This document shows, in pieces, positions 1 through 64,000 of a stretch of DNA of 64,000 nucleotides. Under the pieces are notes generated by a model. That model had not been told where the DNA came from, did no database searches, and saw only the letters and a list, made by a program, of their open reading frames with translations. The DNA comes from an uncultured Acidobacteriaceae bacterium (lineage in GTDB: Bacteria; Acidobacteriota; Terriglobia; Terriglobales; Acidobacteriaceae). The DNA lies in the NCBI GenBank assembly GCA_963770235.1, contig CAVYOW010000003.1, forward strand, positions 4,706 through 68,705. The letters are read 5' to 3'. Position 1 is the stretch's first letter. Each line of letters opens with the position of its first letter. The position numbers were made by a program, and so were the translations under genes.

Positions 1-10312: not shown

Positions 10313-10537
10313 ATGACTGAGTTGGGTAAGTTGCTGGTTGGGCTGGGTGCGGTGATCGTGGTGGCCGGGATTGTGTTGATGCTGCTTGGGCGGACTAACT
10401 TGCCTTTGGGGCGGCTGCCGGGGGATTTTTTGTATCGCGGGAAGAATACTACGGTTTATTTTCCGCTGGCTACTTCGGTGGTGGTGAGTGTGGTGCTTTC
10501 GATTGTGCTGTATTTGGTTAGCCGGTGGCGGCGGTGA
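10313..10537 (+). CDS. DUF2905 family small membrane protein
   Basis: MTELGKLLVGLGAVIVVAG...LPGDFLYRGKNTTVYFPLATS is typical of DUF2905. ATG 10313 has GAGGA upstream; the ORF track starts at TTG 10307. Confidence 0.7.
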   Translation: MTELGKLLVGLGAVIVVAGIVLMLLGRTNLPLGRLPGDFLYRGKNTTVYFPLATSVVVSVVLSIVLYLVSRWRR

Positions 10538-10650
10538 GGCAGTGCGACCCCGTTACCCACGTAACCATTGGCGTTCCTGAGAAATATGCCAAAATCCTGA
10601 TCAGGATTTTGCGGGATCCCGCTCGCAAAATTCCGGGAGGGAGTTTCGCA

Positions 10651-10944
10651 ATGACTCGAAGGAGTTTGCTGATCGCACTGATGAGCGCCAGCGGCGCTTT
10701 GGCGGTGGCTGACGTTGCGCCAAAACCGCAAGACAAGCTTGCCCAGGCAAACGAGAATGTTAAACAACTGCTGCTTCTGCTGGACGCTGACCAGAATGGA
10801 AGGATATCGAAGAAGGAATGGATGGCCTTCATGGAAGCAGAGTTCAATAAACTGGATAAAGACGGGAACGGGGAGCTTGACCAGAAGGAGCTGATGCAGG
10901 CGAGGCTCTCGGTGCGGCAGGGGAGCGCTGCGAAGGCTAAGTAG
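10651..10944 (+). CDS. secreted EF-hand calcium-binding protein
   Basis: ATG 10651 follows GGGAGGGA. Signal peptide MTRRSLLIALMSASGALA, then two EF-hand loops, DADQNGRISKKE and DKDGNGELDQKE. Confidence 0.75.
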   Translation: MTRRSLLIALMSASGALAVADVAPKPQDKLAQANENVKQLLLLLDADQNGRISKKEWMAFMEAEFNKLDKDGNGELDQKELMQARLSVRQGSAAKAK

Positions 10945-11116
10945 TTCATTCCTGCCTGGTCGACGGGTGCCTACCTCGTCGCCATTGATACCGGTACCCC
11001 AGGGTCCTTCGCCCGGCTTAGTTGTTCACCCCTTACGCATGGGGGTTTCGCTTTGGAGAGCCATTCCCGGCCGTCTAACAGGCTGCTGTAAAACTCCTTT
11101 TGGCAACGGAAAGCTA

Positions 11117-11189
11117 ACCTCAGGCGCTAAAGCCCCGCTAATTTCAGAGAACTTTACGGCACGACTGAACGTCGTGCCCTTCCCGAGAC
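11117..11189 (+). repeat. REP-C copy
   Basis: CCTCAGGCGCTAAAGCCCC ... GGCACGAC-TGAAC-GTCGTGCC hairpin. Confidence 0.6.
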
Positions 11190-11238
11190 TTGCCCAAGGC
11201 GAAGGTTTTTCGGCAGCCTGCTAAACTGCACTCGACGT

Positions 11239-12685
11239 ATGTCGCTCACCGATCAGCTCGGATTTCGGTTCGCTCCGCCGGAGCGGCGGGTTTGGACGGT
11301 TCGTGCTTTGGTGGCGGCGGTGCGGACGCTTGTGGAGCGGGAGTATTCCGATGCGTGGGTGGAGGGGGAGATTTCGAATTTTCGGGCGCCGGATTCGGGG
11401 CATCTTTATTTCACGCTGAAGGATGGGGACGCGCAGATTCGGGTGGTGATGTTCAGTTCGAAGGCGCGGCTGCTGCGGTTTCGTCCTGGCGGACGGGATG
11501 CAGGTGGTGGTGCGGGGGCGGGTGACGATTTATGAAGATCGCGGGGAGTTGCAGATTGCGGCAGAGTATATCGAGCCGAAGGGTGCGGGAGGATTGCAGG
11601 TTGCGTTTGAGCAGTTGAAGGCGAAGCTGGAGGCGGAAGGATTGTTTGCGGCGGAGCGGAAAAAAGCGATTCCGACTTTGCCGGGGCGGATTGGGATTGT
11701 GACTTCGCCGCAGGCGGCGGCGCTGCGGGACATCCTGAATATTCTGCAGAGACGGCATCACACGGTGAATGCGGTGATTTATCCGGCGCAGGTGCAGGGG
11801 GATTTCGCGGCTGCGGAGGTCGCGGCTGGGGTGCGGTATTTCAATGAAATCCGCAACGACGAGAGCCGAAGCGTGGAAGTGATTATTGTGGGGCGCGGCG
11901 GAGGGTCGGCGGAGGACCTGGCGGCGTTCAACGATGAAGGGTTGGCGCGGGCGGTGGCGGCTTCGGAGATTCCGGTGATTTCGGCGGTGGGGCACGAGAC
12001 CGACTTCACGATTGTGGATTTTGTGGCGGACTTGCGGGCGGCCACGCCTTCGGCGGCGGCGGAGTTGGTGATCCGGTCGCGGGTGGAAATTGAGAATCAG
12101 GCAGAGACGGTGCGGGAGCGGCTGGTGCGGGCGATGGAGCGGCAACTGCTGGAGGCGCGGCATGCGCTGATGGAGCGGGCACAGCATGGGGCGTTTGCGC
12201 GCATGATGGACTTGATCCGGCAGCGGCAGCAGAAGCTGGATGATTTGACTTACCGGCTGGAGCGGGGCGAGCGGGCGGCGCTGGAACTGATGCGGCGGCG
12301 TTGGGAGACGCTGGCGGCAGCGGTGCGGCATTACGATTTGCGGCGGGTGCTGGCCGGAATTCGTGGGAGCTTGGACGCCGGGACTGCGGCTTTGGCGGCG
12401 GCGATGCGGAATCAGCTTTTGCAGAATAAGGTCCGCATTGAGCGGATGGGCCGGGCGCTGGAGACGCTTTCTCCTTTGGCGATTCTGGAGCGCGGGTATG
12501 CTTTGGTGTTTGATGGTGCGGGACAGTTGGTGAAGGATGCTGGGCTGGTGAAGGCGGGGGAGGAGATTCGGGCGCGGGTGGCGCGGGGAGAGATTCGGGC
12601 GGTGGTGAAGAAGGCGAGAGATACTGGAGGGCGCCGGCCAACAGCGGGTCCCTCGACTCCGCAAGATCATTCAAAAAGCGAATGA
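11239..12685 (+). CDS. xseA: exodeoxyribonuclease VII large subunit, one frameshift near 11489 as sequenced
   Basis: OB-fold N-terminus [24 protein letters not shown] (ORF 11239-11535) continues as [20 protein letters not shown]...[10 protein letters not shown]...GHETD in ORF 11498-12685. An extra G in CCTGGCGG explains the shift. Confidence 0.9.
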
Positions 12686-12827
12686 TCTTGCTCCGCTCGG
12701 GATGACAGGTGGGTAATGGGGTCCCGCGCTAGGGCACCATTACCTGACAGGTGCAGGATCGGATCACAGCAGTGAATTAGAATGTTGGGTTCTGACGGTT
12801 GAAATTCTGTAGCGGAGAAATCCGACT

Positions 12828-13717
12828 ATGCATATGACGGCGCCATGGTCGAGAGTGTCGTTTACGGTGCTCGACATTCTGCTGGTGGCGTTGATCATCT
12901 ACGAAGTGTTGGTGATGATCCGGGGGACGCGGGCGGCGCCGATGCTGGCGGGGCTGGCGGCGGTGGCGGCGGCGTTTCTATCTGGCGCGAATTGGCGAAT
13001 TGGTTACGTTGAACTGGCTGGTCAGCCATTTGCTGCCCTATGTGGTGTTTGCGTTGATTGTGGTGTTTCAGTCGGAGATCCGGCATGTGTTGTCGGATGT
13101 GGGGCGGCGGGTCAGCTTTTTGCGCGGGCCGGCGGTGGAGGGGGATTCGTATGACGACATTGTGCTGGCGGCGAATTTATTTTCGCAGCATCAGACCGGC
13201 GCTTTGATTGTGATTGAGCGCGAGATTGGGTTGCGGACTTATGTAGAGAGCGGCGTGGCGATGGACGCGCGGCTTTCCTACGATCTGCTGGCCACGATTT
13301 TCCGGCCGAGCGCGCCGCTGCACGATGGAGCGGTGATCATCCAGAAAGGACCGGTTGGCGGCGGCGGCGTGTTTTTTGCCGCTGTCGATGAATCCGGTGC
13401 TGTCGACGCAGATGGGGACGCGGCATCGGGCGGGCATCGGCATCACGGAGGAGACGGACGCGATCGCAGTGATAGTTTCGGAAGAAACGGGCGCGATCAG
13501 CATGGCGGTGGGGGGAAAGATTGAACGGGATTTGACGGTGGAACAATTGCGCGAGCGGCTGAGCAGCGAGCTGCGGCGGTATATGTCGCCGGTGGCGTTG
13601 CCGACGGTTGGGCCAGCGGAGGATGAGCCGGATGGGGGTGAGGGATCGCCGCTGCGGGCGGGCGCGCAGATGAGTGCTGACGAGGAGTCTGCGCCGGAAA
13701 CGGAGCGCCCGCTATGA
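12828..13717 (+). CDS. cdaA: diadenylate cyclase CdaA, two frameshifts (~12976, ~13348) as sequenced
   Basis: N-terminal TM helices (12828 frame). The DAC domain LHDGAVII (13000 frame) continues as RHRAGIGITEETDAIAVIVSEETG (13355 frame). Each break is repaired by deleting one base of a short homopolymer. Confidence 0.88.
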
Positions 13718-14394
13718 TGAGTTTTTTGCGGCGATGGGTGCTGCACAACTTCTGGCTGAAGGTTTTGTCGCTGGTGCTGGCGACGGGACTGTGGCTGGCG
13801 ATAGCGCCGGATCAGGAACCGGCGGAAGTGGCGGTGCGGGTGCCGATTGAGTTTCAGCATGTGCCGGCGCAGCTGGAGATCAGCTCGATGACGATACCCG
13901 ATGCACAGATCCGGGTGCGCGGGCCGGAGCGGTTGATCCGGGAATTGCGCTCCGGGGACATCCACGCCGAACTTGAGTTGGGAGACGCCAAGCCGGGGGA
14001 GCGGACATTCGATCTGACGGCACAGCAGGTTCGCCACCAGCGGGATTTGACGGTGGTGCAAGTGGTGCCGGGGCAGGTGCATCTCAGCTTTGATACGCGG
14101 CTGACGCGGGATGTGAAGATTCGTCCGCGGGTGACCGTGAACCTTGCGGCAGGGGAACAGATCGGCAAGATGCTGGTGGATCCGGATAGCATCACGATCA
14201 CGGGGCCGAGGAATCACGTGGAGGCGGTCGATGCGGCGACGACTGATCCGGTGGATGCTTCGGGAACGCGGACGCAGGCGACGTTCGTGACCAATGTGTA
14301 CGTTCCGGACGCGCTGGTGCAGGTGGTTCAGCCGACGCCGGTGCGAGTAACGGTGATCATGGAAAAGAGTGTGCCTGCGGAGAGCGGGCATTGA
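13714..14394 (+). CDS. cdaR: YbbR-domain protein (CdaR-like regulator of CdaA)
   Basis: N-terminal TM segment plus YbbR-like repeats. The start overlaps the cdaA stop (ATGATGA), and the gene sits in conserved cdaA-cdaR-glmM order. Confidence 0.75.
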   Translation: MMSFLRRWVLHNFWLKVLSLVLATGLWLAIAPDQEPAEVAVRVPIEFQHVPAQLEISSMTIPDAQIRVRGPERLIRELRSGDIHAELELGDAKPGERTFDLTAQQVRHQRDLTVVQVVPGQVHLSFDTRLTRDVKIRPRVTVNLAAGEQIGKMLVDPDSITITGPRNHVEAVDAATTDPVDASGTRTQATFVTNVYVPDALVQVVQPTPVRVTVIMEKSVPAESGH

Positions 14395-14436
14395 GCTTGC
14401 ATGGGGCCATCTCGAGAGGGGTTGGGCGGGAGCGCG

Positions 14437-14510
14437 GACCTCAGGGGCTGAGGCCCAAATCGAAACCGCTGCCTTGAATGCGGACCTGCAAGGCTTGCTC
14501 CACCCGCCTC
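14437..14510 (+). repeat. REP-C-like copy
   Basis: The CCTCAGGGGCTGAGGCCC 5' module is shared with the other REP-C copies; the 3' part diverges. Confidence 0.4.
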
Positions 14511-14590
14511 GTAGTTCTTATTTATCATCTATCATCTGCTAAGGCATTTCAGGTGCGACATCCGGCTCTTTTTGTGAACCCGCACAGTCT

Positions 14591-15970
14591 ATGAGCACTC
14601 AGATCAGACAATTGTTTGGAACCGACGGGATACGCGGCGTGGCCGGGGAATTCCCGCTGACAGCGGAGAGTACTTATCTGATCGGGCGGGCGCTGGGACA
14701 CGATCTGATCCGCGGGACGCGAAGGGCGCTGGCGGTGATGGGGCAGGACACGCGGGAATCGAGCGGGTGGATTGCGGACCGCGTGGCGGCGGGGCTGGCG
14801 TCGGTGGGTGTGGAGGTGCACAGCGCGGGCGTGATCACGACGCCCGGAGTTGCGTACCTGGCTCGGGCGCGGGGGCTTGCGGCGGGAGTGGTGATCTCGG
14901 CTTCGCATAATCCGTGGACGGATAACGGGATCAAAGTTTTTTCCGGGGATGGATTCAAGCTGACGGATGCGCGGGAGCTGGCGATTGAAAAAGAAATCTT
15001 CGAGCTGCTGGCGAAACCGGGGGCGCTGGACGATACCGCGCTGAGAGTTGCCGGGCCATCTTTGCCGGGAGAAGCGGAGCTGCGGAAGGCTTACATTGAG
15101 TGGCTGGCGGGGAGTGTGTCGTCTGACCTGAGTGGGTTAAGGGTGCTGGTGGACTGCGCGAATGGGGCGGCTACGGCTGAGGCTCCGGAATTGTTTCGCG
15201 GCTTGGGAGTGCGGGCGACATTTATTCATGTGACGCCGGATGGGAAAAATATTAATGAGGAGTGCGGGGCGCTGCATCCTGAGACCTTGGGTGGGACCGT
15301 GGCCGGGTCGGGAGGGAAGTTTGATCTGGGCGTGACGTTTGACGGGGATGCTGATCGGGCCTTGTTTTGCGATGACGCGGGCCACGTGGTGAACGGGGAT
15401 GGAGTGCTGCTGCTTACGGCGCGGGATTTGCAGGCACGCGGGAAATTGAACGGATCGACGGTTGTGGCTACGACGATGTCGAATATGGGAGTTGAGATTG
15501 CTCTGAAGAAGGCGGGCATTCGCACGTTGCGGGCGAATGTTGGCGATAAGTATGTTCTGGAAGAGATGCTTAGGACTGGCGCTACCTTGGGCGGGGAGCA
15601 ATCGGGACATATTATTTTTCGCGATGGCGACGCTACTACTGGCGACGGTCTGCTGACTGCCTTGCGGGTGATGGATGTGATTGTGCGTTCGCGGAAGACA
15701 CTCGCTGAGCTGGTTGGCGATTTGAAAGTTTTTCCGCAGAAGATTCAGAATGTGCGAGTGCGGGAGAAGATTCCGTTTGCTGACGTGCCTGAGGTGCAGC
15801 GGGCGATTGAGGCGGCTGAGCGCGAGTTGGGTGGGAATGGGCGGGTCGTGGTGCGGTATTCGGGGACTGAGGCTTTGGCTCGGGTGATGGTGGAGGCGGA
15901 GTCGGAGGAGCGGATGCTGGCGCTTACTGCGGGGATTGCGGGGGAGATTCAGAAGGCCTTGGGGGTTTAA
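14591..15970 (+). CDS. glmM: phosphoglucosamine mutase
   Basis: Intact 459-aa ORF with GTDGIRG, active-site SASHNPWTDNGIK and GEQSGHIIF. Confidence 0.95.
   Translation: MSTQIRQLFGTDGIRGVAGEFPLTAESTYLIGRALGHDLIRGTRRALAVMGQDTRESSGWIADRVAAGLASVGVEVHSAGVITTPGVAYLARARGLAAGVVISASHNPWTDNGIKVFSGDGFKLTDARELAIEKEIFELLAKPGALDDTALRVAGPSLPGEAELRKAYIEWLAGSVSSDLSGLRVLVDCANGAATAEAPELFRGLGVRATFIHVTPDGKNINEECGALHPETLGGTVAGSGGKFDLGVTFDGDADRALFCDDAGHVVNGDGVLLLTARDLQARGKLNGSTVVATTMSNMGVEIALKKAGIRTLRANVGDKYVLEEMLRTGATLGGEQSGHIIFRDGDATTGDGLLTALRVMDVIVRSRKTLAELVGDLKVFPQKIQNVRVREKIPFADVPEVQRAIEAAERELGGNGRVVVRYSGTEALARVMVEAESEERMLALTAGIAGEIQKALGV
15877..15970 (+). repeat. direct repeat copy 1 (the last 94 nt of glmM including the TAA stop)
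   Basis: 90/94 identical to 16656-16749. Confidence 0.95.
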
Positions 15971-15977
15971 GGAAGGC

Positions 15978-16310
15978 TCACTCAAAAATGGGCGATGTCC
16001 TCGCCAGTACCTCTTCCATGATTGCGTCTGGAATGCTTTCCAGCTTCCGACCGCCGCGCGCGGCGAGATCGAGAGCGCGGGGCTGGTCGCAGCGGATAAT
16101 CCCTGTCGTTTTGAGTCCGGCTCCCGTCAAGGGCACGGCGAAACCAGCCACGCGCGCGAAATTACCGCCGCTCGTAATGGGCAGAACTACGGGGACTTTG
16201 GTGACTCGGTTGAAAGCGTCCGGGGAAACGATCAACACCGGGCGGCGGCCCCTTTGCTCGTGGCCCGAGGTGGGATCGAGACTTACGAGCCAGATTTCGC
16301 CGCGCTTCAT
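15978..16310 (-). CDS. mazF: MazF/PemK-family endoribonuclease toxin
   Basis: MKRGEIWLVSLDPTSGHEQRGRRPVLIVSPDAFN...VVLPITSGG...CDQPRALD is a typical MazF/ChpB fold signature. Confidence 0.9.
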   Translation of the reverse strand: MKRGEIWLVSLDPTSGHEQRGRRPVLIVSPDAFNRVTKVPVVLPITSGGNFARVAGFAVPLTGAGLKTTGIIRCDQPRALDLAARGGRKLESIPDAIMEEVLARTSPIFE

Positions 16311-16344
16311 TACTGGTTCCCCGCTCGTTCCATCCTGCGTTCCG

Positions 16345-16602
16345 TCAGATGAGTTCTCCGCCGACGGGCTTGCTATTGAGCCATTCTCGTTGTTGTTTCG
16401 GGCGACGCGCCTTGGGGTCGCACTGGGCCAGCAGTTCGTTCAGGGTATAGCGTGGGCGCTGCCTTGGCTCCACGACGAGACGGCCGCTCTCAACTGCGAT
16501 GCCGACCCGGGCGCCGGGCTGCAGTTGCAGGACGTCGAGCAGCGCGGGCGGGACGGCCAGCATGACCGAGCCGCCGACTTTCCGCAGGTTGGTGGTGTGC
16601 AT
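16345..16602 (-). CDS. mazE: MazE/ChpS-family antitoxin (SpoVT/AbrB domain)
   Basis: TTNLRKVGGSVMLAVPPALLDVLQLQPGARVGIAVESGRLVVEP. AAGGAG lies 9 nt upstream of the ATG. The TTATA-N6-TATAA palindrome at 16620-16635 overlaps -10-like hexamers. Confidence 0.85.
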   Translation of the reverse strand: MHTTNLRKVGGSVMLAVPPALLDVLQLQPGARVGIAVESGRLVVEPRQRPRYTLNELLAQCDPKARRPKQQREWLNSKPVGGELI

Positions 16603-16655
16603 TGGGGTTCTCTCCTTAGTTATATTCTAGTATAACATGGGCACCGGATGACTAT

Positions 16656-16749
16656 GGCTCGGGTTATGGTGGAGGCGGAGTCGGAGGAGCGGATGCTGGC
16701 GCTTACGGCGGGGATTGCGGGGGAGATTCAGAAGGCCTTGGGGATTTAG
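16656..16749 (+). repeat. direct repeat copy 2 (orphan copy of the glmM 3' end, ending in TAG)
   Basis: Would encode ..ARVMVEAESEERMLALTAGIAGEIQKALGI*, but has no upstream gene body. Confidence 0.95.
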
Positions 16750-16806
16750 GCGCTGCAACGCCTCGCTGCGCTTGGCTGGACAGCCGAGGCGGCTGTCCCC
16801 ACATGA
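16749..16806 (+). repeat. REP-B copy
   Basis: GGCGCTGCAACGCCTCGCTGCGCTTGGCTGGACAGCCGAGGCGGCTGTCCCCACATGA, immediately 3' of polA. Confidence 0.8.
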
Positions 16807-16818
16807 CCTTGCTGCACG

Positions 16819-19614
16819 CTAGTCCAGATCTCTCCAGTTCGGGCCTACTTCCATTTCTACTAGCAGCGGGACCGCTAGGGCGTGAACGTTTTCCATTTGC
16901 TCACGCACTAACGACTGCATGGTTTCCACTTCTTTTTCGGGGACTTCGAAGACTAGTTCGTCGTGGACTTGCAGGGTCATCCTTGATTTCAGTTTCTGCT
17001 CTTGCAGAGATGCGTCGATTCGGATCATGGCTACTTTGATCAGGTCCGCTGCCGTGCCTTGCAACGGAGTGTTTACGGCGGTGCGCTCGGCGAAGCCGCG
17101 TTGGGTGAAGTTTTTGCTGTTGATGTCGGGGATGGGGCGGATGCGGCCGTGGAGAGTCCTTACTTTCAGATCGCGGCGGGCTTCTTCGAGCGTTTTGTCG
17201 ATGAAGGTACGGACGCCTTTGTATTTTTCGAAATAGTTTGCGATGAAGAGTTTGGCTTCGGCGGGCTCGATGCCTAGATTCTGCGAGAGGCCGAAGGCGG
17301 AGAGGCCGTAGACTATGCCGAAATTTACTACTTTGGCCTGGCGGCGGTGGTCGGGCGTGACCATTAGCGCCGGGACTCCGAAGACTTGGGAGGCGGTCAG
17401 AGTATGGATGTCGTCGCCGCGGCGGAAGGCTTCCACCAGGAGTGGATCGCTTGAGAAGTGGGCCAGCAGGCGGAGTTCGATCTGCGAGTAGTCGGCGGTT
17501 AGGAGAACGTGGCCGGGTTCGGCGATGAAGGCGGCGCGGATGCCGCGACCCAGTTCGGTGCGGACGGGAATGTTTTGCAGGTTCGGATTGGCGGAGGAGA
17601 GGCGGCCCGTTGCTGTGCCTGCTTGGTAGAAGGTGGTGTGCAGGCGTCCGGTGGAGGGGTTGATCAGCGCGGGTAGAGTGTCGACGTAGGTGGACTTCAG
17701 CTTGGTTAGCTGGCGGTAGTCGAGAACTTTTCTGGCGATGGGATGTTCTTCCGCCAGAGCTTCGAGGACGTCTACGGCGGTTGAGATGGTGCGTCCCTTG
17801 CCGTATTTCACGGGCTTGGGAAGATTCAGGCGGTTGAAAAGGATGTCGCCGAGTTGCTTGGGAGAACCGATGTTGAATTCGGTTCCGGCGAGCTCGTGAA
17901 TGTTCCTGGCTTGAATTGCGATCTCGCGTTCGAGTTCGGTCGACATTTTCGCAAGCGCGGCGGTGTCGATTTTTACTCCGGCCTGTTCCATGCGGGCTAG
18001 AACTGGGACTAGCGGTAGATCTATTTCTTCGTAGAGCTTGGTTAGTCCTGCCTGTTTTACGTCTTCTCGCAGCGCCGTTGTCAGCCTGCCGGTCAGGTCG
18101 GCGGCTTCGGCTAGATCGCCGCTTATCTTTAGATTGAAACGGCGGAGGGCTACGTCCGCGAGGCGATGGGAGGAATAGGTGGGATCTAACAGGTAGGAGT
18201 AGAGCATGGGATCGTGCTGTACACCTTGCAGATGGATGCCTTGGGAGTCCAGCGCGTGGATTGCGGCTTTGTAATCGTGAATTGCTTTGGATGTGGCTGC
18301 GGTGGTCAGAATTGAACGAAGGGTTGTCGCGGCGCTCGCCGGAGTCCAGCTTCACAATTAGGGCGGAACCTGCGGCCGAGGAGATGGCGATGCGGCGGGC
18401 GGCGGGCTCGGGCGTAGGCGCTGGGGACGATGCATCGGTGAGTGCGAGCATTCCGGACTGCAGGACTTCTTCGATGACTTCTTCGTCACTTTCTGGAGGC
18501 GACTTCTGTCTCTTCCAATTCCACGGCGATGGCTAGGGCGGCCTCCGTCATGACGGAGTTGAGGACGCTCTCTACATCTGCGGCGGATTGGGCTTCGCTG
18601 TAATGGGCTTCGGTGACCTGAGCTTCGGGCAATAGTTCTTTCAGCAACGATGTGAATTCCAGTTCGGTGAACAGCTGGCGGAGTAGATCGAGATCGGGAT
18701 TGCCGGCGCGCATGGCTTCGACATTCAGCTCGACGGGGACGTTGGTGTCGATCGTCGCCATGCTTTTGCTGAAGAGGATGGTGTCGCGATTGTTCTGGAG
18801 GGATTCGCGGTAGGTTTTCTTTTCTACTTCGTTGGCGCGGTCGAGAGCCTGCTCGACGGTTCCGAAGCGCTTGATGATTTCGACTGAGCCCTTGTCGCCG
18901 ATGCCGGGGGCTCCGGGGATGTTGTCGACCGAGTCTCCGCGGAGGGCCATGATGTCGACTACGCGTTCGGGTGGGACTCCGAGAATTTCTTCGACTTTGG
19001 CGGCGTCGCAGATGAGATTGTCTTTGGGGGGATTCAGGATGTGAACATCGTCATTGACGAGTTGCATCATGTCTTTGTCGCTGGAGACTACGTAGACGGG
19101 ATGCCTTGGCGGCGGCGGCTTTGCGGGCCAGGGTGCCGATTACGTCATCGGCTTCGAAGCCGGCTAGCTCGAGGATGGGGATGCGATAGGCTTCGAGGGC
19201 GCGGCGGATGTAGGGAATCTGCTGGGCGAGGTCCTCGGGCATGGCGGCGCGGTTGGCTTTGTAGCCTTTGTATTCGACCTCGGTGAAGGTTTGAGTTTTG
19301 ATATCGAACTTGCGGATGGTGGTGATGGCTTCGGCTTGCGTCGCGCGGTGAGTCTTGGCGGCTACGTCGAAGACAGCGGCTAGATAGTTGGGGGAGAAGT
19401 CGTCACGCAGTTTGCGGAGCATGTTGACGAAGACATAGATGGCGGCGGTGGGGAGCCCGGATTTCGTGGACATGGAGCGCTGGCGGGCCATGGCGTGGTA
19501 GGCGCGGAAGATGAACGACATGGTGTCGATGAGGAAGATGCGGTCTTCGGCGTCCGGCGCTCGGGGAGGCGTGGGTTGGGATTCGGGTTGCCGGGACTTT
19601 GTTGGCGGGGACAA
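16819..19614 (-). CDS. polA: DNA polymerase I, three frameshifts (~19075, ~18490, ~18320) as sequenced
   Basis: 5'-nuclease domain in ORFs 19051-19614 and 18486-19070 (SSDKDMMQLV, GIGDKGS). The exo-like linker is in the 18451 frame. The polymerase domain is in ORF 16819-18207 (DYSQIELR, QVHDELVFE). Each break equals a one-base insertion. Confidence 0.93.
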
Positions 19615-19660
19615 GGCAGTAGTTTAGCAGCCGGAGTGGGTACGGAAGGCCGTCATCTGA

Positions 19661-19745
19661 GGCGCTGCCACACGCTCTCGCTGCGCTCGGCTGGACCCTT
19701 CGGCTCCGCTGAGGGCAGGCAGCCGAGGCGACTGTCCCCACATGA
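19661..19745 (+). repeat. REP-B copy (with a ~25-nt internal insertion)
   Basis: GGCGCTGCCACACGCTCTCGCTGCGCTCGGCTGGAC...GGCAGCCGAGGCGACTGTCCCCACATGA, immediately 5' of polA. Confidence 0.8.
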
Positions 19746-19754
19746 GCAAGGGAG

Positions 19755-20414
19755 CTAGAAGTCGACTCGGAAATCGGCTTGAACTACCTTTTTGCCTGGG
19801 CTGTTGGCACTGTTGCGGAAGACCAGGTAGTACTGCACGGGCTGATCGCGCGTGGCGGGAAGGCCCAAGCTTACGTCCTGATCGTGGGAGGAGTCGACCG
19901 AGTAAACCACGTCGGCGGGACGGCCACTGAGGAAGTCAGAATACTGCTGGTCGTTCATCAGGAGAAGATCAACGTCTCCGTCCTGATCCTGGTCGGCGGA
20001 TTGGACCCCGGAGTTTTTGGCAAACGAATGATACGTGCCGTGCAGTTGCGGACTGGCAGCGTGAGGCGGAACTTGGAAGAGAAATTGTGCGGTGGATGTA
20101 ACGGCAAAAGTCTTGTGAACGATGGCGGTACCCGTGCCCACGGGTGATGGAGCAATCAGGTCACTGGGGTGGGGCTTACGCGGCGCCTCTTCTTTCTGCA
20201 GCGGGTTGGCCTTCTCGATAAACTCGGCGAGCGGGCTCACCACTGGTCCCATGACCGTGGTTGTCGGGAGTGGGTCTTGCGCGTCAGGCTTCGGTTCTGC
20301 CTCCTGGGATGGTTCGGTGGTCTGCGTCTTCGGTTGGGAAAAGCGATTCTGGTAATAGGTATAGCCTCCGATCAAAACTACGCCCATGAACAGCCATGCA
20401 AAAACCCTATGCAT
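19755..20414 (-). CDS. hypothetical membrane-anchored protein
   Basis: ATG 20414 follows GGAGGAGG. One N-terminal TM segment (VFAWLFMGVVLIGGYTY), then a Pro/Thr-rich linker and a ~130-aa C-terminal domain. I recognise no family. Confidence 0.55.
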   Translation of the reverse strand: MHRVFAWLFMGVVLIGGYTYYQNRFSQPKTQTTEPSQEAEPKPDAQDPLPTTTVMGPVVSPLAEFIEKANPLQKEEAPRKPHPSDLIAPSPVGTGTAIVHKTFAVTSTAQFLFQVPPHAASPQLHGTYHSFAKNSGVQSADQDQDGDVDLLLMNDQQYSDFLSGRPADVVYSVDSSHDQDVSLGLPATRDQPVQYYLVFRNSANSPGKKVVQADFRVDF

Positions 20415-20487
20415 GCGGTCCTCCTCCGCTCTTCTTAACCTAACCGCAGGGAGGCCTTGTGACCAACAGTCTTTCCCGGTGGGAAAG

Positions 20488-21063
20488 TTACTTTGGTTTT
20501 CCGTATTCGGTGGTGTAGTGGAGCTGGATTTCGCCGCAGGTGCCCTGCTCGGCGGAGTAGACGACGCAGGTGTCGAAAGGACGGGAATAGACGTGGAGGC
20601 TGACGGCACGCTGATTGAATTCGCGGGGATTGAGGACGCGGTGGACGGGCGCGAGGGGGTCGACGGCGCAGGGGTGGGACACGTTCATCTCGACCGTGTC
20701 GGTGGGCTCGATGGTGGATTTGCCTTTAGCCAGGTCCTGATGGACTACGTGAAAATTCTCTACCAGCAAACGGCCGATGGGGACGGCCATCCAGCAGTTC
20801 TGGCCGCGGTGGTTGTGGATGGAGCTGATCTGGCCTACTTCCCAGCAGATGGCGACCAACTCGTAGAGAGGAGTTTTGTCGATCAGGTTGCGAGTGTAGT
20901 GTTGGCGATCCCAGGTTAGATAGGGGGCTAGCGAATCGGGGTTGAGCGGGGTGTCCTGGAGGAATCTGCGGAGTTGCTCGGTCTGGTCAAACGCGGCTTC
21001 GGAAAACTGGCGGAGTTGGGCTACGAAATCCTGGATTGGGACCTGGTTTACGGCGGTGGCCAT
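20488..21063 (-). CDS. cysteine dioxygenase type I-like cupin
   Basis: From ATG 21063: ICWEVGQISSIHNHRGQNCWMAV...HRV...SLHVYS, the CDO-type cupin metal motif. Confidence 0.75.
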   Translation of the reverse strand: MATAVNQVPIQDFVAQLRQFSEAAFDQTEQLRRFLQDTPLNPDSLAPYLTWDRQHYTRNLIDKTPLYELVAICWEVGQISSIHNHRGQNCWMAVPIGRLLVENFHVVHQDLAKGKSTIEPTDTVEMNVSHPCAVDPLAPVHRVLNPREFNQRAVSLHVYSRPFDTCVVYSAEQGTCGEIQLHYTTEYGKPK

Positions 21064-21153
21064 GGGGTGCTCCCGCGGAAAGTATAACGCAGGGGATGGG
21101 TCGGCGATGGCGGAGAAAAAACCTGAACAGGACACAGAGGAGCACAAGGGCTT

Positions 21154-22257
21154 CTATTCGATGAACATGCAGTCTCCATAGGAATAGAAGCGGTAGCGCT
21201 CGGAGACTGCGTGATCGTAGGCGCGCAGGACGTTTTCGCGTCCGCCGAAGGCGCAGACCAGCATGAGCAATGTGGATTGCGGTAGGTGGAAGTTGGTCAG
21301 GATTGCCTTGACCACCTTGAATTCGAAGCCTGGGTAGATGAAGAGGTCGGCAGCGGCCGGGCCTGCAACGATTTCTCCTGCGCTGACGCGAATTGCGTGT
21401 TCGAGGGTTCGAACCGTGGTGGTGCCGACGGCGATTATGCGACGTTCGGAGCGGAGCGCGTGGTTGATGGCGGAGGCGGCGTTGGCGGAGATGGAATAAG
21501 GTTCGGAATGGAGTTTGTGAAGTTCGACTTGGTCGACGCGTACGGGCTGGAAAGTTCCCAAGCCGACGTGGAGCGTGATTTCGGCGGTCTCGATGCCGCG
21601 CCGGCGGATGCGGTCAAGGATTTCCTGAGTGAAGTGCAGGCCGGCGGTGGGAGCGGCTACTGATCCGCGCTGCTGGGCATAGACAGTTTGATAGCGTTCG
21701 CGATCGCCGGAAGAGTCGGGGCGCGCGATGTAGGGCGGGAGCGGGATGTGGCCGATGCGATCGAGGGCGGCGAAGAAGGCGTCGGCGGTCTGAAAGGAGG
21801 GCTGGAAGCGGATGTGGCGCTCGCCGAACTCGGCGCGGGCCAGGACCTCGGCTTGCAGTTCGTCTTGTTCTCCGAAGAAAAGGCGTTCGCCTACGCCGAT
21901 CTTGCGGCCGGGACGAACCAGGCACTCCCAATCGTTGGGTTCGGTGGAGAGTTGCCGGGTGAGCAGAACCTCGATGCGGCCGTGGAGGAAGTCGCGGGCT
22001 GCGGGATTGTGCGGGCTGACGGGCTGAGCGCGGGCGCCTTCGCGGCGGCCATAGAGCCGGGCGGGAAAGACGCGGGTATTGTTGAAGACTACGAGATCGC
22101 CAGGTTGCAGCAGATCGGGGAAGTCGCAGAAAAGGCGATCGGAATAGCGGCCGCTGGTGCGTTGCAGGTGCAACATACGGGAGCTGTCACGGGCGGCGAG
22201 GGGTTCCTGGGCAATGAGCCCGTCGGGAAGGTGGAAGTGGAAATCGGAAACCAGCAC
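21154..22257 (-). CDS. queA: S-adenosylmethionine:tRNA ribosyltransferase-isomerase
   Basis: Intact 367-aa ORF; the FDF-type N-terminus, PLPPYI and [12 protein letters not shown] are typical of QueA. Confidence 0.93.
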
Positions 22258-22442
22258 GGTGTCCGATTATAGGAGGAACGCAGGACGAGGATGGGACGTA
22301 AACCGGGGTGGTTTATCGTTTTTCTTTGGGGAATTTGTTTGTCGGTCTCGGTAAATTTGTTTGTCTGTTCGGGCCAAGTGCGGTACTATGCGGGGGCTGT
22401 AGCTTTAGCCGCTTTTCGTTGCTCCCCTAAGAGAGTATTTCC

Positions 22443-23141
22443 ATGTCCGCTGAACGCAAACACAGGGAAGAAATTGTTCGCTACGGGCGCATGCTGCACG
22501 AGCGCGGGTTTGTGGCGGCGATGGACGGGAATCTGTCGGTCCGGCTGGATGATGAACGGATTCTGGTGACGCCGACGGGCGTGAGCAAGGGAGCGATGCG
22601 AGCCCGGGACATGGTGATCGTGGACCTGGAAGGCACGCGAGTAGCGGGGCGGCGGAACGTGACCAGCGAGATTGGGATGCATCTGCTGGTTTACCGCACG
22701 CGGCCCGACATTCAGGCGATTGTGCATGCGCATCCGCCGACCGCCACGGGATTCGCGGCTGCGGGCATGGCGCTGACCGAACCGCTGGTGTGTGAAGTGG
22801 TGATGGGGCTGGGATGCATTCCGCTGGCGCGGTACGGGACGCCGGGAACGTCGGAGCTGGCGAAGACGCTGGAGCCGTACGTGCCGCATTATGACGCCAT
22901 CCTGATGTCGAATCACGGCGTGGTGACCTATGGGGATACTATCGAACACGCCTATATGAAGATGGAAACTGTGGAACACTTTGCGCAGATTGCGCTGGTC
23001 ACGCATCTGCTCGGGCGGCAGCAGCCGCTGACGGGGGTTGACATCGAGAAGCTGTTGCTGGCACGGACAAAATATTTTGGCGGGAAGATGGCTGCGTCGA
23101 TGCCGATTGCGATGGCGAGGCCTCCAGAGAAAGTAAGTTAA
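22443..23141 (+). CDS. class II aldolase/adducin family protein
   Basis: GNLSVR...ILVTPTGVSKG...SEIGMHLLVY...AIVHAHPP...SNHGVVTYG. The exact substrate is not assignable. Confidence 0.85.
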   Translation: MSAERKHREEIVRYGRMLHERGFVAAMDGNLSVRLDDERILVTPTGVSKGAMRARDMVIVDLEGTRVAGRRNVTSEIGMHLLVYRTRPDIQAIVHAHPPTATGFAAAGMALTEPLVCEVVMGLGCIPLARYGTPGTSELAKTLEPYVPHYDAILMSNHGVVTYGDTIEHAYMKMETVEHFAQIALVTHLLGRQQPLTGVDIEKLLLARTKYFGGKMAASMPIAMARPPEKVS

Positions 23142-23164
23142 GATCTGCGATTGTTGTAACCAGT

Positions 23165-23195
23165 AGGGCACGAGTTGAGACTCGTGCCCTTTTTC
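23165..23195 (+). terminator. rho-independent terminator
   Basis: 11-bp stem AGGGCACGAGT / ACTCGTGCCCT, loop TGAG, followed by TTTTT. It sits between convergent genes. Confidence 0.85.
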
Positions 23196-23215
23196 CATTT
23201 GTGCCCACCCTGCAG

Positions 23216-25447
23216 TTACTCTCCTCCTATTCGGAAGCGAAATCCGGCACGGAAGTTGATGGGCAGGGCGGGATAGCCTACTACTTCGTTGTAACGGCGG
23301 TCGAGAGCGTTTTCGATATTGGCATACGCCGTGACGCGGTGGTTGATGGCATACCATCCGCCGAGGTCGGCGCGGACGTAGCCGGCGGCATGGTTGACTA
23401 GGGTATCGACAAAATCGGAATCGGGGCGGCGGCCCACGAAACTCCCTCCCAGGTTCGCGGCCCATCGTGTTCCCAGATAGGTGAGGAGCGTCGTCGCAGA
23501 GTGCTTGGGGCGGCGGAGCAGCGGATTTCCCGTTTCGTACAAGGGAGTGCCGCAATTGTCGTCGGCGCAGTAGGGGGATTGCAGATACTCGGTCGAAGTG
23601 TAGGTATAGGCGGTAGTCAGTGACAATCTCTTCTGGATTCTTCCTTGCAGCTCGATTTCGGCGCCGTGAGCGAGGGACTGTTGCACATTGAAGAACTGGC
23701 CCAGGGTGCCCGGCGGGTTGCCCTGGTACGTCACCGCATTAGTTCCATATTCGATTTGATCGTGGAAAAGATTGTTGAAATAGGTCGCGTCCAGAACCCA
23801 GCGGCCGGCCAGCAATTTCTGCTGGAAGCCAGCTTCGAAGGCTCGGGTACGCTCCGGCAACAGGCCGGGGTTTGGCACATAGTAGGGGAGACCGGCGAAA
23901 GTATCGGTGAAATCGGGTTCCATGAACGCGGTGGCATAGGAAAAACGCAACCGCGTTCCAGAGAAGAAATCCCCACCCCGCAGCGCCTGGAGGGTCAGCG
24001 CGATTCGCGGCACGCCCGTGTTGCCGAAAACGCTGCTGTGCACGAACCGTCCGCCGGCAATGACGGATAGCCTGCCCAGGGTCAGCTGTTGTTGCAGGTA
24101 GGCGTCCTGGTTGAGGCGCTGGCCGTGGGTTGGCGGGGGAAAGGCGGGGTAGCCGAAGAATGCACTTTCGTTTTCGATCCGGTATCCGAAAGTTGAGTGG
24201 GCCCAGGTGCGCTCGGAATAGTCGCCCTGATATTCGAATGCCACATGGTTGATGTCGTAGTCGTAGACGGAGGCGAAGTTGTAGGTATTTCCCTCCGGGC
24301 TGTTGTCGTCATAGCGGTAAAGGTAATCGGAAGCAGTGAGGCGATGCTGCCAGCCGGAGGGAGCTGCGATTCTGATCTCAGCGCTCCCCAGAAGAGCGTT
24401 GGTTTGCGCGTTCCCGACCGTCAGTGGAGGGACGAACTCAGTGCCGTTGAAATTCCACGCCCCCGGAAGTCCGGTATGGCTGTTAGAGTGGCGCACGCGC
24501 ACGCGCAAAGAGGTCTCGTCGTTCAGGGCCACTCCCGCGTTCACGCCCTCGAGCGAATCCGAGTACGCATCGTTCACGCCCAGCCCGTTGGTGTCGAATT
24601 GGTCGGCAAACAGGTTATAGTCGAAGCGTCCGCGCGCGCCCGCCAGAGAGACGTAGCCGTTGGCGGTTGCGAAATTTCCTCCGTCCGCGCCGAGGCGCAA
24701 CTCAGGCACTGGCGTGCTTCCGGTGCGGGTCCAGACCTGCACTACGCTGGTCATCGCGTCAGAGCCATACAGAGTGCTCTGCGCGCCCCGCACAAATTCC
24801 AAGCGATCTGCCTGCGCGAGCGGTAATGTGCCGAAGTCAAAGGTGAGGCCGGGTTCACTGATGGCAACGCCATCGACAATCACTTTGTTGTAGGTGGACT
24901 CGCCACCTCGCACAAACAGGGAGGCCAGTGCGCCGTCTTGCCCGTAACTATTCACAACCGCACCCGGGAGGAAACGCACGGCATCGTCGGCGGCGACGGG
25001 GCGCATGGTTTCGAGCTGTGCATTCTCCAGGGTTGAAACGCTGGCGCCGGTTTCGCCGGCTTGCATCGGAGTTCTGGTTGCGGTTACGACTACGGTTTCC
25101 GACGCGGTGGCAAGATGCAATTGGATGGTGAACTGGTTTGTGACGGCGCGGGAATGAGCGGAGATTTCGAAATCCCAAGTGTTGGGGGCAAAACCCGAAG
25201 CGAGGATTTGAGCCTGGTAGCTGCCGGAGTTCAACTCGCCGAAGTCGACGCTTCCCTCGGCTGAGCTGGTGGCAATTTTCAGAGCATTGTCCCTACCTTT
25301 TGAAAACAAGGAAACCTGTGCGCCTGGGACGGCGGCGGATTGAGGGTCGATTACTTTGACTTTGAGGTCGACAGCGGAGGCTGCCGCGAGAAGTACGAAG
25401 AGCAAGAACGAGGCGCACAGTGCGCGCATAACCATCCTCCTTTTCAC
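23216..25447 (-). CDS. TonB-dependent receptor, BtuB-like plug, with a carboxypeptidase-regulatory-like N-terminal domain
   Basis: Signal peptide; an Ig-like N-terminal domain (KVKVIDPQSAAVPGAQVSL); plug VVVTATRTP...FVRGGES...LYGSDAM; and a 22-strand barrel. The likely start is ATG 25429 after AGGAGG. The ORF is intact. Confidence 0.9.
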   Translation of the reverse strand: MKRRMVMRALCASFLLFVLLAAASAVDLKVKVIDPQSAAVPGAQVSLFSKGRDNALKIATSSAEGSVDFGELNSGSYQAQILASGFAPNTWDFEISAHSRAVTNQFTIQLHLATASETVVVTATRTPMQAGETGASVSTLENAQLETMRPVAADDAVRFLPGAVVNSYGQDGALASLFVRGGESTYNKVIVDGVAISEPGLTFDFGTLPLAQADRLEFVRGAQSTLYGSDAMTSVVQVWTRTGSTPVPELRLGADGGNFATANGYVSLAGARGRFDYNLFADQFDTNGLGVNDAYSDSLEGVNAGVALNDETSLRVRVRHSNSHTGLPGAWNFNGTEFVPPLTVGNAQTNALLGSAEIRIAAPSGWQHRLTASDYLYRYDDNSPEGNTYNFASVYDYDINHVAFEYQGDYSERTWAHSTFGYRIENESAFFGYPAFPPPTHGQRLNQDAYLQQQLTLGRLSVIAGGRFVHSSVFGNTGVPRIALTLQALRGGDFFSGTRLRFSYATAFMEPDFTDTFAGLPYYVPNPGLLPERTRAFEAGFQQKLLAGRWVLDATYFNNLFHDQIEYGTNAVTYQGNPPGTLGQFFNVQQSLAHGAEIELQGRIQKRLSLTTAYTYTSTEYLQSPYCADDNCGTPLYETGNPLLRRPKHSATTLLTYLGTRWAANLGGSFVGRRPDSDFVDTLVNHAAGYVRADLGGWYAINHRVTAYANIENALDRRYNEVVGYPALPINFRAGFRFRIGGE

Positions 25448-25469
25448 GCGAAAGGGGTTAAGGTGGACG

Positions 25470-25676
25470 GTTTACGCCGGTCTCCTGGCTTTGCGAGTTA
25501 GGATTTCGAGCTGCAATCAGCAGTTGGCAATTGGCTCGAGCATCCGGATTCTGCAGACGGCCTTCCCGGGATTGCTCCCAGTGGACGGCTGCGATTTTCT
25601 CGCTTACAGTTGCGCGGCAGCGCGGGAATTGCACCCGCTTCCCTGTCTTTGCCACGGGGCAAAGACGCGCAAACCG
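25470..25676 (-). ncRNA. cobalamin (B12) riboswitch
   Basis: The minus strand reads CAGGGAAGCGGGTGCAATTCCCGCGCTGCCGCGCAACTGTAAGCG ... CCACTGGGAGCAATCCCGGGAAGG ... and the B12 box AGCCAGGAGACCGGCG (25490-25475). It lies directly upstream of the BtuB-like receptor. Listed ORFs over this region are spurious. Confidence 0.88.
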
Positions 25677-25759
25677 AAGGACATTTCAAAGAACGGAAAA
25701 TAGTGGTGTGAGGAATTTAGCGGGTGGATCAGGTATAAGTCAAATCGCCGAGACCGACG

Positions 25760-26206
25760 TCAGTTCCCTGGAGCCTGTTTTCGCCCACGGGTGGGCTCTC
25801 CGACAAAGACCAGGCAGCCGTTGGGATCGCCGATATGGAATTCAGTCATGCCGTAGTCCCGGTCGAATAAGTCGCGGCTGGGGTAGCGGTCTTTGAACGT
25901 CTTCACATGCTCCCATAGTGAGCCAATGTTCGAGACCTCGATGTAGATCTCCGTGTGGCCGCGGACGCAGCGCATGACTTCTTCGGATGCCGCCTTCATG
26001 AAGTGGATGGTCAGGCCGTCGCGCTCGACGATGGAGTACTCCGGCGACTTCATCATCGGGGTGAATCCGAGAATGTCGTGATAGAAAGCGAGGGTTTCTT
26101 CCATGTCGGCAACTGCCAGCATTGGACTTATTTTCTTGACGGTACAGGTTGCGGTCACTGCGGATTCCATCTCTGATCTCCCAATTTCTCGAGAACCGTC
26201 AAGCAT
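25760..26206 (-). CDS. glyoxalase/bleomycin-resistance (VOC) family protein
   Basis: PMLAVADMEETLAFYHDILGF...TEFHIGDPNGCLVFVGE. The probable start is Met at 26170. Confidence 0.75.
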   Translation of the reverse strand: MLDGSREIGRSEMESAVTATCTVKKISPMLAVADMEETLAFYHDILGFTPMMKSPEYSIVERDGLTIHFMKAASEEVMRCVRGHTEIYIEVSNIGSLWEHVKTFKDRYPSRDLFDRDYGMTEFHIGDPNGCLVFVGEPTRGRKQAPGN

Positions 26207-26946
26207 TATAAGGAAATTCCGGGGCGCCGACTTTCTTTATGTTGGCCTCGGCGAATTCGCGGATGCGATCGAGGGAATCCTGCAGCTGTTGTTGATAGCG
26301 CTCAACGTCTTCGTCGCTGGCTTCGGGCGGAACGGGGATGAGCTTGCCGAAGCGCATCAGGACACGGGAAAACGGCTTTGGGATGATCAGGCGGTCCCAG
26401 GTGTTCAGGACCCAGGCTCTCTCGACTGCTATGTGAAACGTGCTCAAGGGAACGCCGGAGGAGCGCGCCAGGGCGACCGGGCCGGGCTTTACCTTGTAGC
26501 GCGGACCGCGGGGACCGTCGAGGCTGAAGGCTACGGCCCAGCCCTCCTGCAGGGCGCGGCGCAGGCCTAGCAGGGCGCGGACGGCGTTGCGGCTGCTGGA
26601 GCCTTTGACGGCGACGAATCCGAATTTGTGGATGATGCGTCCCATGTATTCGCCGTCGTAGCTGTTGCTGCTCATGACGCGGATTCCGACATTGCGGAAC
26701 AGAGTACGTCGCGGGAATGATGCAGGCGTGCCAGAAAGAAACGATCAGCGGGCGCTGGTCGACGGTTGGCTGCGCGCCTTCTTCGTGGGAGACGCACACG
26801 CGCAGGGTGGGGCCGATTAGACGGATAAACGAGTATCCGGCGGCGATGATGATGGGCAGGATGATTCTCTGCCGGAGGGTGAAGCGGTGGGGAGCAGGGG
26901 TAGCGTCTGTTGCGGCAGGCGCTTCGCCAGTGCTGGCTTCGGTCAC
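26199..26946 (-). CDS. DUF374 / lysophospholipid-acyltransferase-like protein, one frameshift near 26700 as sequenced
   Basis: N-terminus ..PLIVSFWHACIIPATYS (ORF 26302-26946 frame) continues as FRNVGIRVMSSNSYDGEYMGRIIHKFGF...FSLDGPRGPRYKVKPG (ORF 26199-26675). Confidence 0.75.
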
Positions 26947-27075
26947 GAAGTTATTGTAATGGGAAGGTGGCGAGGTGCGGCTTGCGTGCTTGCGACTCAG
27001 TGGCTGAAGCCGCCTCGGCTTCCTGGAAGCCTGGGATGCCCGGCGCCTCGAGATAGGGCTGATCCAGGCCTCGGC

Positions 27076-27783
27076 TTAGCTTTCCAGGTAGGCGTCGATC
27101 CATGTTTTAACCTTCTGGCGGCGGTCGTCGGTGGCGTCGAAGCGGACGCCGAAAGACTTGCTCTTGCGCCAGGTCACGACCCCGCGGACGGTGACGCGAG
27201 GCAGGGTGAGCAGGGAAAAGGAGACTTCTACATTGGTTCCAGAAGGCATATCCTCGGCGCTCTTCAGCGACATGCCGCCGGAGCTGATCTCAAGGCTGGA
27301 GGCGCTGAGGCGATGTTTATCAGGGCTGAAGACGTTGACCTCGGTCATGATGGGAATGCGCGCGTAGCGCCGGAATTCGTGGAGCACCAGCATGTGAGTG
27401 GCGCGGACCAGCTTGAGCGCGGCGGGCCGCTCCAGCGGCTCCTGGAACATAGCATTGATGCCGAACTTGGAATAGCGCATGGCTTCCTGCGCGTTGCCGC
27501 CGAGACCATAGAGCACGAGCCGGCTGTTGGAAGGAGAAGTGCGAGCGGCTTCCATGACCGTTTCGGCGCCGGAAGCCAGATTGATCACGCAGGCCTCGAA
27601 TTTCTCCTGGCGCAGGCGCTCGGCCGCGCTGGAGGAGACAAGCACCGTCTCGATGGCGAACTGGCGGAAACACTCGTGGAGCAGGGCGCGGGAAGATTCC
27701 TTGAGGTCGACCAGGGCAACGCGAGCCGCTGCCTTCTTGGTGGAGGAAGTGCGTGCCGGGGCAGTGCCGAAGGCTTTGTCCAT
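27076..27783 (-). CDS. pseudo-receiver (REC-like) plus PilZ domain protein, putative c-di-GMP effector
   Basis: The REC-like N-terminal half has the acceptor Asp replaced (ACVINL). PilZ motifs are RRYARIP and SSLEISSGGMSL. Confidence 0.7.
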   Translation of the reverse strand: MDKAFGTAPARTSSTKKAAARVALVDLKESSRALLHECFRQFAIETVLVSSSAAERLRQEKFEACVINLASGAETVMEAARTSPSNSRLVLYGLGGNAQEAMRYSKFGINAMFQEPLERPAALKLVRATHMLVLHEFRRYARIPIMTEVNVFSPDKHRLSASSLEISSGGMSLKSAEDMPSGTNVEVSFSLLTLPRVTVRGVVTWRKSKSFGVRFDATDDRRQKVKTWIDAYLES

Positions 27784-28181
27784 GGCGGGAGCGCTTTCCA
27801 GTACGAAAGTTTATTGTGGCGTGCCTGGGGTGACATGGAAAGACCCTAAGGGGCAGGGGCCGGAGGTACAAAGGTGTCATTACCTGGGGTGGACTGGTGG
27901 GTGCTAAAGAGCTAGGAGTGGGACCTAATTGGAATGGCCGCTGGCGCGGCAGGGGAAGGGACGGGCGAGCAAGAAGTACCGCACGTTGCCCAGTATGACG
28001 GCAAAGAGGGCTACCGCTAAAGGTGCTCCAAGAACCACGCTTGCCGTCATGTGCTGCCGATAGCTAGTATTCTCACGAACGGAACCGGCAAGGGGCACAC
28101 CTTGCCCAGCTGCGCTACCAGTTTGCCAGAAGACTCTTTGGCTTGCTCGATGGAAGCGACCCCAGGAGCCGACACCTAGCT

Positions 28182-28403
28182 ATGAGGAAAAATGTCTGGA
28201 GGGCCGTGATCGAGGTCGGTTTTATCGTTTTTTTATTTTATTCCAACCTCTTGATGGGAGAATTTGAGCGGTCAGGTATGGGACAGAAGAAGGGTATAGC
28301 CTGGGCAATCAACGATGTCTTTACGGCCGCCAATTTTGGAATCGCCATGATAGCCGGGCTCATCGGTTATGTCCTTTTTGAGTTTCTTCGAAAGAAATTC
28401 TAG
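28182..28403 (+). CDS. hypothetical small membrane protein (73 aa, two TM segments) in an AT-richer islet
   Basis: The ORF from Met 28182 has two hydrophobic segments. I recognise no family, and local composition is visibly AT-richer than the flanks. Confidence 0.4.
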   Translation: MRKNVWRAVIEVGFIVFLFYSNLLMGEFERSGMGQKKGIAWAINDVFTAANFGIAMIAGLIGYVLFEFLRKKF

Positions 28404-28840
28404 GCAAACGCGGATCTGATTCTTGGGTGCAAAAGAAACAGCAACAGTGCACCGGCGATGATCACGCCAGTTCCGCCACGCAGCAAGTCGCCTCTGATGC
28501 AGTTAACGACATCCCCCAGAACCTGAGTGGCGATGATTCCTACTGCCAGTCTCCATCCCCAAAGACGGCGTCGGAACCACCCGACTCCTGCCGTCGCGAG
28601 GGCCGTGCCGAGCAGCAGGAACAGAATTCCAACCGTGGCGCCCAGAGGCGCGAGCTGCTTGTGCGCCGTCGGGTTGAGCGTCCAGACGCGATCGAGAGGG
28701 GTGCCACGCCAAAGCAAAGTGGTGGCGGCAAGACTTGCCATGATCGCACCAAAGAACAGGAAAATGCCTATGGCCGTGAATCCTGGCGGCTTGGTCATCG
28801 TCTCCCGCATATGCTGAATATAAGCCAACGCCGCGGCCAC
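28400..28840 (-). CDS. hypothetical integral membrane protein (4 TM segments)
   Basis: Four hydrophobic helices with coding-like composition; the start is uncertain (Met at 28840, 28810 or 28798). No family recognised. Confidence 0.5.
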   Translation of the reverse strand: MAAALAYIQHMRETMTKPPGFTAIGIFLFFGAIMASLAATTLLWRGTPLDRVWTLNPTAHKQLAPLGATVGILFLLLGTALATAGVGWFRRRLWGWRLAVGIIATQVLGDVVNCIRGDLLRGGTGVIIAGALLLFLLHPRIRSAFA

Positions 28841-28907
28841 CTTCCGATCTTTGGCGAAGCATCGCGATAAACCGACTTGCTGCTAACATTCCTCTGGAAC
28901 CTCTGCC

Positions 28908-31065
28908 ATGCTTGAACTCACCACGCCGGTGCAGTACGTCAAGGGAGTTGGTCCGCGGCTGGCGGAGATTCTTGCCACCAAGGGCATTGCCACGGTGGGT
29001 GATCTGCTGAATTATCTGCCTTTTCGCTACGAAGACCGTCTGAATCCGCGGGGGATCGCGGAGTTGCGTGCCGGCGAAATGGCTACCGTGGTTGGCGAGG
29101 TCCGCAACTCGGGCTTGTTTCGCACCCGCAAGATGCCCATCTTTCAATTAACCGTGGGGCAGGGACGATCGAAGCTGCGGTGCCTGTGGTTCCACGGCGC
29201 CTACCTGCAGGACAAGTTCAAGCCCGGCAAGTTGATCGCGCTTTACGGGAAGGTGGAGCAAGACTCGCGCAGCGGAGAACTGCAGATTGTGCAGCCGCAG
29301 TTCGAAATGCTGGGCGATGCGGGCAGCGACGGAGCGGATGGCAAGGCGGCCGCATCGCTCGAAGTGGGACGCATCGTGCCCATCTACGAGTCGGCGGGGC
29401 AGGGGCGCGTGACCGCTCGCTGGTTTCGCCGGGTAATCCGCACGGCGCTCGACGATCTGACTCCTGACCTTGCCGAAACCATCCCGGCAGCCGTGCGCGA
29501 ACGCCTGGCATTGCTTTCGCCGCGCGAGGCTTTGTGGAAAGTGCACTGGCCCGAAGCGGGGGAGAGCCTCACGGATTTGCAGTCATCGCGCACGCCCGCG
29601 CACATCCGACTGATCTTTGAAGAATTGTTCTTCGTCGAATTGGGCCTGGAGCTCAAGCGCCGCCAGCAAAAGGCGCAAACCGGCATCGCCTTTCGACTGG
29701 ACGACCGGGTGCGGCAGGCGATCAAGAAGATTCTGCCCTTCCATCCCACAGCAGCGCAGAAGCGGGTGTTGAAAGAGATTGCCGACGACATGCAGAAGCC
29801 TTATCCCATGCGGCGTTTGCTGCAGGGGGATGTGGGCTCGGGGAAAACCATCATCGGCTTTCAGGCGGCGATCATCGCCATCGAAAACGGCTGCCAGGTG
29901 GCGCTGATGGCGCCTACGGAAATTCTTGCACAACAGCATTACTTTTCTGCGCGCAGAATTCTGGAGAATGCGGGATATCGAATCGTCCTTTTGACCGGTT
30001 CTCTGGAAGCCGACCGCAAGCGCGAAATCCGCCGGCACATCGCGCAAGGAGACGCGCAGCTCGTCATCGGCACTCACGCACTGCTGGAAGAGAAAGTCGA
30101 GTTCGCGAAGCCGGGTCTGGTCATCGTCGACGAGCAGCACCGCTTCGGCGTTTTGCAGCGGCTGAAGCTGATGAAGAAGTCGGGTGAAGGCAGCGATGAG
30201 AAGAATCCTGCCGAGCCTGACGTTCTGGTCATGACTGCAACGCCCATCCCGCGGACTTTGGCACTCACGCTTTACGGCGATCTCGATCTCAGCGTGCTCG
30301 ACGAGCTTCCCCCGGGCCGCACTCCGATCGTCACCCGAAGAATCACCGATGACCGCTCGCCCGAGGTGTGGGACTTTGTGCGCAAGCAGGTTGCGAAGGG
30401 GCATCAGGTCTATGTGGTCTACCCGGTCATCGCCGAAAACGAGGAGACCGAACTGAAGGCAGCGATCAACATGTACCGCGAGCTGAGCGGGAAAGTGTTC
30501 GCCGATCTGAAGGTGGGCCTGCTGCACGGACGGCTCGATTCTGAGCTGAAAGATCAGGTCATGCGCATGTTCCAGAAAGGCGACTTGCAGATTCTGGTCG
30601 CGACCACGGTGATCGAAGTTGGCGTGGATGTGCCGAACGCGACAGTGATGGTGATCGAACACGCGGAACGCTTTGGCCTGGCGCAGCTTCACCAGCTGCG
30701 CGGGCGCATTGGGCGAGGCGCCGCGAAGTCCTATTGCATCTTGATGACCGGCGGCAAAGTTACCGAAGAAGGCGAGCGCCGGCTCGACGCCATGGTCCGC
30801 ACCAACGACGGCTTTCAGATCGCCGAACTCGATCTCGAACTGCGCGGACCGGGAGAGTTCTTCGGCACGCGTCAGGCAGGCATGCCGAGCTTCCGCGTAG
30901 CCAACCTGATTCGCGACCGGCAAGTTGCTGGAACTGGCGAAGCGCGAAGCGGCGGCGGTGATGGCTGGGCCGAATTCGGAAGTCACGCAGGTGGAAATCA
31001 GCCGGGCCCTGGTCGCCTTGCGCACGCGCTGGCAGCATACCTACGGGCTGGTGGAAGTAGGTTAA
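28908..31065 (+). CDS. recG: ATP-dependent DNA helicase RecG, one frameshift near 30922 as sequenced
   Basis: Wedge domain; GDVGSGKT; DEQHRFG; the TATPIPRT-type motif MTATPIPRTL; QLHQLRGRIGRG. After ..FRVANLIRDRQ the conserved tail LLELAKREAAAV...WQHTYGLVEVG* is in the +1 frame and ends at 31065. The listed ORF tail to 31325 is an artefact. Confidence 0.92.
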
Positions 31066-31079
31066 GAGGCAGAGCGCGG

Positions 31080-32093
31080 TTAGTTTTGGTCTCCGCCGCC
31101 GTGTTTCGCCTGACAAATCTTGCACAGGGTCGGAGGCAAAGTGTTATCCACGCGATGATGCACCGGCTTCAACGTACGGAGATAAGCAAAAATGTCTTTG
31201 AGATCATCGTCAGTCATGTTGCCAAGCGCTTTCCAGGGCATCACCGAACTCAGTTGACGAGCCCGCACCTTGCCCGTGTGCATCATCTGGAGAAACAGTT
31301 CCTCGTCGTAATACGAAATACCTGAAGGATCAGGCGTGATATTAGCGCTGGTCACGGTCGGCAAAGGGCCTTCGAACTCGAAGCCGCCGGCGAAAGCCAG
31401 AGCCGGGTTAGATTCTCCGCGCTGCTGAGGAGTGTGACATCCGTCGCAGTCCGCAATCCGAACCAGATATTCGCCACGTTTTACCTGGGTTGACCGATCC
31501 GGGGGCGGCACGGGCTTGGTCAATGGCTCGGGCACACTACGGATCAGATACTTCACCGGGAAGATGATCTCTGTTTTGGGCAGCGCATTGCGAACCGGCG
31601 GCAGCGACCGGAGATACACCACAATGGAAGCAAGGTCTTCGTCGGATAAGATGCGGAAAGACTGGTAGGGCATGAGTGGGAACAACGTGCGTCCGTCATG
31701 GCCAATCCCTTCACGAATGGCCCGGGCGAGTTGATCGTCGCTCCAAGTTCCCGCACCAGTCTCTGGGTCGGGTGTCAGGTTCGGAGCCACTACGGTTCCC
31801 GGCAACCCTAACTCCGGGAAGATCCCACCGGCTCCCAGTTTAGCTTCCAGTGGCGGTGCGCCCGGCGCTTTCCAGTCGTGTTCGGAGTGGCACTCGGTGC
31901 ATCCCATCACGCTGGTCGCGAGATAGCGGCCGCGTGCGAGGCGTTCCGGCGTGGGCTCAAACCTCCGGTCGGTAAGGGGCCGTGCTCGCGGACCGAAAAA
32001 CGGCCTCCAGCCAATGGTGAGACTGATGGCGACAACCAGCACCGCTGCCAGAACCAGCAACCCTCTGCCCAGCCACTTCCAGAATCTCTTCAT
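31080..32093 (-). CDS. membrane-anchored c-type cytochrome (two CxxCH sites)
   Basis: N-terminal TM segment and haem motifs CTECH and CDGCH. Confidence 0.75.
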   Translation of the reverse strand: MKRFWKWLGRGLLVLAAVLVVAISLTIGWRPFFGPRARPLTDRRFEPTPERLARGRYLATSVMGCTECHSEHDWKAPGAPPLEAKLGAGGIFPELGLPGTVVAPNLTPDPETGAGTWSDDQLARAIREGIGHDGRTLFPLMPYQSFRILSDEDLASIVVYLRSLPPVRNALPKTEIIFPVKYLIRSVPEPLTKPVPPPDRSTQVKRGEYLVRIADCDGCHTPQQRGESNPALAFAGGFEFEGPLPTVTSANITPDPSGISYYDEELFLQMMHTGKVRARQLSSVMPWKALGNMTDDDLKDIFAYLRTLKPVHHRVDNTLPPTLCKICQAKHGGGDQN

Positions 32094-32181
32094 TGAGCGC
32101 GTGCCCCCAAGTTGGCCTGCATTCTATGTCGTCGCGCCCCCTTCGCTCAAGGCTTAGGTTCAAGCTGTTAGAATCGAACGA

Positions 32182-33103
32182 ATGGCAGGGACTTCTCAAC
32201 TAATTCAGATCGAGCTTGCGCCGCCGCCGCGGATGCCCAAGCCGGACTGGCTGCGCGCCAAGGCTCCCGTCGGCGACAATTTTCACGAGCTTAAGAAGCT
32301 GGCGCGCGGGTTGGGACTGCACACGGTTTGCGAATCGGCACAGTGCCCGAACATCGGCGAGTGCTGGAATCACAAGACTGCGACCTTCATGCTGCTGGGC
32401 GATATCTGCACCCGCCGCTGCGGATTCTGCGCCGTGCCCAAGGGCCGCCCCGAGCCGATCGACTGGGATGAGCCGCGACGGGTGGCTGAGGCTGTAGCGA
32501 CGCTGGGCCTGAAGCATGCTGTCGTGACCAGCGTGAATCGTGACGATGACAACGTCGGAGGCGCCAAGGTTTTTGCCGAAACCATCCGCGAGATTCGCGA
32601 GCTGATTCCCGATTGCCGGATCGAAGTGCTGATTCCGGATTTTCAAGGTCTGGAAGAACCGTTGAAGATCGTGCTCGACGCGCAACCTGATGTTCTCAAC
32701 CACAACACCGAAACTGTGCCTCGTCTTTATCGCGCAGTGCGGTCTGGCGCCCGTTACGAGCGCACTCTCACGCTTGCTCGAGAACGCCAAGAAGTTTTCT
32801 CCCGGCATGGTGACGAAGAGTGGAGTGATGGTGGGTCTGGGCGAATCCACGGAAGAATTGATCGAGGTCTTCCGCGATCTCGGCGGCCGCGGCGTCGACA
32901 TTCTTACCGTGGGCCAGTATCTGCGTCCTTCGCGCGACCACCTGCCCATCGCCCGCTTCTACACGCCTGAGGAATTCCGCGAGTTGCGGAATGAAGCGTT
33001 GCGCTTCGGCTTCCGCCACGTCGAGTCCGGACCGCTGGTGCGCTCCAGCTATCACGCGCACGAGCAGGCCGAGTCCACCTCCGCCCCGCGGGTGGTGTCC
33101 TAG
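32182..33103 (+). CDS. lipA: lipoyl synthase, one frameshift near 32775 as sequenced
   Basis: CPNIGEC and radical-SAM CTRRCGFC lie in ORF 32182-32970. After ..YERTLTL the protein continues as LENAKKFSPGMVTKSGVMVGLGE...VRSSYHA in ORF 32690-33103. An extra T in CTTG explains the shift. Confidence 0.92.
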
Positions 33104-33110
33104 ACGCGGC

Positions 33111-33911
33111 ATGCTGAGCGCGCTCCTGGTGCTGCTGGGCTTCTTCGCGGGATTGCTGGGAGCGTTGACCGGCATCGGCGGCGGCGTTCTGCTTTCGCCC
33201 ATCCTCGCGCTGCATTTTGGAATCCCCATCCGGCAGGCGATTGGCACCAGCCTGGTGGCCGTGATCACGACCTCGGCGGCCAGTTCTTCCGTTCATCTCC
33301 AGCGCCACACCACCGACATTCGTCTCGGCATGACGCTCGAACTGGCAACGTCTTTTGGCGCGGCCGTTACGGCTTATCTGGTCGGATACTTCAACCGCAA
33401 TGCGCTCGAGGGGATCTTTGCCGGCTTCCTGTTGTACAGCTCCGTCACTATTCTGGTGCGCGGCGGCAAGGTAAAAGATCCGGAAGAACCTCCGGCTACG
33501 AGCAACGGTGAGACCGTGATTCCACCCTACGAGCCGCAGCGCTATCCACTCGGCCTGGGCGCGTCTCTGGTCGCGGGCGGACTCTCCGGCCTACTCGGCA
33601 TCGGCGGCGGTCCCATCAAAGTTCCGGTGATGTACATCTTCATGAATGTTCCGCTGATGGTGGCCACGGCCACGTCGAATTTCATGATCGGAGTCACTGC
33701 CGCGGCCAGCGCCATCGTCTACTACCGCCGCGGAGACATTCTGGTGGAGATCGCTGCTCCGCTGGCGGTCGGCGTGTTTCTCGGTTCGCTGCTGGGTGCG
33801 CGCCTGGCGCCGCGCATTCAAACGAAGTACGTCGTCTATCTGCTGGTTGCGATCATGCTCTATCTCGCCGGGCACCTGTTCGTGCACCTGCTCACAGGAG
33901 GCGCCGCATGA
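33111..33911 (+). CDS. TauE/SafE (TSUP) family anion exporter
   Basis: ATG 33111. Repeated GIGGG motifs and 7-8 TM segments. Confidence 0.8.
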   Translation: MLSALLVLLGFFAGLLGALTGIGGGVLLSPILALHFGIPIRQAIGTSLVAVITTSAASSSVHLQRHTTDIRLGMTLELATSFGAAVTAYLVGYFNRNALEGIFAGFLLYSSVTILVRGGKVKDPEEPPATSNGETVIPPYEPQRYPLGLGASLVAGGLSGLLGIGGGPIKVPVMYIFMNVPLMVATATSNFMIGVTAAASAIVYYRRGDILVEIAAPLAVGVFLGSLLGARLAPRIQTKYVVYLLVAIMLYLAGHLFVHLLTGGAA

Positions 33912-34207
33912 GCCAGCTCCGCGAACCGGCCTTCGATCGTGTGGTTGCCCTGGTGCTGCGCGTGGGCGCGTTCGGCTGTTTCTTCATCATGCTGGCGGGA
34001 TTGCTGGTTGGACTTTTCGTTCCCGGCCGCATTCCCGGAGACATCGAACGCGCGGGTGTGCTGCTGATGCTGGCTACGCCGGTCGTGCGGGTTGCAGTTG
34101 CGGGCGTTCTCTTTCTGCGAGAAAAGGATTGGAAGTACGGGGCAATCTCGTTTGGAGTGCTCGCGATTCTGCTGCTGGGTGCGGTGTTCGGCATCGGCGA
34201 GCACTGA
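33908..34207 (+). CDS. DUF1634 family membrane protein
   Basis: Overlaps the TSUP stop (ATGA). It has the two- to three-TM pattern usually found beside TauE genes. Confidence 0.65.
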   Translation: MSQLREPAFDRVVALVLRVGAFGCFFIMLAGLLVGLFVPGRIPGDIERAGVLLMLATPVVRVAVAGVLFLREKDWKYGAISFGVLAILLLGAVFGIGEH

Positions 34208-34301
34208 CGGGAGATCGGGTAATTGGGGAATTTGGTAATTGGGAAATCACATTCGACCGAAGAGTTCTTCAGTTACCCGAGTTACACAATTACCAAATCC
34301 T
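34208..34301. repeat. intergenic inverted-repeat element built from GGTAATTG-type words
   Basis: CGGGTAATTG / CAGTTACCCG and ATTTGGTAATTG / CAATTACCAAAT complementary pairs lie between convergent genes. Confidence 0.6.
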
Positions 34302-35383
34302 CTAGAAGATGTGCAGCTTGATGCTGAGATACTTCTTCGGATTCTCCCGGATCGCTTTAATCAGGCCCTGGGTCTCGTCCAGCATCTGGTTGAGCATTGT
34401 TGTAGAGCGTCTCGTCCTTGAACAGTTTTCCCTGCTGTCCCCTGGCCGGCCTCGAGTTCGCTGGTCAGTGCCGCGAGCTTGGTCATCGTGGTGTCGATCT
34501 TCTTCGCCAGTTCCTCGTCCTTGAGCAACCTTCCTGCTGTTCCCTTGCCCGCATTAAGGTCTTCGCTCACCTTTTTCAAGTTGGCGATGGTGTCGTTGGC
34601 GTTGTTATAGAGGGTCGGATCTTTCAGGAATTTTCCGGCTGTGCCTTTGCCCTGTTGCAGGTCGTCAACCACGTCATTCATCTTGTCGAGCGTGGCGACG
34701 AACTTGTTATAGGCGTCGTTGCTATTGATCAACTGGCCCAGGCTGCCTTGTCCCTTGGCGATCTCGTCGACAACTGTTTTGAATTCCGTAACCGTCTGCG
34801 AGAAGCGGTCATACAGCGTGGGATCGTAAATCAACTTACCCAGCGAGCCCTTGCCACTCTCCGCAAAGGCGAGAATGCGGTCGGCGCGCTTGAGCAGAGC
34901 GTCCATGTTCTGCAGCGTGCTCTGGCTGGAGCGCACCACTTCGTTGAAGTCGGGATGCACGCGCGTGGGAAGCGTGTCGCCGTCCTGCGCCAGCGCGCCG
35001 ATGGCCTGCGAGCTGTCGATATCCAGGAAGGTTTCGCCCAGCACGCCGGCGGTCTCGAGAGAAGTGACCGAATCGCGGCGCAGGTTGAAACCGTACTTCG
35101 TGCTCACCTTCATGACCACTTGCACGGGAGTGAGCTGTTTGTCTTTGTCGCGGACAATGAGAATTTTCGAAACGTTGCCGATGTCCACGCCACTGAGCCG
35201 CACCGGCGCGCCCACCCGCAGTCCTTCCGCATTGTCGAAGTAGGACACCAGCGTGATTCGATTGGAGAAGAAGCCGCCGGTCCCGGACATGAGAAACAAA
35301 AGCAGCGCCAACACCAGACTGGCGAAAATCACCGTGAGGCCAACGCGAAGTTGCGACCATTTGATCTGCTTCTGGCTCGGCAA
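34302..35383 (-). CDS. MlaD/MCE-domain protein, two frameshifts (~34427, ~34390) in the last 30 codons as sequenced
   Basis: TM segment plus MCE domain (RLSGVDIGNV). Five C-terminal G(K/Q)G(S/T)xGKL..D..LY repeats follow. The conserved tail LFKDETLYNNAQ / QMLDETQGLIKAIRENPKKYLSIKLHIF* is recovered in the other two frames and ends at 34302. Confidence 0.8.
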
Positions 35384-35489
35384 GTGATTTCCTCAGACCG
35401 CAATCTGCGTTTTCCTGGTGACGGCGCACGGAACAGCCCCAAACGCCGCTGTTCCCTCGCAGCATCATAGCAAACCCGGAGCCTACTCT

Positions 35490-37903
35490 TTAAACCCGTT
35501 GCGGGCGAAGGGCCGGCAGCAGCAATAGGGCTAGCACATAGGCCGCAACCCCGCAGGCCAGGGTCACGGTCAGGCCAAATTGGATCGCGATCACCATGGC
35601 CAGCACGGATCCCAAAACGCTGGCGGCGGCATTCATCGCCCAGGCCCACTCCACGGCATTGTCTGCCTCAGTCGCTCCGCTCGGGACCTCGAAGACGGGG
35701 CGCGCCGCGAGCGCGCGCAAGCCGGTGGGGAACGGCATTCCCATCACGAAACCGAGCGGTATCAGCAGCATGGCCGCTGACCACCAGCCGGTAGCCGAAG
35801 CCCAGCCCCACCCAGGCGGGAAGCCCACGGGGCAGAAGAAATACGTCAGCAGACCAGCGCGATGATCACCAGCATAAGCGGCATCCAGGCCATTTCGGTG
35901 CGGGCAAGCCAGCGGCGCGAAAACAAGCTCCCAGCTCCGCTCGACAGCATCAGCAGAAAGATGACCACGGTCAGCGCATAGGTCGGGTGTCCCAGAAAAA
36001 GCACGAAGCGCTGGATAAACGCAATCTCCACCAGGATGTAACCCAGACCTACCGCCACGAAATAAAGCAGCGGAAGCGGCGACTGGCGCCCTCCCTGGAG
36101 CGCAAGCGGCAGAATCAGAAAGCCCAGCACTGCGACCACAGAGATGACCAGCACAAGAATCAGCACCAGCACTCCCAGGTTCACCTTCCAGTCAATTCCA
36201 TGCTGCAGCGCTTGCTGGCCCAGGATTTGTCCGGCCTTGAGCGTAAAAAAGAAGAACGGCGCGTTATCGCTGACCGGCGCCACATTGTAGGCATAGCTTT
36301 GTGCGAAGCGGTAAGGATCATTGCTCGCGATCAAGTCCGCAAACGGATTCCGGACGGCTTGCCCGGTTGCAGGTTGCGAAGGCAGATAGAGCGGCTCGAG
36401 TTCGTCATATTCGCCGAGGTGAGCCTGCACCGCGGACTCTTCCTCGGCGGTAAAAGCGGTTTTCTTGGCCAGCACCACCACGGGAATCCCGTCTTCATCG
36501 AGCGCCCCTTGCGAAGCCACGATAAAGTTGCGCGCCGGATTCGCGACGCCGAGACTGTGCAACGCTTGCATCGCCACCGAGACCACGCGCAGCGCCTCCC
36601 GCGGTTGGCGGAACTCCCAGCGGGTGATGGCGACCATGCCGTCCGGTTTGAGATGCTCGAAGTATTCCCGGAAGGCCTCCACCGTGTAGAGATTGTTTTC
36701 GCTCAACGCGAAAGCGCCGGCCGCGGTCGAGGCCCAGGTATCCACCAGCGTCATTTGCACCACGTCAAACTGCTGCGGCGTGGAGCGCAGGTAGGAGCGG
36801 CCGTCGGTTACGTGAATGTGGACCTCGGGACGCTCGTAAAGATGCATGGGCGTAGTCGGCGTAACGCCCGCGCATGATGGTGTCGGCAATGATGGGATTG
36901 ATTTCAATGCCGGTCACGCTCGGGCTGCCGTTGGCCACCGCCCGCAGCACGTCCACTCCGCCGCCCGGTCCGATGATCGCGAACTCCCCGCGCGGACGCA
37001 GAACGTTGGCCAACGCCGGCGGAGCTGACATCAGATTGCGCTCCCACTCCGAACCGTCGCCAGTGCGCCAGATCGCAATTCATGATGTAAGTGGAAGCGT
37101 CGGCGTCGATGACGATGGCCTTGGCTTGACCCTGGCGATCCACTTCCACGCGCGACAGCGCGTTCCAGCGGGCAAATTCCACCCACGCCGGGTCGCGAAA
37201 AATGCCCTTGGCATAAATCACGTCGATGCAGCCGGTTCGAGTGGTTCGCCGCGATCAGCACCACGAAGATAAAGACCAGACCACCTGCCAACCGCCGCGC
37301 GCTCAAGGATGCAGCCCAGACCATGGCCGCCGCAGCCATCACCACGGCCGCCGCCAGAATCGTATTCGGTCCTCCGATCCAGTTGAGCAGTGGAACCACT
37401 GCCAGGCACGCCAGCGCTCCGCCACTCAAATCCGCTCCGTAGAGCCGGGAGACGCGCCACGTCTCGCGCGCAAACACCACCGAGAACAGCAATCCAGTCA
37501 GGAAGAAAGGCAGGGCCGCCACCACATAGAGCGCGGTCAGGTGCAGGAAATTCCTTCCCGTGACCGTTAGCGCCACCGGGACATGCAGCACAACCTCCAG
37601 CGCGACGAACACCAGAATCGAGTTGTCGATGCACAGGCGCGCTGCCAGCGTGCGCGTGTCGGTTCTGGCGAGGCGGTTCTTGAATAGGTAGGCAAAAACT
37701 CCGCCCGCACCCAGCCCCAGCAGCGCAATCGAAATCGCGAGAAACGCGAAGTGATAGAAGAGCACCACGGAGAACAATCGAGTTAGCGCCAGTTCCAGCA
37801 GCAACGCGGCAAAGCTGGTCATCCCCAGACCGAGAAGAAGAGTACGTTCGGGAATTTCAGAGGAGGAAGAAACCGGCGGGGCAGCTTGAATGGTCGCGGA
37901 CAT
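35490..37903 (-). pseudogene. polytopic membrane protein fused to a spermidine-synthase-like methyltransferase fold, about 4 frame changes as sequenced
   Basis: The N-terminal TM block is in ORF 37031-37903. The rest continues through ORFs 36904-37221, 36765-37031 (IIGPGGGVDVL...GIEINP), 35846-36907 (DVVQMTLVDTW) and 35490-35828 (C-terminal TM block). Breaks fall near ~37225, ~37035, ~36905 and ~35835. Confidence 0.8.
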
Positions 37904-37957
37904 GAATGTGGAATGCGCCAGTCTAGCAGAAGGAGCCAGAATGCTGTGTTCCTGCGC

Positions 37958-38335
37958 CTAACTTTCGAGAATGACCTGCGCGATGGCCTGCTCCGCTGTG
38001 TGCGAAAGCGACAGCGCGGCATTCTTCACGCCCAGCGTGGCCGCAATCTCGCCGGCTTTTCCGTGAAAATGAATTGTCGGACGTCCGCTAGGCAGGCGCA
38101 CAACTTCGCAGTCCCGCCAGCGCACGCCGTGGCTCCAGCCCGTCCCCAGAGCCTTCATAGCGGCTTCTTTGGCGGCGAAGCGCGCGGCGTAGCGCTCCAC
38201 CCGGTTCGCCTTGGAATCGCAATAGCGGATTTCACCCGCCGTAAAGATGCGCTGCAGAAAGCGATCGCCAAAGCGCGCGATCGATTGCCGGATGCGCGGA
38301 ACCTCCGCAATGTCAATGCCCGTGCCGACGATCAT
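37958..38335 (-). CDS. acpS: holo-[acyl-carrier-protein] synthase
   Basis: MIVGTGIDIAEVPRI...FAAKEAAMKALG, 125 aa. Confidence 0.92.
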   Translation of the reverse strand: MIVGTGIDIAEVPRIRQSIARFGDRFLQRIFTAGEIRYCDSKANRVERYAARFAAKEAAMKALGTGWSHGVRWRDCEVVRLPSGRPTIHFHGKAGEIAATLGVKNAALSLSHTAEQAIAQVILES

Positions 38336-38347
38336 ATTTTCGACACC

Positions 38348-38878
38348 TTACAGCAGCCGGTCTCCACGGTAAATCAATTCACCCTCTATCATGCGAGCTT
38401 CTGTGGTCAGGCGATGCGGTTTGACGGGGCCGTTCCCGTCAATGTGCATCACCTCATGTCCGTGCGCGACCAGCCAGTCCGAGACCAGCATGCGGTGGCA
38501 GCGGAAGTATACGCGCTCGGCACACATGTAGGCGGTGCGGGAGCCCTCGGCCAGCGCAACCAGTTCGGCCATCGCGTTTTCGAATTCCGCGGTCAGCATG
38601 TAGTCGGCGTAATTGCGGAAGCTCGCGTTGCGAAGCCCGATGTTCGGGGAGTCTTCGCGACTCTTCTTGCGATAGCCGCCGAGGGCCTTCATCCAGACAT
38701 AGCGGATTCCGGCCGCGGGCAAACTTTTTTCCAGAGATTCACGATTGAATTGCGGCAGCCGCCGCGACATGGGGAAGGCACGGATATCCACCAGAGTTTC
38801 AATCGCGTGAGCTTGAAGCGCCTCGACCAGTTCGTCGAGCGAGCGGGTCGAATGTCCGACAGTATAGAGGAGAGCCAA
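38348..38878 (-). CDS. DUF488 family protein
   Basis: LYTVGHSTRSLDELVEALQAHAIETLVDIR..P.SRR.PQF; C-terminal CAERVYFRCHR. Confidence 0.75.
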   Translation of the reverse strand: MALLYTVGHSTRSLDELVEALQAHAIETLVDIRAFPMSRRLPQFNRESLEKSLPAAGIRYVWMKALGGYRKKSREDSPNIGLRNASFRNYADYMLTAEFENAMAELVALAEGSRTAYMCAERVYFRCHRMLVSDWLVAHGHEVMHIDGNGPVKPHRLTTEARMIEGELIYRGDRLL

Positions 38879-38899
38879 TGCTGTTTCGATTCGAGACGA

Positions 38900-40382
38900 T
38901 CATGCAACGATGCGATTGAGAGCCGCCACCACCGCCGCGTCCTGTTCCGGAAACACCGTCCGCAAATCGAGCAGCACGCGGCCTTCTTCGACCCGGGCAA
39001 TGATCGGCGGCTCTGAACCGCGCAGGCGCGCGGCCAGTTCGTCAGCACTCAGGCCCTCGCAAGTCAGCGCCAGCACGCGCGTGGGCAAAGTGGACGATGG
39101 CGCAGCGCCGCCGCCGAGGATCGATTCGCCATCCACGATTTCAACCTTCAACTTCGGAGTTGCAACCCGCGCCGCCAGCGCATCAGCCCGCTTGCCGATT
39201 GCATCTTTCGAAAGCCGCATCATGCGTAGCGTGGGAACCGCATCGTGATCCTTCTGCACATACGCAAGAAGAGTCGCTTCCAGCGCGGCATAGATCAGCT
39301 TGTCCACACGCAACGCCCGGAACAGCGAGTTCGCTCGCATGCGCGCGATCAACTCCGAACCACCGCTGATCAGCCCTGCCTGCGGGCCGCCGAGCAGCTT
39401 GTCTCCGCTGTAGGTGACGATGTCGACGCCGTTGCGCAAGCTGTCCAGCACGCCGGGCTCGCCGTTGATGCCGACCGAGCGCAGATCAAAAAGCGCGCCG
39501 CTGCCCAGGTCTTCCATCAGCGGAATGCCGCGCTGGCGTGCCAGCACCAGCAGTTCCGCCGTAGAAGCCTGTTCGGTGAAGCCCGTGATCTCGAAGTTCG
39601 AACGGTGTACTCGCAGCAGCAGCCGCGTCCGTTCGGTGATGGCGCGCTCGTAGTCGGCGGTGCGCGTGCGGTTGGTCGTGCCCACCTCGCGCAGGATCGC
39701 ACCCGACTTGGCCATCACGTCGGGAATCCGAAACGACCCGCCGATCTCCACCAGCTCGCCGCGCGAAACAATGACTTCTCCGCCCTCCGCCACGGTATTC
39801 AGCGCCAGCAGCACGGCAGCCGCATTGTTGTTAACCACGATCGTGGAAACATCGCTGTGTGGAGACAGCCGCCTCGGCTGTCCCGCCTGGGCGAAGCCCA
39901 GCGGCTTCCGTCCGAGATCCCGTCCCAAGCATGTCACTGCTCAGCAGCTTGCGAAATAGGCGGTCCACGTGCACATCCCGCTTGCCGCGAGCGCCGGCAC
40001 CCAGGTCAAACTCCAGATTGGAATAGCTCGCCGCGGTCTCGCGGATGTGATCGATCGCTGCATCGCCCAGCGGAGCGCGGCCAAGGTTGGTATGCAGGAT
40101 CACGCCGGTGGCGTTGATCACCGGCCGCAGAGAATAACCCAGCGCCTGGCGAAGTTGATTCTCCACCGCTCCCGCCAGACCGGAGAGCGCAAGCTCCAGC
40201 GCCGCCTCGTCCAGCAGCCCCGATGTAATCTCCTGCCGCAACCGGGACAGCACGACGCGCGCCGCATCCACCACGGATTCTTGGCCGTAGCTCGCCGCCA
40301 GCGAGCAAACCGCGAGGTCGTGGGTCACCTCATCCACGGAAGGCAGCTTGCGAAAAAGTTCCGACGGCGCAGCAGTTTTCAC
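38900..40382 (-). pseudogene. selA: L-seryl-tRNA(Sec) selenium transferase, interrupted by an 82-bp repeat insertion
   Basis: The N-terminal half is in ORF 39831-40382 (..[31 protein letters not shown]). The C-terminal half is in ORF 38900-39937 from ..[16 protein letters not shown], with GGSFRIPDV and SGDKLLGGPQAG. The halves are in different frames and are separated by a REP-B copy. Confidence 0.88.
39851..39932 (-). repeat. REP-B copy inserted inside selA
   Basis: The minus strand reads ATGCTTGGGACGGGATCTCGGACGGAAGCCGCTGGGCTTCGCCCAGGCGGGACAGCCGAGGCGGCTGTCTCCACACAGCGAT. The 3' 28 nt match the other REP-B copies almost exactly. Its 82-nt length is not a multiple of 3. Confidence 0.8.
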
Positions 40383-40436
40383 CCGGAGATTATCCCACGA
40401 AGAGAATGAACCGCGCAGGGATGATTCAACCCGCCC

Positions 40437-40862
40437 CTACAGCGTATGCATGTAGGCCAGCAGATCCTGCATGTCTTGTGCACTCATCACCTGGCTGTAG
40501 CCCGGCATGTCGGGCCGGCCGTTGCGAATAATGTCGCTCACGCGGTCGTCATTCGCGGGTAGTCCAGTCTGGGGAAGATATGGATGCTGGAAAACGCCCT
40601 TCAACCCCGGACCCTTTTTCCCCTTCGTGGAATCGGGCCGGTGACAGCGGTCACAGTAGTTGTCATAAATCTTGCGCCCGGCGGCCTGCTGGGGGTTGAG
40701 GCCGAGTTCCGCGTCCGATTTGCGACGTTCCACGTCGCAGCCCGCGAGCGCGGCCAGCGCCAGCAACGCGGGCAGGAACGCACTGATCCAACCCCGATGT
40801 TGCTTCACATGCCGCAGAATGTTCCAGCACTCGATCGTTCCGATCACTCGCATCCTCGACAT
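40437..40862 (-). CDS. small c-type cytochrome (class I), probable lipoprotein
   Basis: LALAALAGC lipobox-like signal and one CDRCH haem site. The start is uncertain. Confidence 0.7.
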   Translation of the reverse strand: MSRMRVIGTIECWNILRHVKQHRGWISAFLPALLALAALAGCDVERRKSDAELGLNPQQAAGRKIYDNYCDRCHRPDSTKGKKGPGLKGVFQHPYLPQTGLPANDDRVSDIIRNGRPDMPGYSQVMSAQDMQDLLAYMHTL

Positions 40863-40944
40863 TTCCGCCAGTTTATTTGTGCCCAGTTTCCCACAGCTGC
40901 CGCAATCCCGCTCGACTTACAATGATAGAGGAAGTCTGAAAGCC

Positions 40945-41376
40945 ATGCCGGTCGCGGTGAAGCGGGTCTACGAATCGGTGTCGCGCTCCGATGGAGCGCG
41001 CGTTCTCGTCGATCGCCTGTGGCCGCGCGGCCTTTCAAAAACTGAGATCGCCATGCATGAATGGCTGCGCGATCTTGCTCCCTCCAACGACCTGCGGAAG
41101 TGGTTTCACGCGCAGCCGGAACAATGGCAGGTTTTTCGCAAACGTTACCTGAAGGAATTGGCCCGTCCCGAAGCCGAAAAAGATTTGCAAACGCTTTACT
41201 CTCTGGCCCACAAGCGGAAACGCCTCACCCTTCTGTATGCCTCGAAGAACGAGAAGCGCAACAACGCAATCGTGCTCAAGGATTTGCTCGACGGAATGCG
41301 CAAACCGCCGACCGGCACCGGCCCCGGCGCGCTTCGGACCATGGGCAAGCGGGATGCGGCTGTGCGGCGCCGCTAG
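40945..41376 (+). CDS. DUF488 family protein (second copy)
   Basis: From ATG 40945: KRVYE...GARVLVDRLWPRGLSK...WLRDLAPSNDLRKWFHAQPEQWQVFRKRY. Confidence 0.75.
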   Translation: MPVAVKRVYESVSRSDGARVLVDRLWPRGLSKTEIAMHEWLRDLAPSNDLRKWFHAQPEQWQVFRKRYLKELARPEAEKDLQTLYSLAHKRKRLTLLYASKNEKRNNAIVLKDLLDGMRKPPTGTGPGALRTMGKRDAAVRRR

Positions 41377-41426
41377 CGGTTCCGGTTTCGCTCCTCCGTT
41401 CTCTTCTTTCATTTAGAATCTGCCCC

Positions 41427-42299
41427 ATGAGAGCCGTCTTTCAATGGAGCCTCGGCACGCGCACCCTGGAACTGGGCAAACGCACGCTGATCATGGGCGT
41501 AGTCAACGTGACCCCCGACTCTTTTTCTGACGGCGGCCTCTATCTCGATCCCGAAAAGGCGACGGCCCACGCCGTACGATTGCTCGACGAAGGTGCCGAC
41601 ATCATTGACGTCGGCGGAGAATCGACCCGCCCCGGCGCCAAAGTCGCCGTAAGCGCGGAAGAAGAGTTGCAACGCGTGTTGCCCGTGATCACCGCGCTCA
41701 AGAAACAGCGCCCCGATGCGATGATTTCGATTGACACCTACAAAGCCAGCGTAGCCCGCGCCGCGGCCGCGGCCGGAGCCGAAATCGTCAACGACGTCAG
41801 CGGTCTGCGCTGGGATGCGCAGATGGCGCGCACGATTGCCGAAATAAAATGCGGCGCGGTTCTGATGCACACGCGCGGCCGTCCCGAAGAGTGGCGCACC
41901 TTGCCGCCGCCCGGCGATATTGTTCTTCTGGTCAAGCGCGAACTCCGGGAGTGGGCGGAAGCGGCCGTGCTGGCCGGCGTGCGCCGGGAAAGGATCGCCC
42001 TCGATCCAGGCTTTGGCTTCGGAAAAAACTTCGAGCAGAACTACCCGCTGCTGGCTCGTTTTCAGGACTTACAGTCTCTCGGCTTTCCCCTGCTGGCCGG
42101 AACCTCGAGAAAATCATTCCTCGGCCGCACCCTGGCGAGAGACGGGAAAGAAGACGTCCCTGCAGCCGATCGCCTGTACGGAAATCTCGCTGCGCACACC
42201 GCTTTGATTCTCAAAGGCGTGCACATCTTACGGACGCACGATGTAAGAGCTGCAGTCGATGCAGCCCGCGTGGCCGATGCCATCCTCGCCGCGCGCTGA
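41427..42299 (+). CDS. folP: dihydropteroate synthase
   Basis: From ATG 41427: IMGVVNVTPDSFSDGG, DIIDVGGESTRPGA, DPGFGFGK, GTSRKSF. Intact. Confidence 0.92.
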   Translation: MRAVFQWSLGTRTLELGKRTLIMGVVNVTPDSFSDGGLYLDPEKATAHAVRLLDEGADIIDVGGESTRPGAKVAVSAEEELQRVLPVITALKKQRPDAMISIDTYKASVARAAAAAGAEIVNDVSGLRWDAQMARTIAEIKCGAVLMHTRGRPEEWRTLPPPGDIVLLVKRELREWAEAAVLAGVRRERIALDPGFGFGKNFEQNYPLLARFQDLQSLGFPLLAGTSRKSFLGRTLARDGKEDVPAADRLYGNLAAHTALILKGVHILRTHDVRAAVDAARVADAILAAR

Positions 42300-42322
42300 C
42301 GACTCTCTGGCTGGAGCCAGGT

Positions 42323-42688
42323 TTATTGCGGGGCCGCTGGTTGCGGGGCGGCGGCCGGCAATTCGGCGACCCGCATGATGGTGCATTCCACCTGTTTGCC
42401 GTTGGCGTTTTTCACCTTACCCTTGTCACCGTTGATCTCGTATTTCACGTCGCTGCCCACAACAAAATCGGTGGCTTTCAAAGACTCCTTCTCGACCGAG
42501 CGGCAGGTGTACAGCTTACCCAAGGCGGCGAAGGAAAGATCGTACTGCTGATTCTTGTGGGTCTTCTTGTCGGTTGTTCCCGACGGCTGGAAATCTTTCA
42601 ACGTAGTGGTGCCCTCGATCTTCGATCCCGCCGCCGCCGTTATCGCGAGCGTAACTATGAAGAGCGCTATCGTTTTGCCCTTACGCAT
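42323..42688 (-). CDS. hypothetical small secreted Lys-rich protein (121 aa)
   Basis: ATG 42688 follows GGGAGGTGGAG. It has a signal peptide, two Cys and a Pro/Ala tail. No family recognised. Confidence 0.5.
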   Translation of the reverse strand: MRKGKTIALFIVTLAITAAAGSKIEGTTTLKDFQPSGTTDKKTHKNQQYDLSFAALGKLYTCRSVEKESLKATDFVVGSDVKYEINGDKGKVKNANGKQVECTIMRVAELPAAAPQPAAPQ

Positions 42689-42744
42689 GCTCCACCTCCC
42701 GGCTGATTGTACGTTGAGAAAAGCGGTCGCCGCCAGAGGAGGAG

Positions 42745-43615
42745 TCAGCCGGGAAACTTCTTCTGCCGATAACATCGATCAAAGATTCCAAACATCAGCA
42801 CGATCACCACAAAGACCATCCAGCTGGCTTCGGGACCGAGCAGGCCCCCAGTAAGCCATTGCGGTCCTTGCCAGCGGGTTTCAAGAAGATGACCGACTGC
42901 ATACTCGCCGGCGTTTTGTCCCGACCACACGAAGAGGTTAGCCAGGTCGAAGGCGGCGTGGAACCCGATGGCGAACGCCAGTGAGCCAGTGCGACGCAGC
43001 GTTAAGCACACGAACAGGCCGAGCAGCCCGGTGGAAGCAAAGTCTTCCCAGCGCTCGTGGGGCTTAAGGAAGTAGTGCAGCGCACCGAAGCCAATCGAAA
43101 GCAGAATGGCCGCCGTCCAGAATCCAATACCATCGGCGAGCGTGGCGAGGAGATAGGCGCGGAACTGGAACTCCTCGGCAAATCCGATGAGCAGATTGGC
43201 AATGATCCAGACGCCTAGCGAAATACCAGAGCGTGCTGCCATGGAGCGCAAGCCCGAGGATGCGATAGCCGCCGAAGGCCGCAATCAGGCCCACCAGCAA
43301 AGAAGTGGAAGCCGCGCCCCAGGCAAGTCCAACCCAAAAGTCGCTGCCGAAGGCGTTGCCCACTGGAACGCCGTAATCGGCGAGGCGGCGGCGCTCGATG
43401 CGAGCCATAATCCAGGTCGCGATCAGCACCTGGATGAGCGTCTGCAGCTCGCCCCAGATGGTATCCACAGGATCAAGGAACGACCGCTCTTTGGGATGGA
43501 AGATCTTGGGAATGATCCAGTCCGACAGGAATCCGAGTCCCACGAAAATGCCAACAAAAATAAGGAGACGCCAGCCGGAGCGCAAGCCACGGGCGTTGAA
43601 GAAGATTTTTCTCAT
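42745..43615 (-). CDS. CPBP (CAAX/Abi) family intramembrane glutamic endopeptidase, one frameshift near 43252 as sequenced
   Basis: The N-terminal TM block is in ORF 43064-43615. It continues in ORF 42745-43284 with the catalytic motifs EEFQFRAY, FGALHY and HAAFD. Confidence 0.8.
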
Positions 43616-43633
43616 ACTCTCAAGCGAAAATTG

Positions 43634-44083
43634 CTAAAAGGTCTTCGCCGAATCCAGCAAAATCGTCACCGGCCCCTCGTTCACCAGTTCGACCTTCATC
43701 ATCTCCTGAAAGCGCCCAGTCTCGCAGCGCAGTCCGGCGGCGCGAATCTGTTCCACAAAAATCTCATAGAGCTGCCGCGCTTTCTCCGGCGGCGCCGCGG
43801 CGTCAAACGACGGCCGCTTGCCACGTCGCACGTCCCCATAGAGGGTAAACTGCGAAACCGCCAGCACGCTCCCGCCGACCTCCTGCACGCTGCGATTCAT
43901 TTTTCCCTGGTCATCTTCAAAGACTCGCAAGCCAGCAATTTTCTCCGCCAGATAAGTTGCATCGGCCTCGGTATCGTCCCGGCCGACGCCCAGCAGAACC
44001 AGCAACCCCAAGCCAATCTCGCCCGCGATCTCCCCCTTCACCGCGACTTGAGCACGGCTTACCCGCTGCACGACTGCACGCAT
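43634..44083 (-). CDS. dtd: D-aminoacyl-tRNA deacylase
   Basis: From Met 44083: [13 protein letters not shown]...[17 protein letters not shown]...NEGPVT. Confidence 0.92.
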
Positions 44084-44103
44084 AGAATTCCCAGGTTCTT
44101 CCA

Positions 44104-44544
44104 CTATGGCTTCCCAGCAAGCATCGACTCATGCGCCGCCACCGCTTGCCAGCGCCCATCGCGATAAACGTAAATGTCCGTGAAGCGAACTCTCGCCAAA
44201 ACCTTACCCTGTGCATCCACCGCCGTCGCCAACCCCCGGATGTAGCCGAAATCCCCGTGCAGCTGCGCGTGCATCTCCGTCAATTCATGATGCCCGGGCT
44301 CATGCTTGGCAGCTTTGGCCAGAGTTGTCTCGCGATTCTGCAGCGTTCCGTCCGGTCCGGCATCTTCAAACTCCGCGGCCAGCAAGCAACTCAGTGCAGC
44401 GGCGTCGCGCTCCTCCAGAGCCCTGGCCCAGGTCCGCTCGTTCTGGACCAGCGCATCCCCGTCTTTCGCCTGACCAGCCGGACAGGGCGCCCCATGAGCC
44501 ATTGCGCATAACATCAGAAAACACACCCACACACGTTTCACCAT
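44104..44544 (-). CDS. secreted SnoaL-like / DUF4440 (NTF2-fold) protein
   Basis: Signal peptide plus ...[20 protein letters not shown], typical of DUF4440. Confidence 0.6.
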
Positions 44545-44856
44545 GGACTCCTGTCAAGCGAGGTACGAACTGTCCAATGATAACTTGCCCGCAGTTTGAC
44601 CACGAGAACTTCCAACCGTTAGGATCAGTTGTCCGATCCGGAATTGGCCAAGGGTTTGCCCCGTGTGGCAATCCCCTTCCTTTACACTAATTCACCGGGG
44701 CAATTACACTACACGTTCGCCTATTTTCATGTGCGGTAGCACCTGCGGGGAACAAATCGCGGAGGGTCCGGGCGAAGGCCGGACGGGAGCGGAGACTGCG
44801 GTCCCCGAATCCCGGCATCGAATTTCAAATCAAATCGAGCTAAAGCGAGGAGAAAC

Positions 44857-45102
44857 ATGGCAGCCGTTGACGAGAAAGTAAAGCAGATCATCGTAGAGCA
44901 GTTGGGTGTGGACGAAGGCGAGGTCACTTCCAGCGCGTCGTTCGTGGACGACCTGGGCGCGGATTCACTGGACACGGTCGAACTGGTAATGGCTTTCGAA
45001 GAAGGCTTCGACATCGAGATCCCCGACGAGGACGCGGAGAAGATCCGCACCGTGCAGGACGCCATCGATTACATCGGGAAGCATTCGAAAGGCGGCAAGT
45101 AG
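44857..45102 (+). CDS. acpP: acyl carrier protein
   Basis: [18 protein letters not shown] phosphopantetheine-attachment site. Confidence 0.96.
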
Positions 45103-45103
45103 T

Positions 45104-46342
45104 TTGGGACGCAGGGTCGTAGTTACCGGCATCGGCCTGATCTGCGGCGTGGGTAATACCACCGGAGAGGTGTGGCAGGCCGTGCTCGCCGGCAAGAGCG
45201 GCGTGGCCCGCATCACCCAGTTCGACTCCGCGAATTTCGCCTGCCAGATCGCCGCCGAGGTCAAGAACTTCGATCCCCTCAACTTCATCGAGAAAAAAGA
45301 AGTCAAGAAGATGGGACGCTTCATCCACCTGGCCATCGCCGCCGCGGATGAAGCATTCAAGATGTCGGCCCTGCAAATCACGCCGGAAAACGCCGAGCGC
45401 GTGGGCGTGCATATTGGATCCGGCATCGGCGGGTTCGACATCATCGAACGCGAACACACCGCCCTGTTCGAAGGCGGCCCGCGCAAGATTTCCCCGTTCT
45501 TTATTCCAGCCGCCATCATCAATCTTGCCGCCGGCCATGTTTCCATGCGCTTTGGGGCAAAGGGCCCCAATGAAGCCACGGCCACGGCCTGCACCACCAG
45601 CGCCCACTCCGTCGGAGATTCTTTCCGTATCATCCAGCACAACGACGCCGACGTGATGATCGCCGGCGGCTCCGAAGCCGCCATCACCCCGATGGGCGTC
45701 GGCGGATTCGCCGCCATGCGCGCCCTTTCCACCCGCAACGACGAGCCCGAAAAAGCCAGCCGTCCCTGGGACAAGGATCGCGACGGTTTTGTCATGGGCG
45801 AAGGCGCGGGCATCCTTGTGCTCGAGGAACTGGAGCACGCCAAAAGGCGGGGCGCGCCGATCCTCGCCGAAGTATCCGGCTATGGCATGTCCGGCGACGC
45901 TTACCACATGACTCAGCCCGCTCCCGAGCACGAAGGCGGTTTCCGCGTGATGCGCAACGCCACCCGCGACGCCGGCATCAGCCCCGACAAAGTCGATTAC
46001 GTCAACGCTCACGGCACGTCCACGCCCATCGGCGATACGCTCGAGGCGCACGCCATCCGCAACTTCTTCGGCCAGCGCAAAATCCCCGTCAGCTCCACCA
46101 AGTCTATGACCGGCCATCTGCTCGGCGGCGCCGGCGGCCTCGAAGCCGGCATTACAGTCCTGGCTCTGCGCGACCAGATCCTGCCCCCCACCATCAACCT
46201 AGTCAGCCAGGACCCCGAAACCTGCGGCATGGATTTCGTCCCCAACCAAGCCCGCAAAGCCAAGCTCGAATACGCCATGTCGAACTCCTTCGGCTTCGGC
46301 GGCACCAACGGCGCGCTCCTGTTCCGCCGCTGGTCAGAGTAG
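45104..46342 (+). CDS. fabF: beta-ketoacyl-ACP synthase II
   Basis: Active-site ACTTSAH, HGTSTPIGD and GHLLGGAG. TTG start 1 nt after the acpP stop. Intact. Confidence 0.94.
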   Translation: MGRRVVVTGIGLICGVGNTTGEVWQAVLAGKSGVARITQFDSANFACQIAAEVKNFDPLNFIEKKEVKKMGRFIHLAIAAADEAFKMSALQITPENAERVGVHIGSGIGGFDIIEREHTALFEGGPRKISPFFIPAAIINLAAGHVSMRFGAKGPNEATATACTTSAHSVGDSFRIIQHNDADVMIAGGSEAAITPMGVGGFAAMRALSTRNDEPEKASRPWDKDRDGFVMGEGAGILVLEELEHAKRRGAPILAEVSGYGMSGDAYHMTQPAPEHEGGFRVMRNATRDAGISPDKVDYVNAHGTSTPIGDTLEAHAIRNFFGQRKIPVSSTKSMTGHLLGGAGGLEAGITVLALRDQILPPTINLVSQDPETCGMDFVPNQARKAKLEYAMSNSFGFGGTNGALLFRRWSE

Positions 46343-46381
46343 AAGTCTCCCAGTCACCTATCAACGCACGGTCGCGTTTCG

Positions 46382-46410
46382 TTGACTTGCCATTTTCCTC
46401 GACGTAAGAT
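46382..46410 (+). promoter_or_regulatory. sigma-70-type promoter: TTGACT, 17-nt spacer, TAAGAT
   Basis: -35 at 46382-46387 and -10 at 46405-46410. A 34-nt block is 29/34 identical to 49244-49277. The ATG at 46420 is only 9 nt past the -10. Confidence 0.6.
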
Positions 46411-46419
46411 TTGCCTCGC

Positions 46420-49152
46420 ATGATAGGCCAGACCATCTCGCACTACCGCATTATCGAGAAACTGGGCGGCGGCGGCATGGGTGTGGTCTACAAGGCCGAG
46501 GATGTGAAGCTGCACCGTTTTGTCGCCTTGAAGTTCCTGCCCGACGACATTTCTAAAGATGAGCAAGCTCTAGCCCGCTTCCAACGCGAAGCGCAGGCCG
46601 CTTCTGCCTTGAACCATCCCAACATCTGTACCATCTACGAAATCGACGACCAGCATGGGCAAGCATTCATCGCCATGGAGTTTCTGGACGGGCTGACCCT
46701 GAAGCACCGGATTGCAGGCCGGCCGCTGGAGACCGAAACCGTGCTCTCGCTGGGAATCGATATCGCGGACGCACTCGATGCTGCACATGCAGAAGGCATC
46801 GTCCACCGCGACATCAAACCGGCAAACATTTTCGTCACCAAGCGCGGGCACGCCAAGGTGCTCGACTTCGGCCTGGCCAAAGTCACGAGCCCTGCCAGTT
46901 CGTCGAGCCAGATCGCAGCGGCAAACACACTCACGCACAATGTCGACGAACCTCATCTCACCAGCCCGGGGACTGCGTTGGGCACCGTGTCCTATATGTC
47001 GCCCGAACAGGTGCGAGGTAAGGAACTGGATGCCCGCACCGATCTCTTCTCGTTCGGCGCCGTGCTGTACGAGATGGCGACCGGGGCACTGCCCTTCCGG
47101 GGTGAGACCTCGGGAATAATCTTCGATGCAATTCTCAATCGAGCTCCCACGCCTCCGGTTCGGATCAATCCGGAGTTGCCCGCTGAACTGGAACGGATCA
47201 TCGATAAGGCGCTCGAAAGAGATCGCGACCTCCGCTATCAGACTGCCTCCGAGCTTCGGGCCGACCTGAAGCGGCTTAAGCGCAATACCGATTCAGGACG
47301 GAACCTCAGCGACGCGCGTTCGACGGCGCTCTCTCCGTCGGCCTCGGGCGCCTCGCCACAGGATCCGCATCCCAGCGGCGCGTTGCCGTCGTCAGGCTCT
47401 GCCGCAGTGAGATCGTCGAGCGGGGCTGTGCTCGCAGAAGCGGCGTCCCACAATAAGGGCAAGGTGATTGGGATCGCGGCGGTGGTCTTGCTGCTTGTGC
47501 TTGCCGCGAGTTACGGCGCCTACCATCTCTTCTCTCGTCATACGCCCGATGCCCCGGGCAAGATTACCCAGATCAGTCATTGGCACAAGCCGATAAGCCA
47601 GGCAATCCTCTCCCCTTCCGGGCATGCCGTGGCCTTCACTTCGTACGTCGGGGGGTACGAACAGATTTTCCTCATGCTGACTTCGGGTGGCGAGCCCTTA
47701 CAACTTACCAACGACGAAGGCGGCAAGTTCCTTGCCAGCTTTTCCGCGGACGAAAACCAAATCTACTACGGGCGCCAACTGGGTGCCCTGGAAGTCTGGG
47801 CAGTACCTACGCTAGGTGGCACTCCGGTGCGCGTAGTTGAAGGCAGTTCTCTCCGGCCGTCTCCGGATGGCCAAAGCCTGTTCTACTCTAATTCAGAAAC
47901 CGGTGAGATTTTACAGGCTCCCGCCTCAGGTATCGGCGGGAAGGTGATCTACAACTCTAAGGATCTCGGGCTGGGATTCTATTCGAACCTCTTGGTGTTT
48001 CCGGATGGCGCCGACCTTCTGCTGATGGGCCACAGGCCATCGAACACGGAGACATCTTCGGAGATATACAAACTGAATGTCGCCAGCCATAAGGCTGCGG
48101 ATCTGGGTGCGGCACCGATCCCCGGTTCTGCGACCTGGGGGGAACCGGGAAAAACTCTGCTCTACTCGCGCGACGTCAGCGGGATTACGAATCTTTGGGA
48201 ATACAACATTGAAACCAAGGCAGTCACGCAGCTTACTTCCGGTCCAGGCCCGGATTTCCTGCCCATGCGGGATCCCGCCGGCAAAGGAATCTTCTTCATC
48301 AACGGTAAGAGTTCCGGGTTTCTCTCGGTTTACGACCTCCAGGCAAAATCCAGCCGCGACATAACTTCAGAGTTGGCTACCCAGCCGGCCATTTCCGCGG
48401 ACGGAAAGCGTGTGATGTATATCACGCAACCTGAGCCGCAGCGGACCGAGCTGTGGGTTTCAGATACCGACGGGAATAACAGTGCGAAACTGGCCTCGTC
48501 TAAAAGCCTGGCAACCGGTGATTGGTCTGAGGACGGTTTGCAATTGGAATATGTGGACCAGAATAATCCAGATCGACATTACATCGTCGATCGCGATGGG
48601 AGTCATCTCCGCGAACTCCCACGGTCCCTGGCCCACATCGACTCGGGGGTATGGAGCCGGGACAGCCGGAACCTTTACGCAAGCGGTTTTCAAGACGGAT
48701 CGACAACGTTGACGACCTGGAGGTTGAGTGCCGATGGTTCCGGCGCGGAACCAATCCATGAAGGTTGTGGATTCGCCATGGACGCATCACCCGATGGGAA
48801 ATACCTTCTGATGACTGCTCTTTACGGAGAGAATCTGGGAGTCTACGAACTTAGTGTTTCTGACAAGAAGTGCACCGTCCTCGTCCCAGGCGTGACCAGC
48901 TTTCTTCCCCGCTTCAGTCATGATGGGAAATACGTCATTTATACAATTTCCTCACGCGGCGAGGTGACCTTGTATCGCCTTCCCTGGCGCGACGGCAAGG
49001 CGACCGGGGCAGCGCAGGTGGTCTTGAAGCTCCCCTTCGCCTTTTCGCAAGTTTTCGGCGGCAATGCATACGACATTGCCCGCGATCTCTCGAAGATCGT
49101 ATACGCCCGCCCCGGCGGCCAATTTGACTTGTATCTGCTCTCCCGCAGGTAG
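46420..49152 (+). CDS. Ser/Thr protein kinase fused to a TolB-like (PD40) beta-propeller
   Basis: [32 protein letters not shown], one TM segment, then PD40-type repeats. Intact 910-aa ORF from ATG 46420 (the track starts at TTG 46411). Confidence 0.9.
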
Positions 49153-49243
49153 CCCGGTGGTTGGACAGGTGGGCCGGGAGGCGAAGCTAGTGGGTTTCTC
49201 ACCTCTTCACGGGCAGTTTCGGGTAAAGCTTTAGTCCCGGCGA

Positions 49244-49272
49244 TTGACTTGCCGGTTTCCTCCACGTAAGAT
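49244..49272 (+). promoter_or_regulatory. sigma-70-type promoter: TTGACT, 17-nt spacer, TAAGAT (twin of 46382-46410)
   Basis: -35 at 49244-49249 and -10 at 49267-49272. It is followed by GAGGAGG and ATG 49299. Confidence 0.6.
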
Positions 49273-49298
49273 TCGCCACGAAATACAGAGGAGGCGGG

Positions 49299-49997
49299 AT
49301 GCAACTGCGCCTGGAGAGCCGGCCGGTCGGCGATGTCTTGATCGTTCAATGCCACGGACGCATTGTGGCCGGCAACGAAGTATTTACGTTGCACTCCCAC
49401 GTGGGAGACTCCATCGAGAAGCACGACGTTGTGCTGCAGCTCGACCATGTTGAGTTCGTCGACAGCAGCGGGTTGGGAGCCCTGGTGCGCCTGATGCAAG
49501 CCGCGCGTTCGAAGGGAAGAGACCTCAAACTCACCGGACTGCCGCCCAATGTTCGCAAAATGCTGCAGTTGACCAGTCTGCTCTCGCAATTTGAAACCTA
49601 CGATTCGGTCGAAGAAGCTATAACCGCGGCCTACCTGGGCTCGCGCTATTCGCGAGGGATAGCCGGCGACGCCAGGCCACGCTTACTTTGCGTTTTCGAG
49701 TCCACCGATGTATGCACGTTCCTCCGGGAAGTGCTGTGCAGCGCCGGATACAACGCCATGACTACTCTGAGCATCAACGACGCCCGAATCCTGCTCAAGG
49801 CGACCAAGGCGAAACTGGTGGTAATCTCTTCGAAAATGCAAACCATCCATGGCAAACCCACGAGCAAGGCGTTAGAAGAGATCGATCCCACCGTCTCAGT
49901 CCTCATTTTGGACGAAAACTTTGCCACCCAGGATCCCGGCGAGGCGGCGGAAAAGCTCCTGAGCAGCGTGGGCAGCCGATTGGCCGCTCCGATTTAA
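49299..49997 (+). CDS. STAS-domain (anti-sigma-antagonist-like) protein fused to a pseudo-receiver domain
   Basis: STAS: VLQLDHVEFVDSSGLGALV. The REC-like C-terminal half lacks the acidic pocket and acceptor Asp (CVFEST, VVISSKM). Confidence 0.75.
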   Translation: MQLRLESRPVGDVLIVQCHGRIVAGNEVFTLHSHVGDSIEKHDVVLQLDHVEFVDSSGLGALVRLMQAARSKGRDLKLTGLPPNVRKMLQLTSLLSQFETYDSVEEAITAAYLGSRYSRGIAGDARPRLLCVFESTDVCTFLREVLCSAGYNAMTTLSINDARILLKATKAKLVVISSKMQTIHGKPTSKALEEIDPTVSVLILDENFATQDPGEAAEKLLSSVGSRLAAPI

Positions 49998-50149
49998 TTA
50001 CTGGCTCTGCCCGCCTTCGATCGCTTCCCGAAACTATGCCCGACCTTGGTGCCACTCTGATGGCACGTTCTGGCGTTGTCCCAACGCGTACGATTGGTTA
50101 CCCTGAGTTACCGTTGAAACCGTACTGCTCCCCCCAAAAGTAACCTTGA

Positions 50150-52190
50150 ATGGGTGTCGTCGAAAAAATCCCGACATTTTTGACTGTTGGTGTGCTGGTC
50201 ATTATTTTTGTGTGCCTGAAGCGTCAGGCGCGTAGCGCCCGCCTTACGCTTTGGACCATAGGATGGGCGCTGGTGTTCGCGCATTTTCTGGCGCAATTGC
50301 TCGAACCGGATCACGGCCCGGTCAGCTCCCTTCTGTTGGCCGTTGATTCGGGGTCGCTGCAAGCGGCTGCGGTCAGTTTTCTCGTCTCTGTCTCCTTCGT
50401 CGTCGAAGACTACGCCAAGCGGACTCTCTTGCTGCTGGTTCTAGGTGTGCCTTCGGTCGCCTACGTGGCATGCACCTGCTATGACGTTCGCGCCCGCTGG
50501 CCTTATGTCTTGTGCCTGCTGGCCTGCTTCGGCGGAGCCGCATGCTTCTTCTTTCGTTTAAGCCGCAAATTGTCGTTGTACCTGACGGCCACAACTTTTC
50601 TGTGCTCGCTCGCCGGAGCCTGGGCGATTCGTGCCGCTGTTCGCGGTTCCTTTGACGAAGGCGCGATCGCGCTCCTTGGAACCGGGTTTGCTTTGACGGG
50701 CGTGTTCATTTGCCGGAACTACCGGCGGGCGTCGCCTGCCATGCTGACCATCGCCGGTGGATTCTTCTGCTGGGGAGCAGTGTTTCCTCTCGGCCTGCTG
50801 GTCGATCGCATCGCTCCCAACCTGATTCTTCCCGGCGATCTCTGGAACACTCCCAAGTTTTTCGTTGCTTTTGGAATGATTCTGGCCGTTGTGGAAGACA
50901 AGTCGGAATCGATCGCCGGCATGCAACACAAGGCAGCCGTGCTGAACCGCCAGTTGGAACGCTTCTCGGCACTCACTTCCCGGCTGCTGGGTGGCGGCCC
51001 AGATACCATTTGCCCCGCCATCGCTTCGGCAATCACCGAAGTCAGTAACTTCAGCGTGGCCGTAATCCAACTCGAAGATGCCGAGCGCAGGTTGCGAGTG
51101 GCCGGCTCCAGCGGACTCTCGTCAACCGTCGCTGCAGAGACTGCAGGCTCAAACCCAGGACTGGACTCTCGACCACATTAAAACTCTGTGTTCCGAGGCC
51201 CGGCTCATGGGGAAGAATTCCTACCTGCTGCCTCCGCAGGAAGCAATTCCTTTTCCGGATCGCACGAAACCTAACGTGAAACCGGATGCGAACTGGCGGA
51301 GCCGCGAAGAACTATTGATTCCGCTCTGCTCAGCCGGAGGTGCATACCTCGGGTGCATCCGATTAGCCGCGCCCCGCGACCCGAATGCCATCGATGCTCT
51401 CGAATTGTCCCGCATCGAAATGCTCGCAGCCGACCTTGCCGTAGCCGTCGAGCTGAAGGCCTTGCACACTCAGCTGGTCTGGTCGGAAAAGCTGGCTGCC
51501 CTGGGCCAACTGTTGGCCGGAGTGGCGCATGAACTCAACAATCCTCTGACCGTGATCATGGGATACAGCGAACTCATAAGCGATGCCATCGCCGGCTCGC
51601 ATACTCGGGATCACCTCACCAAACTGGTAAGCGAAGCCCGCCGCATGAAACGGATTACTGACAACCTGCTTCGTTTTTCGCGGCAAAGTACGCGCGACAC
51701 CCACGCCGTACAGCTCTCGCCCGTGGTCCAGGAGGTCTTGGCTCTTCGCGAATACTACACCCGTACCCGCAGCGTTCGAGTTGAACTCGACATCGCGCCA
51801 GATTTCCCCCTTCTGGCCGTCAATGAGGATGAAATCAAACAGATTCTGCTGAACCTGTTCAACAATTCCAGCGATGCCCTGGAGGGCATGGCCGGCGCCA
51901 AGCAGATAAGCATTCGCGCCTACCAGTGCGGCTCCCGCGCGGTCATCGAGGTTCAAGATACCGGTCCGGGCTTTGGCAATCTGAGCCGCGCGCTTGACCC
52001 GTTCTACACGACGAAACCCGTAGGCAAGGGAACAGGGTTGGGTTTGAGCGTCTGCTACGGGATCGTCAAGGAACGCGGCGGGGATCTCAGAATAGCGAAC
52101 GTGGAGCCCCACGGAGCGCGCGTAACCATAGAGTTACCGGTCGCGGACCCATCGGCGCAACCGCTTCTGGTGGCCGTGGCCCACGCCTGA
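50150..52190 (+). CDS. polytopic-membrane sensor histidine kinase, one frameshift near 51120 as sequenced
   Basis: About 7 TM helices in ORF 50150-51181. A GAF-like linker, H-box HELNNPL, N-box LFNNSSDAL, DTGPGF and GKGTGLGLS are in ORF 51078-52190. Confidence 0.85.
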
Positions 52191-52388
52191 GCCCCAGCTC
52201 GACGCGGGCCTCGTCGTGGACTTCCGGTTCTGCCTGGTCACCTATGGCCTGATCCGCACCGCCAGGAGTAGGAAGTAGGGCACTGCCGGCTCCTTTCGGA
52301 TGCCGAGAAGGCCTTTCGACTGCCGACGCTACGTTACTTTGGGAACCTCTAACAAACGCCTCCGTCACGTTAGGATATCCCCTGAAGT

Positions 52389-53879
52389 ATGAACAAAATC
52401 GCAGTCCTGTACGATGCCGGCCAGGCGGTGCTCTCCACCTTCGATCTGGACGAGGTGCTGCAGCGCATCCTGGCGATCGCGCACGACTATTTTCATTTGC
52501 GGAATGTGGCGATTGTGCTGCTCGACAGGCAGTCGCAGGAGTTGTACGTCCGCTCGCAGATTGGATGGGACGAGGGCCAGGACAAGGTTCGGATCCCTCT
52601 GGGCCAGGGAATATCGGGAGCGGCGGCACTCAAGAAGCAACCCGTCTATGCCCCCGACGTGAGCAAAGACCCGCGCTACTTGTGCTCCGCCAAGTCCACT
52701 CGTTCCGAGGTCGCCATCCCTTTGATGGTGCGGGACGAAGTGGTGGGCGTGCTCGACTGTCAGAGCGACCGCGTAGGCCATTTCGACACAGAGACTATCG
52801 ATCTGCTGACGCTTTTCTCCACCCAAGCGTCGATCGCCCTCCAGAACGCGCGGCTGTACTCTCTGGAGGAACAACGGACGCGGCAACTGCAAGCCATCAA
52901 TGCCATCGCCCAGCAAACCACGGCGGTTCTGGACCTGGAACAGCTGCTGGCGAGAGTTTGTGAGCTGATTCAGGGAGCGTTCCGGGTTTCGCACGTCTCG
53001 CTCTTCCTGCGGGAGGACCACGACCTGGTGCTGCGGGCCCATCACGGAACGCTCACACCCAGCGTTCCGGAAGGCGGCCGCTTCCCGGCCAGCGCTGAAC
53101 CCTGGGCCAGCATCCTGGCCAGCAGCACTACGGCAATGGAAGCTGATCTTTGCCGCGCTCCCGGCAACACGAAGTTCTTCGCGGAGTCGGCCTCGCGCAT
53201 GTGCATTCCGCTGGTCTCGTTCGGACAGACGCTGGGAGTTCTCGCGCTGGACAGCGCGCAGCCGGATGCGTTCCGCGACGGCGACCTGCAGTCGCTGGAG
53301 TCGGTCGCCGACATCTGCGCCACCGCCATCCAGAACGCCCATTATGTTGAGCGCGTAAAACAGCTTGCCTACCTTGACGGTTTGACTGGTATTTTCAACC
53401 GGCGCTTTTTCGAGATGCGCATCATGGAAGAGATTGAACGCGCCCGGCGCTACGGCACGGGGATGGCTGTCATCATGGCCGACATCGATCAGTTCAAGCG
53501 GCTGAATGACGAGTTCGGACACGTGCTGGGCGATGAGGTGCTGCGCCAGGTTTCATCGCTGTTTCACCAGCAATTGCGGAAAATTGACGTGGTATGCCGC
53601 TACGGAGGCGAGGAGTTTGGGATTCTGCTGACTCAAACCAACGCCAAGCAGGCTATGAAGATCGCAGAGAAACTGCGGAAGATGGTGGAAGGCTGGCTGT
53701 TCCCGGGTGTGCCGCGGACTGTCACCATCAGCGCTGGAGCCGCCGCTTTCCCCGAGCAGGGCACCACCCGCGACGAGTTGGTGAGAGCCGCAGATTCCGG
53801 CCTGTACGCCGCCAAGCAGGCGGGACGGAACAAAGTCTGCTTGGGCACGTTAGCACGCGGCCACTCGGCAGGCTCTTAA
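52389..53879 (+). CDS. GAF-GAF-GGDEF diguanylate cyclase
   Basis: Two GAF domains. Active site RYGGEEFGILL with an RKID I-site motif 5 residues upstream. Intact. Confidence 0.9.
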   Translation: MNKIAVLYDAGQAVLSTFDLDEVLQRILAIAHDYFHLRNVAIVLLDRQSQELYVRSQIGWDEGQDKVRIPLGQGISGAAALKKQPVYAPDVSKDPRYLCSAKSTRSEVAIPLMVRDEVVGVLDCQSDRVGHFDTETIDLLTLFSTQASIALQNARLYSLEEQRTRQLQAINAIAQQTTAVLDLEQLLARVCELIQGAFRVSHVSLFLREDHDLVLRAHHGTLTPSVPEGGRFPASAEPWASILASSTTAMEADLCRAPGNTKFFAESASRMCIPLVSFGQTLGVLALDSAQPDAFRDGDLQSLESVADICATAIQNAHYVERVKQLAYLDGLTGIFNRRFFEMRIMEEIERARRYGTGMAVIMADIDQFKRLNDEFGHVLGDEVLRQVSSLFHQQLRKIDVVCRYGGEEFGILLTQTNAKQAMKIAEKLRKMVEGWLFPGVPRTVTISAGAAAFPEQGTTRDELVRAADSGLYAAKQAGRNKVCLGTLARGHSAGS

Positions 53880-53881
53880 AT

Positions 53882-53968
53882 CAGTGGCCAGTGATCAGGG
53901 ATCAGTGGCCAGTAAATCACTACAGAATTCATCCTTGCTGGCCACTCGGCACTGATCACTGGCCACTT
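53882..53968. repeat. long inverted repeat built from CAGTGRYCAG words (probable bidirectional terminator or structured element)
   Basis: CAGTGGCCAGTGATCAG (53882-53898) is complementary to CTGATCACTGGCCACT (53952-53967). A second direct copy TCAGTGGCCAGT lies inside. It sits between convergent genes. Confidence 0.7.
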
Positions 53969-53972
53969 TCTT

Positions 53973-55133
53973 CTAGATGTCGAGTGAGTCAGCAGCCATC
54001 TGGCGACGAAGCTGTTCCATCTCTTGCTGCAGCTTCTCGCGGCTCTTCTGCAGTTCTTCCCGAACCTTGGGCCGGAGTTCCTGCCTTAGCTTCTGTGACT
54101 GCTCCCTCAGCTGTTTCTGCTGATCGCACAAAGCCTTGCGCATTTCCGTCGAGGCCTTTCGGGTCTCTTCTCTTGCCAGCTCAATCTGCGGCCGGAGTCT
54201 GGCGATCTCGTTCCGTACTTCACCCAACTCGATCTGCGTTTCTGCATTCAGTTCGGGTGCTTCCAGGCTTTCCTCAATCATCTCGCCGGAATCCTTGCGT
54301 TCGGGCAAGGTGAGGGTCAGAGTCTGTTCCTTCTTGTCGCGGATCACTGCCACGGTAACCGATCCGGCGCTGTGGGAACGCAAGGCGTGGCCGAAGTCGC
54401 TGGTGTCATGAACCTGCTGCTCACCGACGCGAGTGATGACATCGCCGGCACGCAGGCCGGCCTTATCGGCGCGGCTGCCCTTTTCCACCGACCGGACCAG
54501 GACTCCGTTTCCGTTCTTGGCGCCAAAAAACTCGCCCAGTTGCGGCGTCAGGTTCTCCACCATCAAGCCACTGCGCAACGACGAATGCACGACCACGACT
54601 CCAATGTTCGGAACATCGAAGTCCGGCATGTTGGGCATCTGCGGCATCTCGAAGTGGAATTCCTTGTCCTTCCCGTTGTCTTTCGTAGCCAGGTGGGGAA
54701 ACTCTGTGCGGAGGCGGTCGGCCAGTTGGACCTTGATGGCCAGGGGCTGCCCGTCGCGGCTCAGTTCAAACGCAACCACGCGTCCCGGCGGAGTTTCGTG
54801 GATCATCCGCTGCAGTTGTGTCTTACTCTCGATAGCCGTTCCGTTCATGGTCAGGATGACGTCGTGTTCCTTGATGCCGGCTTTGCCGGCGGGCGCATCC
54901 TGATCGACCATCGTCACTTCGACGCCTTGTTCTTCCTTCAGTTTCAGAGCGCCAAGCCGGTCAGCGGTAATATCCACAATGTCCACGCCCAGATACGCGC
55001 TCGTCCCCGCATCTTCGCTGGGAATACCGAAGGGTTGCGAGGGGTCACCCGTCCATTTTTGTGCGGCGTGCGACAGATTGAGCAGCAAAGGCAGCAAAGC
55101 GATAATCGTCACAATTTGTTTGCGCATGGCCAA
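53973..55133 (-). CDS. secreted tandem-PDZ protein with a C-terminal coiled coil (no protease domain)
   Basis: Signal peptide, two PDZ domains (GVEVTMVDQDAPAGKAGIKEHDVIL; GVLVRSVEKGSRADKAGLRAGDVI) and a ~110-aa Glu/Arg/Gln-rich helical tail. Confidence 0.8.
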   Translation of the reverse strand: MAMRKQIVTIIALLPLLLNLSHAAQKWTGDPSQPFGIPSEDAGTSAYLGVDIVDITADRLGALKLKEEQGVEVTMVDQDAPAGKAGIKEHDVILTMNGTAIESKTQLQRMIHETPPGRVVAFELSRDGQPLAIKVQLADRLRTEFPHLATKDNGKDKEFHFEMPQMPNMPDFDVPNIGVVVVHSSLRSGLMVENLTPQLGEFFGAKNGNGVLVRSVEKGSRADKAGLRAGDVITRVGEQQVHDTSDFGHALRSHSAGSVTVAVIRDKKEQTLTLTLPERKDSGEMIEESLEAPELNAETQIELGEVRNEIARLRPQIELAREETRKASTEMRKALCDQQKQLREQSQKLRQELRPKVREELQKSREKLQQEMEQLRRQMAADSLDI

Positions 55134-55214
55134 CCTCCTGAAATGCTCGTCATACAGAGCCTGCCTGACCTGAGAGAGCGCAAGCGAACGAAGGGCGCGT
55201 TTTGGCTCGCTTCC

Positions 55215-56414
55215 TTACTGATTCGCCCGCCTGAAGCAGATATCGCCGGTCGTGGTTCGAACCTTCAGGACGGGACCGCCCCCGTTCAATTTGCCTTCCG
55301 CAGTGAGCGTCCTCGGACCCCACTTGTCGCCTTCACTGGCGACGTGAATGTCGGGGAAGTCGGAAGTGATGTGGTGCCCATTGCCCAGGTCCACGCTGGC
55401 GCGCACGTTGATCGCAACATCCGCCGCGATATAAACGGTAATGTCTCCTGCAGAGGTCTCGAGCGTGGAATCGCTGGGCGGAGCCCCGGTCTTTACGAAC
55501 TTCACGACGATGCCACCGGCTCCAGTCTCAACCCGTGCCGAGGGAACCCCGTAGAGTTCGATGCCACCGCCACCAGTGTGGGCCTCGACGTGACCTTTGG
55601 CGGACGCAAGGTGGATGCTGCCCCCGCCGGTCTCAATGTCAGCCGCCCCGGCAATGTCTCCCAGGTCGATGCTGCCGCCGCCGGTTTCCGCCTTCACTTT
55701 GCCGGTGCACTGGCGAACCTCAATTCCTCCGCCCCCAGTCTCAATGCTGGCGCCCTGCGTAGCCGAAATAATCTCGATGCTGCCGCCCCCGGTCTCCGCG
55801 GTGATTTTCCCATTGGCGTGATGCACCTCAATCGAGCCGCCGCCGGTATGTAGGCCAATATCGCCGGTGATGGTCCCCACATCGATGGATCCGCCACCGG
55901 TTTCTGCGCTGGCGCCTCCGCCGATATCATCCAGGTGCATACTGCCGCCGCCGCTTTCCGCCTCCACGCGGCCAGCAACTCCAGTGGTATCGATGTTGCC
56001 GCCTTCGGTTTCGATCTTCACCAGGCTGATCTCGCGCGGGACATGGATGGCAAATTCGCCTGAGAACTTGCGCGGCCGCCCGCCCTCCCACTCGCCCATG
56101 ATCCACGCCGTGTCTCCCCGCACGTAGGCATTGACCTTGTAAGACTCGAACTGGTGCCGCGCGTCTTGTTCTGACGAAGTATAAGAACGAGTATGAACGA
56201 CGTAACGGATGCCCTGCTCCGACCCGCCTTTGACGATCACTGAACCCACATCTACTTTGACCCGCAAGGTTTTTACCGCGGCCAGCGAACCGTTGACTTC
56301 CTGACTCCAGACTCCGCCTCCATCACGGGAAATGTGTGCTTCCTGCGCCCCTGCCAATGGCGCAAACAGAGCCAGCATGCAAAGCAAGCCGGCGAATTGT
56401 GGCGAACGCTTCAA
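55215..56414 (-). CDS. DUF4097-type beta-helix repeat protein (putative adhesin)
   Basis: Signal peptide, then about 9 repeats of (E)TGGGSI(E/D)... with an 18-aa period. Confidence 0.8.
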   Translation of the reverse strand: MKRSPQFAGLLCMLALFAPLAGAQEAHISRDGGGVWSQEVNGSLAAVKTLRVKVDVGSVIVKGGSEQGIRYVVHTRSYTSSEQDARHQFESYKVNAYVRGDTAWIMGEWEGGRPRKFSGEFAIHVPREISLVKIETEGGNIDTTGVAGRVEAESGGGSMHLDDIGGGASAETGGGSIDVGTITGDIGLHTGGGSIEVHHANGKITAETGGGSIEIISATQGASIETGGGGIEVRQCTGKVKAETGGGSIDLGDIAGAADIETGGGSIHLASAKGHVEAHTGGGGIELYGVPSARVETGAGGIVVKFVKTGAPPSDSTLETSAGDITVYIAADVAINVRASVDLGNGHHITSDFPDIHVASEGDKWGPRTLTAEGKLNGGGPVLKVRTTTGDICFRRANQ

Positions 56415-56507
56415 AATGACCCACCTCAGTTTCTGTATCTCGCTGTTGTCAGCGGTATTCCACTAAATTTCCACCTCGATCAATCAATCTGGTGCAATCA
56501 ATCTGGC

Positions 56508-57440
56508 TCAATCAATTTCCGGCAACTGCGCCAGCATGGTGCGGGCCTGCGACTTGATGTATTGGCTTTGATCCTTGGCTGACAGCGTCATTAAGACGCC
56601 GCGCACGCTGCCGTCGGCTTTGACCGGCTCAATCAGCCGCATCGCCTCGGTGCGCACTCCGGGGTTCGAATCATTCACCAAAGCTTCCAGCACCGCGTCG
56701 CGGACGCGCACATCATCCTTCACAAAGCCGCCCAGACCATCCAGAGCCTTCAGCCGGACTCCGGGATTCGTGTCGTAGCGTAGAGCGTAAATCAGCGCAT
56801 CGCGCACTTGCGAAACATCGGGCTTCTGGGTCAGCAGATCCACGGAATCCATGCGCACGCCCGAATTGTAGTTATTCCGGGCGGCAAACAGCAGCAGTTG
56901 CTGGATGCGCTGGTCATTCATTGATCCCTGCGTCTCCAGCGTGGAAACCGTGTCGTACTTGATGTCGATCTTATTGGTGCCGGGCTCCTGGGTGATGGAA
57001 CGGATGCCCGTGATTGAAGCTTCGGCGGGAGGGGGAGTCGTGCCGGTGATCGGACCCTGAGGCTGATGACCGAATACCCTGTAGGAAGTTCCCACTCCAC
57101 CGGCGAAACCTAGAATCAGAATCACAGACGCGAGAGCGGGCGAGAAGCTCACCTGCCGCAGCCAGTTCGCCGGATCGAATGCGAGACGATGCCAGAAGCG
57201 GCCCTGCTCGGCCGTCTCCAGGGCCTCCTGCAGCCGCATGCGCGATGCCGTCAGCAGGTTGGGCGAAGGCTCCGCAGCCCGGTCCTGCGACAGTACAGCG
57301 TGGAACGCCTGCTCCGCCTTCAGTTCGGCAGCGCAGTCGGCGCAGCGCGCCACATGCTGCTCCAGTTCATGACGAGCATCATCCGCCAACTCGCCATAAA
57401 CATGCAGCGTGATATTTTCTCGAACCCATTCGCATTTCAT
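56508..57440 (-). CDS. anti-sigma factor (zf-HC2) with one TM segment and periplasmic HEAT-like repeats
   Basis: HVARCADC zinc-finger motif at the N-terminus, a TM segment (ALASVILILGFAGG) and repeated NPGVR(L/T).A(L/M) HEAT-type units. Confidence 0.8.
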   Translation of the reverse strand: MKCEWVRENITLHVYGELADDARHELEQHVARCADCAAELKAEQAFHAVLSQDRAAEPSPNLLTASRMRLQEALETAEQGRFWHRLAFDPANWLRQVSFSPALASVILILGFAGGVGTSYRVFGHQPQGPITGTTPPPAEASITGIRSITQEPGTNKIDIKYDTVSTLETQGSMNDQRIQQLLLFAARNNYNSGVRMDSVDLLTQKPDVSQVRDALIYALRYDTNPGVRLKALDGLGGFVKDDVRVRDAVLEALVNDSNPGVRTEAMRLIEPVKADGSVRGVLMTLSAKDQSQYIKSQARTMLAQLPEID

Positions 57441-57523
57441 AGCAACCCCGTTTCAAGGTTTCTCAAGCTTCAAAGTTTCAAGGTCTTTCAAACCTTGAAA
57501 CGCTGAAAACTTTGAAACCTTCC
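57441..57523. repeat. 83-nt structured spacer built from GTTTCAAGG/CTTTGAAAC words between the sigma and anti-sigma genes
   Basis: On the mRNA strand, GUUUCAAGGU-UUGAAAG-ACCUUGAAAC is a 10-bp hairpin, extended by UUCAAA/UUUGAA. Confidence 0.7.
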
Positions 57524-58225
57524 TCATCTCATATCCGCCAACGCCCCGCGCAACTTCTGTGTGGCCCGGAAGAGCGTGTTCTTGGCGGTCTCTTCCGTCG
57601 TATGTAAAATCTCGCCCACGGTGCGCAGCTTCAAGCCGTGGTAATGCTTCAACTCAAACACCATGCGCTCCCGCGGCGTCAACTTCTCCAGAGCGCCGGA
57701 GATCCGCGCCCCCAACTGCCGCCGCATCAAATCACGCTCCGGATTCGCGCCCGCGCGCCCGTCCGGCACCTGATCGAGCAGGTCGTACTCTCCGCCGGAC
57801 GCGTCCTTCGCCACCGGTGCATCTTCCTTGCGTACATTCTTCTTGCGCAGGTGATCCAGGCAAAGATTGGTCACGATGCGGTAAATCCATGTGTAAAACG
57901 AGCACTCGAAGCGAAAGCTTCCAATGTTCTTGTAAGCCTTGAGGAAGGCATCCTGGTAGACATCCTGGGCGTCGTGCTCGGTCCCGGTGAGATGCAGCGC
58001 CAGCCGCAAGACAGCCTGATCGTAGTGGCGCACGAGTTCCTCGAAGGCGGCGCGGTTCCCGCTTTGCGCCTCGCGGATGAGGATCGTATCGTCTATGCGG
58101 CGTTCTTGCCCAGCCATGGCCCGCGTCGTGGGGTCCTGGTTCCCGCTGACCTTCTCCACTCTGTTCTTCTTCGAGTGAATCCGTGCACCAACCGCAAGTG
58201 TTACTGCCAAAACATCGGCCGGCAT
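57524..58225 (-). CDS. ECF (sigma-24/RpoE-like) RNA polymerase sigma factor
   Basis: Region 2: FEELVRHYDQAVLRLALHLTG..DAQDVYQDAFLKAY. Region 4: RERMVFELKHYHGLKLRTVGEIL. The probable start is Met 58117. Confidence 0.9.
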   Translation of the reverse strand: MPADVLAVTLAVGARIHSKKNRVEKVSGNQDPTTRAMAGQERRIDDTILIREAQSGNRAAFEELVRHYDQAVLRLALHLTGTEHDAQDVYQDAFLKAYKNIGSFRFECSFYTWIYRIVTNLCLDHLRKKNVRKEDAPVAKDASGGEYDLLDQVPDGRAGANPERDLMRRQLGARISGALEKLTPRERMVFELKHYHGLKLRTVGEILHTTEETAKNTLFRATQKLRGALADMR

Positions 58226-58697
58226 GTTTCGTCTTGTCCTCTATTGCCCGGTGTCAATGCCGTACCCGGGCTTGCACAGGAATAGACGGTCAGTCAGTGG
58301 AACCGTGAGCAGAAATTATAGGCTGCCGGAGCATTTTATGCGGCCTAGGTGATTCTTTCATAATGGTTTAGCGCGAAACAGAACAGGCGCACATGGTGGG
58401 AAAAGCAGATTTGGCAAGACAAATGCCCTGGGGATGATGCAATTCACACCCGACCTTCAGTTGCGAAGCGACGGCATTCACTAGCCCCGCACGTAAGTGC
58501 GGGGAAAGCGGACGAAGAGGGAACAGAGTCTCGCCAGGGACGGCACCCAACGAGACATCTCAACGCACCCCGCCACACTCTTGTGCAGCTCTAACGCCAT
58601 GGTGAACTCCGGCCTTCAGCGGCTCGTTAAGCTGCCTCGAGTGTATACTCCCAACCGTCGCGTCGAAATGCAGCTACAGAACAAGGAGGATTTGAAA

Positions 58698-61061
58698 ATG
58701 AACCTCACCGGGCGCTGTTGGCTGCAACTCCTGGTCGCATTGGCGACTCTTCTCTGCCGGCCGTTGGAAGTCGCCAGTCAAACTGGGCAAGCCCACCCCA
58801 CTGAAGCTGATGCCCCCTGGACCGACCCGCTCACCGAGGGTCAAATTCGCGACAAGGCCAAGAACCTCCTGCGGCAGATGACTCTGGAGGAAAAAGTCGC
58901 GCAGCTATCTCAGCTCCCCGGAACGGATTCCGCCGAATTCAAAGAAAACGTCAAGCAGCCCGTCGAAGAGGTCCTCAAACAATTCGGCGCGGGTTCCGTA
59001 CTCTGGATTTCCGATCCCAAGGAGATCAACCGGCTGCAGCACATCGCCGTCGAACAATCGCGGCTGCACATTCCCGTGCTGTTTGGGCTCGACGTTGTCC
59101 ATGGCTACCACACCATCTTCCCGGCGCCGATCGCTATGGCTTCGTCCTGGGATACGAAGATGGTCGAGGACGCGCAAGCCGTGGCCGCGCAGGAGTCTCG
59201 AGCCGCAGGTATCCAGTGGACTTTCGCTCCGATGGTGGATATCGCTCGCGACGCCCGTTGGGGACGCATGGTCGAAGGCGCCGGCGAAGATCCTTACCTC
59301 GGAGCCGCCATGGCTCGAGCCCAGGTGCTGGGATTTCAGGGCAAGCAACTGGGTGCGCCCGATCGCGTGTTGGCCTGCGCCAAGCATTTCGCCGGCTACG
59401 GCGCGGCCGACGGAGGACGCGACTACGATTCCTCCTACATTTCGGAAGAGCAAATGTGGAACACCTATTTGCCGCCATTCAAAGTCGCCATCGACGCCGG
59501 CGCCGGAAGCCTGATGAGCGCTTACATGGATCTGAACGATGTGCCAGCCAGCGGTAACCCTTGGCTCTTGCACGATGTGCTGCGCGACTCGTGGAACTTT
59601 CAGGGATTTGTGGTGAGCGACGCCTTTGCCGTTCGCAGCTTGAGAATCCACGGCTACGCCCGCGATCCCCAGGACGCCGCGTACAAGGCGTTCACCGCCG
59701 GATTGAACATGGATATGGCCAGCGGCACCTACCTCAGGTATCTGCCGATCGAATTGCAGCAGGGACGCATCTCGATGCAGCAGATCGACGACGCCGTGCG
59801 ACCGATTCTCGAAACCAAGATTCGCATGGGATTGTTCGAGCACCCCTACGTCGACGAATCTCGCATCGAACCGACCCTGAACGATCCCGCCCACCAGCAA
59901 CTCGCCCGCCGCGCCGCCCAACGCTCGGTGGTGTTGCTTCGCAATCAGGGCAGCCTGCTCCCGCTTGATAAGAGCGGCAAAACCATTCATTCCATCGCAG
60001 TCATTGGCTCGCTCGGCGAGGCCCAAGCCGACCTTCTCTCCATGTGGGGTGCGCTGACCAAACCGGGTCCAACCATCAGCATTCTGCAGGGTATTCAGGA
60101 AAAGGCCGCTTCCGCCGTGCGGGTCGCGTACTCGCACGGACCGAACCTCAGGCGCGACATCCCTTCGCCGTTTGAAGGCATTGCGATGACCGCGATCCTT
60201 AAGGAGCAACCCGCCCAGACCGCTCAGGAAATCCAGCAATCCATCGCAGATGCCGTAGCTCTGGCCCGGCAAAGCGATGTGGCCATTCTGGTTCTAGGCG
60301 AGATTGACCTGATGAGTGGCGAGTACGCCTCGCGATCTTCCCTGAAGCTTTCGAACGGACAAGAAGAACTGCTGGAAGCGGTTTCCGCCACCGGCAAGCC
60401 TGTCGTCCTTGTGCTGGTAAACGGTCGCCCGCTCGATATTTCGTGGGCCGCCGAGCATATCCCTGCCATTCTCGAAGCCTGGTATCCGGGGAGCCAGGGC
60501 GGCAACGGAATCGCCGACATACTCTTCGGTGACGCCAATCCGTCAGGCCACTTGCCGGTGAGCTGGCCGCGCAGCACCGGACAAGTCCCCATCTATTACA
60601 ACCACAACCTCACGCAAAACCCGGAGACTTCGCCCGATTTCAAGTCACGCTACTGGGATATTCGCACCACTCCGCTCTATCCCTTCGGCTATGGCCTGAG
60701 TTATACGAGTTTCTCGTTCGACAATCTGAAAGTGACCCCAACCGCGCGAACTGGAGGCACGATCGAGGTTTCAGTCGACGTCACCAACACCGGCAGCCGC
60801 ACCGGCGATGCCGTGGTCCAGCTTTACACCCATCAGCGCGCCGGCAGCGCCTCTCGCCCGGTGCGGCAGCTAAAGGGATTCGACCGCGTCCCGGTGGAAC
60901 CCGGCGCAAAACGCACCGTACACTTCACACTGGGAAAAGACGAGTTGCAATTCTGGAGCCCGACCGAAAAGAAATGGGCCGTCGAACCGGAACAGTTCGA
61001 CGTATGGGTAGGCGAAGACTCCGGCGCCGCGCTGCACGCGGAGTTCCGGCTCACGGAATGA
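58698..61061 (+). CDS. glycoside hydrolase family 3 beta-glucosidase (BglX-like), secreted
   Basis: ATG 58698 follows AAGGAGGA. Signal peptide, KHFAGYG, nucleophile motif GFVVSDA and a C-terminal fibronectin-like domain. Intact. Confidence 0.9.
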   Translation: MNLTGRCWLQLLVALATLLCRPLEVASQTGQAHPTEADAPWTDPLTEGQIRDKAKNLLRQMTLEEKVAQLSQLPGTDSAEFKENVKQPVEEVLKQFGAGSVLWISDPKEINRLQHIAVEQSRLHIPVLFGLDVVHGYHTIFPAPIAMASSWDTKMVEDAQAVAAQESRAAGIQWTFAPMVDIARDARWGRMVEGAGEDPYLGAAMARAQVLGFQGKQLGAPDRVLACAKHFAGYGAADGGRDYDSSYISEEQMWNTYLPPFKVAIDAGAGSLMSAYMDLNDVPASGNPWLLHDVLRDSWNFQGFVVSDAFAVRSLRIHGYARDPQDAAYKAFTAGLNMDMASGTYLRYLPIELQQGRISMQQIDDAVRPILETKIRMGLFEHPYVDESRIEPTLNDPAHQQLARRAAQRSVVLLRNQGSLLPLDKSGKTIHSIAVIGSLGEAQADLLSMWGALTKPGPTISILQGIQEKAASAVRVAYSHGPNLRRDIPSPFEGIAMTAILKEQPAQTAQEIQQSIADAVALARQSDVAILVLGEIDLMSGEYASRSSLKLSNGQEELLEAVSATGKPVVLVLVNGRPLDISWAAEHIPAILEAWYPGSQGGNGIADILFGDANPSGHLPVSWPRSTGQVPIYYNHNLTQNPETSPDFKSRYWDIRTTPLYPFGYGLSYTSFSFDNLKVTPTARTGGTIEVSVDVTNTGSRTGDAVVQLYTHQRAGSASRPVRQLKGFDRVPVEPGAKRTVHFTLGKDELQFWSPTEKKWAVEPEQFDVWVGEDSGAALHAEFRLTE

Positions 61062-61067
61062 CTGAAA

Positions 61068-61523
61068 CTACTCCGCGACCGCTTCCTTCTCGATCACGAC
61101 CTTCAAATGCGCAGTCACGTCCTTGTGCAACTTCACCGGCACGGTGAATTCGCCCAGGGTCTTCAGCGGCTCGTGGAGCTGGATCTGCCTCCGGTCCAGG
61201 TTGATTCCCTTCTTCACGATGGCCTCGGCAATGTCACCCGAAGTGACCGAGCCGAACAACTGATCGTGCTCGCCCGCCCGCTTCTGGAACGAGGCCGAGA
61301 GCCCCTCAAATTGCTTGGCCAGTTCTTCGGCCTGCGTCTTCTCTTTGGCGGAGCGCCGCACCGAGGCGGCCTTCATCTGCACGATGACGGCCTTGTTCCC
61401 GGCAGTGGCTTCAATGGCCAGCTTGCGCGGCAGAAGAAAGTTGCGCCCATATCCTTCGGCAACCTTCACCACGTCGCCGCGCGATCCCAGCTTGCTTACA
61501 TCTTCTTTGAGAATGACTTCCAT
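61068..61523 (-). CDS. rplI: 50S ribosomal protein L9
   Basis: MEVILKEDVSKLGSRGDVVKVAEGYGRNFLLP. Confidence 0.95.
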   Translation of the reverse strand: MEVILKEDVSKLGSRGDVVKVAEGYGRNFLLPRKLAIEATAGNKAVIVQMKAASVRRSAKEKTQAEELAKQFEGLSASFQKRAGEHDQLFGSVTSGDIAEAIVKKGINLDRRQIQLHEPLKTLGEFTVPVKLHKDVTAHLKVVIEKEAVAE

Positions 61524-61543
61524 GATATGACTCCGATGTTTTG

Positions 61544-61615
61544 AGCTATCAGCTCTCAGCTTTCAGCAAGTCCAGACCCCAGCGCGAATGAGCTGAGAGC
61601 TGACGGCTGATAGCT
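61544..61615. repeat. long imperfect hairpin built from CAGCT(N)TCAGC words in the rpsR-rplI spacer
   Basis: AGCTATCAGCTCTCAGCT (61544-61561) pairs with AGCTGAGAGCTGACGGCTGATAGCT (61591-61615), leaving a 6-nt bulge. Confidence 0.7.
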
Positions 61616-61625
61616 GACAGCTTTC

Positions 61626-61994
61626 TTACGATGCTCGCCCGGCAAACGGCAGCAATGCGATGTTTCGGGCCTGCTTGATGGCCGACGCCAGCCGGTGCTG
61701 GTGCGGCGAGCACACGCCGGTCAACCGCCGGGGCACGATCTTGCCGCTTTCCGCCACGAACTGGCCGAGCAGCCGGTAATCTTTGTAGTTGATGTCCGCA
61801 ATTTTTTCCGTGCAGAACTTGCAGACTTTCTTGCGCCGGAAGAACTTGCGTCCACCTTCACGCGGTGGACCGCCAGGCCCGGAACGGCCGCCCCCGCCGA
61901 AGCGCGGACGGTCTCCAGAAGGCCTGAACTCTCGTGGTCCATCCCCGGCAGGCCGCTCCGGCCGCTCGCTTGGTGCTTTAGTCTCTTCAGTCAT
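61626..61994 (-). CDS. rpsR: 30S ribosomal protein S18 with a ~50-aa Arg/Gly/Pro-rich N-terminal extension
   Basis: [48 protein letters not shown] precedes the ATG at 61994. Confidence 0.92.
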
Positions 61995-62005
61995 AACGCT
62001 CCTTA

Positions 62006-62072
62006 ATCAGTGGCCAGTGACCAGTGGTCAGTGACCAGCAAAACCGATGTCGCTCTTGTGAACTAGCCACTG
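62006..62072. repeat. CAGTGRYCAG-word element in the rpsF-rpsR spacer
   Basis: ATCAGTGGCCAGTGACCAGTGGTCAGTGACCAGC at 62006-62038. CAGTGGC (62008-62014) is complementary to GCCACTG (62066-62072). Confidence 0.65.
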
Positions 62073-62075
62073 TTC

Positions 62076-62489
62076 TTACGCCGTTGCTGGAGTTTCCGCT
62101 GCCGGTGGCGCCGGCACTTCTTCCGCTACGGCTGCGGGCTGCGCGCTCACCTTCTTTTTCGCGTCGCGCAGCTTCTTGATCTTGTCCAGCCGCTTCTGCT
62201 CTTCGTCGATGCGCACGGTAAGGAACTTGATCACCGGCTCGGTCACACGCAACCGGCGCTCCAGTTCGTGCACGACAGTGCCCGCACCTTCGATCGTCAG
62301 CAGGATATAAACGCCCTCGCGGAATTTGCGCACGGTGTACGCCAAACGGCGCTTACCCATGCGGTCCACGCTCTTGATCGAACCGGCGGCCGAAGTCACC
62401 GTCGACTCCAGGTTCGAAATCAGCTTCTCGAGATCCTCATCCGCCATGTCCGGCCGGACAATAAACATCAGCTCATAAGTACGATTCAT
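62076..62489 (-). CDS. rpsF: 30S ribosomal protein S6
   Basis: MNRTYELMFIVRPD...; ATG 62489 follows GGAGAAG (the ORF track starts at TTG 62501). Confidence 0.93.
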   Translation of the reverse strand: MNRTYELMFIVRPDMADEDLEKLISNLESTVTSAAGSIKSVDRMGKRRLAYTVRKFREGVYILLTIEGAGTVVHELERRLRVTEPVIKFLTVRIDEEQKRLDKIKKLRDAKKKVSAQPAAVAEEVPAPPAAETPATA

Positions 62490-62508
62490 TTGCTTCTCCA
62501 AATCTTAA

Positions 62509-62610
62509 GCAGTGGCTAGTGATCAGTGGTCAGTGACCAGTGACACCCGCTACCGCGAACACCACACCTTTGTAAATTCTGATCACTGAACCACCGGTCA
62601 CTGATCACTG
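62509..62610. repeat. CAGTGRYCAG-word long inverted repeat in the pth-rpsF spacer, overlapping the last pth codons
   Basis: GCAGTGGCTAGTGATCAGTGGTCAGTGACCAGTGAC (62509-62543) versus CTGATCACTGAACCACCGGTCACTGATCACTG (62579-62610). The pth C-terminus ..DSDQ* is encoded by the distal arm. Confidence 0.7.
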
Positions 62611-63209
62611 TCTTTGCGGTTAAACCGGTTCATGGCCGCCGCCGCACCGTCGGTCAGAATCGCCATCACCGCTCCGGCGGCAGTGTCGAGCATCCCGTCC
62701 ACTACCGCCAGTTCAGCCTTGCGAAACGGCGCCAGCAAATACCGCTCGCCATCTTCCACCCTGCGTTCCGGAGCCACGCCAATCCGAATGCGCAAGAAAT
62801 CCTCCGTGCCCAGCGCCCCGATGATCGACTCGATCCCGTTATGCCCCGCCGAACTCCGCCGCGCGTGAATCCGCAGCGTGCCCAGCGGAAAATCCAGTTC
62901 GTCCTGAATCACAATCAGGTCCGCTTCCGGCTTCGTCTCGTATTCCGCCACCAGTTCCCGGACCGATACGCCGCTCAGGTTCATGTAAGTTTCGGGCTTG
63001 GCCAGCAGAACTGGCTCGTCCCCAACCTGTATTCTCGCCGTCAACGCCCGGCATTGCCGGTTCCTGATCTCTACGCCACGCTCGCTGGCGATGCGATCCA
63101 CCACCAGAAAGCCCAGGTTATGCGGCGTGAATTGATACTCGATACCAGGATTTCCGAGACCAACGATCAGTTTCACGCCACCATCCCAAACCACGAAGCC
63201 GCAGCCCAT
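62598..63209 (-). CDS. pth: peptidyl-tRNA hydrolase
   Basis: KLIVGLGNPG..Y..TPHNLGF...; the likely start is GTG 63173. Confidence 0.92.
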   Translation of the reverse strand: MGCGFVVWDGGVKLIVGLGNPGIEYQFTPHNLGFLVVDRIASERGVEIRNRQCRALTARIQVGDEPVLLAKPETYMNLSGVSVRELVAEYETKPEADLIVIQDELDFPLGTLRIHARRSSAGHNGIESIIGALGTEDFLRIRIGVAPERRVEDGERYLLAPFRKAELAVVDGMLDTAAGAVMAILTDGAAAAMNRFNRKDSDQ

Positions 63210-63293
63210 CTGGGGACGGCCGCCTCAAAAGCGTGCCCCGAGCGAAGCCGAGGGGGCCAGTCGAGCGAAGCGAAGCACCTCCCGGCCACTGCG

Positions 63294-64000
63294 TTACTTC
63301 TTCTCCTTCTTCTCGGCCTTCTTCTCGGCCTTTTCGGGCTTCTCCGCAACCGCCGCCTCGCCCTCTTCCTCGGTTTCCGTTTTGCCTTTCTTGATGACTT
63401 CGGGCTCGGCCGGCGCTGCTCCAGCTTCCGCCGCTACCGCTTCCGGAGTGACCACAACCTCTTCCTTCACGGAGGTCACATGGGCCACCGGCTGGTTTGC
63501 GTCCGAAAGGAACTTAAGTTTCTCGTTGTGCGGCAAATCCGATACGCGCAGCACTTTCCCGAACGTAAGTTCGCTAACGTCAACATCGATGTGGCTGGGA
63601 ATATCGGCCGGCAGGCACTCGATCTCAACTTCGCGCAGTATCTGTTCGAGAATCCCGCCTTCTGTCCTCACGCCCAGTGGCACCCCCTGCAGCATGATGG
63701 GCACGTTGACGCGCAACGCCTTGTCCATGGCGATTCGCTTCAGGTCGATGTGCAGCAGGTGGCCTTTAATCGGCTCATATTGCCAATCCACGATCATCGC
63801 CTTAGTGCGCTCGCCGCCATTAAGCGCGAGATCAAAAATCGTGTTATGCCCGCTGTCGGAGCGCAGAATACGCAGCACATGCCGTGGATCGACACTGACC
63901 GGCAGAGCGTCCTTGCTCGCCCCATATAGCACGCCGGGGATCTTGCCCTCGCGCCGCACCCGCCGGGCCTGGTTCTTGGTCCCTGCCTCCCGCGGTTGCG
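63294..64000 (-). CDS. rplY: 50S ribosomal protein L25 / general stress protein Ctc, 5' end outside the window
   Basis: ..AGTKNQARRVRREGKIPGVLYG.. stays in frame up to the window edge. The C-terminal tail is acidic/Lys-rich (KAEKKAEKKEKK). Confidence 0.9.
   Translation of the reverse strand, partial: QPREAGTKNQARRVRREGKIPGVLYGASKDALPVSVDPRHVLRILRSDSGHNTIFDLALNGGERTKAMIVDWQYEPIKGHLLHIDLKRIAMDKALRVNVPIMLQGVPLGVRTEGGILEQILREVEIECLPADIPSHIDVDVSELTFGKVLRVSDLPHNEKLKFLSDANQPVAHVTSVKEEVVVTPEAVAAEAGAAPAEPEVIKKGKTETEEEGEAAVAEKPEKAEKKAEKKEKK

Follow-up and report, generated by a model that had tools for sequence, protein, structure and literature searches.

Why should the 3′ end of a housekeeping gene be present twice, once at the gene itself and once more on the far side of a toxin-antitoxin module? 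This question is raised by the glmM-polA interval in a 64-kb stretch of DNA from an uncultured Acidobacteriaceae bacterium (hereafter, the window). A repeat search of the window revealed a 97-nt direct repeat, 15873-15969 and 16652-16748, with 93 of 97 positions (96%) identical. The 94-nt repeat of the original prediction (15877-15970 versus 16656-16749, 90/94 identity) is reproduced in the sequence. The glmM-tail repeat is the sole long dispersed two-copy repeat of its kind in the 64 kb, and the probability that it arose by chance is therefore negligible. An identical arrangement, down to the variant bases, was found in four independent assemblies (L083/L107, L086/L106, L108 and L109), so the repeat is not an assembly artefact.

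The first copy (15873..15970, plus strand) is the 3′ tail of the working glmM gene (14591..15970, plus strand), and is contiguous with mazF. glmM is an intact open reading frame of 459 aa that encodes phosphoglucosamine mutase with four PGM/PMM Pfam domains; its product is 70-90% identical in amino acid sequence to GlmM of 80 Sulfotelmatobacter/Terriglobia MAGs, a comparison set that stands for 80 loci out of about 590 in the clade. The second copy (16652..16749, plus strand) includes the TAG stop codon and is a displaced former glmM tail. Further to the right, polA (16819..19614, minus strand) is convergent with glmM. Its Pfam domains are distributed over three open reading frames, the gene being split by three 1-nt insertions (at approximately 19109, 18503 and 18340) when compared with L085, in which polA is intact; the window's assembly has indel errors. 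Between the two copies there is nothing but mazF of the Kid/PemK type, mazE and their putative operator, and it also holds, as had been noted, that there is no integrase nearby: the neighbours, both here and at syntenic loci, are xseA, cdaA, ybbR, glmM, polA, a gene for a hypothetical protein and CDO.

The mazF toxin gene (15978..16310, minus strand; 110 aa) matches PF02452 over its full length (E 2.4e-29), and its stop codon is located 7 nt away from that of glmM, tail-to-tail. The ChpB/MazF matches of its product in NCBIfam are below cut-off. The mazE antitoxin gene (16345..16602, minus strand; 85 aa) lies 34 nt upstream of mazF and codes for a MazE/Kis/ChpS-type protein with an AbrB-like N-terminus. 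MazE scores 24.5 bits against PF04014, just below the cut-off of 24.7, matches MazE (E 9e-17) and ChpS (E 1.5e-13) of NCBIfam below their cut-offs, and matches MazE chains in the PDB with E values of 7e-5 to 2.5e-4. Sequence support for the mazE assignment is thus moderate, while support from its position upstream of mazF, which is kept in all relatives, and from its conservation is strong. At the DNA level, the whole 681-bp module matches more than 4000 plasmids annotated as pemIK/mazEF (60-66% identity). None of MazE, MazF and the DUF4238 protein encoded at this place in some strains (see below) was matched by a PADLOC defence model. Judging from these sequence matches, the module is a self-contained chromosomal type II toxin-antitoxin system of the Kis/Kid (PemIK, MazEF-superfamily) kind, with predicted toxin activity. 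With Kis/Kid (parD) of plasmid R1, which is PemI/PemK of R100, it shares the PemK/MazF toxin, which has 70% identity with Kid across 108 aa (PDB 1m1f, E 2.6e-51), as well as the AbrB/MazE-type antitoxin and the antitoxin-first gene order; the operator-like palindrome at its putative promoter would be a further parallel. Unlike its plasmid counterparts, it resides on the chromosome, 7 nt behind an essential gene, at a spot that is conserved across many Acidobacteriota species.

The mazE control region (16603..16637, minus strand) is conserved in five aligned species. Both elements that had been noted upstream of mazE are present, namely the Shine-Dalgarno sequence AAGGAG (reverse complement of 16612-16617) and an operator-like palindrome, GTTATATTCTAGTATAAC (16619-16636, 18 nt), which is conserved in all homologous modules. 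The palindrome is overlapped by a putative extended -10 element (TGtTATACT, reverse complement of 16629-16637) that we infer from the sequence; a scan with the σ70 consensus found no -35/-10 pair in the mazE control region. Homology between modules stops at the mazF stop codon and, on the other side, at the TG of the putative extended -10 element (16637). Every locus retains GTATAACA, beyond which the flanks diverge, and at least eight unrelated kinds of right flank are present among the genomes with the module. The module ends (TCACTC... and ...GTATAACA) are not inverted repeats. The toxin-antitoxin unit is, then, intact to the last base of its putative promoter, and its surroundings are exchanged.

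In many related Ca. Sulfotelmatobacter genomes, mazEF is located 7 nt from the glmM stop codon, with no duplication and no integrase. glmM, the 7-nt junction, mazF and the rest of the module are collinear with the window at 80-86% nucleotide identity in loci L110-L119 and L120-L129, none of which is duplicated, and L002, L130 and L132 also carry collinear mazEF behind glmM without duplication. It follows that the location of mazEF behind glmM is old and common. The alignment from the glmM tail into mazF is unbroken across species (80-86%), and the functional glmM does have a replacement tail contiguous with mazF, as had been proposed. The accompanying proposal of a recently inserted mini-cassette does not agree with the same place and the same 7-nt junction of unduplicated mazEF in many genomes. 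On the glmM tree, mazEF-bearing and mazEF-less species are interleaved.

The second copy is followed by GCGCTGCAAC-REP, and the same order is found directly after the glmM stop codon in the empty-site genomes L001, L004 and L016. The REP-like intergenic hairpin unit (GGACAGCCGAGGCGGCTGTCC core; 16750..16806, plus strand) is also present at empty sites, and there are four copies of it in the window versus 0 expected. Since copy 2 and REP are collinear with mazEF-less sites, copy 2 is the displaced old glmM tail, in agreement with the original prediction; empty sites with a single copy of the tail, the expected counterpart, were found in L001, L004, L011, L013 and L016. The closest of the empty sites belong to other species, with about 90% GlmM identity. 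Exact-protein look-ups of GlmM and YbbR gave only short contigs of known types, and no strain-level mazEF-less allele among them. Two of the variant bases of copy 2 correspond to states found in sister strains and other species, and at one of the four positions where the copies differ, copy 2 of L083 agrees with copy 1. We also considered whether the last 15-20 nt of glmM could be a part of the REP unit and rejected this, as other REP copies are without glmM-like upstream DNA (p 0.5-0.95).

Three types of strains can be distinguished by what lies to the right of mazE. Type A strains have the 97-nt copy. Type B strains have junction segment X, then 14 nt (TTCGTTTTGCAACC) in place of the glmM tail, the last 15 nt of glmM and REP. 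In type C strains, a DUF4238 gene is found. The left sides of types A, B and C are 98-99% identical and the right sides are all different, while polA identity among the types falls to 94-96% or lower. The drop in polA identity, together with the differing right sides, places recombination breakpoints between mazE and polA. Segment X (GGGCACCGGATGAC; 16638..16651, unstranded) occurs in strains of types A and B and in no others. It continues as CTATGGCTC, which overlaps the start of copy 2 and shares a 6-nt microhomology, TGGCTC, with glmM CTTTGGCTC. The left edge of copy 2 thus coincides with a microhomology to the mazE flank, which fits illegitimate rather than site-specific joining. By itself, a 6-nt microhomology is weak evidence, and the in-register similarity a few bases to the left of it is not significant (p about 0.07). 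A metagenome scan for the operator plus X junction (GTATAACATKGGCACCGG) returned 15 matches, all unrelated and due to chance. It is not established that type B is a decayed longer glmM copy: alignment against shuffled sequences gave p about 0.07 for L085 and was not significant for L087.

We consider it likely that the 97-nt repeat is a scar of recombination between mazEF-bearing and mazEF-less alleles, which would have involved one homologous and one illegitimate exchange. In the allele of one partner, mazEF would have lain immediately behind glmM; in that of the other, the glmM stop codon would have been followed directly by the REP hairpin and polA. The homologous exchange may have been located in glmM or in REP/polA. 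The illegitimate one would have occurred at TGGCTC, joining DNA upstream of the mazE promoter to position -97 of glmM of the other allele. As a result of these two exchanges, the working glmM would keep its mazF-linked tail and the tail of the other allele would be stranded beyond mazE. The candidate routes are homology-facilitated illegitimate recombination (HFIR) of a linear fragment and, alternatively, circularisation with one subsequent crossover by RecA. The breakpoints hug the module, presumably because a cell that lost the antitoxin gene or its promoter would die; if so, toxin addiction would select for surviving recombinants that keep the module intact.

Both routes have precedents. 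HFIR and single-crossover integration yield partial duplications of the homologous anchor, of 109-950 bp in E. coli (PMC3240628), and HFIR has been suggested as the origin of displaced gene tails and of orphan immunity genes (PMC5361080, which cites de Vries & Wackernagel 2002, Prudhomme et al. 2002 and Meier & Wackernagel 2003 for HFIR). As at the locus studied here, one side of the products is collinear and homologous, the joint on the other side has short microhomology, and the extra DNA lies between duplicated parts of the anchor gene. Unlike the HFIR cases, the present event is proposed from natural variants alone, and its partners would be alleles of one locus, not foreign DNA. A second parallel is C-terminal displacement in rhs, CDI and T6SS effector-immunity loci (Jackson et al. 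2009; Kirchberger et al. 2017, PMC5361080), in which an incoming module likewise supplies a conserved gene with a new 3′ end, and the old end, moved downstream, becomes an orphan with a repeat in common with the working gene. In contrast to those loci, the displaced gene here is that of a housekeeping enzyme with a functionally invariant tail, the module is a type II toxin-antitoxin and not a secreted toxin-immunity pair, and there is a single orphan and no array.

The original prediction was that of a glmM-3′ attachment site, or hotspot, for a site-specific element. In such a case the module would be an att-flanked cassette or the relic of an island at a glmM-3′ attB, moved by a tyrosine or serine recombinase acting in trans, and the 97-mers would be attL and attR. 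Integrase-less att-flanked elements (CIMEs) are a known kind. Direct repeats do flank the cargo, glmM is restored by a replacement tail, and relatives have single-copy empty sites. CIMEs, 3′-end islands and Tn7 at attTn7 behind glmS are similar in that cargo lies in or next to the 3′ end of a conserved gene, direct repeats flank it and the reading frame is restored. The glmM-polA interval in Ca. Sulfotelmatobacter-like Acidobacteriota is a hypervariable spacer between convergent essential genes. The cargo found in it is varied (chrA, doxX, LGFP, TPR, DUF4238 or mazEF) and exceeds 500 bp in 19 of 43 species. Tail duplication of any kind was found in only 2 of the 81 lineages examined. The second case, independent of that in the window, is L007, where a 43-nt duplication of the glmM tail surrounds an LGFP-repeat gene. 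L007 corresponds to an L017-like arrangement with a 1.4-kb insert (a new glmM tail and the LGFP gene) at glmM position -43; its architecture is that of the window, with another cargo and another joint position. This second duplication could be counted in favour of an attachment site, as could contig L084 (see below), which may show the tail and mazEF elsewhere.

However, no integrase or transposase is present in the glmM-polA interval, be it in the 43 species or at about 50 additional loci, most carriers have mazEF at the identical position without repeats, and the junction resembles microhomology joining. Neither are the same boundaries shared by different cargo, as would be expected of a specific site: the duplicated length is about 97 nt in the window and 43 nt in L007, and sister strains have about 15 nt. 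In its lack of a recombinase or transposase in relatives, its variable boundaries and its mostly repeat-free carriers, the glmM site differs from CIMEs and Tn7. A search of the literature for integration at glmM found nothing relevant, the matches concerning truncated glmM beside sul2. We therefore regard a site-specific origin of the repeats as unlikely. Other mobile elements were rejected as well, a transposon or insertion sequence because there is no transposase ORF and no terminal inverted repeats, and an integron because there are no attC-like sites. To our knowledge, target-site duplications are far shorter than 97 nt.

No more probable than an attachment site is an ancient origin of copy 2, by which it would date from the arrival of mazEF in a common ancestor, have been homogenised by gene conversion and have been lost elsewhere. 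The glmM-mazF junction is indeed old, the copy-1 base in copy 2 of L083 could reflect conversion, and type B strains retain a short relic in the same place. This scenario requires, however, that the relic was lost in every other mazEF-bearing species sampled, basal mazEF-bearing lineages without relics among them, and that a perfect REP junction was retained amid fast-diverging intergenic DNA, which differs by about 16% between type B strains. Further, the two variant bases of copy 2 noted above match alleles circulating in sister strains, which is not what decay would produce.

We give somewhat less credence to a homing cassette that needs no recombinase, consisting of the glmM tail and mazEF, which would be excised as a circle by RecA and re-enter mazEF-less relatives via the tail, with toxin addiction blocking its removal. 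Repeats of 97 nt with 96% identity are of sufficient length for exchange by RecA, and mazEF is patchy on the glmM tree. Single-crossover integration gives a product of this sort (PMC3240628). L084, in which about 105 nt of the glmM tail and mazFE are found beside unrelated DNA, would be a second landing with an additional junction (boundary at -105 versus -97 here) and, if real, hints that the tail and mazEF can travel as a unit. But L084, a mosaic contig of 1.1 kb, is not supported by other data, and its left part has no Pfam match and no homologue. Neither a circular junction nor an empty site at strain level was found, and most mazEF carriers, having no second repeat, could not excise as a RecA circle. 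Should homing nevertheless be real, it would amount to recombinase-free spread of toxin-antitoxin genes. Finally, a local tandem or segmental duplication, or an assembly artefact, with unrelated cargo is refuted despite the indel errors in the window's assembly, since four independent assemblies share the structure and variant bases, the cargo is always present (no relative has a duplicated glmM tail without it) and copy 2 is joined to the ancestral REP rather than to a second mazF.

Recombination between alleles, which we favour, makes the locus a clean natural example in which before, after and variant states have all been sampled. It suggests that accessory genes can enter a spacer between essential genes, and be locked into it, without mobile-element machinery, and it cautions that duplication of a gene tail need not mean an att site. 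As to the other gene bordering the spacer, no matching duplications of the polA tail were found among the 43 species. Copy 2 itself forms an open reading frame of 31-33 codons that is an accident of the junction; a 31-aa gene is called there in L083 and L086, and the exact peptide is encoded on four contigs, L106-L109.

A repeat search of the window retrieved a direct repeat of 97 nt (93/97 identity) at positions 15873-15969 and 16652-16748, the sole example of its kind within the 64 kb. Copy 1 (+) comprises the final 32 codons and the stop of glmM (14591-15970, +; four PGM/PMM domains). As the original prediction had stated, 90 of 94 nucleotides are identical between 15877-15970 and 16656-16749, and the only genes between the copies are mazF (15978-16310, −; PemK/MazF-type toxin gene, PF02452, E 2.4e-29) and mazE (16345-16602, −; AbrB/MazE-type antitoxin gene of 85 codons). 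An AAGGAG and the palindrome GTTATATTCTAGTATAAC (16619-16636) lie upstream of mazE. The PF04014 score of mazE, 24.5 bits, is marginally below the cut-off; NCBIfam MazE/ChpS and PDB MazE matches further support the assignment. Since the repeat-mazEF structure is present with identical variant bases in four independent assemblies (L083/L107, L086/L106, L108 and L109), an assembly artefact is ruled out, and the repeat is confirmed.

The window toxin shares 70% identity with Kid of plasmid R1, and DNA-level matches to the module occur on over 4000 plasmids with a pemIK/mazEF annotation; by sequence, this identifies a module of the Kis/Kid (PemIK) type. In every carrier, module homology extends from the mazF stop (TCACTCGAATAT) to GTATAACA, immediately beyond the palindrome, past which at least eight unrelated flanks were found among carriers. 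The reverse complement of GTATAACA, TGTTATAC, reads as TGn plus TATACT, an extended −10 motif (16629-16637, − strand, in the window) that overlaps the operator palindrome; module homology in all species stops at its TG. This suggests an extended −10 promoter lacking a −35 element. We infer that mazE transcription requires no −35, which would account for the tolerance of any upstream DNA and for a unit self-contained down to the TG. A sigma-70 scan found no −35/−10 pair in the mazE upstream region, which is compatible with a −35-less promoter but is no proof of it.

A GlmM search listed 80 loci from Ca. Sulfotelmatobacter and other Terriglobia MAGs (70-90% amino acid identity), 43 of which have a convergent polA downstream of glmM, as in the window. 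The glmM-polA spacers of these 43 loci range from 30 to 3380 bp (≤150 bp in 11, >500 bp in 19). Genes found in them include those for a chromate transporter (alone or together with DoxX), an LGFP-repeat protein and a TPR protein, as well as mazEF, present in loci L002, L005, L007 and L017. The chrA gene, sometimes with doxX, occupies the spacer of six related species (L003, L005, L006, L008, L009 and L010), in one of which, L005, it shares the spacer with mazEF. Look-ups of close MazF homologues added about 20 loci from two further species groups, all with the order glmM, 7 nt, mazF, mazE, variable DNA, polA. In the glmM tree, mazEF-bearing species are interleaved with mazEF-less ones; L002 (mazEF), for example, is the sister of L004 (empty), and L005 that of L003. 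This spacer is a gene-turnover hotspot in which mazEF is common and long established.

Single-copy empty sites, which the original prediction proposed to look for in relatives, were found in L001, L004 and L016. There, the glmM stop is directly followed by GCGCTGCAAC and a REP-like hairpin (core GGACRGCCGAGGCGRCYGTCC), and the same elements follow copy 2 in the window. Judging from this collinearity, copy 2, REP and polA form the right half of an empty-site allele. The REP unit (core GGACRGCCGAGGCGRCYGTCC, then CCCACATGA) occurs four times in the window against zero expected (2755-2828, 16750-16806, 19677-19745 and 39863-39883 (−)). No glmM-like DNA lies upstream of its other copies, so the glmM tail and REP were already contiguous ancestrally, and their contiguity is not a property of REP. 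Two REP-like copies flank polA in direct orientation, and a second hairpin type, GTCGGACAGGAGTGTCCGACCCACAC, occurs in relatives. Copy 1 is contiguous with mazF across species and is best read as the glmM tail belonging with mazEF. Two of the bases that set copy 2 apart, G in ACGGCGG and A in GGGGATTT, also occur in sister strains and other species; leaving aside an A at 16654 on the junction edge, copy 2 has one private change (GTT) and looks like a circulating allele rather than a decayed relic. The junction also supplies an in-frame ATG, with which copy 2 reads as an ORF of 31-33 codons (16648-16749, +; MTMARVMVEAESEERMLALTAGIAGEIQKALGI), annotated as a gene in L083 and L086 and found as an exact peptide on four contigs (L106-L109); it lacks an obvious ribosome-binding site and probably has no function.

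Exact-protein look-ups retrieved contigs whose ybbR-glmM-mazEF side matches the window at 96-99% identity and which are of three types right of the palindrome. In type A (the window, L083, L086, L108 and L109), junction segment X (16638-16651; GGGCACCGGATGAC) is followed by CTATGGCTC, running on as glmM tail. Type B (L085, L087 and L088) shares X and CTATGGCTC with type A but continues with TTCGTTTTGCAACC, no more than the final 15 nt of glmM, and REP; it may be either the parent of type A or derived from it by deletion. In type C (L081 and L082), homology ends at 16637 and a DUF4238 gene follows. The glmM bases matching the junction are CTTTGGCTC. On its left side, copy 2 is thus joined at a 6-nt microhomology, TGGCTC, which the mazE flank shares with glmM at position −97. 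Identity to the window falls from 98-99.7% on the left to 94-96% or lower in polA, which indicates recombination breakpoints between mazE and polA. The look-ups revealed no strain-level empty allele, and a metagenome scan gave chance matches only. In type C strains and in still other species, polA and mazE are directly separated by a DUF4238 gene of the same orientation (L104:3577-4281, L105:3318-4193, L130:8001-8963 and L132:8001-8939); this neighbourhood is recurrent and has no match in PADLOC.

The feature is a toxin-antitoxin module of Kis/Kid type that sits in a variable spacer beside what looks like a scar of recombination. The simplest account is that a mazEF-bearing allele and an empty allele of this locus recombined twice, once by homologous and once by illegitimate exchange. 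The outcome would fit homology-facilitated illegitimate recombination, or circularisation with a subsequent single crossover; in E. coli, the latter route gave anchor-gene duplications of 109-950 bp (PMC3240628). The same logic has been invoked at T6SS, rhs and CDI loci to explain displaced gene tails and orphan immunity genes (PMC5361080). If the empty allele was incoming, anchored in polA/REP, the scar would record a replacement in which the toxin-antitoxin pair was not removed. A cell left without antitoxin would die, so only joints just outside the promoter would survive, which would explain why all breakpoints lie so close to the module. The general interest is modest, mainly that of a well-sampled natural illustration.

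In locus L007, 43 nt of its own glmM tail are repeated 1.4 kb beyond the glmM stop, and from this duplicate onwards the locus is collinear with L017 at 84%, from glmM −43 through mazFE. L007 thus corresponds to an L017-like arrangement that has received a new glmM tail together with an LGFP-repeat gene, and it reads as a second, independent case of the architecture with other cargo and another boundary. The remainder of the 81 lineages has no glmM-tail duplication, and none of the 43 spacers has a polA-tail duplication.

That glmM tail and mazEF move together as a homing cassette has a low probability and is kept alive by contig L084 (1-1092, 1092 bp), which, if real, hints at such joint movement. 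It holds the last ~105 nt of glmM and mazFE, preceded by 322 nt of unrelated DNA that matched no other retrieved sequence and had no protein homologues. Its homology to the window ends at the palindrome, which is the contig end, so that the right flank lies outside the contig. L084, mosaic at its other end too, may be chimeric; alternatively, it has a second junction near glmM −105. The original prediction is partly right: copy 2 is a displaced original tail, glmM has a replacement tail, and relatives have empty sites. Site-specific integration, with the glmM 3′ end as attachment site and integration hotspot, is not supported: no integrase or transposase lies in any of the 43 spacers or in about 50 further loci, repeat boundaries vary (97 nt in the window, 43 nt with other cargo in L007), and most carriers lack repeats.

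Compared with near-identical contigs, the window has single-base insertions at 12978 and 13344 (cdaA) and at 18340, 18503 and 19109 (polA). These five insertions split both essential genes into several ORFs and most likely stem from indel errors in the assembly of the window; pseudogenes are the less likely reading. At 55614-56021, G+C-rich imperfect tandem repeats with 54/108-nt periodicity (61-72% unit identity) probably encode a repeat protein.
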